A stretch of DNA of 64,000 nucleotides from Bacteroidales bacterium (GTDB lineage Bacteria; Bacteroidota; Bacteroidia; Bacteroidales; UBA10428). The translations under genes and the position numbers were made by a program. Within the stretch, counting starts at the first letter, position 1. Each line of letters starts with the position of its first letter. The stretch is from the NCBI GenBank assembly GCA_016929525.1, contig JAFGIP010000048.1, forward strand, positions 71,456 to 135,455, in the 5' to 3' direction. Positions 1-64,000 of the stretch are shown here, in pieces. A model generated the notes under the pieces. It made no database searches. It was not told where the DNA came from and saw only the letters and a list, made by a program, of their open reading frames with translations.

Positions 1-2
1 AT

Positions 3-1163
3 ACTAACGGAATATCAGGGAGTCATTCTGCAGTAGTTACTATCTTAGATGCCGGGCTCACTGATACAGGTTATTATGCGTGCATGGTTCAGAATCCCGG
101 ACAGTCACGAAAAAGTGATTCTGCATTTTTAGAAGTGTTTTCAAATCCAACTATTGTAATAGATGGTGATACATCTTTTTGTGCGGAGAGTTTTACTGAA
201 ATTGAATATAATATGACCGGTAAACCACCCTGGGATATAACTTTATCTTACAACTCAGTATTAGACACAATACATACGTCCCTTCAACTATATCCCGATA
301 CTGTTAATGCTGAGGTTTTTATTGAGATTGAAAGTATTGCCGATGCCAATACATGTAAAACATCATATATTAATAACTATATCGATATTACGGAAATTCC
401 GTTACCAACAGCTTCTATATTGAACGATACAATTATATGTGAAGGAACCCGGGCTTATTTATGGGTAAGTCTAGGTGGTATTGCTCCGTGGAATGTTGAG
501 TATCGAAATTTGACTGATACAAGCAATATGCAAACATATGAAAGTACTTTCTTTATATGTGATTCTGTTGAAAATGAATACCGGATAATTAGTCTTACAG
601 ATGCTGCGCAATGCACTGGCAAAGAACTGGGTGAAGAAGCTATTATTGAGGTAATGGAACTTCCCGTAGCAGGATTTATCTGTTATACAGATGCATTAGA
701 AGTAGAATTTATTAATACATCTGAAAATGCAGACAATTATCTTTGGGATTTCGGCGATGAATCTACCAGTAATCTGACCGATCCGATACATACATATGAA
801 TCGGATGGTAGTTACAGTGTTGTTTTGACTGCCTATAACGGTTTTTGCGCTTCACTGCCTTATTCAGAACCAATTACGCTTGTTAGTGAAAATCTTCAGG
901 AATCTTTGAGTGAATCGTTTTTTGAAATTTACCCAAACCCATGTGCAGGAATACTTACAATTATATCAAAGGTAGCTTTATCGGATAATTGGCATATTTT
1001 TCTAATTAATGCACAAGGCCTGGTTGTGTATTCAGAAGATGTCTGGCTATATACAGAGCAGTACCATCTTGATTTAAGTTCATTGATTGGCGGGATATAC
1101 ATATTACACTTAGAAAGAAACAATACTGTATTTAATGAAAAGGTTGTAATAATTCTTAACTGA
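3..1163 (+). CDS. T9SS type A sorting domain protein with Ig-like and PKD domains (5'-truncated by window edge)
   Basis: Frame is open from base 3 (…LDAGLTDTGYYACMVQN, Ig-like). PKD motif YLWDFGD…PIHTY…G.YSV.LT. C-terminal IYPNP…GIYIL…KVVI T9SS CTD. Confidence 0.85.
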   Translation, partial: TNGISGSHSAVVTILDAGLTDTGYYACMVQNPGQSRKSDSAFLEVFSNPTIVIDGDTSFCAESFTEIEYNMTGKPPWDITLSYNSVLDTIHTSLQLYPDTVNAEVFIEIESIADANTCKTSYINNYIDITEIPLPTASILNDTIICEGTRAYLWVSLGGIAPWNVEYRNLTDTSNMQTYESTFFICDSVENEYRIISLTDAAQCTGKELGEEAIIEVMELPVAGFICYTDALEVEFINTSENADNYLWDFGDESTSNLTDPIHTYESDGSYSVVLTAYNGFCASLPYSEPITLVSENLQESLSESFFEIYPNPCAGILTIISKVALSDNWHIFLINAQGLVVYSEDVWLYTEQYHLDLSSLIGGIYILHLERNNTVFNEKVVIILN

Positions 1164-1331
1164 ATATAGATAAATACTGTTAGCAAAAGAGCTCGGATTA
1201 TAACAGATCAGTAACTGGTTTTGGTACAGGCTTTCTCATTACATTCACTATAAGACATTACAAAAAACAACATGGTATAATTTAAGTAATTGAAAATCAA
1301 TAAAATTACTTTGATTTATAACATTTCCTTG

Positions 1332-1339
1332 TATATTTG
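1332..1339 (+). promoter_or_regulatory. Bacteroidota -7 promoter element (TATATTTG)
   Basis: Matches TAnnTTTG, 65 bp upstream of the LRR gene. Confidence 0.55.
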
Positions 1340-1403
1340 TTATATGTGTTATCTTCATAATATTCTACACCCATTTATTTATTAACCCCAAAAGTTACAG
1401 ATC

Positions 1404-4220
1404 ATGAAATCTTTGAATGGTTATATATCAGCGGCACTGATAAGTATATTTCTTCTCTTTACTATGGCACCTATTCAAGCAGGAGATATCTATACTGATT
1501 CTTTGGCTCTTATAGCATTATACGACAGTACAGATGGTGATAACTGGGATGATAATACCGGTTGGAAAACTGGTTATGTAGATACCTGGTACGGGATAGA
1601 GCTGGAAGAGGGCAGGGTAGTAAACATTTATTTACAGGGCAATAACCTCATTGGTAATATTCCTCCGGCAATTGGTGATATTGATAGCCTGCAGAGAATA
1701 TACCTCAATGGTAATAGTGGTCTGACCGATAGTCTTCCGCCGGAATTAGGTAATTTAAAAAAACTGGACAGACTATATATATATAGCTGTAATCTTATCG
1801 GAAGCATTCCTCCGGAATTAGGGAATATGGAAAGTATTACTGGAATAGCTTTGGATAGAAATGCTCTTACAGGTTCAATACCTTCAACATTTGAAAATTT
1901 AAATGAATTAAGATATTTAAGCTTACATCATAATAGCCTTACAGGAACTATTCCGCCTGAGATAGGAAATATAGAAAGTTTAGGCGAACTATATTTAAAT
2001 GAGAATTCTCTTACCGGTACAATTCCCGCAACACTGGGAAATTTGTCGAATTTAGCCTATATATATTTACAAAACAATGAGCTTACCGGTTCAATCCCTC
2101 CTGAATTGGGTAATTTATCCAACCTATATTCTCTAAACTTAGCATACAACCTGTTGAACGGAGGCATTCCTAATGAAATTGAAAGTTTAACAAGTTTAAG
2201 AACACTAGATCTTTCGGGTAATAATTTGGGAGGTATAATACCCCCTGAATTAGGAAATATTTCTAATCTGCAGCACCTGTATTTAAATGATTGCCAGCTT
2301 ATCGGTAATATTCCTAATGAGTTATATAACTTAACCGACTTGATCACAATAATTATATCTAACAATGAATTGACTGGTGGTATATCTTCACAAATAGGTT
2401 ATTTAACGAATTTAGTAACTTTAAATCTTGTAAATAACCAGCTCTCAGAAGAAATCCCTCCGGAGCTTGGCAATTTATCAAATTTACAGCAATTGTCATT
2501 GAGCACAAATGACTTGAACGGAACTATTCCTCCTGAACTGGGGGATCTTTCAAACCTTATTTACCTTGAACTATACGGAAATAAACTAATGGGAAATATA
2601 CCTTCCGAATTAGGAGACATGACTAATCTAATTAATTTTATACTGAGTGAAAATCAGCTTACGGGGAACATTCCAGCGAGTCTGGGAAATTTATCAAATG
2701 TATCTCTCTTTTTTGTTCAAAATAATGAGCTAACTGGTCCTGTTCCCGAAGAATTGGCTAATCTAACTAACGTTACTAATCTACATCTGGTGAATAATGA
2801 CCTTGAAGATTTGCCTGATCTGTCGGGATTATCATTTTTAACCAATTTTGATGTTTATAATAACAAGTTTACTTTTGGTGATCTGGAACCAAATATTCAT
2901 GTTCTCGACGAATATTCTCCCCAGGATTCAATTGCAACTATAGACACCGTTTATTATACTGTTAATGATACGCTGCAATTTGAAATGCAAACCGATGGTC
3001 TATATAATAACTACCAATGGAAATTTAATGGAGGAGATATCAGTGAAAGTGACTTATATTCCGGTACAAATGATTCTGTTCTACTTATTAGGAATCCTTC
3101 ATCCGCTGATGAAGGAGTTTATTCATGTGCGGTCACAAACGATTCGGTTATCGATCTTACTTTATTCCGATATCCTATATATTTATTACCTACTGTTAAA
3201 GTCACTGACATCCCGGAAGGAATACATTGTTCGAATGATGTGATAGAGATTGGATATAAATCTGCAGAAATATCTCCTGACAATGTGTTTAATGTGGAAT
3301 TATCAGATTCTCTGGGAGGGTTTAATGATCCGACTATAATAGGTAGTTTAAGCACTACTAATTCCATCGGAACAATTGAAGTGAATATTCCGGAGGGTGC
3401 TTCTACAAGTGATCAATACCGTTTACGCATTAATGCGTCCAGTCCTCTCATAACAGGTGTACCAAGTACAGGTGTTCTGAACATATTAAGCGGTTTAAAT
3501 TCTAATCCGATTGTTACACCAATGACTGATTCCAGTATTTGTACCAATGAACTAGCAATTTTAAGTACCGATTCTATTTCTGGATTACACTTCCAGTGGT
3601 ATAGAGATGATATTGCAATTGAAGGGGCCATAAGGTCATATTATGAGGTGCGTGAAGCAGGTATTTATCACGTGGAAATTTATAACAGTTGTAGCACCGA
3701 TTTTTTACCATCAAACATGGTTAACATTACCATTGATCCACTTCCAGTAATATACTTAGAAATGGATGGAACATTACTTACTGCTACATACGATCCGGAT
3801 TATAGTTATTACTGGCACAGGAATGAAGTCTATATAGCTGTTGACAATTCACAATATGAGTATAACGCCGTTGAAAATGGTGAATACTGGGTATTGGTAG
3901 AGGATGAAAACGGATGTACAAATATTTCAAATGCCCAGACTGTGATTGGAATTACGGGCTTTGAAAATATTCAGCACAATCTGGATATATTTCCCAATCC
4001 AACAGATGGTAGAATATACATAATATCAGAAAAAGATATTAAAACCAATCGAATTACAATTACCAGTGTTACAGGGAAAACAGTCTGCGACAAAGAATTT
4101 AATGCACAAAATCAGGACGGAAATATTGAGTTTGATATTTCAAACCTGCTTCCGGGGATTTATTTCGTTCATATTGAGTCTGGTCAAAGTTCACATTATT
4201 TTAAATTAATAAAGCGTTAA
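1404..4220 (+). CDS. Leucine-rich repeat protein with Ig-like domains and T9SS type A CTD
   Basis: Signal peptide, ALIALYDSTDGDNW N-cap, about 16 24-aa LxxLxLxxNxLxGxIP repeats, Ig motif DEGVYSCAV, C-terminal IFPNP…PGIYFV CTD. Confidence 0.9.
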   Translation: MKSLNGYISAALISIFLLFTMAPIQAGDIYTDSLALIALYDSTDGDNWDDNTGWKTGYVDTWYGIELEEGRVVNIYLQGNNLIGNIPPAIGDIDSLQRIYLNGNSGLTDSLPPELGNLKKLDRLYIYSCNLIGSIPPELGNMESITGIALDRNALTGSIPSTFENLNELRYLSLHHNSLTGTIPPEIGNIESLGELYLNENSLTGTIPATLGNLSNLAYIYLQNNELTGSIPPELGNLSNLYSLNLAYNLLNGGIPNEIESLTSLRTLDLSGNNLGGIIPPELGNISNLQHLYLNDCQLIGNIPNELYNLTDLITIIISNNELTGGISSQIGYLTNLVTLNLVNNQLSEEIPPELGNLSNLQQLSLSTNDLNGTIPPELGDLSNLIYLELYGNKLMGNIPSELGDMTNLINFILSENQLTGNIPASLGNLSNVSLFFVQNNELTGPVPEELANLTNVTNLHLVNNDLEDLPDLSGLSFLTNFDVYNNKFTFGDLEPNIHVLDEYSPQDSIATIDTVYYTVNDTLQFEMQTDGLYNNYQWKFNGGDISESDLYSGTNDSVLLIRNPSSADEGVYSCAVTNDSVIDLTLFRYPIYLLPTVKVTDIPEGIHCSNDVIEIGYKSAEISPDNVFNVELSDSLGGFNDPTIIGSLSTTNSIGTIEVNIPEGASTSDQYRLRINASSPLITGVPSTGVLNILSGLNSNPIVTPMTDSSICTNELAILSTDSISGLHFQWYRDDIAIEGAIRSYYEVREAGIYHVEIYNSCSTDFLPSNMVNITIDPLPVIYLEMDGTLLTATYDPDYSYYWHRNEVYIAVDNSQYEYNAVENGEYWVLVEDENGCTNISNAQTVIGITGFENIQHNLDIFPNPTDGRIYIISEKDIKTNRITITSVTGKTVCDKEFNAQNQDGNIEFDISNLLPGIYFVHIESGQSSHYFKLIKR

Positions 4221-4345
4221 GTTAGCAGGTTTATAAATCTGTTTGTGTTTGATGAAATTGAACCCAAATAAATACTATCTGTTATTAAATTCAGATTTAG
4301 ATAAAAAATAAATATTTAACTACGTGAATATTTCAGTTTCAGTAC

Positions 4346-5335
4346 TTACTTTAACGAAAGCCCGACTTTATAATCGTTATCTTTTCTTATTGCTTCAAGT
4401 TTAAAAGCAATATCACTATATTTTGTGCGAACCTGCTCAGAAATTAAGTTACGGGTTGCTATGTCCATTTTGCCAGATGTCCTTAGTCCGGATGCATCCT
4501 GAAATTCAATCAGTTTTGCAGTAAAAATTTCAGGTGACGATAAATCAGTTTTTTCATCACAAATACCTTTATTGGCAAATAGGTGAGTAAAGAATTCATT
4601 ACAGATAACCTCATTATTAGTTGTATCTAACTTGGATTTTTCAACGGATTCAATATAGCAGACAATTAATTCCATTTCATGTTGAAGTGACTTGTAGTTA
4701 TTGTTATTTGGTTGAAGCTTAAGGATTTCTTGTTTTATATCAGAATGTGATAACACATTTTGAAGAAATTTTGTATAATCCTTAGCTAAATCGCCTTCAT
4801 AGTCATGAATATCAATAGAATTAAGGAACTCTCTGCCATGAGATATCTGGAACATAAATAAGAAGACCGAGTTAGTCATCAGGAACTCAAATCTGGTTCC
4901 AATACCTGCCATTTGTTTCAAATTACTTTCTTTTGATAATGCCCTGCTATACTGTTCTAATTCTTCAATATTGAAAAATGAAGGTTCAATACCATAACGA
5001 TATGAATCCTTTAAAAGATTTAGTGCTGCCTCGCCTTTGGGTGTTAATTTGTTTTTCTCTGTCCAGACAGGAGTATAATTATTCTGTCTATAAAAATTAT
5101 ATATGAATGTAGCTGCATTCAACTCAACACCATCTAACCAAACTTCTTTTTCCAGGCATCCTTCCAGATTTGATTTTATCAGGTTGCTCGTTACTGAAGT
5201 ATATTTGTCTTTTTCGACAGTATTGCTTGTTATACAAAAAGACTTATAACTGACATGGCATAAGAATGCCAATATCACCAGCGTACTTCTTAAAATATTT
5301 AAGCTTACTGCCGAATTATTTCCCAAAGTTTTCAT
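4346..5335 (-). CDS. L,D-transpeptidase scaffold-domain protein with peptidoglycan-binding-like segment, lacking the YkuD catalytic domain
   Basis: FYRQNNYTPVW…DSYRYGIEP scaffold motif. FQDASGLRTSGKMD resembles PG_binding_1. The protein ends where the catalytic domain would normally begin. Confidence 0.6.
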   Translation of the reverse strand: MKTLGNNSAVSLNILRSTLVILAFLCHVSYKSFCITSNTVEKDKYTSVTSNLIKSNLEGCLEKEVWLDGVELNAATFIYNFYRQNNYTPVWTEKNKLTPKGEAALNLLKDSYRYGIEPSFFNIEELEQYSRALSKESNLKQMAGIGTRFEFLMTNSVFLFMFQISHGREFLNSIDIHDYEGDLAKDYTKFLQNVLSHSDIKQEILKLQPNNNNYKSLQHEMELIVCYIESVEKSKLDTTNNEVICNEFFTHLFANKGICDEKTDLSSPEIFTAKLIEFQDASGLRTSGKMDIATRNLISEQVRTKYSDIAFKLEAIRKDNDYKVGLSLK

Positions 5336-5581
5336 GATATAATAGTTTATGCGGCTGTATTCATTTTATACGTCAAGTTAATTCATATATATTATTTATT
5401 CCACTAAAACGCATAACTATTTGATAAACAATTTGATAATAACATACATCACCATAAGTAGGTTATTTATATTACCTATTGAAAGTAATGTATATCACCG
5501 GAACATAGAAGATGGTTTATCTTCTAACGGCACTACTATAAATATCTGTGCTGATTTGAAATAAAAGTAGTTACGCCGGAA

Positions 5582-6712
5582 TTAGTTATTACTGAATGTA
5601 TGCTGATTTTTTTCCCACCATTTACTCCAGTTGATGTTTTTTGACTTTCCGGTAATATTGGATAACGCAATCCTTATATCAAAATCGAATTCTTTATTAT
5701 TAAGCAGTTCAACAAGTGTTGCAATGGCCCTTTTATCGCCAATACGACCCAAAGCCCAGATAGCGGGTTTATGTAAATTAACCAATCTCTTATCATTTAG
5801 TATTATTAGAAGAGGATCTACAGCTTTAACATCATTTATTGTTGCAATTGCAGAAATTCTGTTAGATTCTTCCTCATTATCATTTAGTACAACATAAATC
5901 AGATTATCAGTTGCATTTTTGCTTCCTATTGCCTCCAATGATTCAATAGCACTTGCTCTTACCATATAGTCAGAGTCTTTTAACGCGGCTATAAGATAGG
6001 GTTCAGCTTTATTACTTTTTAATAATCCCAAAGTTTTTACAGCTGAATTTCTTACCGATGCCTTATTATCTTTTAATGCAATGATTATAAAATTTTCTGC
6101 TTGCTTTGCTTCTTGTGCTCCCAAGACTTCAAGAGCTGCAGATCGAACCCCTTCGTTCTTATTGTTTAATGCTAAAATAAGTGTTTTATATACCGACTGA
6201 TCTGATTTGAACTTTTCTAAACTGTGTAATGCCGTGACAATGATCACTGAATTTGTGTCGATATTTATAAGGTTAATAATGGGCTTTATTGACCGGGGAT
6301 CGCCAATACTGCCTAAAGCAAAAACTGCATTTTTTCTGGTGTGAGCGCTTGGTGAACTTAAAGCTTTTATCAGTTTTGGCAAAGCAGGTGCGCCAATACC
6401 AGATATTGTTTTCGCAGCTTCCAGTCCGGGTGATGTATAACCGTCGTACATCATTTGGCTGAAAAAGCCATAATCGCTCATCAGATCCATTACTGTACTA
6501 TCAGCTAACATATTCATAAGATAGGGGATAGTCGGTTCCAGAGATTCCGAGGGGTATTTTCTTAATTCAATAGCAATATTTGCTGACTGGACTGATCCGG
6601 CAGTTTTTAATTTTTCGATAAGAACTTCTATATCTTTAGAATCACTGTTGCATCCAGAAAGTCCTATAGTAAAGAATAAAAATAAGCTAACTGTCCTGTT
6701 AATAATTTTCAT
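5582..6712 (-). CDS. HEAT/PBS-lyase repeat lipoprotein
   Basis: Lipobox LSGC and repeated L..AL.D….VR..A…LG motifs. Confidence 0.85.
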   Translation of the reverse strand: MKIINRTVSLFLFFTIGLSGCNSDSKDIEVLIEKLKTAGSVQSANIAIELRKYPSESLEPTIPYLMNMLADSTVMDLMSDYGFFSQMMYDGYTSPGLEAAKTISGIGAPALPKLIKALSSPSAHTRKNAVFALGSIGDPRSIKPIINLINIDTNSVIIVTALHSLEKFKSDQSVYKTLILALNNKNEGVRSAALEVLGAQEAKQAENFIIIALKDNKASVRNSAVKTLGLLKSNKAEPYLIAALKDSDYMVRASAIESLEAIGSKNATDNLIYVVLNDNEEESNRISAIATINDVKAVDPLLIILNDKRLVNLHKPAIWALGRIGDKRAIATLVELLNNKEFDFDIRIALSNITGKSKNINWSKWWEKNQHTFSNN

Positions 6713-6747
6713 AGGTCTTAGGGTTCAAATTGCCTTTTATTCAGTAT

Positions 6748-9528
6748 CTATTCCGGCAGGTAGATAACTATTTCTACCTTTCGTTGTTTTCTCAATTCCT
6801 CCTCGCTAAGGTCTTCCCAGTTTACTCCTTCTTTAAGGGCCTGCGATTCTCCAAATGAAAATGTCCTGATTCGTTTCTCTCCAATACCATTTTCTTTCAG
6901 AAATTCTTTAACCGACTCTGCTCTTCTTCTTGATAGATTAAGATTGTAACTGGCATCTCCCAATCCATCAGTGTAACCTTTTATCGTAACATACAAACGA
7001 CTATCATCTTTTAATTCATTAACTACTTTTTCAAGAATGGTACTATTTGCACCAGGTGTAAGTATATGTTCATTCAAATCAAAATTAACAATCACAACAT
7101 CGAAGACAGGGTCTGTAATAACTTCTTCCAGTGTACCTGAATTTTGTTTGGCAAAACACGATGTTGTATCAACATTTACTGTAAATGATGATGGGTCAAA
7201 ATTTTCCTGAAGATGCTCAACATTGGTTTGTACATTGACTTCTCTGTTCTCGTTAAGCGGGATATTAATGGTGTATTTATGTATGTAGTTGAATTCAACT
7301 ACTTTATTATCCAGATATAAACTTGACTTTTCAGTTGTTACTTCAGGTGTTGGTTCTCTAGTTAATTTTCTTACGGGAAGCAAACTGAAAGATATTTCAT
7401 CATCTTCTTCAATCTGTAACTCTTTCGATAGCATGGTTATATCAATCAATGTTCCGTCGCTTGCCTCAATATCTTCTCTTCCTGCCATGAATTCTTTTAA
7501 CGACTCCCTGTACATATCTTCAGATTCCGGGTTAGAGGTAAAATCGTATTTGACCTGTCTGAGTAATGGTATAATAATTTCATCCTTTTCCTTTGTCAGC
7601 GCGTCGATCTTAGTGATTGTCAGGATGTATTCATTTCCGGGTATTATACTAACCTCGTTTGCAAAGAATCGGTCTTCCTGTTCTACCTCTTCAATTGAAT
7701 CTGTATTAACGCTCATGCTTAACCATCCCGATGATCTAAGTGCGCCATAACCGGTTGTGTCGACTGTAATTTCGGATATGAATGAAAAAGTATCCAGGTT
7801 TACTGTAAAGGCTTCCGGTTCAAAATTTTCCTGCAAATATTCCAGGTCAGTCTGTAAATTCACAGTACTGTTCATAGTGAATGGAACATTAATGATATAT
7901 TTATCATTTTGGGAAATTTCAAAAACTTTTTCATCAACTGTCAAACTGGATATAATTTCCTCGGCTGCCGTGGGTTGTTTACCAAATTTTTTTACGGGAA
8001 GTAAGCTGAACGACACCTCTTCACCAGGTTTAACTTCCAGTTCTTTTGATAATACTGAGATATCTATAATTTCTTCATCGGTAAGTTTAACTTCACTTCT
8101 GCCCGTCAGAAATTCTGCAAGTGCAGTTTTATAATCATCACTGGTAACCTCATTTGAAGTTAAATTATATTTTACACCTTTTGTCAGGGGAACAAAAACT
8201 TCAATATTTTCACCCATAAACGGGTCAGGTTTACTAAGCGTGAGTAAATATTCAGTACCCGGAATTATACTTATTTCATTCGCAGTTAATATGCGATTTT
8301 GAGACACGTTATCAACCATTTCGGTATTTACCATTAATGATAGAAATTCTTCATCAACCTTTTCCTCAGTGGTGATAAATAATGGCTTATCATCAACATG
8401 TATAGAGTGTTTTTTAGGACTGAAGTTCTTTTCCAGTTCTTCTGTATCAGTTTGTATTGCAAAATTTTCATCTGGTCTGTCCGGCAAAACTACCATAAAT
8501 GATTGTCCGTATATGTTCACTGTTCTGTCGTTCATGGCCAGGATAGAAACCTCAAGCTTTTTATAAGCCTCATTTGGGTCAACGTCATTTGCAAACCTGA
8601 TGGTGTAAATGTCACCCTCGGCAAGTTGCAGTTCTTTAACAAGGGCAGTCAGATCAACGGTATTTGCATCCGGGCTCTGGTATTTTCTCTTCAGTTCATT
8701 TACTGTATTCAAATACTCCGGGGTTATCTTATACTTGCCGGAAGAAAACTGATACTTCATGCCTTTTTCCAGTTGAAGCTCACCGGTTTGAATAGGTGGG
8801 GGCATTAAAAATTTACTTTTCCTTTGCGCAGGGGATAACAGATCATTTGCTAATACATCTTCTGCTAATATATCTTCATGCTGAATAATAAGTTTGTAGT
8901 CCTCCATGGGTTGAAAGCTGAATTTAAAATCATCAGTTTCAGATGCATTTATTGTATAATCATCACCATTACTCAATATGATAAATATCTGTTTCTCTTC
9001 ATCGGATCTTCGCCTATATTTATAACCCTCATACTTAATCTTAAATTTAAGAGTATCGGAAGCCGATACAATAGATGTATCTTTATAAAGCTGAATCCTG
9101 TTTTCGCTTGAAACAAGGTAATTTTCACTTTTTATTTCAGCTTCAACCACCTGGCTGTACTCATTAAGCCAGTATTTAAATTCCTCGACCTTATTATTTT
9201 CCAGCAACACAAGGGCATATTTTAATCGATATGCATTATTTACCCTGAGGTTGGCATTAAATACGATATGAAAGCATTCTTCTGCCTGCGGATAAAGTTT
9301 TAATTTATTATATGCTTCAGCTTTTTTAAGAATGGAAAAATAGTCGCTGGTGTCTTTCTTATATGCCAGGTTATAATAGAAAATAGCTTGTTTAAACTCA
9401 TTCCTGTCGTAGTAATAATCTCCTTTTTTGTTATAAATATTTCTTTTCTCTATGATCTCCGCACCGATCTGAGAGTTGCAAATATTAGAGAAGAGCCCGA
9501 AAAGTATTATCAGAAATAAAGTTTTCAT
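6748..9528 (-). CDS. OmpA-family protein with N-terminal TPRs and three ~200-aa internal repeats
   Basis: Signal peptide, TPR-like helices, C-terminal OmpA motif NFD…GYTDGLGDASYNLNLSRRRAESV…RKVE. Confidence 0.85.
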   Translation of the reverse strand: MKTLFLIILFGLFSNICNSQIGAEIIEKRNIYNKKGDYYYDRNEFKQAIFYYNLAYKKDTSDYFSILKKAEAYNKLKLYPQAEECFHIVFNANLRVNNAYRLKYALVLLENNKVEEFKYWLNEYSQVVEAEIKSENYLVSSENRIQLYKDTSIVSASDTLKFKIKYEGYKYRRRSDEEKQIFIILSNGDDYTINASETDDFKFSFQPMEDYKLIIQHEDILAEDVLANDLLSPAQRKSKFLMPPPIQTGELQLEKGMKYQFSSGKYKITPEYLNTVNELKRKYQSPDANTVDLTALVKELQLAEGDIYTIRFANDVDPNEAYKKLEVSILAMNDRTVNIYGQSFMVVLPDRPDENFAIQTDTEELEKNFSPKKHSIHVDDKPLFITTEEKVDEEFLSLMVNTEMVDNVSQNRILTANEISIIPGTEYLLTLSKPDPFMGENIEVFVPLTKGVKYNLTSNEVTSDDYKTALAEFLTGRSEVKLTDEEIIDISVLSKELEVKPGEEVSFSLLPVKKFGKQPTAAEEIISSLTVDEKVFEISQNDKYIINVPFTMNSTVNLQTDLEYLQENFEPEAFTVNLDTFSFISEITVDTTGYGALRSSGWLSMSVNTDSIEEVEQEDRFFANEVSIIPGNEYILTITKIDALTKEKDEIIIPLLRQVKYDFTSNPESEDMYRESLKEFMAGREDIEASDGTLIDITMLSKELQIEEDDEISFSLLPVRKLTREPTPEVTTEKSSLYLDNKVVEFNYIHKYTINIPLNENREVNVQTNVEHLQENFDPSSFTVNVDTTSCFAKQNSGTLEEVITDPVFDVVIVNFDLNEHILTPGANSTILEKVVNELKDDSRLYVTIKGYTDGLGDASYNLNLSRRRAESVKEFLKENGIGEKRIRTFSFGESQALKEGVNWEDLSEEELRKQRKVEIVIYLPE

Positions 9529-9834
9529 AGCAAATTAGTATTCTATAAAATTTAATAATATAGATAAAACTAATGAATGATTAAAGTTCAGCAAAAAATT
9601 TCTAAGCAGAAACAAGTTTTATCCACTATCTATTATTTTATTGTTGATTACTTACAAATGATTATTGAAATAAATTGTTGTGAGATATAAAATCATCATA
9701 ATTGGGTAGAAATACCCATAAAATTAGGCATAAATACGGATAACCTATAGCCGGTCAGTCTCGTAAATTTGAATACAGAAAATAATTACAAAAGATATAT
9801 AAGGTTTTGATGTAGGGTTTGGTTGGATTTAGGT

Positions 9835-9875
9835 AAAAAAGGAGATTGCATCCCAAAAAGCAGTCTCTTTTTTTT
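9835..9875. terminator. Intrinsic terminator, likely bidirectional, at the end of the thermonuclease gene
   Basis: GAGATTGC/GCAGTCTC stem flanked by A and T runs. Confidence 0.6.
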
Positions 9876-9878
9876 ATG

Positions 9879-10538
9879 TTATTTTTTTTTTCTACTATTT
9901 TTTTTATAGCAATATTTACAGGGTTTCATTTGTAGTTCTTTCGCTTGTTCACGTGAAATTACGATCACATTTGAGTGGCATCTTAATAGTTCTTTACAGT
10001 ATCCTTTGTGGTAATAATCATCTTTTTTAGGATTTGTACAAATCAATACATTATGTTCTCCGTCTGTTGGTGGTGGTTTAGCTAAAATTCCATTTCTGAA
10101 ATCCCAGGGTGGGGTTGGGCTGTCACTGATCCATAAACCAAGTTTATTCTCCCGGGCATGCATTTCAGCACGAGCTAATTCAGCATCATTTGTATGGAGT
10201 TTGTTATACCAGGCATAACCGTTTTTAACCAGTTCTTTATTAATGTTTGTTCCATCAATAAAAAGAATTGCACTAATTCCTTCCTGATTTATATCTTTTT
10301 TAAGCATGATCTCAGCATCATTCCAAAGATAGGATTCCATATGGGCTATGGTCTGGTCAACAAAAGTTTGTCCTATATCAGGTGCATCAATGCCATACAT
10401 ATGCACTGCGAATGTACTGTCATCGGTCTGAAATAAAAAAGCATCGCCATCAATAATCTGGATAATTCTTCCTGTAAAAGTTTGGGAATAAATACTAATA
10501 GGAAAGATTAAAAATATATTTATTAATAATTTGCGCAT
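9879..10538 (-). CDS. Thermonuclease (SNase) family protein with C-terminal Cys/His mini-domain
   Basis: IIDGD…MYGIDAPD…INKELVKNGYAW…ARENKLGLW…PPWDFR, followed by ICT…YH…C…C…PCKYC. Confidence 0.85.
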   Translation of the reverse strand: MRKLLINIFLIFPISIYSQTFTGRIIQIIDGDAFLFQTDDSTFAVHMYGIDAPDIGQTFVDQTIAHMESYLWNDAEIMLKKDINQEGISAILFIDGTNINKELVKNGYAWYNKLHTNDAELARAEMHARENKLGLWISDSPTPPWDFRNGILAKPPPTDGEHNVLICTNPKKDDYYHKGYCKELLRCHSNVIVISREQAKELQMKPCKYCYKKNSRKKK

Positions 10539-10896
10539 ATTATGCTGAAAAAAACATTTAAGCGGTTCTCATTATATCTTAATAAAATTGACTCAAATTT
10601 AATAATTGAGATCAACATATGATTTAATAACCATTATTTAAAAGCCATAAGGTTCATTTTAACCATTAACCGAACATCATCATGCTGTGCAATAATAAAA
10701 AGTTAAATGCAATAAATAGTCATAGTTAGACAAGCTTTAAAATTATAATAATGAATTTCATTTAAACATTGCATAACCAGTATAAATATTTTTCTTAAGA
10801 TTATTTGAAGAGTTAAAACCGATCATTCTTATACATTTTAATGCGTTAGAAATCCAGTGTTTAGTATATTTGCATTATCACTAATAATGCCTAACA

Positions 10897-11199
10897 ATGA
10901 AGTACTTTGCACAGTTTGAATATCCAAGTGAATACAAGATGATCCTTCGCGATTCTTTCCGGGAAAATGTTTATTACGGACTTGATGACTTCGATTGTAA
11001 GTACCTGAGAATAATACTGTCGAAGTTTGGTTGTATCAATAGTTATCACACAATACCCGATAGGGTAAAAATGGAAATGGCACCCTTTGAATGGAGTGAA
11101 AAAAAGCAAAAATTTGTTTTAAATGAAGTGAAAAGGCAACCGATACAACTGAACAAACTGGAAAATATGTTCATCAGTCATTCTGTTCAATTAAACTGA
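10897..11199 (+). CDS. Hypothetical protein (100 aa)
   Basis: ORF in an intergenic gap, with TATATTTG at 10865-10872 just upstream. Confidence 0.55.
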   Translation: MKYFAQFEYPSEYKMILRDSFRENVYYGLDDFDCKYLRIILSKFGCINSYHTIPDRVKMEMAPFEWSEKKQKFVLNEVKRQPIQLNKLENMFISHSVQLN

Positions 11200-11321
11200 T
11201 TATCTGCCTATAGCCGGAAGTAGAATGTAAATATTTAACGATCTGGTATTCGTCTGGCATTTAAAAACATGAAAAAGGAGGGAAGTATTGTCTTACCGGA
11301 TAAGTTATTAACTGAAAAAAA

Positions 11322-12428
11322 TCAGTACCATCGGAAGAATCTCAGACCAAATGAGAAAAAGATAGTTCCTCCAATCATCAGAATTGCAACGGGTGTGACA
11401 ATCTGATCGAAACCGGCACCTTCTATAAAAATACTTCTCATACCATCTGCCACCATAGTTAAAGGAAGTGTCCGGAGATACGGGATCAAACTATCGGGGA
11501 AATTGTGATAACTGAAAAAGATTCCGGATAGGATCATCATTGGCATTACAACTACATTGATGAGCCCGTTACCGATCTCGGTTTTAGCTGTACGACACGA
11601 AATGAAAAATGCTAATCCTGCAAAGCCTACATTACCGGCGATAAAAATTGCAAGCAGTGCAGGAATACTTCCCTGGATTGTAATATCAAATACAAGCCAT
11701 GCAAATACGATTAGTAAAACTGCTTCGATAAAATTCATAGTCATTCGTACAGTCATTATAGAGATTAGGAAATACGATTTCTTCATGGGAGTTGCTACCA
11801 TACGGCGCAGCAATTTTTTCGAGCGTTTTTCGATCATTCCGTAACTTAATCCCCACATGGTCGACATCATAATTCCCATTGCCAGCAAACCGGGGATCAG
11901 AAAATCGATATACCGCGTACCTTTAAGGGTCAGTGGCTGAATATTTTGTGTATTTTCAATAATGACAGGGGTTCCGGTTATAAAATACTTATTCAGTTTT
12001 GTGTAGGAAAGCTGGGCATCCGGATTTAAAGGATCAAACCTGTATTCTATTTTTCCATCGTTTTCGGCAATTATAATATTTACCACACCTCTTTTAAGCG
12101 CTATCAACGCATCATGCCAGTTCATAGGTATGAATTCAAAGCTGGTATTTCCGGTTTGCATATTTTCAATTGTCATCATCCTATTTGTATCAGCATAATC
12201 TGACATATATATAATAAGCAGACTATCCAGGACTGCAGAATCATTGGTCTCGAGTACTGCAACCTTTCGTATTACCTCTTGCTTTTGTGTGAATGCTATA
12301 CCCAACCCAAGTGACATGAGAATAGGAAAGACGATGCCCCAGAAGATAATACCGGGTTCACGGATTATCTCTTTGAAATGGGAAATCAAGAGCTGTCCAA
12401 GTTGACTATATTTTTTATTCATTTTCAT
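11322..12428 (-). CDS. ABC-2 type transporter permease
   Basis: Six hydrophobic helices. Motifs YIDFLIPGLLAM and ILSGIFF typical of ABC2 membrane proteins. Overlaps the ATPase gene. Confidence 0.9.
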   Translation of the reverse strand: MKMNKKYSQLGQLLISHFKEIIREPGIIFWGIVFPILMSLGLGIAFTQKQEVIRKVAVLETNDSAVLDSLLIIYMSDYADTNRMMTIENMQTGNTSFEFIPMNWHDALIALKRGVVNIIIAENDGKIEYRFDPLNPDAQLSYTKLNKYFITGTPVIIENTQNIQPLTLKGTRYIDFLIPGLLAMGIMMSTMWGLSYGMIEKRSKKLLRRMVATPMKKSYFLISIMTVRMTMNFIEAVLLIVFAWLVFDITIQGSIPALLAIFIAGNVGFAGLAFFISCRTAKTEIGNGLINVVVMPMMILSGIFFSYHNFPDSLIPYLRTLPLTMVADGMRSIFIEGAGFDQIVTPVAILMIGGTIFFSFGLRFFRWY

Positions 12429-13356
12429 GTATGTGCCTTCCTGTTAAATCAATAAAAAGATCATCCAGTGACAATTTACGGATCTCCATATTTTCAAGGG
12501 TAAGCCCGCACGTATGAAGGTAATTCAGGAACTTCGGAAGCTGAGATTCAAATTTTATCAGTTCCAGGTTTCCCTTTTGTTTATCCATATCCCATTGTAC
12601 ATTAAAGCTGTTGTTATCCGGGAAAGCTTCCGGTTTTATCCCTTCTTCTTTTAATGTAAACTCTAAGATTTTCTTTCCTCTTTCAGTAATCAACAGCTGA
12701 TCAAGAGTTCCCTCCTTCAGAATTTTTCCGTGATCGATAATGATAATATAATCACATAGTTGCTCTGCTTCCTCCATATAATGGGTTGTGAGAATCAGAG
12801 AAGTGTTCGCTTCCTTTTTCAGTTTTTTTAGAATAGACCACACTTCGCGACGTGCTGTGGGGTCGAGTCCTGTTGTGGGTTCATCCAGTAGCAATATCTT
12901 AGGGTTGTTCAACAAAGCAATACCAAGTGCGAGACGCTGACGCTGTCCGCCGGAAAGATTTACCACATAAGACTTTCTTTTTTCATCAAGGTTCACTAAA
13001 TTAATTACCTCTTCAACACGATCTCTTCCAAGACCATAAAAGCTGGCAAACAGCGACAGGGTTTCCCTTACATTCAGCTTATCTGTGAATCGTGTTTCCT
13101 GCAGTGATAAGCCGATGATGCGATGAATTTCTTCTTCATGGTTATGCCAGGTTTTTCCGTCAATAATAATATCTCCCTTATCAGGGAACTGGATTCCCTC
13201 TATCATTTCAACCATAGTGGTTTTACCGGCACCGTTAGGGCCGAGCAATGCTAGAAACTGACCTTCCCTGACCGAGAAGCTTAAACCGTTTACAGCTTTT
13301 ACATCCTTAAACGACTTAATAACATCAACAACTTCAACAAGGGGCTGAGAAACCAT
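12415..13356 (-). CDS. ABC transporter ATP-binding protein
   Basis: Walker A GPNGAGKT, signature LSGGQ, Walker B LLLDEP, H-loop TTHY. Confidence 0.95.
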   Translation of the reverse strand: MVSQPLVEVVDVIKSFKDVKAVNGLSFSVREGQFLALLGPNGAGKTTMVEMIEGIQFPDKGDIIIDGKTWHNHEEEIHRIIGLSLQETRFTDKLNVRETLSLFASFYGLGRDRVEEVINLVNLDEKRKSYVVNLSGGQRQRLALGIALLNNPKILLLDEPTTGLDPTARREVWSILKKLKKEANTSLILTTHYMEEAEQLCDYIIIIDHGKILKEGTLDQLLITERGKKILEFTLKEEGIKPEAFPDNNSFNVQWDMDKQKGNLELIKFESQLPKFLNYLHTCGLTLENMEIRKLSLDDLFIDLTGRHIHENE

Positions 13357-13463
13357 CTTCTGCAGGATTTAACAATGACGAATTAACGCTAAAATTATGA
13401 ATTTTGTTTTGCGTTTATTATTATGTCTTCAAATTACAAAATTGTATAATGCAACCCGCTGAA

Positions 13464-13471
13464 TATATTTG
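13464..13471 (+). promoter_or_regulatory. Bacteroidota -7 promoter element
   Basis: TATATTTG upstream of the AsmA gene. Confidence 0.45.
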
Positions 13472-13605
13472 CGTCTTTCATTTTTCAGATCAATTTAATA
13501 AACTGAAACCAACTATCATGAAAGTCTTTTTTTAGGATATCTATTATAATTATCTTTAGGATCGAAACATACCTTACAAAGAGTTATCAGATAACAGTTA
13601 AACAA

Positions 13606-16600
13606 ATGAAGAAAGTATTTAAAATATTTACAATCGTCGTTGCAGGACTTCTTACACTGGTTATTTTGCTATCAGTAGTTGCAAAGATCAAAGAAAATGA
13701 GATTGCTGATATTGCACTGAAGAAAATCAGTAAATCCATTAACGCATCTCTTTTTATTGAAGATATTTCATTTAACCTTATCAGAAGGTTCCCGTTGGCT
13801 ACTGTAGAACTTGAAGGTGTATTGCTCAGTTCCCCCGGTATTATGGGCATGTCAGATACACTCATCTCCGATGATGAAACCATTGCGCAAATAAACACAG
13901 TATATGTATCAGTTAAGACCATACCCCTCTTTAAAGGCAAATTTGAAATTATGAAAGTCGAAATAAAAGGTGCGGAAATAGAATATATTGTTGACAGGTA
14001 TGGTGTAAGCAATCTCGATTTTCTCACAAAGGTACCTGAAAAAGATACCGCAGATCATGATACTGTATCCATCGGACTGAATTTATTCCTAAAAGAATTA
14101 TTATTGAAGGATATACATTGTGATTATTATGATAGTCTGAAATTAATTAATGCACAGCTGAAAATATCCAAAGCAGAAGTTACGGGTAAGATAAAAGATA
14201 ATTATTTATTTGGTTCGATAGAAGGGGAATTAAAACTAAATAACTGCGGCTATAAGGATACAAAACTAAACCTGATGAAAGAGACTGAGATAGAATTGAA
14301 TATAACCTATAAGGAAGATACTGTGGATATTCGGGAGCTGACAATTTTGACCGACGGAGCTCATTTCGATATTACAGGAAGTGCCATATTAGGTGATACA
14401 ATTGAAACTGATATCCGTATTCAGGGAACAAAAATGAATGTTGATGAATTGGCAAAGTATATACCTCAGAAGACCTTGAATAAAATAGGTTTGAAAAAAA
14501 TTTCCGGTGTACTTAATTTAGATGCTACAGCTAAAGGACCTTTTTCAGATTCATTACTACCCGAAATTGATGCGGATATTACAATTAATAATGGTTTAGT
14601 TAAATATGCAGATTATCCGGCTTTAAGAAACATTTCCCTGAATGTGCATGGCACAAACGGAAAAGAAAAGAACAATAAAACAACAAGTATAATTGTCAGA
14701 AAATTTCATGCAGAAACAGAACGGAGTAATCTCGATATATCTGCCAGTATCAGAAATCTCGATCGTATACAGTACAATATCACATCTGATATTAATATCA
14801 ATTTAGGCGATTTCACAGAATTCATACCAGATACTGTTCTGCTCGAAGCGAAGGGCCGGTTGCGTGCCATATTTAAGTCAAAAGGTATAATACCTGATTG
14901 CTTAGGAAGAGATTTTACAGATTATTTGCTTGACAGGAGCCAGCTTGACCTTACTCTAAACAATGTTTTTATTGAGTTGGATTCAACACTTACTTTTAAT
15001 TCAATATCAGGGCAAATAACATACGATCTGCATAATATAATTGCCCGTGATTTTCAACTGATCCTTCCGAAATACAAGATGAACGTTAATAACATGTCTT
15101 TCGATGCACAGTTATCGGGGAAAATTAGTGAACCTGCTGAAATGGGAATAGATATGAAGTCATATCAGATCAAAACGGACAGTTGTGCTGTTTATGGCTC
15201 ATTAAATATGAAGAATCTGAAAATACCGGAATATAGTTTAATGAGTAATATGAAAATTAACCTGGGTGAAATACACGGTATACTTCCCGATGCACTTGTT
15301 AAAGAAATGTCCGGTGAAATTACAGCACGAATTACCTCGGGAGGCAAGCTGAACCCCGATTCCATTGCCGACCAGGTAAATGATCTGGTGTTTAAAAACA
15401 GCACCTATGATATAGATTTCAGCAAGATATCAATAGAAATGCCTGATACTTTAATGAGTGTAATGGACTTAACAGGAAACGTAAATATAGAGCAAGATAC
15501 CGTCAAAATAACTAATCTCAAAGGTGTATACAATGGTGCAGATTTCGGTATAGATTCAGCAATAATTGTGAACCTGTATAATTCTGTTATTCAGAATCAG
15601 GCATCGCGACTTTACGTTGAAGGGCGTTTTAATTTGGGGGATCTCGACTATTCGATGATTGCTCCGTTTATAAAAAAAGATAAAGATGCGGATAAGGTTA
15701 AAACATTAATGGAGAATACGGAAACATTGTTAGCAGCAGCTTCTGCAAGAGCCGCAGATACAGTAATCACGACTAAAAAAGATAATGACACGGTAACTAA
15801 AAATTACACCTTTTCGATTAAAGGAAAACTTAGAGTGAAAAGTTTTACTTATAATAAGGCGGTTGCAGATAATATTTCAGCTTTGTTTAATCTTAGAGAC
15901 AGTCTGTACCTGGTAGATCAGTTTAAGTTCAACGGATTTAAAGGAAAGCATAATACATCCCTTAAATATTCAATTAAAGACGATGAAAGGACCTTATGGG
16001 TAAAGAACAAAGTTGAAGGGATGGATGTAAACCAGTTACTCCGTGATTTCGATAATTTCAGTGAATATTATAAACCTGAAATAACTTATGAAAATGTTAC
16101 CGGTATCCTTTCATCAGAAGTGCATAGCCAAATACTAATTAAAGGAGATTCATTGATTAGGAATAAGATGTATGTAAAAGGTGATGTTAAACTGGAGAAA
16201 GGTGGAATTTATAATTATCCGCCATTAAAAGAAATGGAACCCTACCTGCCGGGTATAGATAATCTCAATAAGCTCGAGTTTAAAACTATTAACAGTAACA
16301 TATTTGTATTTCAGGACGCAATTTATGTACCCACAACATTGGTAGTTAGCAATAAACTTGATGCGCAGGCACTGGGAATGCAAGGTTTTGGTGAAGATTA
16401 TTCTTACCATTTCATGGTATTTTTAAGCGATTTGCTAACGGGAAAGTCGGATAGAATTACCAAGAAACAAGATAAAGGTGGCGATGACATCGCCGATGAC
16501 GGCCGTAAAGGTACACGGGTCAGATCATATAGTGAGAAAGGTAAACGCCGCAGTGGGTTGGATAGTGAAAAGAACTGGAAAGAAATGGAAAGAAAAGTAA

Positions 16601-16671
16601 AAGCAAGTGAAGCGCTTTTAAATTTGAGGTTTCACCCTCACATAGTAAATTATAATACCGGGGTGGAATAA
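13606..16671 (+). CDS. AsmA family protein
   Basis: N-terminal anchor, IRRFPLATVELEGV AsmA-like start, long beta-rich body, LEF..INSNIFV…IYVP C-terminal region. Confidence 0.75.
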   Translation: MKKVFKIFTIVVAGLLTLVILLSVVAKIKENEIADIALKKISKSINASLFIEDISFNLIRRFPLATVELEGVLLSSPGIMGMSDTLISDDETIAQINTVYVSVKTIPLFKGKFEIMKVEIKGAEIEYIVDRYGVSNLDFLTKVPEKDTADHDTVSIGLNLFLKELLLKDIHCDYYDSLKLINAQLKISKAEVTGKIKDNYLFGSIEGELKLNNCGYKDTKLNLMKETEIELNITYKEDTVDIRELTILTDGAHFDITGSAILGDTIETDIRIQGTKMNVDELAKYIPQKTLNKIGLKKISGVLNLDATAKGPFSDSLLPEIDADITINNGLVKYADYPALRNISLNVHGTNGKEKNNKTTSIIVRKFHAETERSNLDISASIRNLDRIQYNITSDININLGDFTEFIPDTVLLEAKGRLRAIFKSKGIIPDCLGRDFTDYLLDRSQLDLTLNNVFIELDSTLTFNSISGQITYDLHNIIARDFQLILPKYKMNVNNMSFDAQLSGKISEPAEMGIDMKSYQIKTDSCAVYGSLNMKNLKIPEYSLMSNMKINLGEIHGILPDALVKEMSGEITARITSGGKLNPDSIADQVNDLVFKNSTYDIDFSKISIEMPDTLMSVMDLTGNVNIEQDTVKITNLKGVYNGADFGIDSAIIVNLYNSVIQNQASRLYVEGRFNLGDLDYSMIAPFIKKDKDADKVKTLMENTETLLAAASARAADTVITTKKDNDTVTKNYTFSIKGKLRVKSFTYNKAVADNISALFNLRDSLYLVDQFKFNGFKGKHNTSLKYSIKDDERTLWVKNKVEGMDVNQLLRDFDNFSEYYKPEITYENVTGILSSEVHSQILIKGDSLIRNKMYVKGDVKLEKGGIYNYPPLKEMEPYLPGIDNLNKLEFKTINSNIFVFQDAIYVPTTLVVSNKLDAQALGMQGFGEDYSYHFMVFLSDLLTGKSDRITKKQDKGGDDIADDGRKGTRVRSYSEKGKRRSGLDSEKNWKEMERKVKASEALLNLRFHPHIVNYNTGVE

Positions 16672-16797
16672 GGTTATTTTTGGCAAATAAATTGTAAATA
16701 TTGTTTTTCTGTTATTTTTAAATAAAGAAGTACCTTTGTATCAGTATTCGAAAAAAACAGTCTAATTTTGAATTTAATCAGCAACAAAATAGTAGAA

Positions 16798-17139
16798 ATG
16801 AATAAGAAAATTATTTTATTAACCGCTATTATTTTAGGAATTCTTATAACAACATGGTACAGTTGTGAATCGGATCCTAAAGAGACCTGCCAACAGGATG
16901 AAATCTGCGATGGTCATATGGTAACCGCATGCTGCACAGATAATGAATGTGTTTATTACTATAACGGACGAGAATATACCGAAGATGATTTAGATGATTT
17001 GGCGGTAGATCTTGGTTGTAGTTCAGTGATCGCTGCAATAGATTCTGAAAGTCAGGAAAAAGCACTTTCAGAAGTTATAGAGAGGCTAAAAGATTTAATG
17101 GCTAAAACCCGGGAGCTGAAAGAAACAGGTAAGAAGTAA
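16798..17139 (+). CDS. Small Cys-rich lipoprotein
   Basis: ATG at 16798 after TACCTTTG (16731-16738). Signal peptide ends in WYSC. Six further Cys. Confidence 0.7.
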   Translation: MNKKIILLTAIILGILITTWYSCESDPKETCQQDEICDGHMVTACCTDNECVYYYNGREYTEDDLDDLAVDLGCSSVIAAIDSESQEKALSEVIERLKDLMAKTRELKETGKK

Positions 17140-17161
17140 AATGTAATTAATATAAATTATC

Positions 17162-17190
17162 AAACCTGTCTGATTGCTGCAGGCAGGTTT
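17162..17190. terminator. Bidirectional terminator hairpin
   Basis: AAACCTGTCTG/CAGGCAGGTTT between convergent genes. Confidence 0.6.
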
Positions 17191-17232
17191 AATATTATTT
17201 GTTCTCGAAATTTTACTTTAAATCAGGTAATA

Positions 17233-17778
17233 TTATTTTTCGGATAAAGAAAACAGCTTCTTTTTTTTCAGTTGTTTTTTAAGTTCGCTTTCAAGTCTTT
17301 CTCCTCGGGGATTTATGGCAACTACAAATCCGTCCCCGTCAATTAAATAGCAATAAGGTACAGCCTTTACATTGTATAATAAAGCTGCTTCATTACGCCA
17401 TCCCTTTAAATCACTTACATGATAGGGCCAGCCCAGACTATCTTTTCTGACAGCATTTTCCCAGGCTTTTTTGTTCATATCCATGGAAACACTAAATACA
17501 GTGAAACATTCTCCATTTTTAAAATTCTCATCTTTATACTTATGATATGCATCAACAATCAAGGGGTTCTCTCTGCGACATGGAGCACACCACGATGCCC
17601 AGAAGTCAATCAATACCATTTTACCTCGTAAAGAAGAAAGTCTTAATTCTTCTCCATTTAATGATTCCTGAATAATATCAGGCGCTTCCTGCCCGATCTT
17701 CAGTTCCTGTCCGATAAGGTTTCCCACTGAAATGATCATTACCATTACAACTGCGATGTGCTTCATCTTCTTTATCAT
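17233..17778 (-). CDS. TlpA family disulfide reductase
   Basis: LIDFWASWCAPCRRENP thioredoxin-like motif and signal peptide. Confidence 0.9.
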   Translation of the reverse strand: MIKKMKHIAVVMVMIISVGNLIGQELKIGQEAPDIIQESLNGEELRLSSLRGKMVLIDFWASWCAPCRRENPLIVDAYHKYKDENFKNGECFTVFSVSMDMNKKAWENAVRKDSLGWPYHVSDLKGWRNEAALLYNVKAVPYCYLIDGDGFVVAINPRGERLESELKKQLKKKKLFSLSEK

Positions 17779-18088
17779 TTTATTTATTTTTCTTCTTATT
17801 ACTAATTACTACAAGTTATCTTACAATCAATTTCACTACAATTTAATCATAATTACAAAATTAATACATATACTATTCCAAAGGTTTTAAATAGATAAAC
17901 ACATCTAAAAGCTCATCGCAGTGTATCCCAGATAACTGGATTTACAGGAGTTGCTATTTCGTTTATATCTAATTCAGGTAGGATAAAACGAAACACATCT
18001 TTTAAGATATTTTAAGAAAGTAATTGAAATTATTTTATGGAATTTCTCGTTATAAGCATCCTACATTAAATCATAAATAATAAATGGC

Positions 18089-19297
18089 ATGAATAACATA
18101 AAAAGGAGTTTATTCTATTTTGCAGTAATTATCAGCATTGCATCGTTCACACTTATTGTAGCATTTACTATTAAGGCTGCAGATTCATCAACAGATAAAC
18201 GTGCTCCGAAAATTAGCGATACGTTATTAAGTTCAAAAGAATTTCCTTATGAAATAGGAAAATCTCATTCATTTAAAAACCTGCAGCTATTTTTTCTTTC
18301 AACCGAAAGCGGTATTATAGATAAGGAGTATATCACTTTGTCGGAAGCAATGGAAAGAAATTATATTACCGTTTTTGAAACCGAAAATGTTAATCAGCTG
18401 GTTGTTGAAAATCATAGCGGAAACTTTATATTTATCTGTTCAGGAGAGATAGTTAAAGGAGGAAAACAAGACCGGACAATAGGTAAAGACATCATACTGC
18501 CACCGAAATCGGGGAAAGTACCATTAGCCAGTTTATGTGTGGAATCGGGAAGATGGCACCAGAGAGAAGATGAAGCAGATGTTGCTTTTAGCTCCAGTAA
18601 ATATGCATTATCATCGAGAGATCTTAAAGTAGCAGCTAAGAAAAGTAAAAGCCAGAGTGAAGTCTGGGACAAAGTAAGCAGGCAGCAGAGTAAAGTAAAC
18701 GAAAGCATGGTATCAAATTATGAATACGACGACTCATTTGATGTAAAAGATGAAGTTTCAGAATCAAGCTTGCAGCTAACACTTGAAAACAAAGAACTCC
18801 AAAAGGTCAAATCGGAGTACGAAGCCTATTTTAATAAAGTGGGCAGTGATAACAAACAGTCTGTTGGTTTTGTATATGCCATCAATGGCGAGATATACGG
18901 CATAGACATATATCATAATTATAAGTTGTTCAATGATTTATGGCCAAAAATGTTGGATGCTGTGATCGTTGAGGCAATTTCTGAGCTCAAAAAAGAACAG
19001 GAAATCAAATATATTGACAGAAGCAGCATTATTGCAATGATAAATGATTTTGCAAAAGAGAAAGCAGAAATTGACAAAGAAGAAATTAATTCCGAGACAA
19101 CATATATTATAACAAGCACAGATAATTTGCTAAAGTTTGAAACCCTGGATAAAAGGGAGGAAAATATGTTACTGCATCTTAATTATGTAAGCGTTGATTC
19201 GGACTATACAACACCAAAATCGCACAGAAGTATTCAAAACAATCTGTATTTAGATGAAGAAAATATACAGATTCAGCAATACAGAAACACTGAATAA
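18089..19297 (+). CDS. ARPP-1/DUF6569-like protein with N-terminal membrane or signal segment
   Basis: Motifs LVVEN…GEIVKGGKQDR, LCVESGRW, SQSEVW..V, GFVYAINGEI, recognised by eye. Confidence 0.65.
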   Translation: MNNIKRSLFYFAVIISIASFTLIVAFTIKAADSSTDKRAPKISDTLLSSKEFPYEIGKSHSFKNLQLFFLSTESGIIDKEYITLSEAMERNYITVFETENVNQLVVENHSGNFIFICSGEIVKGGKQDRTIGKDIILPPKSGKVPLASLCVESGRWHQREDEADVAFSSSKYALSSRDLKVAAKKSKSQSEVWDKVSRQQSKVNESMVSNYEYDDSFDVKDEVSESSLQLTLENKELQKVKSEYEAYFNKVGSDNKQSVGFVYAINGEIYGIDIYHNYKLFNDLWPKMLDAVIVEAISELKKEQEIKYIDRSSIIAMINDFAKEKAEIDKEEINSETTYIITSTDNLLKFETLDKREENMLLHLNYVSVDSDYTTPKSHRSIQNNLYLDEENIQIQQYRNTE

Positions 19298-19563
19298 TTT
19301 CACTTATTAACTTGCGGGTTTTTATATGTAGACTGATCAGTGATATAATATCACAACAACAATTTTACCAGGGTACAATGGTGATAACCCTTCTGAAAGG
19401 AATATTAATGATACTTACCTTTTTCCCAGGGTGTTTTCATGTGTTTTAGGTTAGGAGAGAGACCTTTAATCAAAGAATACAGTTAACTGCTAACAGTCTT
19501 CTCAGATAACTTGTTATCCTTCATTTTTCTGCATACTTGTTTGAAAATATAATAAAAAAAACA

Positions 19564-19588
19564 GAGGTTGCAGTCAGCATGCAACCTC
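19564..19588 (-). terminator. Intrinsic terminator of the GH5 gene
   Basis: GAGGTTGCA/TGCAACCTC stem with an adjacent A run (U tract on the minus strand). Confidence 0.65.
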
Positions 19589-19622
19589 CGTTTATATTGA
19601 AATCTCATATATATAATCCGGA

Positions 19623-21134
19623 CTAAAAAGTTGTTAGTCCGGTGGCATAGGTTGATAATATATCTGCAAGTGTTGTATTCTCTGTGGTAGTCATACTGCT
19701 CCATGCTGATCTGATTTCACTTTCAGTTGCGGTGTAGATATTAATATTGCTTGTTGAGCTGTGGTAGATTCCCCAATTACCATATGATGCCTGTACCTTA
19801 TAGCTCCAGCTTGTCCAGTGAACCCCGTATGAATTTATAAGAGCCATACCCTCTTCCCAGGCTGCCGGGTTATTAAAAAAGCAGAACTCACCCATCAGGT
19901 TAGGTACATTATAATTATCGTCATAATTCCTTATATTGTTTAATTTCCTTGTCATACTGCTTATCTGCTCACCATTTACATTATCATAATCGCTGAACTG
20001 GTAATTATGATATTCATACATAACATTTGTCCACCCATAGGTTGAAGGATTTGGCAAATCCCACGGATCCCATGTAGCTTCCATGATGATCATATGATTC
20101 GGGTCTATAGCACGAATTCTGCTATAAGCTTCATCATAAATAGAAAACAGCAGATTATGCAAAGCGGTTTCTCCTATACTCGAACTATAGCGGTAAGTAC
20201 AAAAAGGTTCATTTAACAGATCGTACCCAGCTACAGCATTTTCATCGGCATAACGATCTGCGATCTCTTCCCATATCTCATAAAACTTTGCCTGGTTGGA
20301 AACAGCATTTTCACCAAAGAAAAATTCAGATGCTTCTTCTTTTGAATCACCACCATCGATACCGGAATGGTCACTGCCGTTCTGTGAACCCGGCGCACCG
20401 TGCATATCCAGGATAACGTAGATTTCACGCTCATCACATTCCTCAACAATCCAGTCAAGTCGATCAAAAGCATCATACTTCCACTGATAACTGTCATAGT
20501 AAATTAAATTCATAAAAGTAAAGGGAACACGAACACAGTTGAAACCTAATTCCTGAATATTGTCAAGATCGTCTTCTGTGATCCAGTTCTCTTCCCATAT
20601 ATCTATCAGGTCTTCGGTCACAGATGGACCAAACCTCTCATTCAGTGTTTCTAACATTTCCAACTGGCAACCAGCGGTATTTCCTGTCATCCAGTCTTCC
20701 TGTACCAGCCAGCTGCCTGCATTTGTACCCCGAAGCATTATGGTATCACCCTCTTCATTAACAACTCTATTACCTTCAGCTCTTAATAAGCTAAGTACAG
20801 AAGGAACATCATTTTCAACATAAACCTGGCAGTTTGCACTTCTTCCTTGTGTGGTAATCGCTGATACTGTTGTCGAACCTTCAGACAGGGCTATTACGAG
20901 TCCGGTTTCATTTACACTGGCAATGCTTGAGTTCGATGATTCCCATGCAACACTATTATCGGATCCATCATCAGGTACTATAGTTATTGTTAATCTGACA
21001 GAGTCTCCAACAGATAAATCCAGGCGACTTTGACTCATGATTACTGTATAGTTTGTACTATTAGTATCCTCTTTCTTACAATTCTGGAGTGTAATGAGTG
21101 AAATAAATATTATAAGATGAATAAAATATCTCAT
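19623..21134 (-). CDS. Glycoside hydrolase family 5 lipoprotein with Ig-like (Big_2) domain
   Basis: Lipobox LQNC. Big_2 motif WESSNSSIASVNETGLVIALSEG. GH5 motifs DMHGAPGSQNG, LLNEP (acid/base), YEYHNY, MGEF (nucleophile). Confidence 0.88.
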   Translation of the reverse strand: MRYFIHLIIFISLITLQNCKKEDTNSTNYTVIMSQSRLDLSVGDSVRLTITIVPDDGSDNSVAWESSNSSIASVNETGLVIALSEGSTTVSAITTQGRSANCQVYVENDVPSVLSLLRAEGNRVVNEEGDTIMLRGTNAGSWLVQEDWMTGNTAGCQLEMLETLNERFGPSVTEDLIDIWEENWITEDDLDNIQELGFNCVRVPFTFMNLIYYDSYQWKYDAFDRLDWIVEECDEREIYVILDMHGAPGSQNGSDHSGIDGGDSKEEASEFFFGENAVSNQAKFYEIWEEIADRYADENAVAGYDLLNEPFCTYRYSSSIGETALHNLLFSIYDEAYSRIRAIDPNHMIIMEATWDPWDLPNPSTYGWTNVMYEYHNYQFSDYDNVNGEQISSMTRKLNNIRNYDDNYNVPNLMGEFCFFNNPAAWEEGMALINSYGVHWTSWSYKVQASYGNWGIYHSSTSNINIYTATESEIRSAWSSMTTTENTTLADILSTYATGLTTF

Positions 21135-21492
21135 AGTTTAGAATGTTAATTTTCAATTACTTAAAAATTTTGAATGATTCCGGTCTAAAGATAATCATAA
21201 TCCGGGTAATACCTTTAATGAAGTGTTTGCATATAATTAATAAAACGATATAACTCAGTTTTGTTACAGTGAATGACATAATAAGAAATCTACTTAAATA
21301 GCAACGGATAGCTCACACTTTTAAAATTTATATTTTGAGTAATACCTTAATGTTAATTACCGCAGTTCATAATAAAATCATTAAAAATAATTTTAAGTTA
21401 TGAGAGAAATAATTATACATGAACAAATAATAATTTAAGATGTTTTTATCTTCAAATGCAGGTACCTAAGCTTGTGATCTAAATCTAAACTC

Positions 21493-24400
21493 ATGAAAAA
21501 ATATCTCGTTTTACCTTGCTGTTTTATTTTACAGCTGGTTGGTTTACTATATTACCCAGTTCAGGCTCAGGAGTTTCCCAATCCGTTTATTGACAACAAG
21601 AATACATACAATCATGAAGATATTATTATTCTTTTTAATGAAGCGGAAAGTAATAACATAACCCAGGGAGTTTTTGGTTATGACTGGATTGAACATTATG
21701 CAGACCAGGGCAGTGATCTGGTTTTATCTTTAACTCCCCCGACCAATTTAGACAGTGTTGATTTGGGAGATGAAAGCTATTTAAGTGTTTCGACAGGAAG
21801 ATTTAATAATGATAAGCGTGAAGATATGGTCTATATTGTTGAAAGAGACACTGAAATTAAAGTAGGGATAAATACAATGTACACGGAGTTTGTCTCGGAA
21901 GATTCAAGTTATATATACGAGTTAGATGAACCTCACAATTATATAAGCATACCTGTTCCTCCTTTAAGCGGGGCTCCCGTAAATACGGTAGGAGATTTCG
22001 ATGGTGATGGAACGGATGAAGTGGCCGTTGCATGGTGGGAATCAGAGGATAATATTGTTCATATTCAGGTTCTTGATTCGGATAATAGTGAATCTCTGGA
22101 AGCAAGAGCTCATATCGAAGACCAAATCTCCCTTCGCATAAATGCCAGGAACGCTTTCGATCTTTCCTCAGGAGATCTAAATGGTGACGGATCTGACGAG
22201 GTTATTTTAATCGGACTTGAAGAGAGTGGAAGCGGGGATGCTGAATTTCAGATCTTTGTAAAAGTGTATGAAGTGAATTCATCAGGTTCAAATGCGATAA
22301 CTCCAAAATCATACCTGGTGCTGGATGATGTACATCTGGCAGATTATAATGGCGGCGAATATGCTCTTGGATATGCACAAACTGCAGTAACGGGGCTTAG
22401 AACACATTCCGAAGAACTTGAAGATCCAAAAGAAGATATTTTTGCAGCATTTGCCTATTTATATTACGGAGAACCGTTGTTCGATTATGACAATTATTTT
22501 CAGTTTTTAATTCGAGCCAGTGAAGACCTTTTATCACTAATGATTATTGACACTCTGTGGAGTTATGCAAGTTCAGCTGTTTTTCAGGAAAATTATCCAC
22601 TGGAAATAAATTCAGGTGACGTGAACGGAGATCTCACTGAGGATGTGGTATTAATGACCAGTGGAGGTAAAATATTTACGGTAATGGATGATATCATCAT
22701 GTTTAAAGGAAATAGCGGGGGTGTGGTATTAGATGAGAACAACAGTGGAGTATTGGAAACCATTGACAGATTAGAATTAGGAGATGTTGACCAGGATGGC
22801 CGGGATGAAATCATAACCTTTTCCAAAGGTACGGGAGAAGACAATACTGATCATAATTTTTTCATCAATATTAGTGGTGTTCTTGAAGATTTTAGTACCG
22901 ACACGTTAGCCGGAGGCGGATATACCTTTTCGGATGTATCAGGTACCACACAGAGATCCTACGCGATCGCAGCAGGTAATCTTGATGGTAACGATCTTCA
23001 TTTTGGGGAGCCTGCCGTGTATGACTGTGAATACTTACAACCTGTTTTTATAATAGGGGCTATACCCAGTCATTTTGATATTATTGGCGATCAGGAGTAT
23101 GATGTGAACAACTGCTATCCCGAACAGGACTGTGACCTCGAAGTTAAAATAACCCGGAGTCAGACAACCTCTACAACTACCCAGGTTGAGTTAACAAGTG
23201 ATTGGGCAGTATCAAGCGAAGTGGGTCTTTCATCAGAAGCGGGAGTGGAAAAAGGAGCGTTTAGTGCAGGCTTGGGAATCAGTACCTCAGTAGAAGCAAA
23301 ATATGGAGTGAAATTTAATGAAGTGAATAACGAAACTAATTCGCAGACTATTTCCGTTGCCATAACCGCAAGTTCTGACGATGTGATCCAGTATTTAAAA
23401 ATTCCGATAACACTTTATCAGTACCCTGTTCTGGATGATGCTCTGGACACAACCTGTTATGTGATTGCAGCATTTCCGGCAAACAACCTTTCACCTCAAA
23501 CAATAATTGCCAACGGGAAATCGGTTTTTAATTACACCCCGAATTATGAGGTTGGGAATATTCTTTCCTATCCGAAAATAAATTCTGGTTACGAAAATAT
23601 ATCTGATCTACCTAAAACAGCAGGAAGCTGGATAATACTGGATGAAGGGAATGTCCCAAGTTATACCATGTCACCTTCAGGGGGAATTAATTATACGCTA
23701 ACATCAGGTTCAGGTCTCGAATGGACCATCTCCAGTGAATCGTATGCAGCTATCAATACCGGTATTTCTCCTCTTGGATTTGGAATTGGACTCCCTGAAA
23801 ACCAGGATGGAACGGAATATCTGGAAGCCGGCGGTCTGCCAACCGATTATCCACCTAACGCCATTGAAATAAATTTTCTGAATCTGTATAGTAACAGCAT
23901 AAGTGAAGAAACTGAGTTTAGCATCACACCAACCAATATTATTGGGTCACCAAATGAATTCAACTATGTGATAAGTCCAAAAATTTATTGGAATACTGAT
24001 GGTTCAGGAATTTTATCCTTCGAAGTTGATATAAACAACCAACCAGGTTCGGGTTCTTTTTGGTCAACATCAGTATACAAAGAGAAACCTGACCCTGCAC
24101 TGAATTTACCGTACAGGTACGATTTAGTGCATAACCCTGGTTTAAGTAATACTGAAAACCTCGATCGGACAAAATCAATTTACTTTTCAAGTTACCTGCC
24201 GCAGGAAAATGATACCGTAAGCCTGTTCCTAAAACTATTTAATTACAGTTTTGTAGGTACCGGAGGTCCGGTAGAGTTTGAGATTTATCATGAAGATCCA
24301 GATGAAGGAGGTACCAAAATTGAAGATATATACGGGAATACTCTTTTTACTACTGAAAACGGACTTGGAGATAGGGGCAGGGTGGAAACAGAAGTTAAAT

Positions 24401-24843
24401 TTCTTGCTACTGAAGACCTGATTTTGGACGACTTCACGAAAATATATGTAATAGTCGATCCAAATAATTTAATTGAAGAGATTCATGAAGATAACAACAA
24501 GGGCTGGACACAGTTCGGTTATTCATGTAATCAGCCGGGATCGATAACTAACATTGATAGCAGACCTGATGATATTCCGGATCAGTCACTTTTGAATATT
24601 TATCCCAACCCTGGAGATCACCAGGTGATTATTGAACATGATTTACGTTCTGTATCATCAAATTATTCAATGATCTCCATATCAAATGTGATGGGAGCGG
24701 AGGTTACCCGGTTCAGTATACCTGCAGAATATACAGGTAAAGTATACTGGAATACCAGGACTGTTCCATCAGCAATGTACATAGTGAATGTAATCACTGA
24801 GAATGGAATTGTGGAATCAGATAAGTTACTGATCGCAAGATAA
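21493..24843 (+). CDS. FG-GAP/VCBS repeat protein with CARDB-like domain and T9SS type A CTD
   Basis: Repeated GD.(D/N)GDG.DE motifs, VIVDPNNLIEEIHEDNN (CARDB-like), IYPNP CTD. Confidence 0.85.
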   Translation: MKKYLVLPCCFILQLVGLLYYPVQAQEFPNPFIDNKNTYNHEDIIILFNEAESNNITQGVFGYDWIEHYADQGSDLVLSLTPPTNLDSVDLGDESYLSVSTGRFNNDKREDMVYIVERDTEIKVGINTMYTEFVSEDSSYIYELDEPHNYISIPVPPLSGAPVNTVGDFDGDGTDEVAVAWWESEDNIVHIQVLDSDNSESLEARAHIEDQISLRINARNAFDLSSGDLNGDGSDEVILIGLEESGSGDAEFQIFVKVYEVNSSGSNAITPKSYLVLDDVHLADYNGGEYALGYAQTAVTGLRTHSEELEDPKEDIFAAFAYLYYGEPLFDYDNYFQFLIRASEDLLSLMIIDTLWSYASSAVFQENYPLEINSGDVNGDLTEDVVLMTSGGKIFTVMDDIIMFKGNSGGVVLDENNSGVLETIDRLELGDVDQDGRDEIITFSKGTGEDNTDHNFFINISGVLEDFSTDTLAGGGYTFSDVSGTTQRSYAIAAGNLDGNDLHFGEPAVYDCEYLQPVFIIGAIPSHFDIIGDQEYDVNNCYPEQDCDLEVKITRSQTTSTTTQVELTSDWAVSSEVGLSSEAGVEKGAFSAGLGISTSVEAKYGVKFNEVNNETNSQTISVAITASSDDVIQYLKIPITLYQYPVLDDALDTTCYVIAAFPANNLSPQTIIANGKSVFNYTPNYEVGNILSYPKINSGYENISDLPKTAGSWIILDEGNVPSYTMSPSGGINYTLTSGSGLEWTISSESYAAINTGISPLGFGIGLPENQDGTEYLEAGGLPTDYPPNAIEINFLNLYSNSISEETEFSITPTNIIGSPNEFNYVISPKIYWNTDGSGILSFEVDINNQPGSGSFWSTSVYKEKPDPALNLPYRYDLVHNPGLSNTENLDRTKSIYFSSYLPQENDTVSLFLKLFNYSFVGTGGPVEFEIYHEDPDEGGTKIEDIYGNTLFTTENGLGDRGRVETEVKFLATEDLILDDFTKIYVIVDPNNLIEEIHEDNNKGWTQFGYSCNQPGSITNIDSRPDDIPDQSLLNIYPNPGDHQVIIEHDLRSVSSNYSMISISNVMGAEVTRFSIPAEYTGKVYWNTRTVPSAMYIVNVITENGIVESDKLLIAR

Positions 24844-24848
24844 ACATA

Positions 24849-25892
24849 TTAAAGATTAATATGCTTGATGGCAGCAAATGAATAGGCACAACCCCTGATT
24901 CTTTGTCGTAAGCCTCCATAATACGATTGGATAAAAGAAATATCTGGAACAGGGTTTGCCTCAATAATGGCAAGACCTTTATCCGATATTGCAACATCCC
25001 ATGCAATGATAAAAAAGAACGGAAGTTGTTTATGAGTTTCTTCTACCAAATTGATTGCGTCCTTAAAAAATGGAATTTGAAAATCTTTGAAAACTGCTTT
25101 AGAATTTGGATGGTGTGTATGAAATTTTCTTTTCGGTATAAATTCAAAAGCCTTTTCAGATAATTTACCGGATTCATTCCATCCGCAGGTTAAGTTACCT
25201 TTCGTGGTATTGTCAGCTACGCTGTCTCCGATTCCAATACGCAGAAAACCTCCAAGGTAGATAAAAGTTTCTCCATCGCTTATAGTAAGAATACGTAGTG
25301 TATTAACACATTTATCATTCAACTTATTCATTTCCGGATGTTGAATAATAGTGTTCTGAACAACATATACACCCTTGCTGACTATTTTCTTTAAATCTGC
25401 TAAAGTGCTTGCTTTATTATTGATCTTAATTTTTTTATCCTCAACATCAAGCTTAAAAACATTTAAACCTCCATATCCTGTGTTGAGCTTGCAAAAACAA
25501 TGTAATGTTAAGTTAACAATGTCATCGAGTTTAATTCCTGAAAGGTTATTCTTAAAATAAATCCTTTCATTTTCAATTCTGCCTAATAAAGGTATAACCG
25601 GGGATCCTGAGCCTTCCATATACTTATCAAAAACAAATTTATCTTCCAGCACGGCTCTGTAATATATAGGATTAAGCTTATTGTGAATTCTGTTAAATTC
25701 TTTTCTGGCGATAAAATCCTGTAACCTGTTTCCTTTTTGATGTAAGCCAATAAAAAAATATTCAATAATAACCCTGTTATTTAACCATATCCAGAAAATC
25801 AGCTCGAAAATTATTCGAAAAATGGATTTATTATCCGATGATTCTCTGTAAAAATACCTGGTATCTTTATATAACTTTAATATGTTCCGCAT
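24849..25892 (-). CDS. Sugar-transfer-associated ATP-grasp domain protein
   Basis: LEDKFVF, IIQHPEM..LN..CVNTLRI, RIGIG….DN, IAWDVAI….IIEAN. Confidence 0.8.
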   Translation of the reverse strand: MRNILKLYKDTRYFYRESSDNKSIFRIIFELIFWIWLNNRVIIEYFFIGLHQKGNRLQDFIARKEFNRIHNKLNPIYYRAVLEDKFVFDKYMEGSGSPVIPLLGRIENERIYFKNNLSGIKLDDIVNLTLHCFCKLNTGYGGLNVFKLDVEDKKIKINNKASTLADLKKIVSKGVYVVQNTIIQHPEMNKLNDKCVNTLRILTISDGETFIYLGGFLRIGIGDSVADNTTKGNLTCGWNESGKLSEKAFEFIPKRKFHTHHPNSKAVFKDFQIPFFKDAINLVEETHKQLPFFFIIAWDVAISDKGLAIIEANPVPDISFIQSYYGGLRQRIRGCAYSFAAIKHINL

Positions 25893-26134
25893 AAACTGAT
25901 TTTTAAGGTTCGGTATAGTTAACGATCTGAAAAGTTAAGTTTTTATAAGTGAAATGTGGTTGAATTATTACCGAAATTTATAAACCTGAATAATAACAGT
26001 TTTTAGACGTTTATCCTTTTGTATATCTTTAATCTTTAAATAAATCGGTATTATTTTGTATATTAGAAACAGTGTTTGATTTCCTTACATAAATATTAAA
26101 ATTTCAATATAACGTTTAAATAATCTGAAATACT

Positions 26135-26512
26135 ATGAAAATATTAAAAACACTCTTGATGCTCGGACTGTTCTTAATCACAGCTGAAATCTTCGGACAA
26201 ACATTGCCTCCGTCATATCAGCCTATTTTCAATGAAACTATTGAATTCTTTAAAACAATTACCAGTGGAAATTCTATTACCAAAGGCGCAAATACTTTGA
26301 GTGTTATTAACGAAAATAAAATAGCACTCAGAATAGAGCATAAAGGTAAGGTTAAGAATCTTACGTTTGAAAAAATACCTGACGAGGAAAACAATCTATA
26401 CTGGATAGCCGTAAACGATCTTACAGTCGATATGGTAAATAAATATGAAAAGAACCTAACAAAGATTCTTGAATCAATGTTTAAGTTAGCTGAGAAAAAG
26501 TCGAAGGAATAA
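26135..26512 (+). CDS. Hypothetical exported protein
   Basis: Signal-peptide-like N-terminus. No recognisable domain. Confidence 0.7.
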   Translation: MKILKTLLMLGLFLITAEIFGQTLPPSYQPIFNETIEFFKTITSGNSITKGANTLSVINENKIALRIEHKGKVKNLTFEKIPDEENNLYWIAVNDLTVDMVNKYEKNLTKILESMFKLAEKKSKE

Positions 26513-26671
26513 TTGAAATCTGAGACGGTAAATGTAAGTTAACTTACTTTTTATTTATCTACGTTTTAATACTTATTCATCAGCTTAACAACGTAGTTAT
26601 ATTTTTACGTTTTTGAGCGGTAGAAATTCGTTTTTGTTGTCTGTAATTTTGCTTATTAAGTAATACAGACA

Positions 26672-27100
26672 ATGAAAACAACAGCAAAATGGATCAGTGA
26701 GAATAATTATATTCTGAATAATAGTAAAAATCTGAATATTGCTATTTCAGATCCGGTCAATCAGGAAAGTAATAATGAAATCAACTGTTTTGATCTGGTT
26801 TTAATGGGATTTACCGGTTGCATAACGGCTGAATTTAAGAAACAAATTACCAGGCGCCATATAATTATTCAGGATCTTGAAACAGAACTCCGGATTATTA
26901 ATTATAGTGACAAAATACATCCTTCTTTCAGCCTGCAGGTAATAAGTAAAGTTAAATCGGCTGCTAAAAAAGAAGTTCTTGAAGAATGTATGAAGCAGGC
27001 TCTTAGTTCCAGCCTGATAGGTATATTGTTTAAAAATTCCGGAATTAAGATCGAAACCCAAATATTTTTAACATCACCGGTTAAGTATTCCAAAGTCTGA
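26672..27100 (+). CDS. OsmC-like protein (divergent)
   Basis: Size and the motif DLVLMGFTGCITAEF match the OsmC/YhfA first-Cys helix. Confidence 0.55.
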   Translation: MKTTAKWISENNYILNNSKNLNIAISDPVNQESNNEINCFDLVLMGFTGCITAEFKKQITRRHIIIQDLETELRIINYSDKIHPSFSLQVISKVKSAAKKEVLEECMKQALSSSLIGILFKNSGIKIETQIFLTSPVKYSKV

Positions 27101-27360
27101 TATGGTCATATAACCTTCAATACGTTCCGCGATCCGGAATCGTGCCTGTTGACAGCTATAAATATGACCTGGGTTCTTCAGCTCACCAAAGCTTCTGAAG
27201 AATTCTTCTCACCGAATGTCGCATAATCCACTTTTAAATTTGCTAATTAGTACGTGGGATCGGTACATATTGACTTATATCGTTTCACTTCGTAACTTGT
27301 TGAAGTTATTATTTATTCCAGTAGAAGTCTTATCACGACATGTAACTTAAATAAACATTA

Positions 27361-29526
27361 ATGAAATCAATACAAATTCTTTTAAGAACAATATGTATCG
27401 GTTTGGTAAATCTATTTTGTCTCTTATCCATTGGGCAGGATAGTTATAATTGCACTTTATTGGGACGTTGGGCGAATGGGTCGACTTACTGTGTGGAAGT
27501 TACAGGGGATACAGCCTATTTTGCTAAAGGGGGATACCTCGATATCATCGACTTTACGAATGCCGGAAATCCTGTTTTGCTTTCAGAGACACTGATTAAC
27601 GGAGATATTCGGGGAATGGATATGAAGTCAGGTAAGGTGTTACTGGCCAACGGATATGAAGGACTTACTATTGTAGATGTTTCCTCAGCTTCCGATCCGG
27701 AGTTACATAGCAAATTGCCACTTTCGGAAACGGACTATGCTTTCGATGTTGAAGCAAATGATACCATGGCTTATGTTTTTGGAGAATACTACTTTCATAT
27801 CGTTGATATAAGCAATCCATCGGAACCTTTTGAAATAAATAGTTATGAGACCATGTTCTATGGATGGGAAGTTGAACTTCAGGATACCCTGGTATTTTTA
27901 GCCAACGCTTCAAGAGGCCTGCGAATTTTGAATATTGCAGACCCTTATGCTATTGATGAACTGTACAATTACGACCCGGGTGGTTATATACTTGGTGTAG
28001 CCATAAAAGATAATTATGCCTATCTGGCTTCCTCATCTAATGGACTGAGAGTACTCGATATAACCAATCTTTCCGATCCTTTGGAAGTTATAAATTTACC
28101 AGTAGACAGTTATACGATAGGGGTGACTATTGAAAGTAATAATCTTTTTCTGGCCAACACCGGAGAGGGACTGATTATATATGACATTTCAACACCCTCA
28201 AGTCCTGATTTTGTGGCTGATTTACCAACTTTATCAGAGGCTCAGCGTGTTGCAGTTTCAAATTCCCGGGCATATATACCGAGAAAATCCAAAGGTCTTT
28301 CTGTGGTAGATCTGTCAGACATTGAATCTCCTGAACAGCTATACGAGTATGAGACAACAGGCTCAATAATGGGTATCGATATTAAGGGTGATTATGCATT
28401 TGTTATTGAAGAAGATCATGGACTCAGAGTACTTGACATAGCTGATCCGGAAAATATTTTACATGTTGGTTTTATCGAAACGAACGATTACGCAACAGAC
28501 TTGTCTGTTGAAGGGGATTACGCTTATATGGCCTGCTATGAAAATGGAATTCGAATTATTGATATATCCGATCCGTCTGAACCTGATGAAGCCGGTCAGT
28601 ATTTAGCTACCGATGTGGCTGAGGATGTTTTTGTAATTGAAAACATGGCTTATGCAGCATACGGCGGGGATGGACTGAGAATAGTAGATGTTACAGATCC
28701 TGCAACCCCAGATGAACTTGGATTTTTTACGATGGAGGCTGATGCAAGAGATGTTATTGTTGAAAACGACCTGGCTTTTGTTCTGTTTAATGATTCGGGT
28801 TTGCACATCATCAATGTTGAAAATCCGGAGCTTACTGATGAATTAGGAAGCTTTATCCCCGACGGAACAACTACCGGAATAGGGACACAGAATAACAATG
28901 CATTTATAGCTACCTGGGATACCGGAGTATATTGCCTTGATATCTCCAATTTAAGTTTCCCTGATCAGGTTGGATTTTTTCAGGGTGATTATAATATTGG
29001 TGACATGATAGTCAGGAATGGTTATGCTTACCTGTCGTGTCAGGAGAACGGCGTTCATGTTCTGGATATCTCCGAACCGGAGGATCCCCGGGAAGTAGCC
29101 TGGTATAATACTCCCGGCTCGGTATATAGTATTGCAGTGCGTGACAATGTAATGTTCCTTGCCGACGGACGCGACGGCTTATATGCTGTCCGGCTGGATA
29201 CATCTCAGACCGGTGTATACTCATCCCGGGATCGTTCTGAGAATACCAGGTTCTCTTCACATCCGAATCCGTTTACTTTTAGCACTGAGCTTGATATTAC
29301 ATTACTCTTCGATTCAAAAGTAAACCTGACACTATACAGCATAGATGGACAATTAGTTAAAATGCTGATGAACAATGAATTTCTTAAGGCCGGAAAACAC
29401 CTGATATCTTGTGATGATAAAGGTGATTTCTACAATTTAATGACCGGTGATATTTATTTGGCTAAATTAGTAATAAGGAATGCTAATGGGGTAGAAGCGA
29501 AGACTATTAAGCTCGTTAAATACTGA
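27361..29526 (+). CDS. LVIVD repeat protein with T9SS type A CTD
   Basis: About 13 repeats of YAY.A….GL.I.DIS.P..P, and C-terminal HPNPF…Y..DGQLVK.L CTD. Confidence 0.9.
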   Translation: MKSIQILLRTICIGLVNLFCLLSIGQDSYNCTLLGRWANGSTYCVEVTGDTAYFAKGGYLDIIDFTNAGNPVLLSETLINGDIRGMDMKSGKVLLANGYEGLTIVDVSSASDPELHSKLPLSETDYAFDVEANDTMAYVFGEYYFHIVDISNPSEPFEINSYETMFYGWEVELQDTLVFLANASRGLRILNIADPYAIDELYNYDPGGYILGVAIKDNYAYLASSSNGLRVLDITNLSDPLEVINLPVDSYTIGVTIESNNLFLANTGEGLIIYDISTPSSPDFVADLPTLSEAQRVAVSNSRAYIPRKSKGLSVVDLSDIESPEQLYEYETTGSIMGIDIKGDYAFVIEEDHGLRVLDIADPENILHVGFIETNDYATDLSVEGDYAYMACYENGIRIIDISDPSEPDEAGQYLATDVAEDVFVIENMAYAAYGGDGLRIVDVTDPATPDELGFFTMEADARDVIVENDLAFVLFNDSGLHIINVENPELTDELGSFIPDGTTTGIGTQNNNAFIATWDTGVYCLDISNLSFPDQVGFFQGDYNIGDMIVRNGYAYLSCQENGVHVLDISEPEDPREVAWYNTPGSVYSIAVRDNVMFLADGRDGLYAVRLDTSQTGVYSSRDRSENTRFSSHPNPFTFSTELDITLLFDSKVNLTLYSIDGQLVKMLMNNEFLKAGKHLISCDDKGDFYNLMTGDIYLAKLVIRNANGVEAKTIKLVKY

Positions 29527-29557
29527 TATTTTCGTATTAAACTGATAAGCAGATCCA

Positions 29558-29648
29558 ATCCTCATAACAGTCAGAAACTCCTGTTTGCGGATTACAAACA
29601 AGCTAATAAGAGGCTGTAGAGCAGGAGAAGATTGTAAAATATGAGGAT
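29558..29648. other. Long interrupted hairpin
   Basis: Nested inverted repeats ATCCTCATA/TATGAGGAT, ACAGTC/GATTGT, CTCCTG/CAGGAG, TGTTTG/CAAACA. Confidence 0.5.
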
Positions 29649-29660
29649 AGAGTTAAATAA

Positions 29661-29687
29661 CAAAGTTATAATAATATTATGTTAAAT
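29661..29687 (+). other. dif-like site A (XerC|XerD orientation, 5-bp spacer)
   Basis: CAAAGTTATAA-TAATA-TTATGTTAAAT. Right arm is 11/11 to the E. coli XerD arm. Left arm is weak. Confidence 0.55.
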
Positions 29688-30019
29688 AGGATTATGAAGT
29701 TCCAGACAGAAAGGGGAGGACAGGCGAGGTTCGTTAAGTCAGGTGTTGATAAGACGTGAAAATATAACAATATCATATATTATAGATTTATAAAAGAATA
29801 GGTCGGTTCATTTAATGTAAAATGATAGGGCATATTCGCTTTTTGATTGCTTATTTGTAAGGTACTGCCATATACGATTAGATGAGCATCAGATCCGGTT
29901 CAGATGAGATCGCTCACCGGAAATTCAGAGATATTCAGGATTCATTTATCATTTATTAAAAGACCAGGGCATTTGTTAATTCAGGAACATCAATGAATTT
30001 TAAAAAAGATATCTTATAA

Positions 30020-31135
30020 TCATACAGTAGGTTTTTTCTCTTTTACCTGGTAAATACCGGTACTTTTTCTTTTACCTTTCAGTTTAATTATTCCTATTTC
30101 CTTAAAGAAATAAGCATCTTTGTCTTCTGTTCGTTTATACAGATCCTCAGAGATCAATAAATCCTGACGGTATTCATTGCACATACTTTCAATACGGGCT
30201 GCCGTGTTAATGGTATCACCGTTATAAGAGATGTCCCTTCGGCCTTGTCCGACCTGCAGTACCATTACATGCCCAACATGCACTCCGGCCTTGAACTTGG
30301 GTACCAGCTTATATTTCCGGTTGAAGTACTTTTTTCGTCCGGAAATCCTTTTTCTGAATGCAAAATAAGCTTTCAGGTAATTACAATCCAGTATCCCGCT
30401 ATTTACTTTCCATGATATAATGGCACCATCGCCTAAATATTGATATACTTCACCATGATAAAAACCAAATACTGTCATGTTATTAAAAACATCCTGTACC
30501 AGATAGCTGAATTTCTTGTGAAAAAGTTTCTCGGCAATAGTAGTGGACGATTTCATATCAAGAAACATAAATATCCGTTCTTCCTCCCTGGGTTTGCTAA
30601 GGATCCCAAAGAACCAGCGGATGAAATTCATTCTTCCCATGCTCATCCGCATTCCTTTTAAAAAGTTGAAAATAATTCCGCTTAAATAAAAATAGGCCAT
30701 AAAGCGAAAGAAATGAATATCCATCTTCGGGATTTGCTGAAAGATCTCTTCGTAGTTATCCATACGGAGCTGATTAACGGATAAACGAGCTGCAATCAGC
30801 ATCAATATAAAGGCAGAGCCGAAATAAACCAGCCACTTAAAAAATACGATCATTCGCATGGGCAGGAACCGGACTATGCGGTCGGTAATAAGCAAATTCA
30901 GCAGAAAGAACAGGAAAGAGATGGCAAAACCGAACACCAAAAGGATAATATATAAATTATCTAACAGAAGTAAATTAAAATACGTTGTAAAGACCTCATC
31001 ATCACCGGTAATGAAAATATAAAACAGGAAAATAACATACCAGTGAATGATTTGGTATAAAAGATATTTAAGGTGTTTAACTAATCTGTTCAGCTTCATA
31101 ATGACGATTTTGATGCAGAAAAATGTTCTTTTCAT
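30020..31135 (-). CDS. Membrane-anchored class III adenylate/guanylate cyclase
   Basis: Four N-terminal hydrophobic helices. Motifs FLDMKSST, YLGDG, GDTINTAARIES. Start may be the second Met at 31099. Confidence 0.88.
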   Translation of the reverse strand: MKRTFFCIKIVIMKLNRLVKHLKYLLYQIIHWYVIFLFYIFITGDDEVFTTYFNLLLLDNLYIILLVFGFAISFLFFLLNLLITDRIVRFLPMRMIVFFKWLVYFGSAFILMLIAARLSVNQLRMDNYEEIFQQIPKMDIHFFRFMAYFYLSGIIFNFLKGMRMSMGRMNFIRWFFGILSKPREEERIFMFLDMKSSTTIAEKLFHKKFSYLVQDVFNNMTVFGFYHGEVYQYLGDGAIISWKVNSGILDCNYLKAYFAFRKRISGRKKYFNRKYKLVPKFKAGVHVGHVMVLQVGQGRRDISYNGDTINTAARIESMCNEYRQDLLISEDLYKRTEDKDAYFFKEIGIIKLKGKRKSTGIYQVKEKKPTV

Positions 31136-31385
31136 GAAGTTACAAAAGCTTTCTGATATTAGACTAAATATGTTATGTGAAATGTGGGGAATGAAATTTT
31201 CTTTGATTTCCGGTGTGCGTAGTATAACACATTAATATGAACATACTATACTTAAACACTTTGCATGTTAGCATAAGCTTCAGCGAAGGTTGAGATAAGA
31301 GCGCTGAGGAAAATTTACTTAAGGGTGTGAGATTTAAATATTTCAAAAGTTTATTGGAAGTATTTAGGTAGTGGGCCGAAAATTT

Positions 31386-31408
31386 GCCTGCCTGCCGGCG
31401 AGGCAGGC
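31386..31408. repeat. Short GC-rich palindrome GCCTGCCTGCCGGCGAGGCAGGC
   Basis: Perfect 8-bp inverted repeat with a 7-nt loop. Absent at the equivalent position of element copy 2. Confidence 0.7.
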
Positions 31409-31476
31409 TTTTACATAAAATCAATGCCGTACTCAAACCACGCCAAGGCGTGGTCTTAGTACTGATGTTATGTTAA

Positions 31477-31494
31477 TCCCGATATGCATCGGGA
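31477..31494. repeat. Short palindrome TCCCGATATGCATCGGGA
   Basis: TCCCGAT/ATCGGGA inverted repeat. Copy 2 has CCGCAAGCGG at the same position. Confidence 0.7.
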
Positions 31495-31511
31495 CCACGA
31501 TTTCTCTGTGG

Positions 31512-31543
31512 TTGTCGTATAATGTTGGTGCATTATGTTAAGT
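31512..31543 (+). other. dif-like site C (XerC|XerD, 10-bp spacer)
   Basis: TTGTCGTATAA-TGTTGGTGCA-TTATGTTAAGT. Left arm is identical to that of site E. Right arm is 10/11 to the XerD arm. Confidence 0.6.
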
Positions 31544-31704
31544 TGCTTTGGAAATTAATTTTTTGAACGATAATTTATTTCCAAATGAAAGATTGAGACT
31601 AAAAGGTAACGGAGGGAGCAAGTATCATTAGTTACGTATTGCAAACACTCTTGTGGCGTAAGCATGGAGCTACAAGTGTGTGTTCGATTAAAAATAATTG
31701 TTCG

Positions 31705-31712
31705 TATATTTG
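31705..31712 (+). promoter_or_regulatory. -7 promoter element of the toxin-antitoxin operon
   Basis: TATATTTG 18 bp upstream of the ATG at 31730. Confidence 0.6.
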
Positions 31713-31729
31713 TAGAAACACAGCTATTA

Positions 31730-31969
31730 ATGCATACAATCAGGTTAAAAATAAATGATAAGGTTTATGACAAGATACTCTGGCTGCTGAGTAAATTTAG
31801 CAAGCACGAAGTAGAAATTATAAACGAGGATGCTGAGTTTTTCGAAAACCAGAAATACCTGGAGAAAGAGTTAGGTGATATAATTTCCGGTAATGCCCAG
31901 TTCATTGAAATGGATGAAGCTGAACAACGACTGGAAAATTTGATTAAACAACATGAAAATCGTATTTAA
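31730..31969 (+). CDS. Type II antitoxin (putative)
   Basis: 79-aa ORF with an acidic C-terminal half, overlapping the downstream toxin by 17 bp. Start chosen at the Met after the promoter. Confidence 0.75.
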   Translation: MHTIRLKINDKVYDKILWLLSKFSKHEVEIINEDAEFFENQKYLEKELGDIISGNAQFIEMDEAEQRLENLIKQHENRI

Positions 31970-32234
31970 GGATTCATTTCTGAATCGTTTAGAAAATCAA
32001 ATCGATTACATTGCTCAGGATAGCCCTGCGAGAGCCAGGAAATTTAAGAATGATCTGATATCTCGAATTAAGGAGATTCCAAATAATCCTTTCCGCTATA
32101 GGAAATCTATTTATTTTAACTCTGATGATATCCGGGATTTAATTTTTAAGGGGTATACCGTTGTTTTCAGAATTACAGAAGACAGAATTGAGATTTTCGG
32201 ATTCGTTAAGTATCAGAATTCTCCAACGGATTGA
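31953..32234 (+). CDS. RelE/ParE family toxin
   Basis: MKIVFKDSF…L…IDYIA.DSP..A..F…I..IPNNP…R…IRDLIFKGYTVVFRI, 93 aa, downstream of a small acidic ORF. Confidence 0.85.
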   Translation: MKIVFKDSFLNRLENQIDYIAQDSPARARKFKNDLISRIKEIPNNPFRYRKSIYFNSDDIRDLIFKGYTVVFRITEDRIEIFGFVKYQNSPTD

Positions 32235-32274
32235 TGAAATCCATAACTTAACAGGTTTGTACTAACCAAAGACA

Positions 32275-32302
32275 ATTTAATATAGTGCTAATTATGCGAC
32301 AA
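32275..32302 (-). other. dif-like site D (XerD|XerC on + strand, 6-bp spacer)
   Basis: Minus strand reads TTGTCGCATAA-TTAGCA-CTATATTAAAT. CGCATAA matches the E. coli XerC arm. XerD arm is 9/11. Confidence 0.7.
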
Positions 32303-32613
32303 ATGCATTACGTGAAGTTAATTCTAGCAAATAAGTCAAACACGATTGGTTTAAATAAAAACTGAATGTAGATTCAAGGACGAGACGTTCTATTTAATAT
32401 AATATCAATTATACTTAATAACTTTGATCAATACGTTGGAAGAAATCGCTCAGAAGTCTTTAGAATTAATTTTACGGAAAGATTATTAGGTTACGGGGAT
32501 AGGATACCGAGAAATCGCTTTAACATAATTTCATTACCGTACTCAAACACCGCTAAGGCGGCGTCCGAGTACTGAAATTATGTTAACCGCAAGCGGCCGC
32601 GATTTCTCTGCGG

Positions 32614-32641
32614 TTGTCGTATAATTAATATTATGTCAAAT
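32614..32641 (+). other. dif-like site E (canonical 11-6-11 geometry)
   Basis: TTGTCGTATAA-TTAATA-TTATGTCAAAT compared with E. coli dif GGTGCGCATAA-TGTATA-TTATGTTAAAT. Confidence 0.75.
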
Positions 32642-32656
32642 AAAAAGAAATAAAAG

Positions 32657-32680
32657 AAAGGAGAATATGAAATTCTCCCT
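32657..32680 (-). terminator. Possible terminator of the gyrA-TPR operon
   Basis: GGAGAAT/ATTCTCC stem beside an A-rich run, just past the TPR stop. Confidence 0.5.
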
Positions 32681-32691
32681 TCCCCGTAATA

Positions 32692-34059
32692 TTATTCAGC
32701 TGAGCAATCACTTGACTCTATCTCGGCTTTCATTTCCTCATACTTATCATTTAACTGCATGCGATAATATAGAGTTTTCAAAGTTTCCATAGTACTACAT
32801 TCCGATTTATCAATTTCATGAGCTTGCTCCATATATGGTACTGACTTATGTAAAACTTCTTCTGCTTCCTGTTTTGCAACTTCATATTCGTCAGCATCCT
32901 TAATTTCATCAGCTGCCTTGTACATTTCAACAGCTTTGTTGTAGTACATTACACCTATGTTATAATAGGCATTGAAGAACTGTGGATCCAGTAAAATACA
33001 TTTTTTATATGTTTCCAGGGCTTTGTCCGTATCTCCCATCTTGTCGTACAGAGTAGCTTCGGCAAAAATGAACGATATATTCTCCGGATCATCCTCCTGC
33101 GCTAATTTGAGATATTCAAGAGCATCTTGTGAACGATCTGCTATCAGGTAATAGTTAATAAGTTCGATTAAAATGGGCTGATTTTCAGGGAATTTCTTGA
33201 ATCCATCTTCCAATACCTGAACTCCCGTTGCTGTATCGCCCGTTTCCCAGTACTTTTGCTTGAGGAACACATATAAATCAGGTTCAGGATAATTGTATTT
33301 CCTTGCCAGTTCATAATAATTAATTGATTCATCAACCAAACCTGCTTTAGATGCAGCTAATCCACTATAATATAACATGGTAGTATCGACAATCCCTTCC
33401 ATTACAGGTTTCTCGTTGATAAGGTAAATATTTGAAAAAGACTTAAATGAATCTTTATAATTCTCTACAAAAAACTGCTCTATCCCTTGTCTTTCAAATA
33501 GTTTCTTCAGCCTGTCGTAATCTTCTTTAATATTTTTCTCTTTCTTATTTTCAATATCGGTTTCCTTGGCCTTATCTAATGCAACTAAGGCTTCTTCCAG
33601 CGGTGTTTCGTGCAAAGGATCAACTTCTGTAAGAGTTTCAACCTTAGTGTCCTTGAATACAACGGTAACATGTTCATATTTATATTCCTCAAAATTACTG
33701 CCTTCTTCCTGCCATGTTTTTTGTTCTGCCGGACTACCTCCCAGCAAAATCATCACATTAGCTTTATCAGTTCCCACCATGATCATTCCCCGGTATACTT
33801 CATAAATATCCATGAACATTTCTGCCCGTGAAAGCCAGTATTTTACAGAAGTATTCTTTTTCTCATCGTTGAGGTCATCCTCGCTTCTTTTCAGTTTGTT
33901 TTTCAGAATGCTATAGTTTGCATCCGGTGTGCCTGTTGTCGTTTGCCCTTTTATTCCTAAACTGAATGTCAGAAAAAAAATGGCTATTACGATTGCTACT
34001 TTGTTCATTTTTAATGTTTTATTTGATTTCCATATTATTGTAAACAAAAAATTTGCCAT
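32692..34059 (-). CDS. Tetratricopeptide repeat protein
   Basis: Signal peptide (likely start near 34008, MNKVAIV…) and several TPRs (AYYNIGVMYYN). Lies directly downstream of gyrA. Confidence 0.85.
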   Translation of the reverse strand: MANFLFTIIWKSNKTLKMNKVAIVIAIFFLTFSLGIKGQTTTGTPDANYSILKNKLKRSEDDLNDEKKNTSVKYWLSRAEMFMDIYEVYRGMIMVGTDKANVMILLGGSPAEQKTWQEEGSNFEEYKYEHVTVVFKDTKVETLTEVDPLHETPLEEALVALDKAKETDIENKKEKNIKEDYDRLKKLFERQGIEQFFVENYKDSFKSFSNIYLINEKPVMEGIVDTTMLYYSGLAASKAGLVDESINYYELARKYNYPEPDLYVFLKQKYWETGDTATGVQVLEDGFKKFPENQPILIELINYYLIADRSQDALEYLKLAQEDDPENISFIFAEATLYDKMGDTDKALETYKKCILLDPQFFNAYYNIGVMYYNKAVEMYKAADEIKDADEYEVAKQEAEEVLHKSVPYMEQAHEIDKSECSTMETLKTLYYRMQLNDKYEEMKAEIESSDCSAE

Positions 34060-34124
34060 GGTATGTTCATAGCAAATTTAATAATTCATGCAAGATATCC
34101 ATTAAATCATTCATTTATTGATAC

Positions 34125-36647
34125 CTATCCATTATTTTCTACCGGATTATCTGGTGTATCTTGTCCGGTTTCAAGGCCATCTTCCTCGTCTTCTTCTTCC
34201 TGACTCTTAATTACGCTTGCTACAGCAGCAATTGAATCTCCTTCACGCAGATTTATTAATCTTACACCCTGTGTAGCACGACCTGATATCCTGACATTTA
34301 TAACACTTAGTCTGATTGTAATACCTGACCGGTTAATGATCATAATATCATCGTTATCCGTAACCGCTTTTATTGAGATCAGACTACCTGTCTTCTCCGT
34401 AATATTAATAGTTTTTATTCCTTTTCCTCCACGATTGGTAATTCTGTAATCTTCAATACCGGTGCGTTTACCAAATCCTTTTTCGGAGACTACCAATACT
34501 GTTGTTTCTTCGTTTTCAGGTTCGATACATATCATTCCGACTACCTCGTCCCTTGAATCCTGTAATTTGATTCCAATTACCCCCGATGCTGTTCTTCCTA
34601 CCTGACGAACGGTACTTTCAGGAAAACGGATTGCTTTTCCGCTTCGCACTGCAAGCAAGAGATGATTTTTACCATTGGTAAGTCTTGCCTGCAAAAGGCT
34701 GTCTCCTTCCCTAATATTGATTGCGATTATACCATTTTGTCTTGGACGTGAATATGCTTCCAGCGTTGTTTTCTTTATTAGTCCGTGTTTTGTAGCAAGA
34801 ACAATATAATTATTGTTAATGTACTCATTATCAGAGAAATTCTTAACATTAATGAAAGCTTTAACTTTATCTTCAGCTTCAATAGATATAAGATTCTGAA
34901 TAGCCCTTCCTTTTGAAGTCCTTGTACCTTCCGGTATTTCATATACTTTAAGCCAGAAACACTTACCTTTCTCAGTAAAGAAAAGCATTGTATTATGCAT
35001 TGTAGCATGAAACATGTGTTCCAGAAAGTCTTCATCACGCGTATCACTGCCTTTGCTACCAACACCTCCCCTGTGTTGTGTTCTGAATTCAGTCAGTGGT
35101 GTACGTTTAATATAGCCCAGGTGTGAAATCGTGATGATCATATCATCGTCGGCATAAAAGTCTTCGGGATTAAACTCTTCAGCGCTGGGCACTATTTCTG
35201 TGCGTCGTTCATCACCATACTTTTCCTTTACCTCATGTATTTCATCTTTAATGATCTTCATCCGGATCTCCTCACTGGCTAATATTTCACGCAACCATTC
35301 GATGTGTTTCATAAGCTCTTCATATTCCTGACGCAGCTTTTCAATTTCAAGTCCGGTAAGTCTCTGCAAACGCATATCGAGAATAGCTTTGGCCTGGACT
35401 TCTGTAAGTTTGAACCTTTCCATCAACCCTTCACGTGCTTCATCAGTTGTTTTCGATGCACGAATAAGCTGTATAACTTCATCTATATTATCAACGGCTA
35501 TGATCAGACCCTCAAGTATATGGGCTCTCTTTTCAGATTGCTCCAGGTCGTACTGCGTACGTCGGATAACTACCTCGTGCCTGTGGTTTACAAAGTACTT
35601 AATGAGCTGTTGAAGATCAAGAATCCTTGGGCGACCCTTTACCAGAGCAATATTATTTACATTAAAACTTGTTTGTAACTGTGAATATTTAAACAAATTG
35701 TTTAAGACAACAGCAGATTGTGCCTCTTTTTTAAGGATTATTACAATGCGTAATCCTGTACGGTCTGATTCGTCGTTAATGTATGAAATACCATCAATCT
35801 TCTTTTCATTGATCATTTCGGCTATCTTCCTGATCATTTCCGCTTTGTTGACCTGATAAGGAATTTCGCTAATAACGATCCTTTCTCTGCCCGAATCTGT
35901 GATTTCAATTTCCGTCCTGGCTCTTACCACAATTCTGCCTCTCCCCGTCTCATACGCTTCTTTTACACCATTATATCCATATATAATACCACCTGTCGGG
36001 AAATCAGGAGCTTTAATATGGCTCATCAACTCTTCAATCGTAATATCATTATTATCGACATAAGCAATTATTGCATCGCATACCTCTTTCAGGTTGTGAG
36101 GAGGCATGTTGGTAGCCATTCCAACAGCAATACCTGAAGCACCATTCACCAGCAAACTCGGAATTCTAGTGGGAAGGACTGTAGGCTCTTCAAGCGAATC
36201 ATCAAAATTAAGCTGAAAATCTACGGTATTCTTATCCAGGTCCGAAAGAGTTTCTTCTGCAATTTTTTGCAGGCGGGCTTCTGTATAACGCATCGCGGCC
36301 GGACTATCACCATCCATCGATCCGAAATTCCCCTGTCCGTCTATAAGAGGATAACGTAACGACCAATCCTGAGCCATACGCACCATCGCATCATAAACGG
36401 AACTATCGCCATGAGGGTGGTATTTACCAAGCACCTCTCCTACGATTCTTGCCGATTTCTTAAATGGCCTGTTCGACATCACTCCCAATTCCGACATGCC
36501 AAATAAAACTCTGCGATGAACAGGTTTAAGACCGTCGCGCACATCCGGTAAAGCACGTGATACTATAACCGACATTGAATAATCAATGTAGGCTGATTTC
36601 ATTTCCTCCTCAATATTGATCTTGATTATTCTTTCTCCTTCTGCCAT
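34125..36647 (-). CDS. gyrA: DNA gyrase subunit A
   Basis: [34 protein letters not shown], GyrA box QHRGGVG and C-terminal pinwheel repeats. Confidence 0.98.
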
Positions 36648-36798
36648 TGTTAATACAATAAGATTTTATTTGTGGAAAAATAGTGTTAAATTTATTAGAA
36701 ATTGAATGCACTAAAGTAGATATTTATAGCGGGAAATAGCCCAAAAAAGCTTTGTAATTATCAACAAATAGTGTTTATAAAACGTTGTTTAATATTAG

Positions 36799-36806
36799 TA
36801 TATTTG
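36799..36806 (+). promoter_or_regulatory. -7 promoter element for clpC
   Basis: TATATTTG 54 bp upstream of the start codon. Confidence 0.55.
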
Positions 36807-36859
36807 TAAAGACCAAAGCGTAGTAAAAAACTGATAAAAAATGGTAAATAATTGTACCT

Positions 36860-39445
36860 ATGGATGCAAAATTTTCACAACGGATTAAGGATGTATTATC
36901 ATACAGTAAGGAAGAGGCGATACGACTGGGTAATACTGAAATAGGGCCTGAGCATCTTTTCCTGGGAATATTGAGAGAAGGTGAAGGGATTGCTATTGAT
37001 GTGCTGGTTACACTGGGAGCGAATTTGTACGAACTAAGAAAAGATATTGAAGGTACTTTGAATCCATCTGGACCAATTAAAGTAACACATACTGAAAATA
37101 TTCCTTTGCTAAAATCTTCGGAGCGCATATTAAAATTAGTATATCTTGAGGCTAAATCATTAAATAAGACCACCATCGATACCGGACACCTGTTACTGGC
37201 TATTCTAAAAGATGAACAGGGAGTTGTAACCCAAGTTCTTGGTGATCACAGTGTTAATTATGACAATGTCAGAAAAGAACTTGAAAAGGAGTCGCAGGAA
37301 ACAATTGAAAAAACTGAACCCCGTGCAGAATTTCCAAGTGAAGAAGATGATACCGGTAGCACTTTCGGGCCAGGAAAACCGGGTGGCGGAGCCGATCAGC
37401 CTTCAAAATCCAGTTCCGAAACCCCGGTACTGGATAATTTTGGTATAGACCTCACCAAAGCAGCCGAAGAAGACAAGCTCGACCCGATTGTTGGTCGTGA
37501 AAAAGAAATAGAACGGTTGGCACAAATATTAAGCCGCAGGAAAAAGAATAATCCTATTCTGATTGGTGAACCCGGTGTCGGTAAATCTGCCATAGCTGAA
37601 GGTTTGGCTATGAGGATCAATCAAAGAAAAGTTTCAAGGGTTCTTTTTGGTAAGCGTGTAGTAACACTCGACCTTGCATCTATTGTTGCAGGCACAAAAT
37701 ACAGGGGGCAGTTCGAAGAAAGAATGAAAGCCATTCTGAATGAACTACAGAAAACAGCAGATGTAATACTCTTTATAGACGAAATTCATACAATAGTTGG
37801 TGCAGGTGGTGCAACAGGATCACTCGATGCTGCCAATATGCTAAAACCTGCTCTTGCTCGAGGTGAAATTCAGTGTATCGGTGCTACAACTCTCGATGAA
37901 TATCGGCAGCATATTGAAAAAGATGGTGCACTGGAGCGCAGGTTCCAGAAAGTTATGATTGAGCCTACATCTGAAGAAGAAACTTTTGAAATTCTGAATA
38001 ACATCAAAGAACGTTATGAGGATCATCATAATGTAGTATATACGCCTGAAGCAATTACCGCCTGTGTTCATCTTACAAACAGGTACATAACCGACAGGCA
38101 TCTGCCGGATAAAGCAATTGACGCACTCGATGAATCGGGTTCCAGGGTTCATATATCCAATATTGTAGTGCCTGATAGTATATTAAATCTGGAGAAAAAG
38201 GTAGAAGAAACAAAAAAAGAAAAAATCAAAGCTGTTAAAAACCAGAATTTTGAAAAAGCTGCCAGCTTCCGCGATAAAGAAAAAGAATTTATCGAAGAAC
38301 TGGAGGAAGAAAAAGTGCGTTGGGAAAAAGAACTCGCTCGTAACCGGGAAATAGTTGACGAAGAAAAAGTTGCCGAAGTGGTTGCGATGATGACCGGCAT
38401 CCCGGTACAACGCATTGCCCAGGCTGAGGGAATGAGGCTGCTTAAAATGAATGAAGTTATAAAGGGAAGTGTTATCGGTCAGGAAGAAGCTATTAATAAG
38501 ATTGTAAAATCGATTCAGCGTAACCGTGCAGGACTAAAAGACCCGAATAAACCGATCGGAACATTTATCTTCCTCGGTCCTACAGGTGTTGGTAAAACTC
38601 AGCTGGCAAAAGTACTTGCAAGATATCTGTTTGACACGACCGACAACTTGATCCGTGTCGATATGAGTGAATATATGGAGAAATTCTCAGTGTCCAGACT
38701 TGTTGGAGCTCCTCCCGGATATATTGGTTATGAAGAAGGTGGTCAGTTAACCGAAAAAGTCAGAAGAAAACCATACAGTGTTGTACTTCTTGATGAAATT
38801 GAAAAAGCACACCCTGACGTATTCCACTTGCTTCTGCAGGTACTCGATGAAGGACAACTTACTGATAGTCTTGGAAGAAGAGTTGATTTCAGAAACACTA
38901 TTATTATAATGACGTCGAATATTGGAACTCGTCAGCTGAAAGATTTCGGACAGGGAATCGGTTTCAGTACCAAGGCAAAACAAACTCAGCAGAACGAATA
39001 TATGAAGAGTGTAATTCAGAACGCGCTGAAAAAAGCATTTGCACCGGAGTTCCTTAATCGCATCGATGATGTTGTTCTGTTTAATGCTCTCACAAAGGAA
39101 GATATTTTCAAGATTATTGATATTGAGCTTGAAGGTTTATTCCAGCGTATTGTGAAACTTGGTTATAAAATTAAACTTACTAATGCTGCTAAAGATTTCA
39201 TTGCAGAAAAAGGATATGATATCCAGTTTGGGGCAAGACCTCTTAAAAGGGCTATCCAGAAATATCTTGAAGATCCTATGGCTGAAGTTATTATTAAAGC
39301 CGATTTAAAAGAAGGTGATGTCATTAATGTTGGATTCAGTAGGAAAAATGAAGAGATAACCATTAAGGTAGCTTCTTCAGAAATCAAGGAAGATGTTTCT
39401 TCCGATAAAGAAGAAGAGAAGGAGAAACAAAAGGAAAAAAAATGA
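36860..39445 (+). CDS. clpC: ATP-dependent Clp protease ATP-binding subunit ClpC
   Basis: Clp N domain, two AAA modules (GEPGVGKS, GPTGVGKT), short UVR-type middle coil, GARPLKR. Confidence 0.93.
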   Translation: MDAKFSQRIKDVLSYSKEEAIRLGNTEIGPEHLFLGILREGEGIAIDVLVTLGANLYELRKDIEGTLNPSGPIKVTHTENIPLLKSSERILKLVYLEAKSLNKTTIDTGHLLLAILKDEQGVVTQVLGDHSVNYDNVRKELEKESQETIEKTEPRAEFPSEEDDTGSTFGPGKPGGGADQPSKSSSETPVLDNFGIDLTKAAEEDKLDPIVGREKEIERLAQILSRRKKNNPILIGEPGVGKSAIAEGLAMRINQRKVSRVLFGKRVVTLDLASIVAGTKYRGQFEERMKAILNELQKTADVILFIDEIHTIVGAGGATGSLDAANMLKPALARGEIQCIGATTLDEYRQHIEKDGALERRFQKVMIEPTSEEETFEILNNIKERYEDHHNVVYTPEAITACVHLTNRYITDRHLPDKAIDALDESGSRVHISNIVVPDSILNLEKKVEETKKEKIKAVKNQNFEKAASFRDKEKEFIEELEEEKVRWEKELARNREIVDEEKVAEVVAMMTGIPVQRIAQAEGMRLLKMNEVIKGSVIGQEEAINKIVKSIQRNRAGLKDPNKPIGTFIFLGPTGVGKTQLAKVLARYLFDTTDNLIRVDMSEYMEKFSVSRLVGAPPGYIGYEEGGQLTEKVRRKPYSVVLLDEIEKAHPDVFHLLLQVLDEGQLTDSLGRRVDFRNTIIIMTSNIGTRQLKDFGQGIGFSTKAKQTQQNEYMKSVIQNALKKAFAPEFLNRIDDVVLFNALTKEDIFKIIDIELEGLFQRIVKLGYKIKLTNAAKDFIAEKGYDIQFGARPLKRAIQKYLEDPMAEVIIKADLKEGDVINVGFSRKNEEITIKVASSEIKEDVSSDKEEEKEKQKEKK

Positions 39446-39470
39446 CTTATATCATAAGTATCTGAAATTG

Positions 39471-39502
39471 AGACGCAACACATCTTGTTACGTCTTTTTT
39501 TT
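39471..39502 (+). terminator. Intrinsic terminator after clpC
   Basis: AGACGCAACA/TGTTACGTCT stem followed by a T run. Confidence 0.7.
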
Positions 39503-39595
39503 ATAAAAAATTCCAAAACATTGTAAGCAACCTTGCGTTGGTTATCGTCTCATGACTGTAACATGCATAATATTTCAATCTAAAATATATGGGCC

Positions 39596-39949
39596 ATGAG
39601 GGATATCACGCGACAAGATCTTGAAAGAAGAATTGGAAAGGCAATAAGTTTTATCGATCAGAACCTTAACAGGAATATCGATATCAGGGACATTGCAAGA
39701 GCGGCTTGTCTTTCGGAGTTTCATTTTATAAGGACATTTAATGAGTTTTGCGGCTTTACACCTTATCAATATATGATAAAAAGGCGTATTGCAAAAGCAA
39801 AGAAGCTTCTGTTAAAAGAAGAATTTTCTGTAGAAGAAATCAGTAGTGCGTGCGGATATGAAAGTGTACATACTTTCAGAAAGTGCTTTAAAAGGGAAAC
39901 GGGATTCAGCTTACGTGAGTTTGAGAGATCGCAAATGGCTGTGGCCTGA
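39596..39949 (+). CDS. Single-domain AraC family transcriptional regulator
   Basis: IARAACLSEFHF.R.F…G.TP.QY…RI.KAK.LL…SVEEI…CGY.S…F.K.FK. Double HTH only, 117 aa. Confidence 0.88.
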   Translation: MRDITRQDLERRIGKAISFIDQNLNRNIDIRDIARAACLSEFHFIRTFNEFCGFTPYQYMIKRRIAKAKKLLLKEEFSVEEISSACGYESVHTFRKCFKRETGFSLREFERSQMAVA

Positions 39950-40000
39950 GAGTACTAAGTGTTTTCATATTAGTAGTTAGTTAATAGTTTTATAGTAAAA

Positions 40001-40045
40001 AAAACAGGGCGATATTTGAAATTTCGTATGGCCCTGTTTTCTTTT
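40001..40045 (+). terminator. Terminator after the AraC gene
   Basis: AAAACAGGGC/GCCCTGTTTT stem plus T run. Confidence 0.55.
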
Positions 40046-40080
40046 TAAAACATACGCACATTCAATCGCTTGTAAAAGTA

Positions 40081-40109
40081 AAAAAAAGGGGCCGGTGAAA
40101 TACCGGCCC
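40081..40109 (-). terminator. Intrinsic terminator after susD
   Basis: GGGCCGGT/ACCGGCCC stem with an A7 run on the + strand. Confidence 0.75.
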
Positions 40110-40133
40110 GAGGAAAGAAGAACCTACTACTAC

Positions 40134-41807
40134 TTATTCCCAACCCGGATTTTGCTCTAAAACTCCTTCGGAAAGTCGAACCTGCGATTCAGGAACCGGA
40201 AGGAATTTCCTATCCTCCTTAAATTGAATTTTATACGAACTTATCGTACCCGCATTGCTTACTGTTATTTGGGGTATGGATGCAAAAACACTTGCCAGAT
40301 CGCCCCAACGTAAAAGGTCGAAATAGTACAGACCTTCGCCTGCAAATTCATAAAGGCGTTCCTTTTTAATATTGGCTAATGATGCAGGAACAGAACCTAA
40401 ACCTGCACGTGATCTTACCTGATCCATATAATTTTGTGCATTGCTGCTTTCCAGTTCGGCTGCCATAAGCAGGATATCGGCAAATCGAAGTACATATTCA
40501 TCCTGCATGTTAATCATTTGAAGATTATCAGCCGTGGTATACCCCATAAGGATCCAAATGTTTGTAAGTGTGCCGGTAGCGTCAGGCACCCAGATAGGGA
40601 TATACTTTTTACAGAAAATACCTGTTGCATGCATTCCGGTATATTCACTGATATCAAGGCTATCCAATGTTCCTTCTACAGCAGTCGATTCAGGATCATT
40701 AGCGTTAGCCAATGTTCCCATTTTTCTTTCATCATCATTATCGTAAACATCCCAAAGTGCCGGTAAGGCGGGTCCTAAGCCCCATCCGGGTCCAAAAGGC
40801 AGAATGTAGCTATCGCGTACTCCAACATACAGCGAAAGCTGATTGGCACGTGCCAGAGTGTAATTATTAGTGTGGTTACCATCAGCATTGTATTTAATGG
40901 CAAATACAGTTTCGTAATTGCTGTTTGTTTCATCGGCCCAGGAAATACCTGTATTATAAATGTACGGATATTCAGGAATATTGGTATATGAACTTGAGTA
41001 TGGCCACAAACTTTGATAATGGGTCAGAAGTTGGTGTCCGCTATTGTTAATACAATCCTCAAGCCAGCCAATGACATCGCTTTTGGTAACGCTTCCTCCT
41101 TCAACAAGAGGTAACTCTGTTGCATCGTATGCACCCGTATAGAATAAGAAAACCCTGGCCATTAGTCCTTGTGCTGCCCAACGGGTAGCATGTCCAATCC
41201 TCTCGTCGGGAATGTTTTGAACCCTTGTTGAAGGCATAATTTCACATGCTACCTTCAGATCGGAAGCGATCTGGGCAAAAAGTTCTTCTTCTGATGCTCT
41301 CGGATAATTAACAGGAGCAGGATTGGTAATTAGAGGCACTGTACCGAAAAACTGGGCCAATCTGAAATAAAGATATGCACGTAAAAAGTGAGCTTCTCCC
41401 AGGTCCTGGTTTCGCCGGGTTTCGTCTTCGTAAACGGCCTGATCAAACCTTTTCAGTATCATATTAACCCTTAAAATTCCTTTGTAATATTCCCCCCAAA
41501 AATTAATATAAGCATCTTCAATGCTGAATTCAAAAGCATCGCAGCCATGTGCAACAGCATCTTCTACTCCACCCCCACCGGCGAAATAAGGTGAAAGCAT
41601 AATTCCAAGCAGGGTTGGCTGGTTCATTCCCGGCCCGACAGGAAGTATTGAATATACACCCGTAAGAGCTTCTCCAATTTCCTGTTCATTCTGGTAATAA
41701 TTGTCATCAAGTCTGCCGTACAGGTTTTGTCGGTCCAAAAAGTCCTCGCTACAGCTGAATGTTCCAAATGCTATAGCAACTATTAAGATATATTTTAATG
41801 TTTTCAT
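40134..41807 (-). CDS. RagB/SusD family nutrient uptake outer membrane lipoprotein
   Basis: Lipobox FSC-SEDFLD, GEAHFLRAYLYF, RFADILLMAAE, ER..EFAGEG…FDL.RWG, QNPGW end. Confidence 0.95.
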   Translation of the reverse strand: MKTLKYILIVAIAFGTFSCSEDFLDRQNLYGRLDDNYYQNEQEIGEALTGVYSILPVGPGMNQPTLLGIMLSPYFAGGGGVEDAVAHGCDAFEFSIEDAYINFWGEYYKGILRVNMILKRFDQAVYEDETRRNQDLGEAHFLRAYLYFRLAQFFGTVPLITNPAPVNYPRASEEELFAQIASDLKVACEIMPSTRVQNIPDERIGHATRWAAQGLMARVFLFYTGAYDATELPLVEGGSVTKSDVIGWLEDCINNSGHQLLTHYQSLWPYSSSYTNIPEYPYIYNTGISWADETNSNYETVFAIKYNADGNHTNNYTLARANQLSLYVGVRDSYILPFGPGWGLGPALPALWDVYDNDDERKMGTLANANDPESTAVEGTLDSLDISEYTGMHATGIFCKKYIPIWVPDATGTLTNIWILMGYTTADNLQMINMQDEYVLRFADILLMAAELESSNAQNYMDQVRSRAGLGSVPASLANIKKERLYEFAGEGLYYFDLLRWGDLASVFASIPQITVSNAGTISSYKIQFKEDRKFLPVPESQVRLSEGVLEQNPGWE

Positions 41808-41824
41808 TATTAATTTTTTACAAG

Positions 41825-44800
41825 TTAAAATTTAACGCTTAATCCAATCATATATGTTCTGGACTGGGGATACAATCCCAGGTCGAATCCGGAAGCCCAA
41901 CTGGCAGCATCGTCATCTTCTTCCGAATCCGGTCCGTAACCCACCTCGGGATCCATTCCGTTGTATTTCGTAAATGTATAGAGGTTTTGAGCACTTACAT
42001 ACAACCTTAATTCGCGAATAGCACCCCATTTAATCAATCCACTGAAATCGTAACCTATTGTAAGATTACTGATTCTGAAGTAGTCGGCATCGTGAATGTA
42101 AATATCCGACATGTAGCGGGTACTTGCTGTTGCAACGCTTGTCAGTCGCGGTAATGTTCCGTCGGGATTACGGGTTTCGTGCCAGGTAGCCTCTGCATAA
42201 TCGTATGACATATTTTGTTTTGGGCCGTCGGTAAATGATCTCCACGACTGGGCAATTTGGTGACCAGCTTTACCAACACCGGCAAATTCCAGGTATGCAT
42301 TTTTATATTCAAGATTGATCGTTAAACCGAAAATGTAATCCGGATTCGGATCTCCAATCATAACTTTGTCATCGTCATTAATAAGTCCGTCGCCATTTTG
42401 ATCGACAAAGCGCAATTCACCGGGAACCAGATTCTCTTCAGTAAGGGTTTCATCATAAACCGGTTCGGTACCGTTTGTTGCTGCATATGCATCGGCAGCT
42501 GATGTGAGGCTGTTCAGATAGATTTCTGCTTCTGTATCATTCTGGATGATACCATCGGTTTCGTATCCCCAGAAATAACCCACCGGATATCCTACTTCTG
42601 CACGGTACATCTCAGAGGTTCCGTGACTTAGCACATTAGGTACACCGTGAATAATTTTCTCACTATTGTTAATATTGGTAACTTTATTCTTATTATGCGC
42701 CATAGTAGCCGTAATACTATACCTGAAATCACTTCTTTGTTCTGTCCATTTTAACATAAGTTCGACACCTTTGTTTTCAATGGTTCCTCCATTTATAAAT
42801 GGAGCATCTGATCCAAATATAAGAAGAGCGGGAGCGTCTACTAACCAATCCTTGGTTGTTTTTTTATACCAGTCGAAGGACGATTGCAAGCGGTTATTGA
42901 ATAAATTCATATCAAGCCCGACATCAGTCTGAACCGATGTTTCCCAAACAAGCAAAGGATTAGGGAGTTGTAGCAGACCACTTCCAGTGGTAGTTACGGT
43001 CCGGTCGGTTCCAAACATATAGCCAGCATCTTCATAAGATATTTGAGCTACATCTTGGAAAGGAGGATAAATATCCTGGTTACCATTCTGTCCCCAGCTC
43101 CCCCTTATTTTGAGATAGCTGATCTGAGGAATGCTTTCCATGAAATTTTCCTGGCTCAATATCCACCCTGCAGAAACCGAATGGAAATCGTCGAATCGGT
43201 ATTCAGGTGCAAAGTTCGAAGAACCGTCCAAACGGTATACGTATGTAAAAAGATACGTTTCGCGAAAATCGTATGAGAGGCGGCCAAAATACGATGACAT
43301 CGCCCAGCCATAATCATCCCTGCCTCTCATATTTATATATGTTAAATTGGACATAGAAACGTTATCAATATAAGCATGTTCAAAATCGCCAAAATTACTT
43401 TCGCGGTTTTCTGCTTCCAATTCAAGTGATCTTTCATTTTTTTGGGCTTCCTGACCAACCAGTACACTCAAATTATGGTCATCGAATAAATTAAAACTAT
43501 AGGAAACAGTATTGGTCCAAATCCATGTATATCCCTGGTAAGTCGACTGATTTACCCTGTCGGTTAGTTCGTAGGTTTGCCTGGCAATATCGTATTCCGG
43601 AACATAAATACGGGTACTTCCCCACCAACTATTTACACCAAACGAACTGCGCAGTTTCAGGTTTTTGATGGGTTCCAGTTCGAAGTAGGCATTACCGACA
43701 ATCCGGTTGTGTGAGTTTTCGTTATTGCTTTGTTCATAATCCATGAAGGCAATAGGGTTTGGACTGTTGCTCCAATATTCCAGATTGTCATAATGTTCAT
43801 CATCTCTTCCATCCAATGCATAGTGGTATTCCCCGTCGGGATAGTAAACAGGCATAAACGGACATGCAGTCAGCATCGACCGCAAATCGTTCCAGTATAG
43901 GTTTCCATCGGCTACTGAAGGATTTTCATTATGCGTATAGGTAAAATTCTCACCGAACGTTACAAGCGAATGGCCTCTGAATTCTTTCAAAATGTGATCT
44001 GAATTTAAGCGTAGCGTTATCCTTTCATAATCCGATTTGGTCTGTTTTCCAAGCAAACCTTCATCGTAGAGGTAAGAAGCACCTGCAGCATACGATGAAC
44101 GCTCCGAACTGCCGGTAATATTCAGGGTATGGCTTTGAATTACTGCATTTTCATTAACGAATTCATCGAACCAGTTGGTTCCTTCGTTTGAACCGTTCTG
44201 GATATTTTCCCAGTCGGGAGTAATTAAAGCAAAGTCGAATGTATCACCTGTACTGTTGTAGTATTGCTCGTTCATATAATATGCATAATCCTTTGCATTT
44301 AGCATATTGGGATTTTTGGCCACATTTTGCCAACCGAAATATGCATCGTACGATATAACTGTTTCTTTTCCTTTTTTCCCCTTCTTGGTGGTAACCAGAA
44401 CAACACCGTTAGCTGCCTGCGAACCATAAATAGCGGAAGAAGCAGCATCTTTCAGCACATCAATGCTTTCGATATCGGCCGGACTCAGGTAATCGATATC
44501 ATCAACCTGTATCCCGTCGACTACATACAGAGGAGCAGCATTTTGTATCGTACCCATTCCCCTGATATAGACCTTGGTTCCTGCTCCGGGTCTTCCACTT
44601 TCTTTGGTGATCGATACCCCGGGACTTATTCCCTGCAACGATGACATAGCATCGGTTGTATTTCTTCGTTGCAGTTCTTCGCCATCGATATTCAATGTAG
44701 CTCCGGTATTTAACTTTTTCTTTTGCACACCATATCCGATCACCACAATTTCATCGAGTCCGAGAATATCTTCTTCAAGCATTACAGCCATAGTTAAACT

Positions 44801-45109
44801 TTCCGGTACAGTTAATTCTTCCTCTCTAAAACCAACATAACTAAATACCAGGATATCTCCGATATTTGCTTTAATTGAAAAGTTACCGGAAATGTCTGTA
44901 GTTGTTCCTACTGTAGTTCCTTTAATCAGAACGTTTACACCGGGAAGTGAGTTACCATCAGCATCGGTAACATTGCCGGTGACTGTTTCTTGCCTTAGTT
45001 CACTGGTCAATCCTGGATTATTTGCCAGAATTTCCGACTGCGTAATGGAAAAAAGTGCAACACAAACTATTGCAATTTTCCATTTCGATAATTTTAGTCT
45101 AGATCGCAT
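41825..45109 (-). CDS. SusC/RagA family TonB-linked outer membrane protein
   Basis: LPGVNV.IKGT, VVIGYG, IESIDVLKDA.S.AIYG..AANGVVLVTTK, LKIRGSWG, terminal F. Confidence 0.97.
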   Translation of the reverse strand: MRSRLKLSKWKIAIVCVALFSITQSEILANNPGLTSELRQETVTGNVTDADGNSLPGVNVLIKGTTVGTTTDISGNFSIKANIGDILVFSYVGFREEELTVPESLTMAVMLEEDILGLDEIVVIGYGVQKKKLNTGATLNIDGEELQRRNTTDAMSSLQGISPGVSITKESGRPGAGTKVYIRGMGTIQNAAPLYVVDGIQVDDIDYLSPADIESIDVLKDAASSAIYGSQAANGVVLVTTKKGKKGKETVISYDAYFGWQNVAKNPNMLNAKDYAYYMNEQYYNSTGDTFDFALITPDWENIQNGSNEGTNWFDEFVNENAVIQSHTLNITGSSERSSYAAGASYLYDEGLLGKQTKSDYERITLRLNSDHILKEFRGHSLVTFGENFTYTHNENPSVADGNLYWNDLRSMLTACPFMPVYYPDGEYHYALDGRDDEHYDNLEYWSNSPNPIAFMDYEQSNNENSHNRIVGNAYFELEPIKNLKLRSSFGVNSWWGSTRIYVPEYDIARQTYELTDRVNQSTYQGYTWIWTNTVSYSFNLFDDHNLSVLVGQEAQKNERSLELEAENRESNFGDFEHAYIDNVSMSNLTYINMRGRDDYGWAMSSYFGRLSYDFRETYLFTYVYRLDGSSNFAPEYRFDDFHSVSAGWILSQENFMESIPQISYLKIRGSWGQNGNQDIYPPFQDVAQISYEDAGYMFGTDRTVTTTGSGLLQLPNPLLVWETSVQTDVGLDMNLFNNRLQSSFDWYKKTTKDWLVDAPALLIFGSDAPFINGGTIENKGVELMLKWTEQRSDFRYSITATMAHNKNKVTNINNSEKIIHGVPNVLSHGTSEMYRAEVGYPVGYFWGYETDGIIQNDTEAEIYLNSLTSAADAYAATNGTEPVYDETLTEENLVPGELRFVDQNGDGLINDDDKVMIGDPNPDYIFGLTINLEYKNAYLEFAGVGKAGHQIAQSWRSFTDGPKQNMSYDYAEATWHETRNPDGTLPRLTSVATASTRYMSDIYIHDADYFRISNLTIGYDFSGLIKWGAIRELRLYVSAQNLYTFTKYNGMDPEVGYGPDSEEDDDAASWASGFDLGLYPQSRTYMIGLSVKF

Positions 45110-45500
45110 CTTTTCTTAGTTTAATAGATTAAATTGTTATTAGGTTTATTCAATAAAAAGTTTATTTGATATATTTTAAGTTTATTTTTAGGTTATAATT
45201 TATAAGTTACTCTTTTTTCTCATTTATATAAAGGACATCGATTTGGTTGTGATCAATAAAATTATCATCTTTCATTCTCCAATCATGTATATCTGATAGA
45301 ACAGCTTTATCAATTTATTGCTGATGTTTATGCTAAAGTGCAAGATGGTATTTTATTAAAACAACTTATTTAATTGCCTTCTAATGATTTAATTACAACA
45401 GTCGATATCCTGATATTTATATTGCATTGAAATACCATCATCTTCATATAATACAAACTGCACGCATATTTCCCTTAGTGACTGATAAATTCATTGATCA

Positions 45501-46262
45501 ATGAATAAAAAGTTAATTATGAATAAATATTTCTACGAAGTATTCGAAAATATACCCCGTCAGGGACCAGGCACAGTTGATGCTACATTAAAAGCACTGA
45601 ACTCAATTAAAAGCAGATTACCTGGCCAGACTGCAATTTTAGATATTGGATGTGGTAAAGGTGTACAATCCATTATACTGGCGCAAAACACTGAAGGATC
45701 GATCACTGTTTTAGATAATCACCAGTTCTTTCTCGATTGTGTTCGGGATAAAGCAGAAAAAGGAGGATTTGGTGACAGATTTAAATATGTGAATGCTGAT
45801 ATGAGCAATCTTGCTTTCAATACTGAAGAATTCGATATTCTTTGGGCAGAGGGAAGCATTTTTGTTATTGGTATAAAAGCGGGACTAAAGCAATGGAAAA
45901 AGCATATCAGACAGAATGGATTTTTAGTTCTCAGTGATCTGCTTTGGCTTTCTGATAACAGACCTGCTGAATTAACCGAATATTTTGAGAATGAATGTAT
46001 GTATGTCTTAACGGTTGATGAAGCATTGGAAGAAGCCAGGAAGAACGGATATTCTGTAATTGATCATTTCACTCTGCCTTTGGAGGGTTGGACAACGGAA
46101 TTTATTGATCATGAGACCAGGGTAATTGCAGATTTAAGGAATAAGTATAAAAATATTCCTGAAGCAATATCAACTTTCGATGCCATACAGTATGAAAGTG
46201 CTATTGTCAAAAAATATCTCGGATATTTTGGATATGAATTTCTGATTTTGTGTAATAGTTAA
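45501..46262 (+). CDS. Class I SAM-dependent methyltransferase
   Basis: PRQGPG, ILDIGCGKG, FDILWAEGS. Confidence 0.9.
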   Translation: MNKKLIMNKYFYEVFENIPRQGPGTVDATLKALNSIKSRLPGQTAILDIGCGKGVQSIILAQNTEGSITVLDNHQFFLDCVRDKAEKGGFGDRFKYVNADMSNLAFNTEEFDILWAEGSIFVIGIKAGLKQWKKHIRQNGFLVLSDLLWLSDNRPAELTEYFENECMYVLTVDEALEEARKNGYSVIDHFTLPLEGWTTEFIDHETRVIADLRNKYKNIPEAISTFDAIQYESAIVKKYLGYFGYEFLILCNS

Positions 46263-46324
46263 GCGTTCCGGAAATAAACGATATAGAAAAAAGTGAAATT
46301 AGTGTTTTTACGGGCAATGTCTAA

Positions 46325-47629
46325 TTAACATACAGAACCATAAATATCATATTCTTCGGCATTTGTAATCCGAATTCTGTAAAAATTGCCAATATTCAGA
46401 GGCATATCTGATTTAACAATGACCTCGTTATCAACCTCGGGCGAATCAGCTTCGCTCCTTCCGATGTAATATTCACCTTCACTTCTGTCAATTAATACAT
46501 TAATATTAGTGCCAACTTTGGAAGCATTAATTTCATAGGAAATGCTTCTCTGAATATTGATTAATTCTTCCAGTCGTTTATTCTTAATTTCTTCCGGAAT
46601 ATCATCTTTGAAATTTCTTGCACCAAAAGTGTCTTCTTCTTCACAGTATGTGAACACACCAAGTCGGTCAAAACGAATTTTCTCAACTAAATCATTCAGC
46701 TCTGCAAATTCTTTTTCTCCTTCACCCGGATGACCAACCATCAATGTCGTGCGCAGAGTAAGGTCAGGCACCTCATTTCTTAATAAATCTATCAGGTTGT
46801 ATGTTTGTTGCTTATTTAATCCACGTCGCATGTTTTTAAGGACAGGATCACTGATGTGCTGGAATGGGATATCAAGGTAATTACAGATATTTTCATGATT
46901 AAGCATCACTTTAAGCACATCCTTAGGGAATCCGGTCGGATAAGCATAATGAAGACGTATCCATTGAAGTCCGCTGATATCAGAAAGTTGTTCCAGCAAG
47001 CTTGCTAAAAGCTGCTTCCGATTTAGATCGACACCATAATATGTCAGATCCTGCGCGATGAGTATGAGTTCCTTAACACCATTGTTAACAAGGATTTTAG
47101 CTTCCCTAAGAATATTTTCAACCGGTTTTGACCTGTGCTTACCACGCATAAGGGGAATTGCACAAAAAGAGCATTGCCGGTCACATCCTTCCGATATTTT
47201 AAGATATGCATAATGTTTTGGAGTAGTTATAAGCCTCTCTCCTACCAAATTTTCTTTATAATTGTATCCCAGGTGCTTAATAATCTGCATCATATCATTT
47301 GCACCGAAATACTTATCGACATCCGGTATTTCATTCTGCAGATCATTTTTATAACGTTCAGACAAACAACCCATTACATAAAGTTCGCCAATGTCTCCCC
47401 TTTCCTTAGCCTTTGTAAATTGTAATATAGTATCTATCGATTCCTCTTTTGCATCCTTTATAAAACCACAGGTATTTATTATAACGGCATCGGATGGTTC
47501 ATTAGAATTGTGCACCACCTGCAATCCGTTCTCACTAAGCTGTTTCATTAAAACTTCCGAATCGACGATATTCTTCGAGCAGCCCAGGGTTACCATGTTG
47601 ATTGTCTTTCTGTTATTCTTCGCACGCAT
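46325..47629 (-). CDS. rimO: Ribosomal protein S12 methylthiotransferase RimO
   Basis: TLGCSKN.VDSE, NTCGFI..AKEES, radical SAM CDRQCSFC, SEADSPEVD TRAM end. Confidence 0.96.
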   Translation of the reverse strand: MRAKNNRKTINMVTLGCSKNIVDSEVLMKQLSENGLQVVHNSNEPSDAVIINTCGFIKDAKEESIDTILQFTKAKERGDIGELYVMGCLSERYKNDLQNEIPDVDKYFGANDMMQIIKHLGYNYKENLVGERLITTPKHYAYLKISEGCDRQCSFCAIPLMRGKHRSKPVENILREAKILVNNGVKELILIAQDLTYYGVDLNRKQLLASLLEQLSDISGLQWIRLHYAYPTGFPKDVLKVMLNHENICNYLDIPFQHISDPVLKNMRRGLNKQQTYNLIDLLRNEVPDLTLRTTLMVGHPGEGEKEFAELNDLVEKIRFDRLGVFTYCEEEDTFGARNFKDDIPEEIKNKRLEELINIQRSISYEINASKVGTNINVLIDRSEGEYYIGRSEADSPEVDNEVIVKSDMPLNIGNFYRIRITNAEEYDIYGSVC

Positions 47630-47814
47630 TTTGGAATCGGTGAAATAATGTTTGATTTAGAGGGAAAGAAGCCACCTTCTTTCATCCTATATGGATAGCA
47701 ATTTTATCTTTATCCACACAATCTTTCATAACAACAGTTTAACAGTTCAGTTACTCATCCGATAGCAATCCCGACGGTTAAGTATTCAACACGCAATGCC
47801 TTTAGACCAATGGA

Positions 47815-48765
47815 TTAGGAAAAAAGTGAGTCAACAAACTCACTCTTGTTAAACAGCTTCAGGTCTTCCATTTTTTCGCCAATACCAATATATTTTACTG
47901 GAATTTTAAACTGGTCGGAAATTCCAAGGACCACCCCTCCTTTTGCTGTTCCGTCAAGTTTGGTAATCGCAAGAGCATTAACCTGTGTTGCGTTTATAAA
48001 CTGCCTGGCCTGTTCAAAAGCATTTTGTCCTGTAGATCCGTCGAGTATCAGGAGAACTTCGTGAGGAGCACCGGGAATTACTTTATCCATCACCTTCTTT
48101 ATCTTTGAAAGCTCATTCATAAGATTGATCTTATTATGCAGTCGTCCGGCAGTATCAATAATTACTATATCCGCATTGTTTGATTTTGCTGATGATATTG
48201 CATCAAAAGCAACACTGGCAGGATCTGATCCCATTTGCTGTTTAACTATTGGTACACCGACACGTTCAGCCCAAATACTGAGCTGATCGACTGCTGCTGC
48301 GCGGAATGTATCTGCAGCTCCAAGGTATACTATTTTTCCTGCCTGCTTATAGTGGTATGCCAGTTTTCCGATCGTGGTTGTTTTTCCAACACCATTAACC
48401 CCTACAACCATTACTACATAAGGTTTCTCATGTAAAGGGGCATTAAATTCCAACAATTTCCCGGTATTGTTTTCTGTAAGCAGTGCTTCAATTTCTTCTT
48501 TAAGTATTATATTTAATTCATTAGTATTTAAATACTTATCATAAGAAGCACGTTTTTCAATTCTGTCTATGATTCTAAGCGTGGTATCAACGCCAACATC
48601 AGAAGTTACAAGCACTTCTTCCAGGTTATCAAGTACTTCGTCATCAACAGTTGATTTTCCAACAACTGCACGAGACAATTTTTTAAAAATAGATTCCTTG
48701 GTCTTTTCAAGACCTTTCTCAAGATTGTTTTCAGAATCTTTACGAAGAAAGGAGAATTTAGCCAT
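47815..48765 (-). CDS. ftsY: Signal recognition particle receptor FtsY
   Basis: GVNGVGKTTT, DTFRAAA, DTAGR, TKLDGTAKGG. Confidence 0.97.
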   Translation of the reverse strand: MAKFSFLRKDSENNLEKGLEKTKESIFKKLSRAVVGKSTVDDEVLDNLEEVLVTSDVGVDTTLRIIDRIEKRASYDKYLNTNELNIILKEEIEALLTENNTGKLLEFNAPLHEKPYVVMVVGVNGVGKTTTIGKLAYHYKQAGKIVYLGAADTFRAAAVDQLSIWAERVGVPIVKQQMGSDPASVAFDAISSAKSNNADIVIIDTAGRLHNKINLMNELSKIKKVMDKVIPGAPHEVLLILDGSTGQNAFEQARQFINATQVNALAITKLDGTAKGGVVLGISDQFKIPVKYIGIGEKMEDLKLFNKSEFVDSLFS

Positions 48766-48830
48766 AGCTTTATAAAAAAAAAGCCTTCTTAAAAAAGAAA
48801 GCTTAAAAATAAATATTTTATTCGGTAGTT

Positions 48831-48983
48831 TTAGTCAGCGAAGAAATCCTTCATCTGATCAATGTGTAAGATCTCTTCCTGAAAAGAATATCCTCCGGTT
48901 TTTTCAGACTTCACCATTTTAATGCATTTATGAACTACTCTGCCTTCCTTACTCTTAAGTGTTGCAACAACTTTCTTTGCCAT
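48831..48983 (-). CDS. DUF4295 family small protein (50 aa; missing from the ORF track)
   Basis: Translates to MAKKVVATLKSKEGRVVHKCIKMVKSEKTGGYSFQEE…, in its usual position between rpmG and ftsY. Confidence 0.85.
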   Translation of the reverse strand: MAKKVVATLKSKEGRVVHKCIKMVKSEKTGGYSFQEEILHIDQMKDFFAD

Positions 48984-48991
48984 AATTCAAA

Positions 48992-49174
48992 TTATTTGAT
49001 TTCCCTGTGAAGGGTCATTTTCTTTAAAATAGGATTATACTTTTTAAGTTCCATTCTGTCGGGTGTATTCTTACGATTTTTCGTTGTAATATATCGTGAA
49101 GTCCCGGGCATACCTGAATCTTTATGCTCGGTGCATTCAAGAATTACCTGTACCCTGTTACCTTTCTTAGCCAT
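48992..49174 (-). CDS. rpmG: 50S ribosomal protein L33
   Basis: [17 protein letters not shown]…[19 protein letters not shown]. Confidence 0.97.
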
Positions 49175-49191
49175 ATGTAAAGTTCTTAATT

Positions 49192-49434
49192 TTAATATTT
49201 ATTAATATAGCCTTTACTCTTTGCTTCTTTCAGGGCGTTGTTTAACCCTTTTTTTGCAATGTTTCTTATACCTGCAGCTGATACGCGTAAAGTAATCCAA
49301 CGCTCTTCTTCTGGAAGATAGAATTTCTTATCAAACAGGTTAGGATAAAATCTTCTTTTTGTCCGTCGCTTTGAGTGAGAAACATTGTTTCCCACCATCA
49401 TTTTCTTTCCTGTTATCTGACAAATCCGTGACAT
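49192..49434 (-). CDS. rpmB: 50S ribosomal protein L28
   Basis: [10 protein letters not shown]…GNNVSHS.RRTKRRF.PNL. Confidence 0.97.
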
Positions 49435-49625
49435 GATTTTCTTTGGTTAACATACGTTTTCTAAAAACAGTTCGCAAAGTACGCTAAAATATTTTTAATA
49501 TTCAAATGATATTTACAGTTATTTATATTATTTGAAGAAATTTTATGTATAAAAATGAAAACAATGATCCGTAAAACTGAAATTATGGAATAATGAATTG
49601 TTGTGATACTATATCATTTATTCCA

Positions 49626-50873
49626 TTATTCAAATTCCAGGATTGCATTCCTAAGCATATTTAATGCATAAATGGTTGCTTTTTCAATATTTCTTCCCCT
49701 GTGATCGCCCAACTGATAAACCTGAGAATACACTCCTTTATGATGTGAAACAGAAAGCCAGGTAGTTCCGACAGGTTTATCTTTGGTTCCTCCCCCAGGC
49801 CCTGCGATACCTGAAGTTGCAATCCCGAAATCAGTGCTGAATTTCTCTCTTATTCCAACAGACATTGCTTCAACGACATATTTACTTACTGCGCCATAAT
49901 TTGAAATAAGCTCCCGGGGAACACCGACTATATCCTTTTTAATTGAATTTGAATAGGCAACAACCGAACCAATGAAATAATCAGATGATCCGGGAATGCC
50001 TGTAATCCTGTGGGCAATATTTCCACCGGTGCAACTTTCGACAGTTGAGACAGTCTTTTTTTTATTTCTGAGCAGCTCACCAATAACTGATTCAAGACTA
50101 TCATCATCATAACCGAAAATATACTTTGGTCCAATGATTTTCGATAAATATGATATATGGTTGTTCAATTTAAGTTTTAGTTGATCTTTATTATTGCCTG
50201 ATATAGAAATTCTTAATTTGACAATTCCCGGAGAAGGCAGATAAGCTAAGCGGGTGTTATTATCTAGTTTCTTTTCCCAAATATTTAATATATCTGCAAT
50301 ACCGGACTCCGGCAGTTCCGCTGTTAATATCGTTTTATGAATTATAACGGGAAGGCTGAAATTATTTGTCAGGTACGGTATCACTTCATCATACATGATA
50401 CCTTTCATTTCGTATGGGACACCCGGTAATGATATGATAGTTTTGTCGTTCTTTTTAAAAAGCATTCCGGGAGCACTGCCATTGCGGTTTCTCAAAACAG
50501 TGCAGGTATCAGGCACCTCAGCTTGTCTGATATTACATTCTGTTGCCTCTATTCCTCTTGCTTTCAATAGTTTATTGATATATTCCATGGAAAATTCATC
50601 GAGTACGGGTGTTCCCCCGAAATATTCCATCAGTGTCTTTTTGGTAATATCATCGTTTGTTGGTCCTAATCCACCGGTAATTATAATTATATCAGATTCT
50701 TGTATAGCTTCATCTAAAGTTATAATTATATCAATTTTACGATCGGCAATGGAATAGATGCGATAAACATTTATACCCAGACTATTAAGTTCAAATGCAA
50801 TAAATGCCGAATTTGAGTCTATTGTATGACCAATAAGGATCTCATCGCCTATGGTAATAATATCGGCTTTCAT
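49626..50873 (-). CDS. cinA: Competence/damage-inducible protein A (CinA, with NMN deamidase domain)
   Basis: IGDEILIG…N, TGGLGPT.DDIT, LPGVP.EM, ESCTGG, SGIAGPGGG. Confidence 0.92.
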   Translation of the reverse strand: MKADIITIGDEILIGHTIDSNSAFIAFELNSLGINVYRIYSIADRKIDIIITLDEAIQESDIIIITGGLGPTNDDITKKTLMEYFGGTPVLDEFSMEYINKLLKARGIEATECNIRQAEVPDTCTVLRNRNGSAPGMLFKKNDKTIISLPGVPYEMKGIMYDEVIPYLTNNFSLPVIIHKTILTAELPESGIADILNIWEKKLDNNTRLAYLPSPGIVKLRISISGNNKDQLKLKLNNHISYLSKIIGPKYIFGYDDDSLESVIGELLRNKKKTVSTVESCTGGNIAHRITGIPGSSDYFIGSVVAYSNSIKKDIVGVPRELISNYGAVSKYVVEAMSVGIREKFSTDFGIATSGIAGPGGGTKDKPVGTTWLSVSHHKGVYSQVYQLGDHRGRNIEKATIYALNMLRNAILEFE

Positions 50874-50905
50874 GAAGAATAATTAATAATATAATTTATT
50901 ATCTA

Positions 50906-52225
50906 TTACTTGTTTAATGTCCTGATTCGCTGTAATAGAGTAGGATGCGAATAATGAAAAAATACATATGCCGGGTGAGGCGTAAGGTTACTTAGATTCT
51001 TTGAAGAAAGTTTCTTAAGAGCCGATATTAAAGGGCCTGCATCATAATTATTTTTCGTATACCTGTCAGCCTGAAACTCGTGTGTACGGGATAAAATGTT
51101 CAAACCCAATCCTACAACAGTTGTAATTGGACTGTAAATCACTCCAAAAGCCAAAATAACCATATGTATGCTGTGGACTTTAGCTCCCAGTGCCCACGAA
51201 AGCATTGGATTAACAGTAAATAAAGAGAAAATATAGAGTGTTATGCCAGTTTGAATTACACCGATAAGAATATTTGTCAGACTGTGTTTTTTCTTATAGT
51301 GTCCTATCTCATGAGCAAGAACAGCAACAATTTCATCAATTTCAAGATCTTCGATTAGCGTATCATAAAGAACAATTCTTTTCTCCGGACCCAAACCTGT
51401 GAAATATGCATTTGATTTTGTAGAACGTTTTGATCCGTCAATAACATATATGTTATCCAGTTTAAAGTCTACTTTTTTACAAAACTCTTGAATAGCTTGT
51501 CTGAGAGGGCCGTCTTCCAAGGGGGTTTGTTTGTTAAATAAGGGAACTATAAGTGTTGAATAAAACATTGTAATAAAGATCATAACCGCAGTAACCGCTA
51601 TCCATGCATAAACCCAGAACATCTCTTCAGTCATCAGATAAAACCATATTATAAGCGCAGTAACACCACCACCAAGTATTCCTGCTATAAGCCAGCCCTT
51701 TATTTTATCAAGAAAGAAAGTCTTAAGTGTTGTTTTATTAAAACCGAACTTTTCCTCTATTATAAAAGTATCGTATAATGCAAAAGGAGTATTTAAGATA
51801 TCTGATGCCAGCATGATCATCCCGAAAAAGAGCATTGCAACCAGAATAGGATGTGATGTAACAGAACGTGCTATTTGGTCGAAATAACCAAAAACATGAA
51901 ATGTTAGCATAAGTACAATCAGGATAAAGCTAAAAGTGCTTGTAATCAGGGAAAATCTCTCATTTACCTTTTTATACTGTTGCGATTTACTATATTGTTC
52001 CGAGTCATACACATCACTTAATTCATTGGGTAAGGCTGTGCTGATTTTTCGGGAATTTAATATGGTAAGAACCCTTTCCAAAATAAAGTTGAACCCTATA
52101 ATGCTCATAATTAAAATAAAAGGAGCATTATATCTACAGGTTTCATGATGTTCAATAATACCTTTAAAGAAACCAGTAATAAAAAGTGAAATATGAGATA
52201 TTACCGCCAGTATTTGCATCAGCAC
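50906..52225 (-). CDS. M48 family (Ste24-like) metallopeptidase; start uncertain
   Basis: AHEIGH zinc motif, NAYFTG.G..KRIVLYDTL, HEFQAD, HYSHP. Confidence 0.9.
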   Translation of the reverse strand: MLMQILAVISHISLFITGFFKGIIEHHETCRYNAPFILIMSIIGFNFILERVLTILNSRKISTALPNELSDVYDSEQYSKSQQYKKVNERFSLITSTFSFILIVLMLTFHVFGYFDQIARSVTSHPILVAMLFFGMIMLASDILNTPFALYDTFIIEEKFGFNKTTLKTFFLDKIKGWLIAGILGGGVTALIIWFYLMTEEMFWVYAWIAVTAVMIFITMFYSTLIVPLFNKQTPLEDGPLRQAIQEFCKKVDFKLDNIYVIDGSKRSTKSNAYFTGLGPEKRIVLYDTLIEDLEIDEIVAVLAHEIGHYKKKHSLTNILIGVIQTGITLYIFSLFTVNPMLSWALGAKVHSIHMVILAFGVIYSPITTVVGLGLNILSRTHEFQADRYTKNNYDAGPLISALKKLSSKNLSNLTPHPAYVFFHYSHPTLLQRIRTLNK

Positions 52226-52525
52226 CTAGTGATTTGAGATTGCCAAAAATAGTAAATCTACTGAATTATACATTGTAAAATTGATAATCTAAAATTCTTA
52301 TTAACTGTAAGACAAATACCTCGCTTTTACAAATGATTTAAGCAATGGTGTAATGTCAACCTGGGTGGATAATCCATGAACAAATACTAATTCTGATAAT
52401 CTTCTCAGATATATTTATCCTGCACATCGTGAAACATCTTTTCCCGGATATTCAAAGTATTTCCGGATATGAAAGTTTTTAAACGGATTAAATTTCAAAT
52501 ACAGGATATAATGAATCAACCTTTA

Positions 52526-53272
52526 TCAGGTTTTCATTGCTCCACAGATGCTGATTACCTGTCCGCTTACATACGACGACATATCGGATGCAAGGAATAA
52601 GCAAACATTGGCAACTTCTTCAGGTGTGCCACCACGTTTCATAGGAATAAATTCTTCCCATGCTTTCCGCTGTTCTTCAGTGAGCTTTGCAGTCATTTCT
52701 GTAATAATGAAACCAGGAGCTACAGCATTACAGCGGATATTTCTCGATCCAAGTTCCTGGGCAATTGATTTGGTAAACCCGATAATTCCGGCTTTGGAAG
52801 CAGAATAATTAGCCTGACCGGCGTTACCGTGCACACCCACAACAGAACTTAGATTTACAATAGAACCCTGTTTTGCCTTGAGCATGATCCTCTGAACCGA
52901 TTTCGTGAAATTAAATACTGATTTAAGATTTACATTAATTACAGTATCCCACTGTTGTTCCGTCATTCTCATAAGTAATGTATCCATAGTTATTCCGGCA
53001 TTATTGATTAGAACATCAACAGTCCCGAAATCATCAATAATATCGTTTACAACCTTTTCTGTTTGTTCAAGGCTGCTTGCGTCTGATGCATACGCCTTTG
53101 CTTTGCATCCCAATGATTCTATTTCTTTTGTTAAGGATTCTGTATTTTCATCGAATTTAAGGTCGGTAAATGCAACATTACCGCCTTCCTGAGCAAATTT
53201 AAGAGCAATTGCTCTTCCAATTCCTCTTGCAGCGCCTGTTACTATAGCAGTTTTTCCTTCAAGTAATTTCAT
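52526..53272 (-). CDS. fabG: 3-oxoacyl-ACP reductase
   Basis: TGAARGIG, NNAGIT.D, NYSASKAG, NAVAPGFI.TEMT. Confidence 0.92.
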   Translation of the reverse strand: MKLLEGKTAIVTGAARGIGRAIALKFAQEGGNVAFTDLKFDENTESLTKEIESLGCKAKAYASDASSLEQTEKVVNDIIDDFGTVDVLINNAGITMDTLLMRMTEQQWDTVINVNLKSVFNFTKSVQRIMLKAKQGSIVNLSSVVGVHGNAGQANYSASKAGIIGFTKSIAQELGSRNIRCNAVAPGFIITEMTAKLTEEQRKAWEEFIPMKRGGTPEEVANVCLFLASDMSSYVSGQVISICGAMKT

Positions 53273-53528
53273 GATGTTATATTTAAATTTTGAGGCAAAA
53301 TAAGTAAAGAAAGTTTAATTATTCAATATGGTTATCAATTATAAAAAAACCAAATAAAGGTTTTATCTGGAAATTTAAACAGCCGGAATAGTTCTTAGAA
53401 TGGACTATTTCAGCTGAAAATAAAAAAAGTTGAAAAAGTTAATTGAAAAATTAAAACCTCTGGATTAAATTAACCGTAGAATACTCTACATAATTATTCT
53501 CATTTATTGTAGAATTAATTTTGAAGTT

Positions 53529-54074
53529 ATGATTCATACAAACCTGAAAGTTAAAGTACTTGGTTTTATCATGTTACTTTTATCATTTGGAGTATGTAAT
53601 GCACAGAAATCGGTAATGGCAACTCCATCAAAATTCATTGCTTATTCACTGTACAATTTTTCGAAACTCTTCAGTTGGCCTAATGAAGCGGTAAACAACA
53701 CTTTCAAAATTACTGTTGTTGGTGATAAGTTGGTATATGATGAGTTAATGCAACTGGCTCAGAATAAGAAAGTGGGCTATGCAGCTTATCAAATCACTTA
53801 TTGTAAAACAGTAAATGAATTGAAAGGTGTAAGCCAAATTGTTTATCTCTCAAATATGCAGAGCGGTAAAGTTAGAGATCTTGCCAGCATGCCCGGTTCC
53901 AAAGGAGTTTTATTCGTCACAGAACGGGAGAAGATGACCCAGCAGGGATCTGTAATAAGTTTTTTGACAGACAGCAGTGGCAAGATGGGTTTTGAAGTAT
54001 CGAGAGAAAATGCATCTAAGAATAACCTTATTATTAGGCCACAACTTGAAAAGCTTGCTTACAGGATAATATAA
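53529..54074 (+). CDS. YfiR/DUF4154 family periplasmic protein
   Basis: Signal peptide, LYNFSK…WP, I.VVG, I.FL…GKMGFEV..ENA….L.I…L.KLA. Confidence 0.75.
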   Translation: MIHTNLKVKVLGFIMLLLSFGVCNAQKSVMATPSKFIAYSLYNFSKLFSWPNEAVNNTFKITVVGDKLVYDELMQLAQNKKVGYAAYQITYCKTVNELKGVSQIVYLSNMQSGKVRDLASMPGSKGVLFVTEREKMTQQGSVISFLTDSSGKMGFEVSRENASKNNLIIRPQLEKLAYRII

Positions 54075-54084
54075 TCCTGTAAAT

Positions 54085-54960
54085 TTAATTTCCTTTCAAG
54101 GCACTAAAAATTGAAGTGCCAATATCAGCGGGAGACTTTACTACGTGTATCCCGCTTTCTTGCATAATTTTCATTTTAGCCTCTGCAGTATCGTCTTTTC
54201 CTCCTATAATGGCTCCCGCATGACCCATCCTTCTTCCCTTTGGAGCAGTTTGACCGGCAATAAATCCGACAACAGGCTTAGTACCATTTTCTTTGATCCA
54301 TCTCGCTGCGTCTGCTTCCATACTACCTCCGATTTCACCGATCATTATTATTCCTTCAGTTTCATTATCCTCCATGAAAAGTTTTATTGCATCTAGTGTT
54401 GTTGTTCCGATTACCGGATCACCACCGATACCGATGCATGTTGACTGGCCAAGTCCGGTTTTTGTAACCTGGTCGACTGCTTCATACGTTAGCGTTCCTG
54501 AGCGTGATACAATGCCGATAGTCCCTTTCTTATGAATAAACCCGGGCATTATGCCTACTTTGGTTTCTTCAGGTGTTATAATTCCAGGACAGTTTGGGCC
54601 TATTAATCTGCAGTTTCTTTCTGATAAATATGCTTTAACCGTAACCATATCAGCTGTTGGTATACCTTCAGTGATACAAACTATCACACTTATTCCGGCA
54701 TCAGCTGCCTCAAGAACTGCATCCGCTGCAAATGCAGGAGGGACAAAAATTACTGATACGTCTGCTCCTTCATTTTGGACAGCCTCCTCGACAGTGTTAA
54801 ATACAGGTTTTTTCAGGTGTATTTGTCCTCCTTTACCTGGCGTAACGCCGGCAACAATATTAGTACCATATTCGATCATCTGTTCAGCATGAAAACTACC
54901 TTCACTGCCTGTGAATCCCTGGACAACAACTTTAGAATTCTTATTGACTAATACACTCAT
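54085..54960 (-). CDS. sucD: Succinate--CoA ligase subunit alpha
   Basis: [30 protein letters not shown] phospho-His motif. Promoter TATTTTTG at 54986-54993 on the minus strand. Confidence 0.97.
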
Positions 54961-55091
54961 TTATAAAAACTCTTATTATGGTCGCCAAAAATAGATTTTT
55001 CTATCTTCATTTCAAAAGATTTAATACTTATGACTTATATAGCATATAATAATCTGAAAAGGCTAATTTTATGTTTCAATAAAATAATTTA

Positions 55092-56504
55092 ATGAATTCT
55101 GAAGATACTATTTGTGCACTTTCTACATCTCCAGGGCAGGGAGCTATAGCAGTTATTAGAATTTCAGGGGCTAGCGCAATTTCTGTTGCCGACGATATAT
55201 TTTATCAGAAGGGGAGAAAAGGCATTTTAAAGAACAAAGAAGCCGGCACAATTCATTATGGAAGAATTAAATTCAATAATGAAGAATTAGACGATGTTAT
55301 ACTGAGTCTGTTCAGGGCACCCCGCTCCTATACTGGTGAAGATACAATTGAAATATCATGTCACGGATCAATATATATCCAGCAAAGAATACTTGAAATA
55401 CTTATTGAAAATGGAGCAAGATTAGCAAAGCCAGGAGAATATACCCTGCGTGCTTTTCTAAATGGTAAACTGGATCTGTCACAAGCGGAAGGTGTTGCCG
55501 ATCTCATAGCATCGGGTTCAGCTGCGGCACACCGACTGGCAATGAATCAGATAAGAGGAGGTTTTTCTGAAGAAATAAAGAAACTAAGAGATGAATTATT
55601 AAATTTTATCAGCCTGATTGAACTTGAACTGGATTTCAGTGAAGAAGATGTTGAATTCGCCAACAGAGACCAACTTAATGACCTTATAAATAAAGTAGGT
55701 AATCTTTTAAAGGGATTGATTTCATCATTCGAATATGGCAATGTAATTAAAAATGGTATTCCCGTCGCTATTATAGGACCTGCAAATTCAGGAAAATCTA
55801 CTCTTTTAAACAGGTTGTTAAAAGAAGAAAGGGCCATTGTTTCTGAATTTGCAGGAACCACGCGCGATTTCATAGAAGATACAATTATTCTTGATGGCAT
55901 ACAATTTCGATTCATTGATACTGCAGGTTTACGTAAAACGAATGATTTTATTGAGATTGAGGGTATCCAGCGAAGTATGAAGAAGTATAGTCAGGCTTCT
56001 GTAGTAATTGTACTGATAGATCCTACAGAAAAGATTGAAGAAATTCAGGAATCTTTATCATACATAGGCGAAGGAGATATTAATGATATTAATAAGAATA
56101 TCATTCTCATACTTAATAAAGTTGATTTATTGACTTCGAAGGAAGTTAAAATTAAGATGAATTTGTATTCTGATAGTTGGAAAGGAGTTAAAAATCAACT
56201 TGCAATTTCAGCAAAAGATGGTACCGGAATTTCTGATCTTGAAGCTGTGCTTATTGCAGAAGCAAGAAAGAGATATAAGTCTGAACAGAATGTTGTTGTT
56301 ACAAATGCAAGGCACTTCGAAGCTTTAAAACATGCAGATGATGCACTTGAAAGAGCAAAAGAAGGAATTTCCTATAATGTTCCAACCGATCTTCTGGCTC
56401 AGGATATTAGAGAAGTACTTCATTATCTCGGTGAAATAACAGGAGAAATAACCACCGATGAGATACTTGGAAATATTTTTAAAAATTTTTGTATTGGGAA
56501 GTAA
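55092..56504 (+). CDS. mnmE: tRNA modification GTPase MnmE
   Basis: SYTGED.IEISCHG, GPANSGKS, GTTRD, DTAG, NKVD, FCIGK end. Confidence 0.97.
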   Translation: MNSEDTICALSTSPGQGAIAVIRISGASAISVADDIFYQKGRKGILKNKEAGTIHYGRIKFNNEELDDVILSLFRAPRSYTGEDTIEISCHGSIYIQQRILEILIENGARLAKPGEYTLRAFLNGKLDLSQAEGVADLIASGSAAAHRLAMNQIRGGFSEEIKKLRDELLNFISLIELELDFSEEDVEFANRDQLNDLINKVGNLLKGLISSFEYGNVIKNGIPVAIIGPANSGKSTLLNRLLKEERAIVSEFAGTTRDFIEDTIILDGIQFRFIDTAGLRKTNDFIEIEGIQRSMKKYSQASVVIVLIDPTEKIEEIQESLSYIGEGDINDINKNIILILNKVDLLTSKEVKIKMNLYSDSWKGVKNQLAISAKDGTGISDLEAVLIAEARKRYKSEQNVVVTNARHFEALKHADDALERAKEGISYNVPTDLLAQDIREVLHYLGEITGEITTDEILGNIFKNFCIGK

Positions 56505-56513
56505 ACGACACTA

Positions 56514-56587
56514 AGTTTTCAGAAGCAAAGCGTACTGAAAACTAAAAAGTGGAGTTTATCCCGAATGAGCGCAGCGAACTTCGGGAT
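56514..56587. repeat. Two adjacent short hairpins with related loops
   Basis: AGTTTTCAG-AAGCAAAGCGTA-CTGAAAACT and ATCCCGAA-TGAGCGCAGCGAAC-TTCGGGAT. Confidence 0.55.
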
Positions 56588-56637
56588 CTTAAGTAAATTA
56601 AAAATAAACTAACTGTAAATTCCGGAGTAGTAACTAA

Positions 56638-58530
56638 CTACTCTAAATAAGTATACCCGTATAGCCCGGAACGGTAATTTGAAAGAAACTCTTTTCCTTC
56701 TTCCGGTGAGATTTTACCTGCTTTAACAGCTGACATGACCCATGTTTCAACCATACGCACCAGTTTCTTTGAGTTATATTGTGCATAATCAAGGACTTCT
56801 GCAACTGATTCACCATCTATTATCCGATCGATACTATACCCGTCTTCATCTACTGATACATGGACCGCATTGGTGTCGCCAAACAAATTATGAAGGTCGC
56901 CGAGAATTTCCTGGTACGCTCCTACTAAAAATACACCGAGATAATATGATTCGTTTGATCTAAGAGTATGTAATGGCAGAACATGTGTAAAATTCTTTGT
57001 AGAAATAAAATTATCGATCTTTCCATCCGAATCGCATGTAATATCCTGTAACGTAGCAAGACGGGTTGGTTTTTCATCTAATCTTTGTATCGGTATAATC
57101 GGGAATATCTGATCGATGGCCCATGAATCCGGTAATGACTGAAATACTGAAAAATTACAGAAATACTTTTCAGCAAGCAATTTTGATAAATGCCTTAATT
57201 CATCAGGTACATGCTTTATGTTGGAAACTATCGATTGCACTTCCTGTGCAATCGACCAGAACAGAGATTCCACCTGTGCCCTTGTACGCAGATCTAACAT
57301 TCCAAGACTGAACAAATCTAGTGCTTCTTCCCTTATTTGTAAAGCATCGTGCCATGATTCAAGCATTCGCAGCTGATTAAGATTATCCCAAATACTATAT
57401 AACTCCTGTACCAGTTCATGGTCATTTTCTTTAATCTCTTCATCATCATCCCATGTATTCAGCGGCGTCGCTTCAAGCACTTCAAAAACCAATACGGAAT
57501 GATGTGCAGTTAGTGATCTTCCGGATTCCGTAATAATATTCGGATGCGGAATTTTATTTTTATCGCTTACATCTACAAGAGCCGATATTGAATCATTAAT
57601 ATATTCCTGAATGCTATAATTAACGCTATTCTCACTATTTGAAGATCGGGTTCCATCGTAATCGACACCCAGACCACCGCCTATATCGACAAATTCCACA
57701 TGAAAACCAAGCTTATACAGTTGGGCATAAAACTGCGATGCTTCCCGAAGAGCAATTTTTATTCGTCTTATTTTCGTAATCTGACTACCAATATGAAAAT
57801 GGATTAACTTTAAACAGTTTCGTAACTTCGATCTTTCAAGAAAATCAAGCGCTTCAAGCAGTTCACTTGAAGTAAGTCCAAATTTGCTGCTATCACCGCC
57901 AGATTCCTCCCATTTACCACTTCCCGAACTGGCCAGTTTAATTCTGATACCGATGGTTGGTTTGATCTTTAATCGTTTGGAAACATTTGCTATAAGCTTT
58001 AGCTCATTCAATTTTTCTACCACAAGAAATATTCTGCTACCCATCTTTTGAGCCAGCAGAGCAAGTTCGATGTAATCCTCGTCTTTGTAACCGTTACATA
58101 TTATCAGCGATTCATTGTCGGTATATATGCCAATAACAGCATGCAACTCAGGTTTGGAACCTGCTTCAAGGCCTATGTTGAATTTTTTACCATGACTTAC
58201 AATTTCTTCAACAATAGGTCTCATTTGATTTACCTTAATCGGGTATATGATGAAGTTTTCACCTTTATACTCATATTCTTCAGCTGCTTTTTTAAAACAG
58301 CTTGACATTTTTTCAATGCGGTGGTCCAGAATATCAGGAAAGCGAATGAGCATTGGTGTTGCCACATCTCGCATTTGCAATTCATCGACGAGTTCTTTTA
58401 AATCAATTTCCTCATCGGATTTTCGTGGAGTAACTACAGCATGGCCTTTTTCATTGATTGAAAAAAAATTCACGCCCCACCCTTCCATGTTATAAAGGTC
58501 AGCAGAATCTTCAATGCGCCATTTTCTCAT
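56638..58530 (-). CDS. speA: Biosynthetic arginine decarboxylase
   Basis: YPIKVNQ (PLP Lys), GLEAGSKPEL, HFHIGSQI, LPDSWAIDQ, DITCDSDG, GAYQEILGD.HNLFG. Confidence 0.97.
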   Translation of the reverse strand: MRKWRIEDSADLYNMEGWGVNFFSINEKGHAVVTPRKSDEEIDLKELVDELQMRDVATPMLIRFPDILDHRIEKMSSCFKKAAEEYEYKGENFIIYPIKVNQMRPIVEEIVSHGKKFNIGLEAGSKPELHAVIGIYTDNESLIICNGYKDEDYIELALLAQKMGSRIFLVVEKLNELKLIANVSKRLKIKPTIGIRIKLASSGSGKWEESGGDSSKFGLTSSELLEALDFLERSKLRNCLKLIHFHIGSQITKIRRIKIALREASQFYAQLYKLGFHVEFVDIGGGLGVDYDGTRSSNSENSVNYSIQEYINDSISALVDVSDKNKIPHPNIITESGRSLTAHHSVLVFEVLEATPLNTWDDDEEIKENDHELVQELYSIWDNLNQLRMLESWHDALQIREEALDLFSLGMLDLRTRAQVESLFWSIAQEVQSIVSNIKHVPDELRHLSKLLAEKYFCNFSVFQSLPDSWAIDQIFPIIPIQRLDEKPTRLATLQDITCDSDGKIDNFISTKNFTHVLPLHTLRSNESYYLGVFLVGAYQEILGDLHNLFGDTNAVHVSVDEDGYSIDRIIDGESVAEVLDYAQYNSKKLVRMVETWVMSAVKAGKISPEEGKEFLSNYRSGLYGYTYLE

Positions 58531-58684
58531 TTTGTTAATTCTTATTTACGCAATATTGAAGGCATAAAAATAGAATATATGTCGAAATCAAAAAATAGTT
58601 ATTTTACGTATTTTGCTGACACGCAATTTTATTAATCTTATAATCTATAATACAGATTATAAGAGCTTTATGGTTAACTCCCAT

Positions 58685-58921
58685 TTATTTAATAAGTTTA
58701 ATTATTCGGGGAATGTTCACTAAAAGAGTAATTATTGCACTTACAATAAGCATTGAAACAACAGGAAAGTAGAACTTTGTATTTTCATTTTCTATCCGAA
58801 TATCCCCGGGAAGTTTGCCAAACCAGTTTACTGCCCAAGGAAAAAATTGTATGATTAATCCTAAAATAACCAGTGCTATTCCTGCAACAATAATCCAGCG
58901 TGCCATATATTTCTTTTTCAT
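58685..58921 (-). CDS. DUF2905 family small membrane protein
   Basis: GKLPGDIRIE…FYFP..SML..S signature. Confidence 0.85.
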   Translation of the reverse strand: MKKKYMARWIIVAGIALVILGLIIQFFPWAVNWFGKLPGDIRIENENTKFYFPVVSMLIVSAIITLLVNIPRIIKLIK

Positions 58922-59004
58922 TCTAATTTATGCTAAGTTACAAGGTAATTGTAATTATTGAAACTTAGTATTAGCTTTAAATGTAAGAAATACAATAAGA
59001 ATTC

Positions 59005-59724
59005 ATGCGAAGCTGGAAAACAAAAAGCGGATATAAAATCTATCAGGTTTCAAATTTAAGGGGAAATAGTTACCTTATATACACTGATAAAGGAAATTTA
59101 CTGATTGATACCGGACTAAAGAAAACTTTTAATAAACTGAAAAGAAATCTTGAATTATTGAATTTGAACGGGATAGATTATTTAATTCTTACACATACTC
59201 ATTACGATCACTGTCAGAATGCAGCAGCAATTAAACAGATGTATGATTGTAAAATAATAATGAGCATTCATGAATCCAATTTCACCATCCGCGGTTATAC
59301 CAGGTTACCTGACGGCACTTTCTTCATACCGGATATCATCGTGAAAATGGGAAGGATAATTGGCAGGTACAAGTATGGTTACAGTCCTTTTATTGCCGAC
59401 ATTGTATTAGATGATGAAATAAGTTTACAGGATAAAGGTTTCAATATTAATATAATAGAAACAGCCGGGCACTCTGCAGGCTCTGTATCTGTCCTGGTTG
59501 ATAATGAAATAGCAGTTGTTGGTGATGCCATGATAGGTCTTTTTAAAAATTCAATATTCCCTCCTTTTTCCGACGATGTTAACAGTATGATCCGTAGCTG
59601 GAATAAACTGTTGAATACAGATTGCAATGTTTTTTTACCCGGCCATGGCGGACCTATTAGTCGGAATCTTCTGGCAAAAGAATATAGCAGGTATAAATCC
59701 AAATTAGTACCAGATAAAGATTAA
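59005..59724 (+). CDS. MBL fold metallo-hydrolase
   Basis: LIDTG, THTHYDH, GHSAGS, GDA, PGHG. Confidence 0.92.
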   Translation: MRSWKTKSGYKIYQVSNLRGNSYLIYTDKGNLLIDTGLKKTFNKLKRNLELLNLNGIDYLILTHTHYDHCQNAAAIKQMYDCKIIMSIHESNFTIRGYTRLPDGTFFIPDIIVKMGRIIGRYKYGYSPFIADIVLDDEISLQDKGFNINIIETAGHSAGSVSVLVDNEIAVVGDAMIGLFKNSIFPPFSDDVNSMIRSWNKLLNTDCNVFLPGHGGPISRNLLAKEYSRYKSKLVPDKD

Positions 59725-59758
59725 AACTCGTTATAAGAAATTAAAAAAACGACGTTTT

Positions 59759-59798
59759 TTTACGTCATAATCAATAATATGTCGTATATTTACGTCAT
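59759..59798. promoter_or_regulatory. Candidate ArsR operator
   Basis: Imperfect inverted repeat ACGTCATA-N8-TATGTCGT, plus direct repeat TTTACGTCAT x2, just upstream of arsR. Confidence 0.5.
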
Positions 59799-59812
59799 TA
59801 ATTTTAAAATCT

Positions 59813-60142
59813 ATGACAAAGGTTGAACTGTTTAGTAAAGATTTACAAAAAATATCAGGAGTATTTAAAGCACTCGGGCATCCTGCCCGACTGGCTATTT
59901 TGCAATATCTGGCAGAGACCCGGGTATGTATTTCTGGCGATATATCAAATGAGATTCCTCTTAGTCGAACTACTGTCAGTCAGCATCTAAATGAGCTGAA
60001 GGAGGTGAATTTAATTCAGGGTGAAATTGAAGGAGTGAAAAAAAATTACTGTTTAAATGCAAAAGAGATTTCCCGTATTAAAGATATGCTGGATTCATTT
60101 CTGATAAAAATTGAATGTATTGACAATCAAAACTGCCAGTAA
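59813..60142 (+). CDS. arsR: ArsR/SmtB family transcriptional regulator
   Basis: FKALGHPARL.IL…C..GD…PLSRTTVSQHL.EL and C-terminal Cys. Heads the ars genes. Confidence 0.88.
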   Translation: MTKVELFSKDLQKISGVFKALGHPARLAILQYLAETRVCISGDISNEIPLSRTTVSQHLNELKEVNLIQGEIEGVKKNYCLNAKEISRIKDMLDSFLIKIECIDNQNCQ

Positions 60143-60576
60143 TGAAAATACTGATTTTATGCACCGGTAATAGTTGCCGAAGTCAGATGGCACATGGTTT
60201 TCTTCAGTCATTCAATAATTCCCTTGAAGTTCATTCTGCAGGTACCGAACCGGCATTGCGGGTGAACGAAAAGGCTGTTAAAGTAATGGCAGAAGCTGGT
60301 ATCGATATCAGTAAACATAAACCACAATTGGTTGACAAATTCATAAAAGATTCCTGGGACTATGTAATAACAGTCTGTGACAGCGCCAAAGAAACCTGTC
60401 CCGTTTTTGTCGGGAAAGTTAAAAATCGATTACATATGGGCTTCAGGGATCCTTCACAATTAACAGGTAAAGAAGAGTTTATATGGAATGAATTCAGAAA
60501 AACCAGGGATACGATAATGAAATCATTTTATAATCTGTTTCGGGAAAAAATTAAACCTCAAATTGCTGATCATTAG
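60142..60576 (+). CDS. arsC: Arsenate reductase (thioredoxin-coupled, LMW-PTP fold)
   Basis: CTGNSCRSQMA P-loop, TVCDSAKETCP, DP. Confidence 0.9.
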   Translation: MKILILCTGNSCRSQMAHGFLQSFNNSLEVHSAGTEPALRVNEKAVKVMAEAGIDISKHKPQLVDKFIKDSWDYVITVCDSAKETCPVFVGKVKNRLHMGFRDPSQLTGKEEFIWNEFRKTRDTIMKSFYNLFREKIKPQIADH

Positions 60577-60750
60577 GGAACTGAATGATGAGATAAAGAT
60601 CTTTATTATGCGGGTATGGGCATTAACTGAGAAAGTATACAGGAAAATGTAAAGGTATCAGAGAAATTCAAATCCTTTTACCAGACAGTGCTGTAGTCGT
60701 ATTTGAAATTGCTATTTTAATAAATAACAGAACAACTAATTACCTAAAAA

Positions 60751-61554
60751 ATGAAAGCAGAAGATTTAAAACTTATAGTAAGGGATAAATATGCAGAAAT
60801 TGCCTCACAGAGTATAGCAGGAAATCAGTCGTCATGCTGTGGTGGTACAAATTGCTGTTCCGATAAGGATTACACGATCTTTAGCGATGATTATTCACAT
60901 CTGGAAGGCTATAATCCGGATGCTGATTTAAAACTAGGTTGCGGAATACCGACGGAGTTTGCAAGAATTAATGAAGGTGATAGTGTGCTCGACCTTGGTA
61001 GTGGAGCAGGAAATGACTGTTTTGTTGCAAGGGCCCTGGTTGGTACTAAAGGCAAAGTAACCGGCATTGACTTCACCGATGAGATGCTTGAAAAAGCAAG
61101 AAATAACTTATCGAAACTAGGGTATAAAAATATCGAGTTCATTAAAGGAGATATTGAGAGTATGCCTCTTCCCGATTCAAGATTTGATGTTGTATTAAGC
61201 AATTGCGTATTAAACCTGGTTCCTGATAAAGAAAAAGCATTTAGTGAAATATTCAGGGTACTAAAGCAAGGAGGCCACTTTTGCATTTCAGATGTGGTAA
61301 TTATTGGTGATTTGCCTGAAAAATTAAAGAAGACTGCCGAATTATATGTTGGTTGCATTTCCGGGGCATTGCAAAAGGAGAAATATTTAAAAATAATTAA
61401 AGACGCCGGATTCTCAGATATCAATGTTAAGCGAGAGGTTAAAACTGTTATTCCTGACGAAATACTTTATGATTTCCTTTCTGATGACGAAATTAAAAGC
61501 TTGAAAACATCCGGACTTGGAATCATAAGCATAACAGTCACAGGATATAAATAA
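60751..61554 (+). CDS. arsM: Arsenite S-adenosylmethyltransferase
   Basis: SCC, LGCGIP, LDLGSGAG.D, SNCVLNL, GCISGA conserved Cys motifs. Confidence 0.92.
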   Translation: MKAEDLKLIVRDKYAEIASQSIAGNQSSCCGGTNCCSDKDYTIFSDDYSHLEGYNPDADLKLGCGIPTEFARINEGDSVLDLGSGAGNDCFVARALVGTKGKVTGIDFTDEMLEKARNNLSKLGYKNIEFIKGDIESMPLPDSRFDVVLSNCVLNLVPDKEKAFSEIFRVLKQGGHFCISDVVIIGDLPEKLKKTAELYVGCISGALQKEKYLKIIKDAGFSDINVKREVKTVIPDEILYDFLSDDEIKSLKTSGLGIISITVTGYK

Positions 61555-61584
61555 CCCTAGTCAAAATAAATTCAAATTTGTAAA

Positions 61585-62616
61585 ATGGGTAACAATAAAA
61601 AACGAATTGGATCCTTTGAGAAATACCTGACCCTGTGGGTAGCACTATGCATTATATCAGGAATAGTTATAGGACATTTCACAGGTGATAGAATTGTTAT
61701 TTTAAGCAATTTTGAAATTTATAAAGTCAATATTCCGGTCGCAATTCTGATATGGCTTATGATATACCCGATGATGTTACAGGTAGATTTTTCAAGCATT
61801 AAAAACGTTGGTAAGCGCCCAAAAGGTCTCATTCTTACAATTATTGTCAATTGGTTAATAAAACCTTTTACGATGACATTTTTTGCATGGATTTTTTTTT
61901 CGAAGTTATATTCTGCAATTATATTGCCTGAGCAGGCTGGTGAATATATTGCAGGAGCAATAATTCTGGGAGCAGCACCCTGTACGGCAATGGTGTTTGT
62001 ATGGAGTTACCTTACCGATGGAGATCCCAATTATACCTTGGTCCAGGTATCTGTAAATGATTTGATTATTCTTATAGCATTTGTTCCAATTGTTGGCATT
62101 CTTCTGGGCATAACAAATGTTACAATTCCATATAATACCCTGGTAGCAAGTATTGTGGTTTTTGTAGTTATTCCTTTGTTAGCCGGATACATTACACATA
62201 AACTACTGGTTGGAAAAAGAGGTGAAGAATGGTTTAAATATGTATTTCTGCCAAGATTTAAGTCCATTTCTATTTTGGCATTATTAAGTACTTTAATTCT
62301 ACTATTTGCTTTTCAGGGAACGGAGATCGCTAAAAAACCTTTTATGATATTATTGGTTGCTGTGCCGTTAATAATACAAACTTATTTTATCTTCTTTATT
62401 GTATGGTTTGTAGGAAGGCTTCTTAAACTGCCTCACAATATATGCTCACCTGCTTCAATGATAGGTGCCAGTAATTTCTTTGAACTAGCTGTGGCAGTGG
62501 CCATTGCTTTATTTGGATTGCAATCGCCAGCTGCAATGGTCACTGTGGTTGGAGTTCTTGTAGAAGTACCGGTAATGTTATCTTTAGTAATTTTTGCAAA
62601 CAGATGCAAGTATTAA
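61585..62616 (+). CDS. acr3: ACR3 family arsenite efflux transporter
   Basis: FEKYLTLWV, NWLIKPF.M, APCTAMVFVWS, SNFFELAVA, GVLVEVPVML. Confidence 0.95.
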   Translation: MGNNKKRIGSFEKYLTLWVALCIISGIVIGHFTGDRIVILSNFEIYKVNIPVAILIWLMIYPMMLQVDFSSIKNVGKRPKGLILTIIVNWLIKPFTMTFFAWIFFSKLYSAIILPEQAGEYIAGAIILGAAPCTAMVFVWSYLTDGDPNYTLVQVSVNDLIILIAFVPIVGILLGITNVTIPYNTLVASIVVFVVIPLLAGYITHKLLVGKRGEEWFKYVFLPRFKSISILALLSTLILLFAFQGTEIAKKPFMILLVAVPLIIQTYFIFFIVWFVGRLLKLPHNICSPASMIGASNFFELAVAVAIALFGLQSPAAMVTVVGVLVEVPVMLSLVIFANRCKY

Positions 62617-62646
62617 TTATAAAACATTACAGTGTTAATAAAACAA

Positions 62647-62677
62647 AAAACCCGGTTGATTACTCCGGGCTTCTTTT
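62647..62677. terminator. Bidirectional terminator
   Basis: CCCGG/CCGGG stem flanked by A and T-rich runs between convergent genes. Confidence 0.55.
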
Positions 62678-62750
62678 CAGATAAATTCCTTTGATATAAA
62701 TTCCTATACTGAGGACTATGATAAAGTCAAAATAGTTGCATCATGTTAAA

Positions 62751-63902
62751 TTAATATTCCGGATAATTGGTATCTCTGATAACTTTAAAAAAACCTTCAA
62801 TATCAAAATTTTTGTTATTTGGATATACTCCGGAAGCTTTGTAACTGTAAATTCCGGCCGGTGCAATCCGGGCATTGATATAACCATTCCATCCCTGCTT
62901 AATATTTTTTGTTGAGAAGACTTCTATTCCGTTTGAAGCATAAATACTTAATTTATAATCAATAACTCCTTCGTTGACAGGATAGAAAACCGATGTTTCT
63001 GATCCTGCCTGTTCATAGAAACCATTATTGTTTCTTCCAAATTCATTAGGATGGAAATTAAGAGGAAATGATAATTCATAGTTTGCTGCAATGAATTTAT
63101 TTGTGAATTTTGCAGTATCTGTGCATCCATATCCCGATTCTGCGATCAGAATTACATTATAAATGCCAAAATCATCGTAATGATGTACAGGATTTTTTCG
63201 ATTTGAAACCTGAGAATCGCCAAATTCCCAAAGAAATTTTTCGCTTCCTTCAGAACGATTTATAAATACAATATTCCTTTTCCCGATTTCAGATTCTTCT
63301 ATATTAATACTAATCTTTGCTTTGGGCTTTTCCCTGACTTTAATAATTTGTGAGTAACTATCGGATGCATTGTTTTTTCCTTCAACGTTTAAAACAACAT
63401 TAAATATACCTGAAGTATTAAAAGTATAACTCGGGTTTGGTTCTGCAGAAAAGTCACCGTTTCCGAATTCCCAATGGCTCCTTTCAATATTCTTTGAGGT
63501 ATTTTCAAAGTTTACCTGAAAAGGTACACATCCTTCACGAACAGTAACATTGAACCTCGCTTCAGGTATAGGTGCAGCTTCTTTTTCAGTATTGTTGTTT
63601 ATCGATGGTATGTTACCTTCTGAAATGGCTCCCTTCTCATCAGTTTTTTCAGAGATTGTAATTTCTTCTTTTAAATCTTCTGCTTTATTTTTCGTATTGG
63701 TAGTTAACAGTATACCAGAAGCAATGCCACCTGTTAAAAATACTGTATAAAAGATATTAAGCTTTCTGGGTTGTAAGCTGAAAAAATCTGATACCCAAAG
63801 TCTGAATCTCAGCCGGCGCAACAACCCGGCTGATGGCTGCATTCTTTTACCTTTGAATGCTTCCTGAAATGCTTTTTCCAGATTTTGTAATTCTTTTACC
63901 AT
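62751..63902 (-). CDS. PKD domain protein with single TM and T9SS type B (gliding-motility-associated) CTD-like tail; putative anti-sigma factor
   Basis: Short N-terminus, one TM, two PKD motifs (WEFGNG, WEFGDS), tail F.PN…F.P…Y.L.IY..NG..VF…GWNG…G.Y.Y. Confidence 0.75.
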   Translation of the reverse strand: MVKELQNLEKAFQEAFKGKRMQPSAGLLRRLRFRLWVSDFFSLQPRKLNIFYTVFLTGGIASGILLTTNTKNKAEDLKEEITISEKTDEKGAISEGNIPSINNNTEKEAAPIPEARFNVTVREGCVPFQVNFENTSKNIERSHWEFGNGDFSAEPNPSYTFNTSGIFNVVLNVEGKNNASDSYSQIIKVREKPKAKISINIEESEIGKRNIVFINRSEGSEKFLWEFGDSQVSNRKNPVHHYDDFGIYNVILIAESGYGCTDTAKFTNKFIAANYELSFPLNFHPNEFGRNNNGFYEQAGSETSVFYPVNEGVIDYKLSIYASNGIEVFSTKNIKQGWNGYINARIAPAGIYSYKASGVYPNNKNFDIEGFFKVIRDTNYPEY

Positions 63903-64000
63903 TATATCCAGTTTAATTTTTTCATTTCTCTTATAATCCAGTTTTTAGCTCTTAAATATTGGGTTTTAGATGTACTCTCTTCTATGTTTAGCTTTTGTGC
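63902..64000 (-). CDS. ECF sigma factor, C-terminal fragment (runs off the window)
   Basis: Translates to AQKLNIEESTSKTQYLRAKNWIIREMKKLNWI*, a sigma region 4.2 motif. Its TAA overlaps the ATG of the PKD gene. Confidence 0.75.
   Translation of the reverse strand, partial: AQKLNIEESTSKTQYLRAKNWIIREMKKLNWI

Follow-up and report, generated by a model that had tools for sequence, protein, structure and literature searches.

Site E, at positions 32614-32641 (+ strand) of the window (i.e. the whole 64,000-nucleotide stretch of contig JAFGIP010000048.1 that was analysed), is the chromosomal dif of this uncultured Bacteroidales bacterium and lies at its replication terminus. The DNA between site A, at position 29661, and site E is probably a stack of IMEX-like cassettes without a recombinase of their own, which would have been inserted sequentially on the XerC side of dif, most plausibly by the housekeeping XerC and XerD recombinases. 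No published description of such an array was found in the literature.

Dif-like sites and the chromosomal dif

Direct reading of the sequence confirmed sites A, C, D and E at the positions given by the initial annotation, all four being intergenic. Site A (A-type; 29661-29687, + strand; CAAAGTTATAA-TAATA-TTATGTTAAAT) forms the left border of the accessory region and combines a 5-nt spacer with a variable XerC-side arm ending in TATAA and a perfect XerD arm. A-type sites (nnnnnnTATAA-TATTA/CATTA/TTATA-TTATGTTAAAT) were located 0.4-0.7 kb from dif at eight other loci. Site C (C-type; 31512-31543, + strand; TTGTCGTATAA-TGTTGGTGCA-TTATGTTAAGT) has a 10-nt spacer of the form TGnnnnTGCA and is proposed to be the left junction of the last cassette; the cassette borders of relatives and of 48 metagenome contigs also carried C-type sites. 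Site D (D-inv; 32275-32302, - strand) is inverted, with the reverse complement reading TTGTCGCATAA-TTAGCA-CTATATTAAAT around a 6-nt spacer. The D-inv position was kept at five other loci, and D-inv sites were back-to-back with C-type sites at three. Site E (TTGTCGTATAA-TTAATA-TTATGTCAAAT) has an 11-6-11 layout with the XerD arm towards the TPR and gyrA genes. The initial list had omitted a further inverted site, F (F-inv; 32392-32419, - strand; reverse complement ATTAAGTATAA-TTGATA-TTATATTAAAT), which was detected by the arm-scoring scan and is 85% complementary to E. More than 12 relatives have an F-inv consensus, GTCAAGTATAA-TGGATA-TTATATTAAAT, at ~200 nt upstream of either dif or a C-type site. 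Central regions are 6-7 nt in the inverted sites (i.e. D-inv and F-inv) and 10 nt in the forward C-type sites. As had been described, the sites alternate in orientation (C|D, D|C, C|D) around the ParDE genes and a non-coding element; XerD arms enclose the cargo, and XerC arms the non-coding elements.

A degenerate site, B, had also been proposed as the homologue of D. Alignment of the two non-coding elements placed it at 31151-31178 (- strand) and upheld its homology to D in a decayed form (XerC arm 5/11, spacer 4/6, XerD arm 6/11). The 11-mer TTATGTGAAAT at 31173 has no XerC arm, and B was rejected as a complete or functional site on failing the arm-scoring scan.

A scan of the whole genome bore out the confinement of dif-like sites to this locus. 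The pattern TATAA-N5-10-TTATGNNAART had nine matches on both strands of the 4.06-Mb genome, three of them in these 3 kb. Strict arm scoring gave 18 matches genome-wide, with five in the same 3 kb as compared to ~0.013 expected per 3 kb, an enrichment that is somewhat inflated as the criteria were derived from these very sites. The two other genome matches most like these sites were inspected and both lay inside ORFs. Recurrence of the sites in relatives is independent support.

The cumulative GC skew of the contig peaked in the 5-kb bin containing site E. An orthologous site (TTGTCnTATAA-TTWWTA-TTATGTTAAnT) was found ~50 bp 3' of the TPR gene in all relatives examined, three of which have dif after TPR-gyrA without any other site nearby. 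One complete genome exhibited the same gyrA-TPR-dif synteny together with a sign change in skew. Among the genome matches, site E alone combined a full TTGTCG XerC arm with a 6-nt spacer and a forward XerD arm close to the TTATGT-type consensus; site D shares the full XerC arm and 6-nt spacer yet is inverted and has a CTATATT arm. The right flank, consisting of genes for a TPR protein (32692-34059) and gyrA (34125-36647), both on the - strand and assigned by Pfam and synteny, is conserved. The dif and terminus of an uncultured Bacteroidales lineage are hence located, and gyrA-TPR-dif is a conserved landmark across families.

Cassette anatomy, turnover and recombinases

The extra DNA is confined to the XerC side of dif, where each block runs from a long-spacer site (10 nt) through a conserved ~190-nt leader and the cargo to one or two inverted sites with 6-7-nt spacers, a three-way-junction element of ~110 nt and an XerC arm. 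At 20 or more loci, an E-type site adjoins the TPR gene and each unit upstream has a C-type site at its end. The ParDE block of this array is flanked in direct orientation by C (31512) and E (32614), with a reconstituted dif on the right, as in an IMEX. A structured unit present in two copies has C at the 3' end of one copy and E at that of the other, so the two sites are homologous rather than independent in origin.

The leader (31544-31700, + strand) was defined by aligning 22 sequences that follow C-type sites. It comprises TGCTTTGG, a variable hairpin, a GGAGGG box and a hairpin, ACACTC-TTGTGGC..GCTACAAG-TGTGT, in which 4 of 11 pairs covary according to RNAalifold, with many U.G wobbles on the XerC-to-XerD strand. 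The first cargo gene (30020-31135, - strand) encodes a 371-aa membrane protein with an adenylate/guanylate cyclase domain (PF00211, E=2.7e-9). The second cargo is a toxin-antitoxin pair, ParDE (31664-32234, + strand; PF05016 ParE_toxin, E=1.3e-12), with an antitoxin ORF at 31664-31969, whose true start is probably further downstream than 31664, and the ParE toxin at 31953-32234. Cargo is 1-9 kb in size and at other loci included restriction-modification (R-M) systems, Abi-like defence genes, HepT/MNT, T9SS proteins and sulfatases; Pfam searches of the cargo detected no integrase, replication or capsid genes. The A-type sites, with their 5-nt spacer and non-consensus XerC arm, and the cyclase block are not readily explained by a sequential insertion model.

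Comparison of gene content with relatives, as had been suggested, revealed gain, loss and exchange bounded by these sites. Homologues of the ParDE cassette were found in genomes G010 (80%) and G014 (78%). One metagenome contig differed from this cassette by 4 mismatches in 347 nt and had a different left neighbour, with the break exactly at 31512. A DUF433-family cassette, bounded by C-type and D-inv sites, was 93% identical between G019 and G010, with core genes of the genus at ~72-77%, and HepT/MNT cassettes were common to three species. Excision or circle junctions were not detected in Logan contigs, none of the 48 metagenome contigs carrying C-type sites was circular and no plasmid match was found for the array.

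No tyrosine recombinase was present on the contig or near the arrays of five relatives, in agreement with the earlier remark that no integrase lies nearby (no PF00589 match on the contig). Five tyrosine recombinases (PF00589) are encoded in the genome, none linked to the array. A XerD (TIGR02225, 345 bits; cut-off 329.6) and a XerC-like protein (TIGR02224, 323 bits, just below the cut-off of 335) are encoded on other contigs, as are three further proteins of 410-492 aa. A host chromosome with its own Xer genes, a dif as the integration site and elements without a recombinase are the features of an IMEX. The unlinked Xer genes, the confinement of the sites and the cassette turnover all support the idea, put forward in the initial annotation, of a cassette array built by host XerC/XerD, and we infer that these enzymes catalyse the recombination. 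As the cassettes have no recombinase of their own and each carries a folded attachment region, the housekeeping XerC/XerD probably insert them.

Structured units and a possible insertion route

The structured unit is ~135-150 nt long and has two copies in this array. Copy 2 (32504-32645, + strand; covariance model R1, 162.6 bits) ends in site E and has a three-way junction with stems P1 (GAGAAATCGC/GCGATTTCTC), P2 (a long hairpin with the stem TTAACATAA/TTATGTTAA) and P3 (a short hairpin). Copy 1 (31392-31547, + strand; R1, 117.5 bits) ends in site C; P2 and P3 are intact, and a terminator-like hairpin (31379-31411) stands in place of the P1 5' strand. Across 41 copies, 94% of cells pair as compared to ~40% in slid controls, 23 of 37 pairs show double changes and none of 500 shuffles reached the observed values. 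Reading the strand from XerC to XerD, there were 51 G.T wobbles versus 27 A.C mismatches. The P2 hairpin is 62-75 nt long and imperfectly paired with a 5-nt bulge. XerD-arm sequence makes up its stem, and along its 3' strand runs a diverged dif-like site with 10/16 identities across the XerC arm and spacer, followed by TTATGTTAA, which agrees with the first 9 of 11 XerD-arm positions. Structured units recur in other genera and families of Bacteroidales. Judged from these alignments, the non-coding elements noted initially are conserved, covarying attachment regions.

Under sequential insertion, a cassette would consist of a 10-nt central region and XerD-type arm (i.e. the right half of a C-type site), the leader, the cargo, D-inv/F-inv, the three-way junction and an XerC arm. 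Crossover between the C-type site of the cassette and dif would occur at the border of the XerC arm and the central region, keeping a canonical dif with a 6-nt spacer beside the TPR gene and leaving a C-type site upstream. The newest cassette in this array would then be 31523-32624 (ParDE). Known double-stranded Xer sites have spacers of 6-8 nt, and 10 nt is outside this range. Since central regions of 10 and 6 nt should not allow XerD to carry out the second exchange, replication would have to resolve the junction, as for CTXphi and VGJphi, and the array would thereby also be spared from deletion during dimer resolution. We infer an exchange led by XerC and a single-stranded form of the cassette. 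The substrate may be a folded single strand, like CTXphi attP(+) or integron attC; by analogy with these systems, such a substrate is suggested by the inverted pair of long- and short-spacer sites and the covarying junction.

The positions at which inverted sites consistently differ from forward ones form G.T wobbles on the top strand. For the segment from F to E, the lowest-energy DNA fold contained an F:E stem on the bottom strand (-43.7 kcal/mol, z -6.8) and lacked it on the top strand (-38.4, z -4.2). Three back-to-back D-inv/C-type pairs, compared with shuffles, gave one clear (z -5.5), one weak (z -2.3) and one null result. Since the wobble bias favours the top strand and folding is equivocal, both the substrate strand and the single-strand model are uncertain.

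Orientation alternation with cargo between XerD arms is also a hallmark of the pdif-type shuffling known from Acinetobacter, in which modules on duplex DNA would move by cointegrate formation, resolution or inversion, with no folded strand and no ordered insertion at dif. Such shuffling could further account for the cyclase gene being oriented opposite to most cargo, as inversion would give, and for the interval from A to D-inv, which is a non-coding 'segX' in relatives and cyclase, unit and ParDE here, resembling module replacement; toxin-antitoxin cargo is reported to be typical of dif modules (PMC6449649). This explanation is nonetheless unlikely. Full double-strand exchange is not expected between the 10-nt spacers of C-type sites and the 6-7-nt spacers of inverted sites, the canonical 6-nt site is always and only beside the TPR gene, the ~110-nt covarying junction and the leader are given no role and the array is at a chromosomal terminus, not on a Rep_3 plasmid.

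The unit and leader might instead be RNA elements, either a small RNA gene beside dif or, in self-expressed cassettes, a 3'-end or insulator structure together with a 5' UTR or promoter region, leaving the dif-like sites as the sole DNA recombination signals. In the extreme form, the repeats would derive from a duplicated host locus. RNA would be in keeping with the strong covariation, in which G.U wobbles fall on the strand that encodes most cargo, and with the placement of the leader, which in every cassette separates the site from the first gene; following the XerD arm, TTGCTTTG bears a weak resemblance to the Bacteroidetes -7 promoter box, TAnnTTTG. The unit, however, matched no Rfam family, has no U-tract and is absent from genomes with an empty dif site, indicating that it is not a host gene, and a P2 stem of XerD-arm sequence with a diverged dif-like 3' strand points to recognition by a recombinase. 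An RNA role of this kind is very doubtful and, being compatible with Xer-driven mobility, competes only with the single-strand step. The organism was not present in three metatranscriptomes.

Least credible is an integron-like platform with a dedicated, unlinked recombinase and P2 (TTAAC...GTTAA boxes, extrahelical bulge) as an attC-like site: the size, imperfect pairing and 5-nt bulge of P2, its CTTTAAC...GTTAAYC ends resembling R''/R' (RYYYAAC...GTTRRRY), the likeness of cassettes and cargo to sedentary chromosomal integrons and CALINs (attC clusters without an integron integrase) and the three further tyrosine recombinases would suit it, but TIGR02249 had no match above its cut-off of 265 (156 and 128 bits, only on the two Xer proteins), the other three recombinases are unlinked and were seen near no array, content breaks at C-type/dif sites ~45 nt downstream of P2 and not inside it, and the anchor is the conserved dif itself.

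With sequential, probably Xer-mediated insertion beside dif as the preferred reading, accessory genes in Bacteroidales are kept and exchanged as recombinase-less cassettes at a site that every cell must keep recombination-proficient. Beyond Vibrio phages, the covariation-backed attachment regions offer a concrete example in which the dependence of Xer recombination on structure can be tested, and they bear on a possible origin of integron attC recombination in Xer/dif. More tentatively, the arrays may represent an integron-like form of gene capture in Bacteroidales, with dif as the dock, XerC/XerD as the only recombinases, folded single strands as substrates and an attachment region intermediate between CTXphi attP(+) and attC. 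If so, the transition from Xer/dif to integrons would have a living analogue in them. Such sites could permit integrase-free, site-specific gene insertion in Bacteroidales chromosomes.

Relation to known systems

The rAID-1 regions of gut Bacteroidales similarly have integron-like rows of genes, repetitive intergenic sequences and defence-type cargo. They carry at the 5' end a XerD-like recombinase gene with at least 44% identity to BF9343_RS08045 (Ross et al. 2019; bioRxiv 10.1101/471110) and co-directional low-GC immunity genes, whereas the array described here is at dif, has other repeats and has no linked recombinase, a 5' XerD-like recombinase being absent from this contig and from the arrays of five relatives. 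Microvirus-related proviruses at dif-like sequences in Bacteroidetes are likewise recombinase-less, with dif-like flanks and in some cases an extra inverted one (Krupovic and Forterre 2011, PMC3091885). Their genomes are those of 6-kb ssDNA phages, with genes for capsid and Rep proteins, and do not form cassette arrays; no structured unit is described for them (PMC3091885).

Integrons and CALINs (IntI, attI, folded attC) share ordered cassettes, 60-150-nt regions with imperfect hairpins and bulges whose structure is kept over sequence, and cargo rich in toxin-antitoxin and defence genes. In contrast to integrons, the array has no IntI, is anchored by dif and not attI, and breaks at 11-N-11 Xer-type sites and not at the G|TT of R' within an attC hairpin. 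Acinetobacter dif modules (Rep_3 plasmids, with chromosomal examples in PMC12907356) are also small, often of toxin-antitoxin type and without a linked recombinase, and share inversely oriented XerC/XerD-type sites that delimit alternating 'C' and 'D' modules. The present array differs in its location at a chromosomal terminus, its true dif anchor, its 10-nt forward spacers, its large covarying non-coding elements and its phylum, and is not a set of 28-bp 11-6-11 sites on a Rep_3-type plasmid.

CTXphi-type IMEX (i.e. CTXphi and RS1 of Vibrio cholerae) also reside at the chromosomal dif, have no recombinase of their own and stack in tandem beside a functional dif (PMC4246890). The cassettes differ from CTXphi in carrying cargo only, with no phage genes (no Rep, coat or assembly), in their Bacteroidales host and in the additional ~110-nt three-way junction and ~190-nt leader. 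In CTXphi, the inverted attP1 and attP2 have central regions of 12 bp and 5-7 bp, respectively, and are 90 bp apart (PMC4246890); an inverted pair with a long (10 nt) and a short (6-7 nt) central region is found here too, with partners 3 nt to ~310 nt apart. The proposed XerC-side exchange, which XerD could not complete, would also parallel CTXphi (PMC4246890). The inverted long-/short-spacer pair resembles CTXphi attP1/attP2 more than Acinetobacter pdif.

Clustered dif-like sites and the chromosomal dif

The source genome is metagenome-assembled (4.06 Mb, 36% GC, 122 contigs), with the window located at positions 71456–135455 of contig C86. Four dif-like sites were recovered exactly as reported by the initial annotation, i.e. 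A (29661–29687), C (31512–31543), D (32275–32302, inverted) and E (32614–32641), all in intergenic DNA. An additional inverted site, F (32392–32419; reverse complement ATTAAGTATAA-TTGATA-TTATATTAAAT), was detected using a repeat search and an arm-scoring scan. For the fifth, degenerate site (B), alignment gave homology to D, but B is decayed and failed the arm-scoring scan. The pattern TATAA-N5-10-TTATGNNAART occurs nine times in the genome, of which three are at this locus, and a stricter scan placed 5 of its 18 genome-wide matches inside these 3 kb. The most similar matches elsewhere lie within ORFs. Taken together, these results show that the clustering is not attributable to chance, and the dif-like sites first observed were confirmed to be real.

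Skew and gene context identify site E as the chromosomal dif. Along the 136-kb contig, cumulative GC skew climbs over 104 kb before declining, with the maximum in the 5-kb bin holding E. In every relative inspected, the sequence TTGTCnTATAA-TTWWTA-TTATGTTAAnT lies ~50 bp past the stop codon of the TPR gene that follows gyrA. For three genomes of the same genus (G005, G021 and G001), this dif is the sole such site and has no accessory DNA beside it. The complete genome of a member of another family (G141) carries gyrA-TPR-dif at 1.336 Mb, where coarsely sampled GC skew switches from a mean of ~+0.06 to ~−0.05, which is consistent with, rather than proof of, a dif at this position. In another relative, gyrA is split into three ORFs in the assembly (L021:10866–13391; G019, contig C3), probably through frameshift errors of a long-read metagenome-assembled genome and not as a real pseudogene.

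Structured units and organization of the attachment regions

Sites C and E form the 3′ ends of two copies (31392–31547 and 32504–32645) of a structured non-coding unit. Thirteen copies from the genus aligned with clear compensatory changes. Within the genus, a covariance model (R1) detected the unit in 17 of 25 genomes. The model also found it in 14 of the 301 genomes sampled across the order (13 other genera included) and 33 times on 48 metagenome contigs, which had been chosen by an exact C-type pattern. An origin as a MITE or by duplication was rejected because the window's copies are only ~76% identical, changes are compensatory and the unit recurs across these genera. Across 41 copies, 94% of cells pair and 23 of 37 pairs exhibit double changes; none of 500 shuffles attained the observed values and slid controls paired at ~40%. 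The fold is a three-way junction with the XerC arm directly after it, consisting of P1 (GAGAAATCGC/GCGATTTCTC), a bulged hairpin of 62–75 nt (P2), whose basal stem (TTAACATAA/TTATGTTAA) is XerD-arm sequence and whose 3′ strand can be read as a dif-like site that has diverged, and a short hairpin (P3). In unit copy 1, a GC-rich terminator-like hairpin (31379–31411; GCCTGCC..GGCAGGC then TTTT) stands in place of the P1 5′ strand, and this copy is no longer able to close the junction. Several units in other loci (L033:9865–10007, L038:564–717, L039:520–666 and L077) end in truncated sites, diverging either immediately past the XerC arm or past the spacer plus TT. These are the two expected Xer cleavage positions, and the truncated sites may record illegitimate or XerD-side exchanges. 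A unit copy and part of segX (a non-coding stretch of relatives) were also found on a 1.5-kb contig binned as Ignavibacteria (L066, JAAYAN010000133.1), reflecting either mis-binning or transfer beyond Bacteroidota.

The forward site beside TPR is always E-type, with the canonical 6-nt spacer, and all other forward sites are C-type, with a 10-nt spacer (TGnnnnTGCA) and the arm TTATGTTAAAG. Inverted sites with 6–7-nt spacers are located upstream, at ~90–200 nt and ~310 nt (F-inv, GTCAAGTATAA-TGGATA-TTATATTAAAT; D-inv, TTGTCGCATAA-TTAGCA-CTATATTAAAT); in minimal versions, only 3–4 nt separate the forward site from D-inv. Downstream of every C-type site lies a conserved ~190-nt leader (31544–31700 in the window, aligned with 21 other loci) that holds a covarying hairpin, ACACnC-TTTTTGC..GCGAAA-G..GTGT, with many U.G wobbles on the cargo (top) strand. 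Following the XerD arm, the leader contains TTGCTTTG, which is similar to a −7 promoter box of Bacteroidetes.

Many relatives have a cargo-less version of ~780 bp, comprising an A-type site (5-nt spacer), 290 nt of segX, D-inv, F-inv, the unit and dif. Where these relatives have segX, the window carries the cyclase block, unit 1 and the ParDE cassette. At least eight species of the genus have the conserved segX stretch (e.g. L034:9908–10304 in G009, contig C7; also L026, L027, L029, L043 and L044), which the window's genome lacks; segX may represent an RNA or the core of a minimal element without cargo. An Rfam search (E-value mode) of window positions 27000–35000 and four relatives' loci matched no family, indicating that none of the three elements (unit, leader and segX) is a known RNA.

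Cargo and turnover of cassettes

Cargo in the window comprises a cyclase-domain membrane protein and ParDE. Elsewhere, cassettes carry HepT/MNT, DUF433-family pairs, T9SS-tail proteins, LRR proteins, GH16, GH20, sulfatases, EcoRII-like and D12-methylase restriction-modification systems and an AAA_15/HEF_HK/Response_reg_2/C5-methylase block. The cargo examined in the window and elsewhere included no genes for replication, capsids, transfer or integrases. A three-ORF block of matching sizes (~420, ~140 and ~405 aa) recurs in three independent metagenome arrays (L109, L124 and L134); annotation of the L124 copy identified an EcoRII-like restriction-modification cassette (C5 methylase, Vsr and EcoRII-C endonuclease). 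In G141, dif is separated from a unit whose site has a 9-nt spacer by a 9-kb block (L088:10479–19798; C1:1336479–1345798). This block, which has the appearance of a defence island located at dif, codes for an AAA_15/AbiEii-like ATPase, a Response_reg_2 protein, a HEF_HK histidine-kinase-like protein and a C5 methylase.

Comparisons between genomes provide evidence for apparent movement of cassettes. HepT/MNT cassettes are common to three species. Between G019 and G010, a DUF433-family cassette shares 93% identity, and it is ~80% identical to one in G003, as compared to ~72–77% for core genes of the genus; in the three-way alignment, one border of this cassette is a C-type site and the opposite border is D-inv together with a C-type site. 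The window's ParDE cassette was also found, with 4 mismatches in 347 nt, on a contig of a different sediment sample, where D-inv takes the place of unit 1 ahead of it and the break is exactly at 31512.

Searches of plasmid and phage collections matched no cassette together with its attachment region. No junction indicative of excision, inversion or circle formation appeared in Logan contigs, where a single weak A-to-F joint, with a 21-nt side, was disregarded. None of the 48 metagenome contigs was circular, and the organism was absent from metatranscriptomes of the same study. In IMG/VR, one contig had a C-type site (L046) with no PHROG match and no unit, and three viral-classified contigs of 23–33 kb had only an E-type site, TTGTCTTATAA-TTAATA-TTATGTTAA, without the unit (L047:9578–9605, L048:220–247 and L049:2429–2456). 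These three may represent Xer-using phages, or prophage ends, of Bacteroidota; no helper phage was identified in IMG/VR.

Proposed insertion at dif and relationship to known systems

The genome encodes XerD (C97:456–1358; TIGR02225, 345 bits, over the cut-off) and a XerC-like protein (C112:85673–86560; TIGR02224, 323 bits, slightly under the cut-off), both on other contigs. None of its five tyrosine recombinases is on the array contig, and none was found near the arrays of five relatives. Stacking of cassettes at dif in a Xer-dependent manner is judged probable. The proposal in the initial annotation of a cassette array built by host XerCD is supported, with recombination, the enzyme and the form of its substrate being what we infer from sequence.

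Crossover of a cassette C-type site with dif at the border between XerC arm and central region would join the chromosomal XerC arm to the 10-nt spacer, giving a C-type site upstream, and the cassette XerC arm to TTAATA-TTATGTTAAAT, giving dif beside TPR. Such a crossover would reproduce exactly the site pattern seen. Repeated insertion would build the array with the newest cassette closest to dif, here 31523–32624. As 10-nt and 6-nt central regions cannot support XerD exchange, the process should resemble XerC-only integration, with replication resolving the junction.

Several observations are in favour of a folded top strand as substrate. On this strand, the unit has 51 G.T wobbles versus 27 A.C mismatches, the leader hairpin is rich in wobbles and all conserved differences between inverted and forward sites are G.T wobbles. 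Against this reading, thermodynamic DNA folding gave equivocal results: the F:E stem of the window copy was predicted on the bottom strand, and among the back-to-back pairs folded, one of three was clearly and one weakly better than shuffles. With wobbles favouring it and folding equivocal, a single-strand step is proposed tentatively, at about half the likelihood given to Xer-dependent stacking.

Identity with rAID-1 was ruled out, as its defining recombinase is not linked to the array. Similarly, the array lacks IntI and its breaks fall outside the hairpin, excluding a classical integron. The array would work in the manner of IMEX, described in Vibrio, Neisseria and Legionella, and shares its alternating orientation with the dif modules of Acinetobacter, some of which are chromosomal (PMC12907356). 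As defined, neither family includes the array, which lacks phage genes, does not reside on a plasmid and has spacers of 10 nt. Microvirus proviruses are known at dif-like sites in Bacteroidetes (PMC3091885). Literature searches turned up no account of cassettes arrayed at dif that have structured attachment regions of this kind. A close parallel is the CTXphi attP, in which attP1 (12-bp central region) and attP2 (5–7 bp) lie in inverse orientation at a distance of 90 bp and fold within the (+) strand (PMC4246890), resembling the paired inverted long- and short-spacer sites of this array.

Follow-up and report, generated by a model that had tools for sequence, protein, structure and literature searches.

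On the XerC side of the chromosomal dif of a Bacteroidales bacterium lies a stack of gene cassettes that carry no recombinase of their own, and a non-coding element repeated there is, in the reading that we favour with moderate confidence, a folded single-strand attachment module that forms the right end of these cassettes. Such a folded end piece on recombinase-less, dif-stacked cassettes points to an integron-like capture system, probably a gene-capture system run by the housekeeping Xer recombinases. The window analysed is a stretch of 64,000 nucleotides, and its features were compared with those of related genomes. We found no published description of the element. A preliminary description of this DNA had reported the two copies and a covarying hairpin, and had read them as a non-autonomous unit with the hairpin as recombination substrate, or else as a structured RNA. 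Its observations are partly confirmed and its interpretation is partly supported: the duplication, the long hairpin and the lack of a recombinase of its own stand, while the extent of the repeat does not and the role given to the hairpin probably does not. The features on which the argument rests are as follows.

29664–29690, + strand: site A, a dif-like relic, AAGTTATAA-TAATA-TTATGTTAAAT(AGG), from the sequence
30020–31135, − strand: cassette 1 cargo, a membrane protein with an adenylate/guanylate cyclase domain (Pfam PF00211, E=2.7e-9)
31235–31263, − strand: inverted dif-like site 2 of copy 1, reduced to a decayed remnant that contains the TATACTTAAACACTTTG of the preliminary description
31301–31324, + strand: GCGCTGAGG of copy 1, then the distal direct repeat of the P1 5′ strand (GAAAATTTAC), from alignment with the family's long modules
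31377–31511, + strand: copy 1 core (repeats D1 and D2, model R1, module alignment); P1 5′ strand 31378–31387, P2 31410–31476, P3 31477–31494, P1 3′ strand 31497–31506
31512–31543, + strand: site C, an internal cassette junction, TTGTCGTATAA - TGTTGGTGCA (10 bp) - TTATGTTAAGT, then GCTTTGG
31664–32234, + strand: cassette 2 cargo, an antitoxin-like ORF (31664–31969) overlapping a ParE-family toxin (31953–32234)
32275–32302, − strand: inverted dif-like site 1, TTGTCGCATAA-TTAGCA-CTATATTAAAT as read on that strand, the 5′ arm of the outer hairpin
32392–32419, − strand: inverted dif-like site 2, ATTAAGTATAA-TTGATA-TTATATTAAAT
32439–32449, + strand: P1 5′ strand repeated distally in direct orientation (GAAGAAATCGC), an alternative partner of the P1 3′ strand
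32497–32509, + strand: a box conserved at genus level, GGATAGGATACCG, immediately 5′ of P1
32509–32608, + strand: copy 2 core, a three-way junction (model R1 at 108.5 bits, covariation); P1 32509–32518 with 32599–32608, P2 32520–32586, P3 32587–32596
32614–32641, + strand: site D, the chromosomal dif, TTGTCGTATAA-TTAATA-TTATGTCAAAT (11-6-11)
32692–36647, − strand: right flank of dif, a TPR protein (32692–34059) and gyrA (34125–36647), from Pfam

The chromosomal dif and the two copies beside it

Site D is the true chromosomal dif. Its 28-mer is present about once per genome across the family and the order, and the site lies at the maximum of the contig's cumulative GC skew, whose peak bin closes 69 bp short of it. 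Relatives share the right flank at the TPR and gyrA positions; judged by ORF size and layout only, ORFs of about 450 and 838 aa occupy the same positions and orientations beside dif in six genomes (G002, G003, G008, G009, G014 and G018). Site C joins the same XerC-type arm to a 10-bp spacer, and related genomes hold 18 distinct junctions of this type, GTCGTATAA-TGnnnnTGCA-TTATGTTAA-nnnnGCTTTG. Site A, the sole other occurrence of TTATGTYAAATAG on the 136-kb contig, combines a degenerate XerC-type arm with a perfect XerD-type arm that has the usual ATAG flank; from its sequence, it is possibly the leftmost junction of the stack.

The two copies of the element lie in direct orientation and are the only ones in the 4.06-Mb assembly. 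They match at 80% identity over 70 nt (31407–31476 and 32517–32586) and at 93% over 29 nt (31495–31523 and 32597–32625). Both end with the XerC-type arm TTGTCGTATAA of a C|D site, as had been noticed, an arrangement with a chance expectation of nil (two pairs found, 0 in 100 shuffles). The repeat had been put at 310–330 bp, but over that full length homology is weak in copy 1. Well-supported homology spans about 115 nt (31377–31511 and 32509–32613), the identity of copy 1 to the family consensus over the full-length module is 63%, and only a TATACTTAA..ACTTTG block and a CGCTGAGG block are recognisable there. Its remnant of inverted site 2 (repeat D8, 88% over 17 nt) has as its counterpart in relatives the conserved block CTATTTAATATAATATCCATTATACTTGAC. 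Within the core of copy 1, a GC-rich 20-nt palindrome (31388–31407) is inserted after the P1 strand, the 5′ XerD-arm copy in P2 has one A>T change, and the P1 3′ strand fits its partner only in part.

A covarying core within an outer hairpin

A covariance model of the core, built without the Xer site (model R1), matched 39 related copies; it scores 59.9 bits for copy 1 (E=2e-10) and 108.5 bits for copy 2. The conserved fold is a three-way junction of helices P1, P2 and P3. The long hairpin of the preliminary description corresponds to P2 and was drawn correctly, with a 14-bp stem that holds TTAACATAA/TTATGTTAA and is perfect in copy 2 (the 9-bp XerD-arm duplex, then 5 bp), a 5-nt one-sided bulge, GTACTC/GAGTAC and an apical stem. 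The conserved closing helix P1 had been missed, and the last hairpin drawn there, CCRC..GYGG, is present in only 9 of the 39 copies and is not conserved. Over all 39 copies, standard pairs fill 96.2% of pair cells, against 83.3% in shuffles and 35–49% with slid partners, and 136 cells show double changes against 42 in shuffles, so that the covariation first proposed from two copies is significant. P1, P2 and P3 all covary. The 9-nt XerD-arm duplex of P2 is invariant and its neighbouring pairs covary; in 38 of the 39 copies the inner stem keeps 5 or 6 of its 6 pairs, with at least 8 distinct stem sequences, and a bulge of 3–5 nt precedes it in 36 of those 38. In an alignment of six modules, the distal P1 repeat (32439–32449) covaries with the P1 3′ strand as well. 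A XerC-like arm on the 3′ strand of P2 was weakly supported (5.6 of 11 identities in register, 1.6–3.9 shifted) and is no more than a lead. One genome carries a perfect version of this arm.

Mismatches in the core do not point to one strand. Across the 39 copies there are 19 A:C and 29 G:T, 13 of the latter at one closing pair, and because the two are about equally common the core alone gives no strand signal; on the + strand, the wobbles of P1 comprise 15 G:T and 5 A:C. Linkage to dif-like sites had been named beforehand as a test, and it holds: the site-free model's hits are followed within 40 nt by the XerC-type arm TGTCNNATAA in 37 of 39 cases, and in 32 of 39 by a complete C|D site, either dif itself or of the 10-bp type. 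Neither an Rfam family nor an IS end matches the element. No Rfam family reached E<=1 in 29000–35000 or its gathering score in the whole window, and no tRNA or tmRNA was found in the window.

The full module measures about 370 nt (32275–32641) and consists of inverted site 1, inverted site 2, the P1 repeat, the core and the XerC arm. Inverted site 1 is a conserved feature some 218 nt upstream of the core. It pairs with site D both in the single-stranded fold and in the consensus fold of six modules, and in this long form the outer pair encloses the core as a loop; the fold of 32268–32645 has a z-score of −6.35, with the outer stem predicted. Read on the + strand across 13 distinct modules, the XerC arm of the outer pairing has 125 Watson-Crick pairs in 143, with 10 G:T and 1 A:C, and the XerD arm 104 in 143, with 19 G:T and 4 A:C. 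Position 6 of the XerC arm covaries (G-C or C-G), and a G-G mismatch occurs in this arm in 2 of 10 long modules. Where the outer inverted site departs from dif, the changes are transitions compatible with pairing on a single strand (+, as G:T), an asymmetry that comes from three conserved positions in related copies and therefore from few independent events. The same asymmetry would suit an RNA equally well. The centre of the outer hairpin is unequal, 10 nt facing 6 nt, and the invariant TGCA of the 10-nt spacer pairs there with TGC of the inverted site; this pairing explains the 10-bp spacing of site C better than the echo of distances within P2 that had been suggested. No block of the long module is better conserved than inverted site 2, whose complement fits the dif spacer and XerD arm.

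Short modules, in which an inverted site directly abuts the C|D site (for example TTATGCGACA-TTTTC-TGTCGCATAA), lack the core. In other variants P2 or the whole core is deleted, and in some cassettes without a core, the inverted dif-like site abutting the C|D site is all that remains. Given these short modules and deletion variants, the core is dispensable for a cassette's place in the stack. Core-less cassettes keep the inverted site and C|D site, and the P2 hairpin, earlier cast as the recombination substrate, is thus probably not the main attachment hairpin.

Cassettes, host enzymes and competing explanations

Cassettes stack in direct order on the XerC side of dif, separated by sites with 10-bp spacers, and carry short or long hairpin modules at their ends. 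We delimited nine site-bounded cassettes of 0.9–6.8 kb in the window, G002, G010, G012 and G019; of their 22 ORFs, 19 run in the same direction as the sites. Their cargo comprises ParDE, HepT/MNT, Por_Secre_tail proteins, LRR, GH16 and cyclase, and Pfam searches found no Rep or integrase domain among the cassette ORFs. In the window, the ParDE pair of cassette 2 is flanked by sites C and D, a layout shared by G002, G010 and G019; its toxin matches PF05016 ParE_toxin (E=1.3e-12) and its antitoxin-like ORF has no Pfam family match. Cassette 1 has a gene that runs opposite to the sites and a module in decay, and its left border, at site A, is unclear. Genes homologous to the ParDE pair, at 78–83% identity, occur in G010, G012 and G014; their homology stops inside the cassette (31600–32225) and the borders differ, so they do not define cassette borders.

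The host encodes a XerD (344.8 bits, curated cut-off 329.6) and a XerC-like protein (323 bits, just below the cut-off of 335). No tyrosine recombinase (PF00589) matched on the 136-kb contig that holds the array. The genome's best integrase_gron score is 192.9 against a cut-off of 265, for a gene on another contig whose orthologue pattern does not match the occurrence of the core. A third Xer-like gene (447 aa, contig C120) was rejected as the cassette enzyme, since its presence does not track the core: four genomes (G006, G014, G016 and G018) have the core and no hit, and many core-less genomes have hits. Its relatives are only 42–44% identical. A single-stranded DNA phage as helper was likewise set aside, with no Rep_trans in the 77 family genomes and no Phage_F there either, the latter in a search that had no positive control and is hence weak. 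Neither these searches nor the viral contigs nor the cassettes, examined for Rep and capsid genes, identified a source of single-stranded DNA. The cassettes are accordingly non-autonomous units, as had been proposed, with no recombinase or Rep of their own, placed at dif-like sites in a host that has XerD and a XerC-like protein. Xer recombination in Bacteroidota has had no experimental study (PMC3091885).

With the model that excludes the Xer site, the core was found in 31 of 77 family genomes, covering 5 of 8 genera, in 12 of 300 other genomes of the order, spread over 12 families, and also in Flavobacteriales and Chlorobiota. The remaining 46 family genomes lack the element and still have dif. 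Copy number reaches 8 in one genome, where several copies lie at contig ends, and many genomes hold a single copy directly beside the true dif on its XerC side. In G014, a 25-kb element is inserted between core and dif. The start of the window's ParDE cassette recurs on a metagenome contig with 4 differences in 347 nt, there preceded by a different module, an indirect sign of mobility. The Logan contigs searched, fragmentary and from complex sediment metagenomes, yielded no excised circle, circle junction or empty site. The core pattern is absent from IMG/VR viral contigs, and no phage genes lie beside any copy examined. In IMG/VR, the 10-bp site and the dif 28-mer matched one uninformative contig each. 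Sampled words of the stretch were not present in the RNA runs of the source study.

Could the module act as double-stranded DNA only, its duplex Xer sites bounding modules or serving as accessory binding sites and its palindromes a mere by-product? The ParDE pair does lie between a C|D site (31512–31543) and a D|C site (32275–32302), and alternation of such sites is the arrangement of dif modules (PMC6449649, PMC13141974). The XerD-arm 9-mers of P2 are moreover kept in sequence beyond what pairing demands, and the balance of A:C and G:T in the core fits a duplex. However, P1, P3, inner P2 and P2b are not Xer-like and yet covary, which duplex sites do not require; the transitions in the outer inverted site preserve pairing on one strand only; and strict alternation fails where two inverted sites follow in a row. 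Tyrosine-recombinase exchange uses spacers of 6–8 bp, and the 10-bp spacers are unfit for a complete two-strand exchange. We therefore regard this explanation as unlikely. A structured RNA, either the cassette transcript's 3′ untranslated region or a separate small RNA, acting in mRNA stabilisation or termination or as a switch at P1, would account for the co-orientation of most cassette ORFs with the module, for the + strand bias of the outer-stem and P1 wobbles and for the two mutually exclusive covarying partners of the P1 3′ strand, which resemble a riboregulator. It leaves unexplained, however, why helices are built from dif arms, why a 9-nt XerD arm is invariant amid covarying pairs and why the module constantly abuts a XerC arm; the gene of cassette 1 runs the opposite way, and Rfam gave no match. 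An RNA thus seems quite improbable as the explanation.

The frequent single copy beside the true dif recalls cer and psi, whose accessory sequences lie on the XerC side, and would suit a host-encoded accessory region that regulates dimer resolution, with the second copy in the window a local duplication. This we consider very improbable: more than half of the family genomes keep dif without the element, its spread over families and phyla is patchy, a genome may hold up to 8 copies, copies also stand beside internal 10-bp sites that are not dif, and in G014 the core is separated from dif by 25 kb. Finally, the copies might be decaying, functionless relics of an extinct element, whether the ends of an ssDNA prophage or a MITE-like repeat. 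Copy 1, which carries an insertion, has a broken P1 and has lost its inverted sites, is of this character, as are the deletion variants, and dif-like sites flank the ssDNA phages of Bacteroidota, in some cases together with a further inverted site (PMC3091885, PMC9719478). We give this last account hardly any credence, as compensatory changes across several families and phyla indicate purifying selection on the fold, and phage genes beside the copies examined, like the core in viral contigs, are absent.

A proposed route of capture and its known parallels

Returning to the folded attachment module, we infer that the host Xer enzymes act on a single-stranded substrate. The + strand is the lagging-strand template of this replichore, and on it the outer inverted site would pair with the C|D site of its cassette. 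The resulting imperfect hairpin would have both arms paired around an asymmetric central bubble, like CTX attP(+) and integron attC. XerC and XerD would then swap one strand pair between the folded site and dif, and replication would resolve the junction. The left product would hold the cassette's 10-bp spacer and XerD arm, and the right product the cassette module and XerC arm fused to dif's own spacer and XerD arm; the right-hand junction would thus be an intact dif, open to the next cassette. We propose that cassettes remain stacked because the internal 10-bp sites are poor Xer substrates. The core, which occupies the outer hairpin's loop, probably serves as an accessory fold that offers XerD a second, nested duplex to bind; it may hold XerD, set the choice of strand or set direction.

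More tentatively, and at somewhat less than even odds in our view, Bacteroidota, Chlorobiota and Ignavibacteria may share an integrase-less, integron-like platform with dif as docking site, XerC and XerD as enzymes, folded single-stranded sites and a core that controls strand or direction. If so, control by the core would let cassettes enter, stay and leave dif intact, and the platform would be a living parallel to the step that led from Xer to integron recombination. Should the capture system be real, ordered cassette capture would need no integron integrase, the dimer-resolution machinery and a folding cassette end being sufficient, and folded-DNA recombination sites would extend beyond integron attC and CTX attP into a large, ecologically dominant bacterial group where classical integrons are rare. 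It would provide a natural model for how integron recombination arose from Xer, and would account for the accessory-gene hotspot at the terminus of replication, with its toxin-antitoxin pairs and secreted surface proteins. For these lineages the dif site is now defined, the covariance model finds such stacks in metagenomes, and a short module of 75 nt and a core of 100 nt are small enough for direct XerC/XerD biochemistry.

The attP of CTX phage is a folded ssDNA hairpin made from two inverted dif-like sites with non-6-bp centres. The CTX-type IMEX of Vibrio cholerae, with the RS1 and TLC satellites, likewise have no recombinase of their own and form direct-order stacks at dif. The cassettes described here sit at the chromosomal dif with dif-like sites flanking in direct orientation, and would rely for a recombinase on host XerD and a XerC-like protein just under its cut-off. 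As in attP(+), formed by attP1 and attP2, their inverted sites are predicted to pair on one strand around an unequal, partly unpaired centre, and the left junction is non-canonical in both. Unlike CTX, they have no Rep, phage genes or source of ssDNA circles and are cargo units of 1–7 kb rather than phages; their hairpin loop of about 300 nt holds a covarying three-way fold with a second XerD-arm duplex and a further inverted site, and they are known from sequence alone, in Bacteroidota and Chlorobiota. Closer in host range, the Alpavirinae (PMC3091885) and PhiCjT23-like phages (PMC9719478) are integrase-less ssDNA prophages of Bacteroidota with dif-like flanks, and some Alpavirinae have an extra dif-like sequence near one end that has been likened to the inverted pair of CTX (PMC3091885). 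Their genomes of 4.7 to 8.4 kb carry Rep and capsid genes (PMC3091885, PMC9719478), whereas the cassettes and their surroundings have neither gene type; searches of the 77 genomes found neither family, the Phage_F search being without a positive control.

Plasmid pdif modules of Acinetobacter resemble the cassettes in that toxin-antitoxin modules are bounded by XerC/XerD-type sites without a dedicated recombinase, as is the ParDE pair here, between a C|D and a D|C site. The cassettes differ in being chromosomal, at a true dif, in direct stacks with internal spacers of 10 bp rather than the 6 bp of pdif, and their inverted sites are hairpin partners with a structured loop rather than single, alternating, shared sites. 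The rAID-1 arrays of Bacteroidales share the integron-like rows of small accessory genes and the repetitive intergenic sequences, and are defined by a gene for a XerD-like recombinase at the array 5′ end, away from dif (Ross et al. 2019; 10.1101/471110). Here, the 136-kb contig gave no PF00589 match, and the repeats consist of dif-like sites with a folded module. Integrons, for their part, have the intI/attI head that is absent here, there being no tyrosine recombinase on the contig, and attC has R and L boxes in place of full 11-bp XerC- and XerD-type arms, which in our module of up to 370 nt include a XerD arm containing GTTAAAT that fits the attC R′ consensus GTTRRRY. The two systems nevertheless have in common arrays of small cassettes, most of them in the same orientation, whose cargo is unrelated and includes many toxin-antitoxin pairs, imperfect hairpin sites at the cassette ends whose structure is conserved above their sequence, and a single docking site at the end of the array, which here is the chromosome's own dif.

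The duplicated element and the chromosomal dif

A non-coding element is present as two direct copies at 31.1–32.7 kb of the window, which flank a ParE-type toxin-antitoxin pair (31664–32234). A repeat finder aligned copies 1 and 2 in a 70-nt stretch that is 80% identical and a 29-nt stretch that is 93% identical, and both copies run without a gap into the XerC-type arm (TTGTCGTATAA) of a dif-like site, in agreement with the preliminary description, which had proposed two direct copies each ending at such an arm. No third copy was found in the rest of the genome. That description had named a match to a known Rfam family as a result that would refute it; none matches the element. The abutting sites, each a XerC arm followed by a XerD arm (C|D), are:

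31512–43, site C: abuts copy 1, 10-bp spacer
32614–41, site D: abuts copy 2, 11-6-11 geometry

Site D is the chromosomal dif. The 28 nt that end the query occur about once per genome in family and order genomes without the remainder of the element. The dif consensus is TTGTC[GC]TATAA-TTAATA-TTATGTTAAAT, whose right arm has the same sequence as the XerD arm in dif of E. coli. Cumulative GC skew along the 136-kb contig reaches its maximum in the bin ending 69 bp before site D, and in six other genomes of the genus, ORFs of ~450 and ~838 aa lie to the right of dif, where the window has its TPR protein and gyrA.

A three-way fold and its distribution

Comparison with related copies in other genomes revealed a three-way junction, the core, formed by helices P1, P2 and P3. 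P1 is a 10-bp closing helix whose sequence varies between genomes while its complementarity is kept (GAGAAATCGC/GCGATTTCTC, GAAAATTTAC/GTAAATTTTC, GGAAACTTTC/GAAAGTTTCC and GCAAAAACC/GGTTTTTGC, among others). The long hairpin of the preliminary description proved to be P2. The small hairpin P3 is variable and in some cases follows a TCCCGAT..ATCGGGA pattern. A covariance model of the core, R1, was built from 20 copies with the Xer site left out. In its 39 hits, standard pairs occupy 96.2% of pair cells, compared with 83.3% in shuffles and 35–49% with partners slid, and 136 cells carry double changes, compared with 42 in shuffles, which bears out the covariation originally claimed for the hairpin. 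The base of P2 comprises nine essentially invariant pairs (TTAACATAA/TTATGTTAA) with five covarying pairs above; beyond these 14 pairs, a 3–5 nt bulge on the 5′ strand is followed by a 6-bp stem in at least eight sequence versions. A last hairpin, described earlier as part of the structure, is not conserved, holding in just 9 of 39 copies, and the homology blocks TATACTTAA..ACTTTG and CGCT.AG.A belong to a second inverted site and a distal repeat of the P1 strand. G:T is about as common as A:C within the core, so the core alone gives no assignment of the folding strand. The 3′ strand of P2 shares on average 5.6 of 11 positions with the XerC arm in register and 1.6–3.9 out of register; it may weakly resemble a whole dif-like site, which is perfect in one genome.

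Although R1 excludes the site, a XerC-type arm lies within 40 nt past the core in 37 of its 39 hits, and a complete site in 32, establishing the linkage of homologues to dif-like sites on which the earlier reading depended. The core is found in 31 of 77 family genomes (five of eight genera), with at least two copies in 13 and eight in one. Elsewhere in the order, 12 of 300 genomes carry it, no two of them from the same family. By an exact-pattern scan, carriers among species representatives are mostly uncultured sediment Bacteroidales, together with Aureibaculum luteum and MAGs of Crocinitomicaceae, Luteibaculum, Chlorobiota and Ignavibacteria. In every carrier outside Bacteroidales the core lies beside dif, with new compensatory versions of P1. 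This patchy spread and the multiple copies in some genomes argue that the element is mobile and not a feature of the host.

One module (L041, G019:C3, reverse strand ~2460–2523) has lost P2 exactly between the TTAA repeats that flank its base, as would be expected if the hairpin were unstable, and retains P1 and P3 (GGATAGGATACCG-AGAAATTGC-TTTAA-TCCCGATCGATCGGGG-CC-GCAATTTCT). Pairs of tandem cores ~120–190 nt apart without cargo (L069, G027:C1, 1501–1723; L088, G022:C48, 1315–1596) would represent either empty cassettes or duplication of the module. Short GC-rich perfect palindromes (for example CTGCCTGCCGGCGAGGCAGG, CCTGCATGCCGAAGCGGTAGTGCAGGCAGG and TCCCGATTTTTCATCGGGA), which look like tiny mobile or slippage-born hairpins, are inserted at differing points of otherwise homologous modules, one within a site spacer:

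Window, 31388–31407: GC-rich palindrome insertion
L177 (G014:C211), 650–679: GC-rich palindrome insertion
L049 (G010:C70), ~6790–6810: GC-rich palindrome insertion

The outer hairpin and cassette stacks

The core lies within a larger non-coding module at the cassette end. Two inverted (D|C) dif-like sites, ~218 and ~100 nt upstream of the core, are kept in many copies; in the window they are:

32275–32302: outer inverted dif-like site
32392–32419: second inverted dif-like site

When 32268–32645 is folded as single-stranded DNA, the outer inverted site base-pairs with site D and the core is left as the loop (z-score −6.35), and a consensus fold of six modules has the same arrangement. Across 13 distinct modules the outer arms pair almost fully, and the non-Watson–Crick pairs on the + strand are mostly G:T (29, versus 5 A:C). 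Position 6 of the XerC arm covaries in this pairing, and the 10-nt spacer holds an invariant TGCA complementary to TGC of the inverted site, so that an asymmetric bubble is left beside the XerC arm. Some cassettes are core-less, the inverted site directly abutting the C|D site to make a 75-nt hairpin, and variants with P2 or the entire core deleted exist. What these forms have in common is thus the outer hairpin, on which the core elaborates within the loop. In contigs of two sequencing runs from other marine-sediment metagenomes (X2 and X3), window 29664–29693 is joined to 32390–32410, so that a C|D site and an inverted D|C site lie head to head, XerD end against XerD end (TTATGTTAAATAG/CTATTTAATATAA). 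None of the genomes examined shows this arrangement.

On the XerC side of dif, sites split the DNA into units of 0.9–6.8 kb in the window and in genomes G010, G019 and G002, with 19 of 22 ORFs co-oriented with the sites. Their cargo comprises ParDE, HepT/MNT, T9SS-tailed proteins, LRR proteins, one GH16 and one cyclase; no replication or recombination domain was found in it. The internal junctions are of one form, GTCGTATAA-TGnnnnTGCA-TTATGTTAA-nnnnGCTTTG, which recurs at 18 distinct junctions, and dif itself is always the rightmost. Repeated insertion at dif would produce such a layout: an incoming cassette would supply a XerC arm preceded by the module, and the spacer and XerD arm of the cassette would be left behind at the left junction. 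Two features lie at the possible left end of the stack in the window:

29664–29690, site A: perfect XerD-type arm, usual ATAG flank, 5-bp spacer, poor XerC arm
27361–29526: gene for a T9SS-tailed LVIVD protein, left of site A

Site A may represent the leftmost junction in decayed form, in which case the LVIVD gene would be chromosomal. Two genomes share GGACAAATGCnnGCAAATTTTTTGCCAnAGCATT immediately ahead of the XerC arm at their leftmost 10-bp site (L055, G002:C9, 1–73; L048, G010:C215). This sequence is likely what flanked dif natively on the left before any cassette arrived; no similar sequence was found on the contig that contains the window.

The position between core and dif is used by other elements too, since in G014 a different, 25-kb element sits there. 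This element (L051/L052, G014:C10, 687–25900), bordered on one side by a core plus XerC arm and on the other by the true dif, contains many small ORFs and encodes a primase-like protein as well as a DNA methyltransferase. At its left junction the TTAATA spacer is retained, but the XerD arm is degenerate (TTCGTTAAAAA). It is probably a Xer-exploiting island or prophage of another type.

Proposed strand exchange, alternatives and related systems

The host encodes XerD and a XerC-like protein, which could exchange strands between a folded or duplex cassette site and dif; the internal 10-bp sites would be inert thereafter. The folding strand would be the + strand; the positive GC skew left of dif makes it the template for lagging-strand synthesis on this side of the terminus. 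Searches for Rep_trans and Phage_F in the 77 family genomes (the latter without a positive control) and of viral contigs found no single-strand source, and no excision product was seen in the fragmentary metagenome contigs. A third Xer-like tyrosine recombinase in the window's genome (C120:4770–6110, L164/L168; 447 aa, with a 175-aa N-terminal extension) scores 238.5 against a cut-off of 220 for the XerA/integron-integrase family NF040815. It was rejected as the cassette enzyme, its presence not tracking the element; because its relatives are just 42–44% identical and often at contig ends, it probably belongs to a different mobile element.

A purely duplex, pdif-like module would account for the alternating C|D and D|C sites around ParDE, but explains neither why helices without Xer-like sequence show compensatory changes nor the one-strand wobbles. 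Those wobbles fit a structured RNA, as do the gene orientation and the two alternative P1 partners; helices made of dif arms and a constant junction with the XerC arm, however, have no explanation as RNA. The patchy, multi-copy distribution is difficult to reconcile with a host accessory region.

A full-text literature search returned related systems, namely Xer-exploiting phages and satellites, Acinetobacter dif modules, integrons, rAID-1 arrays and single-stranded DNA prophages at dif in Bacteroidota, and no account of dif cassette stacks with folded modules or of the core. The design of the cassette module matches the folded attP(+) of the CTX phage and, more loosely, the attC of integrons, comparisons that draw in part on PMC4246890, PMC2727003 and PMC4792948.
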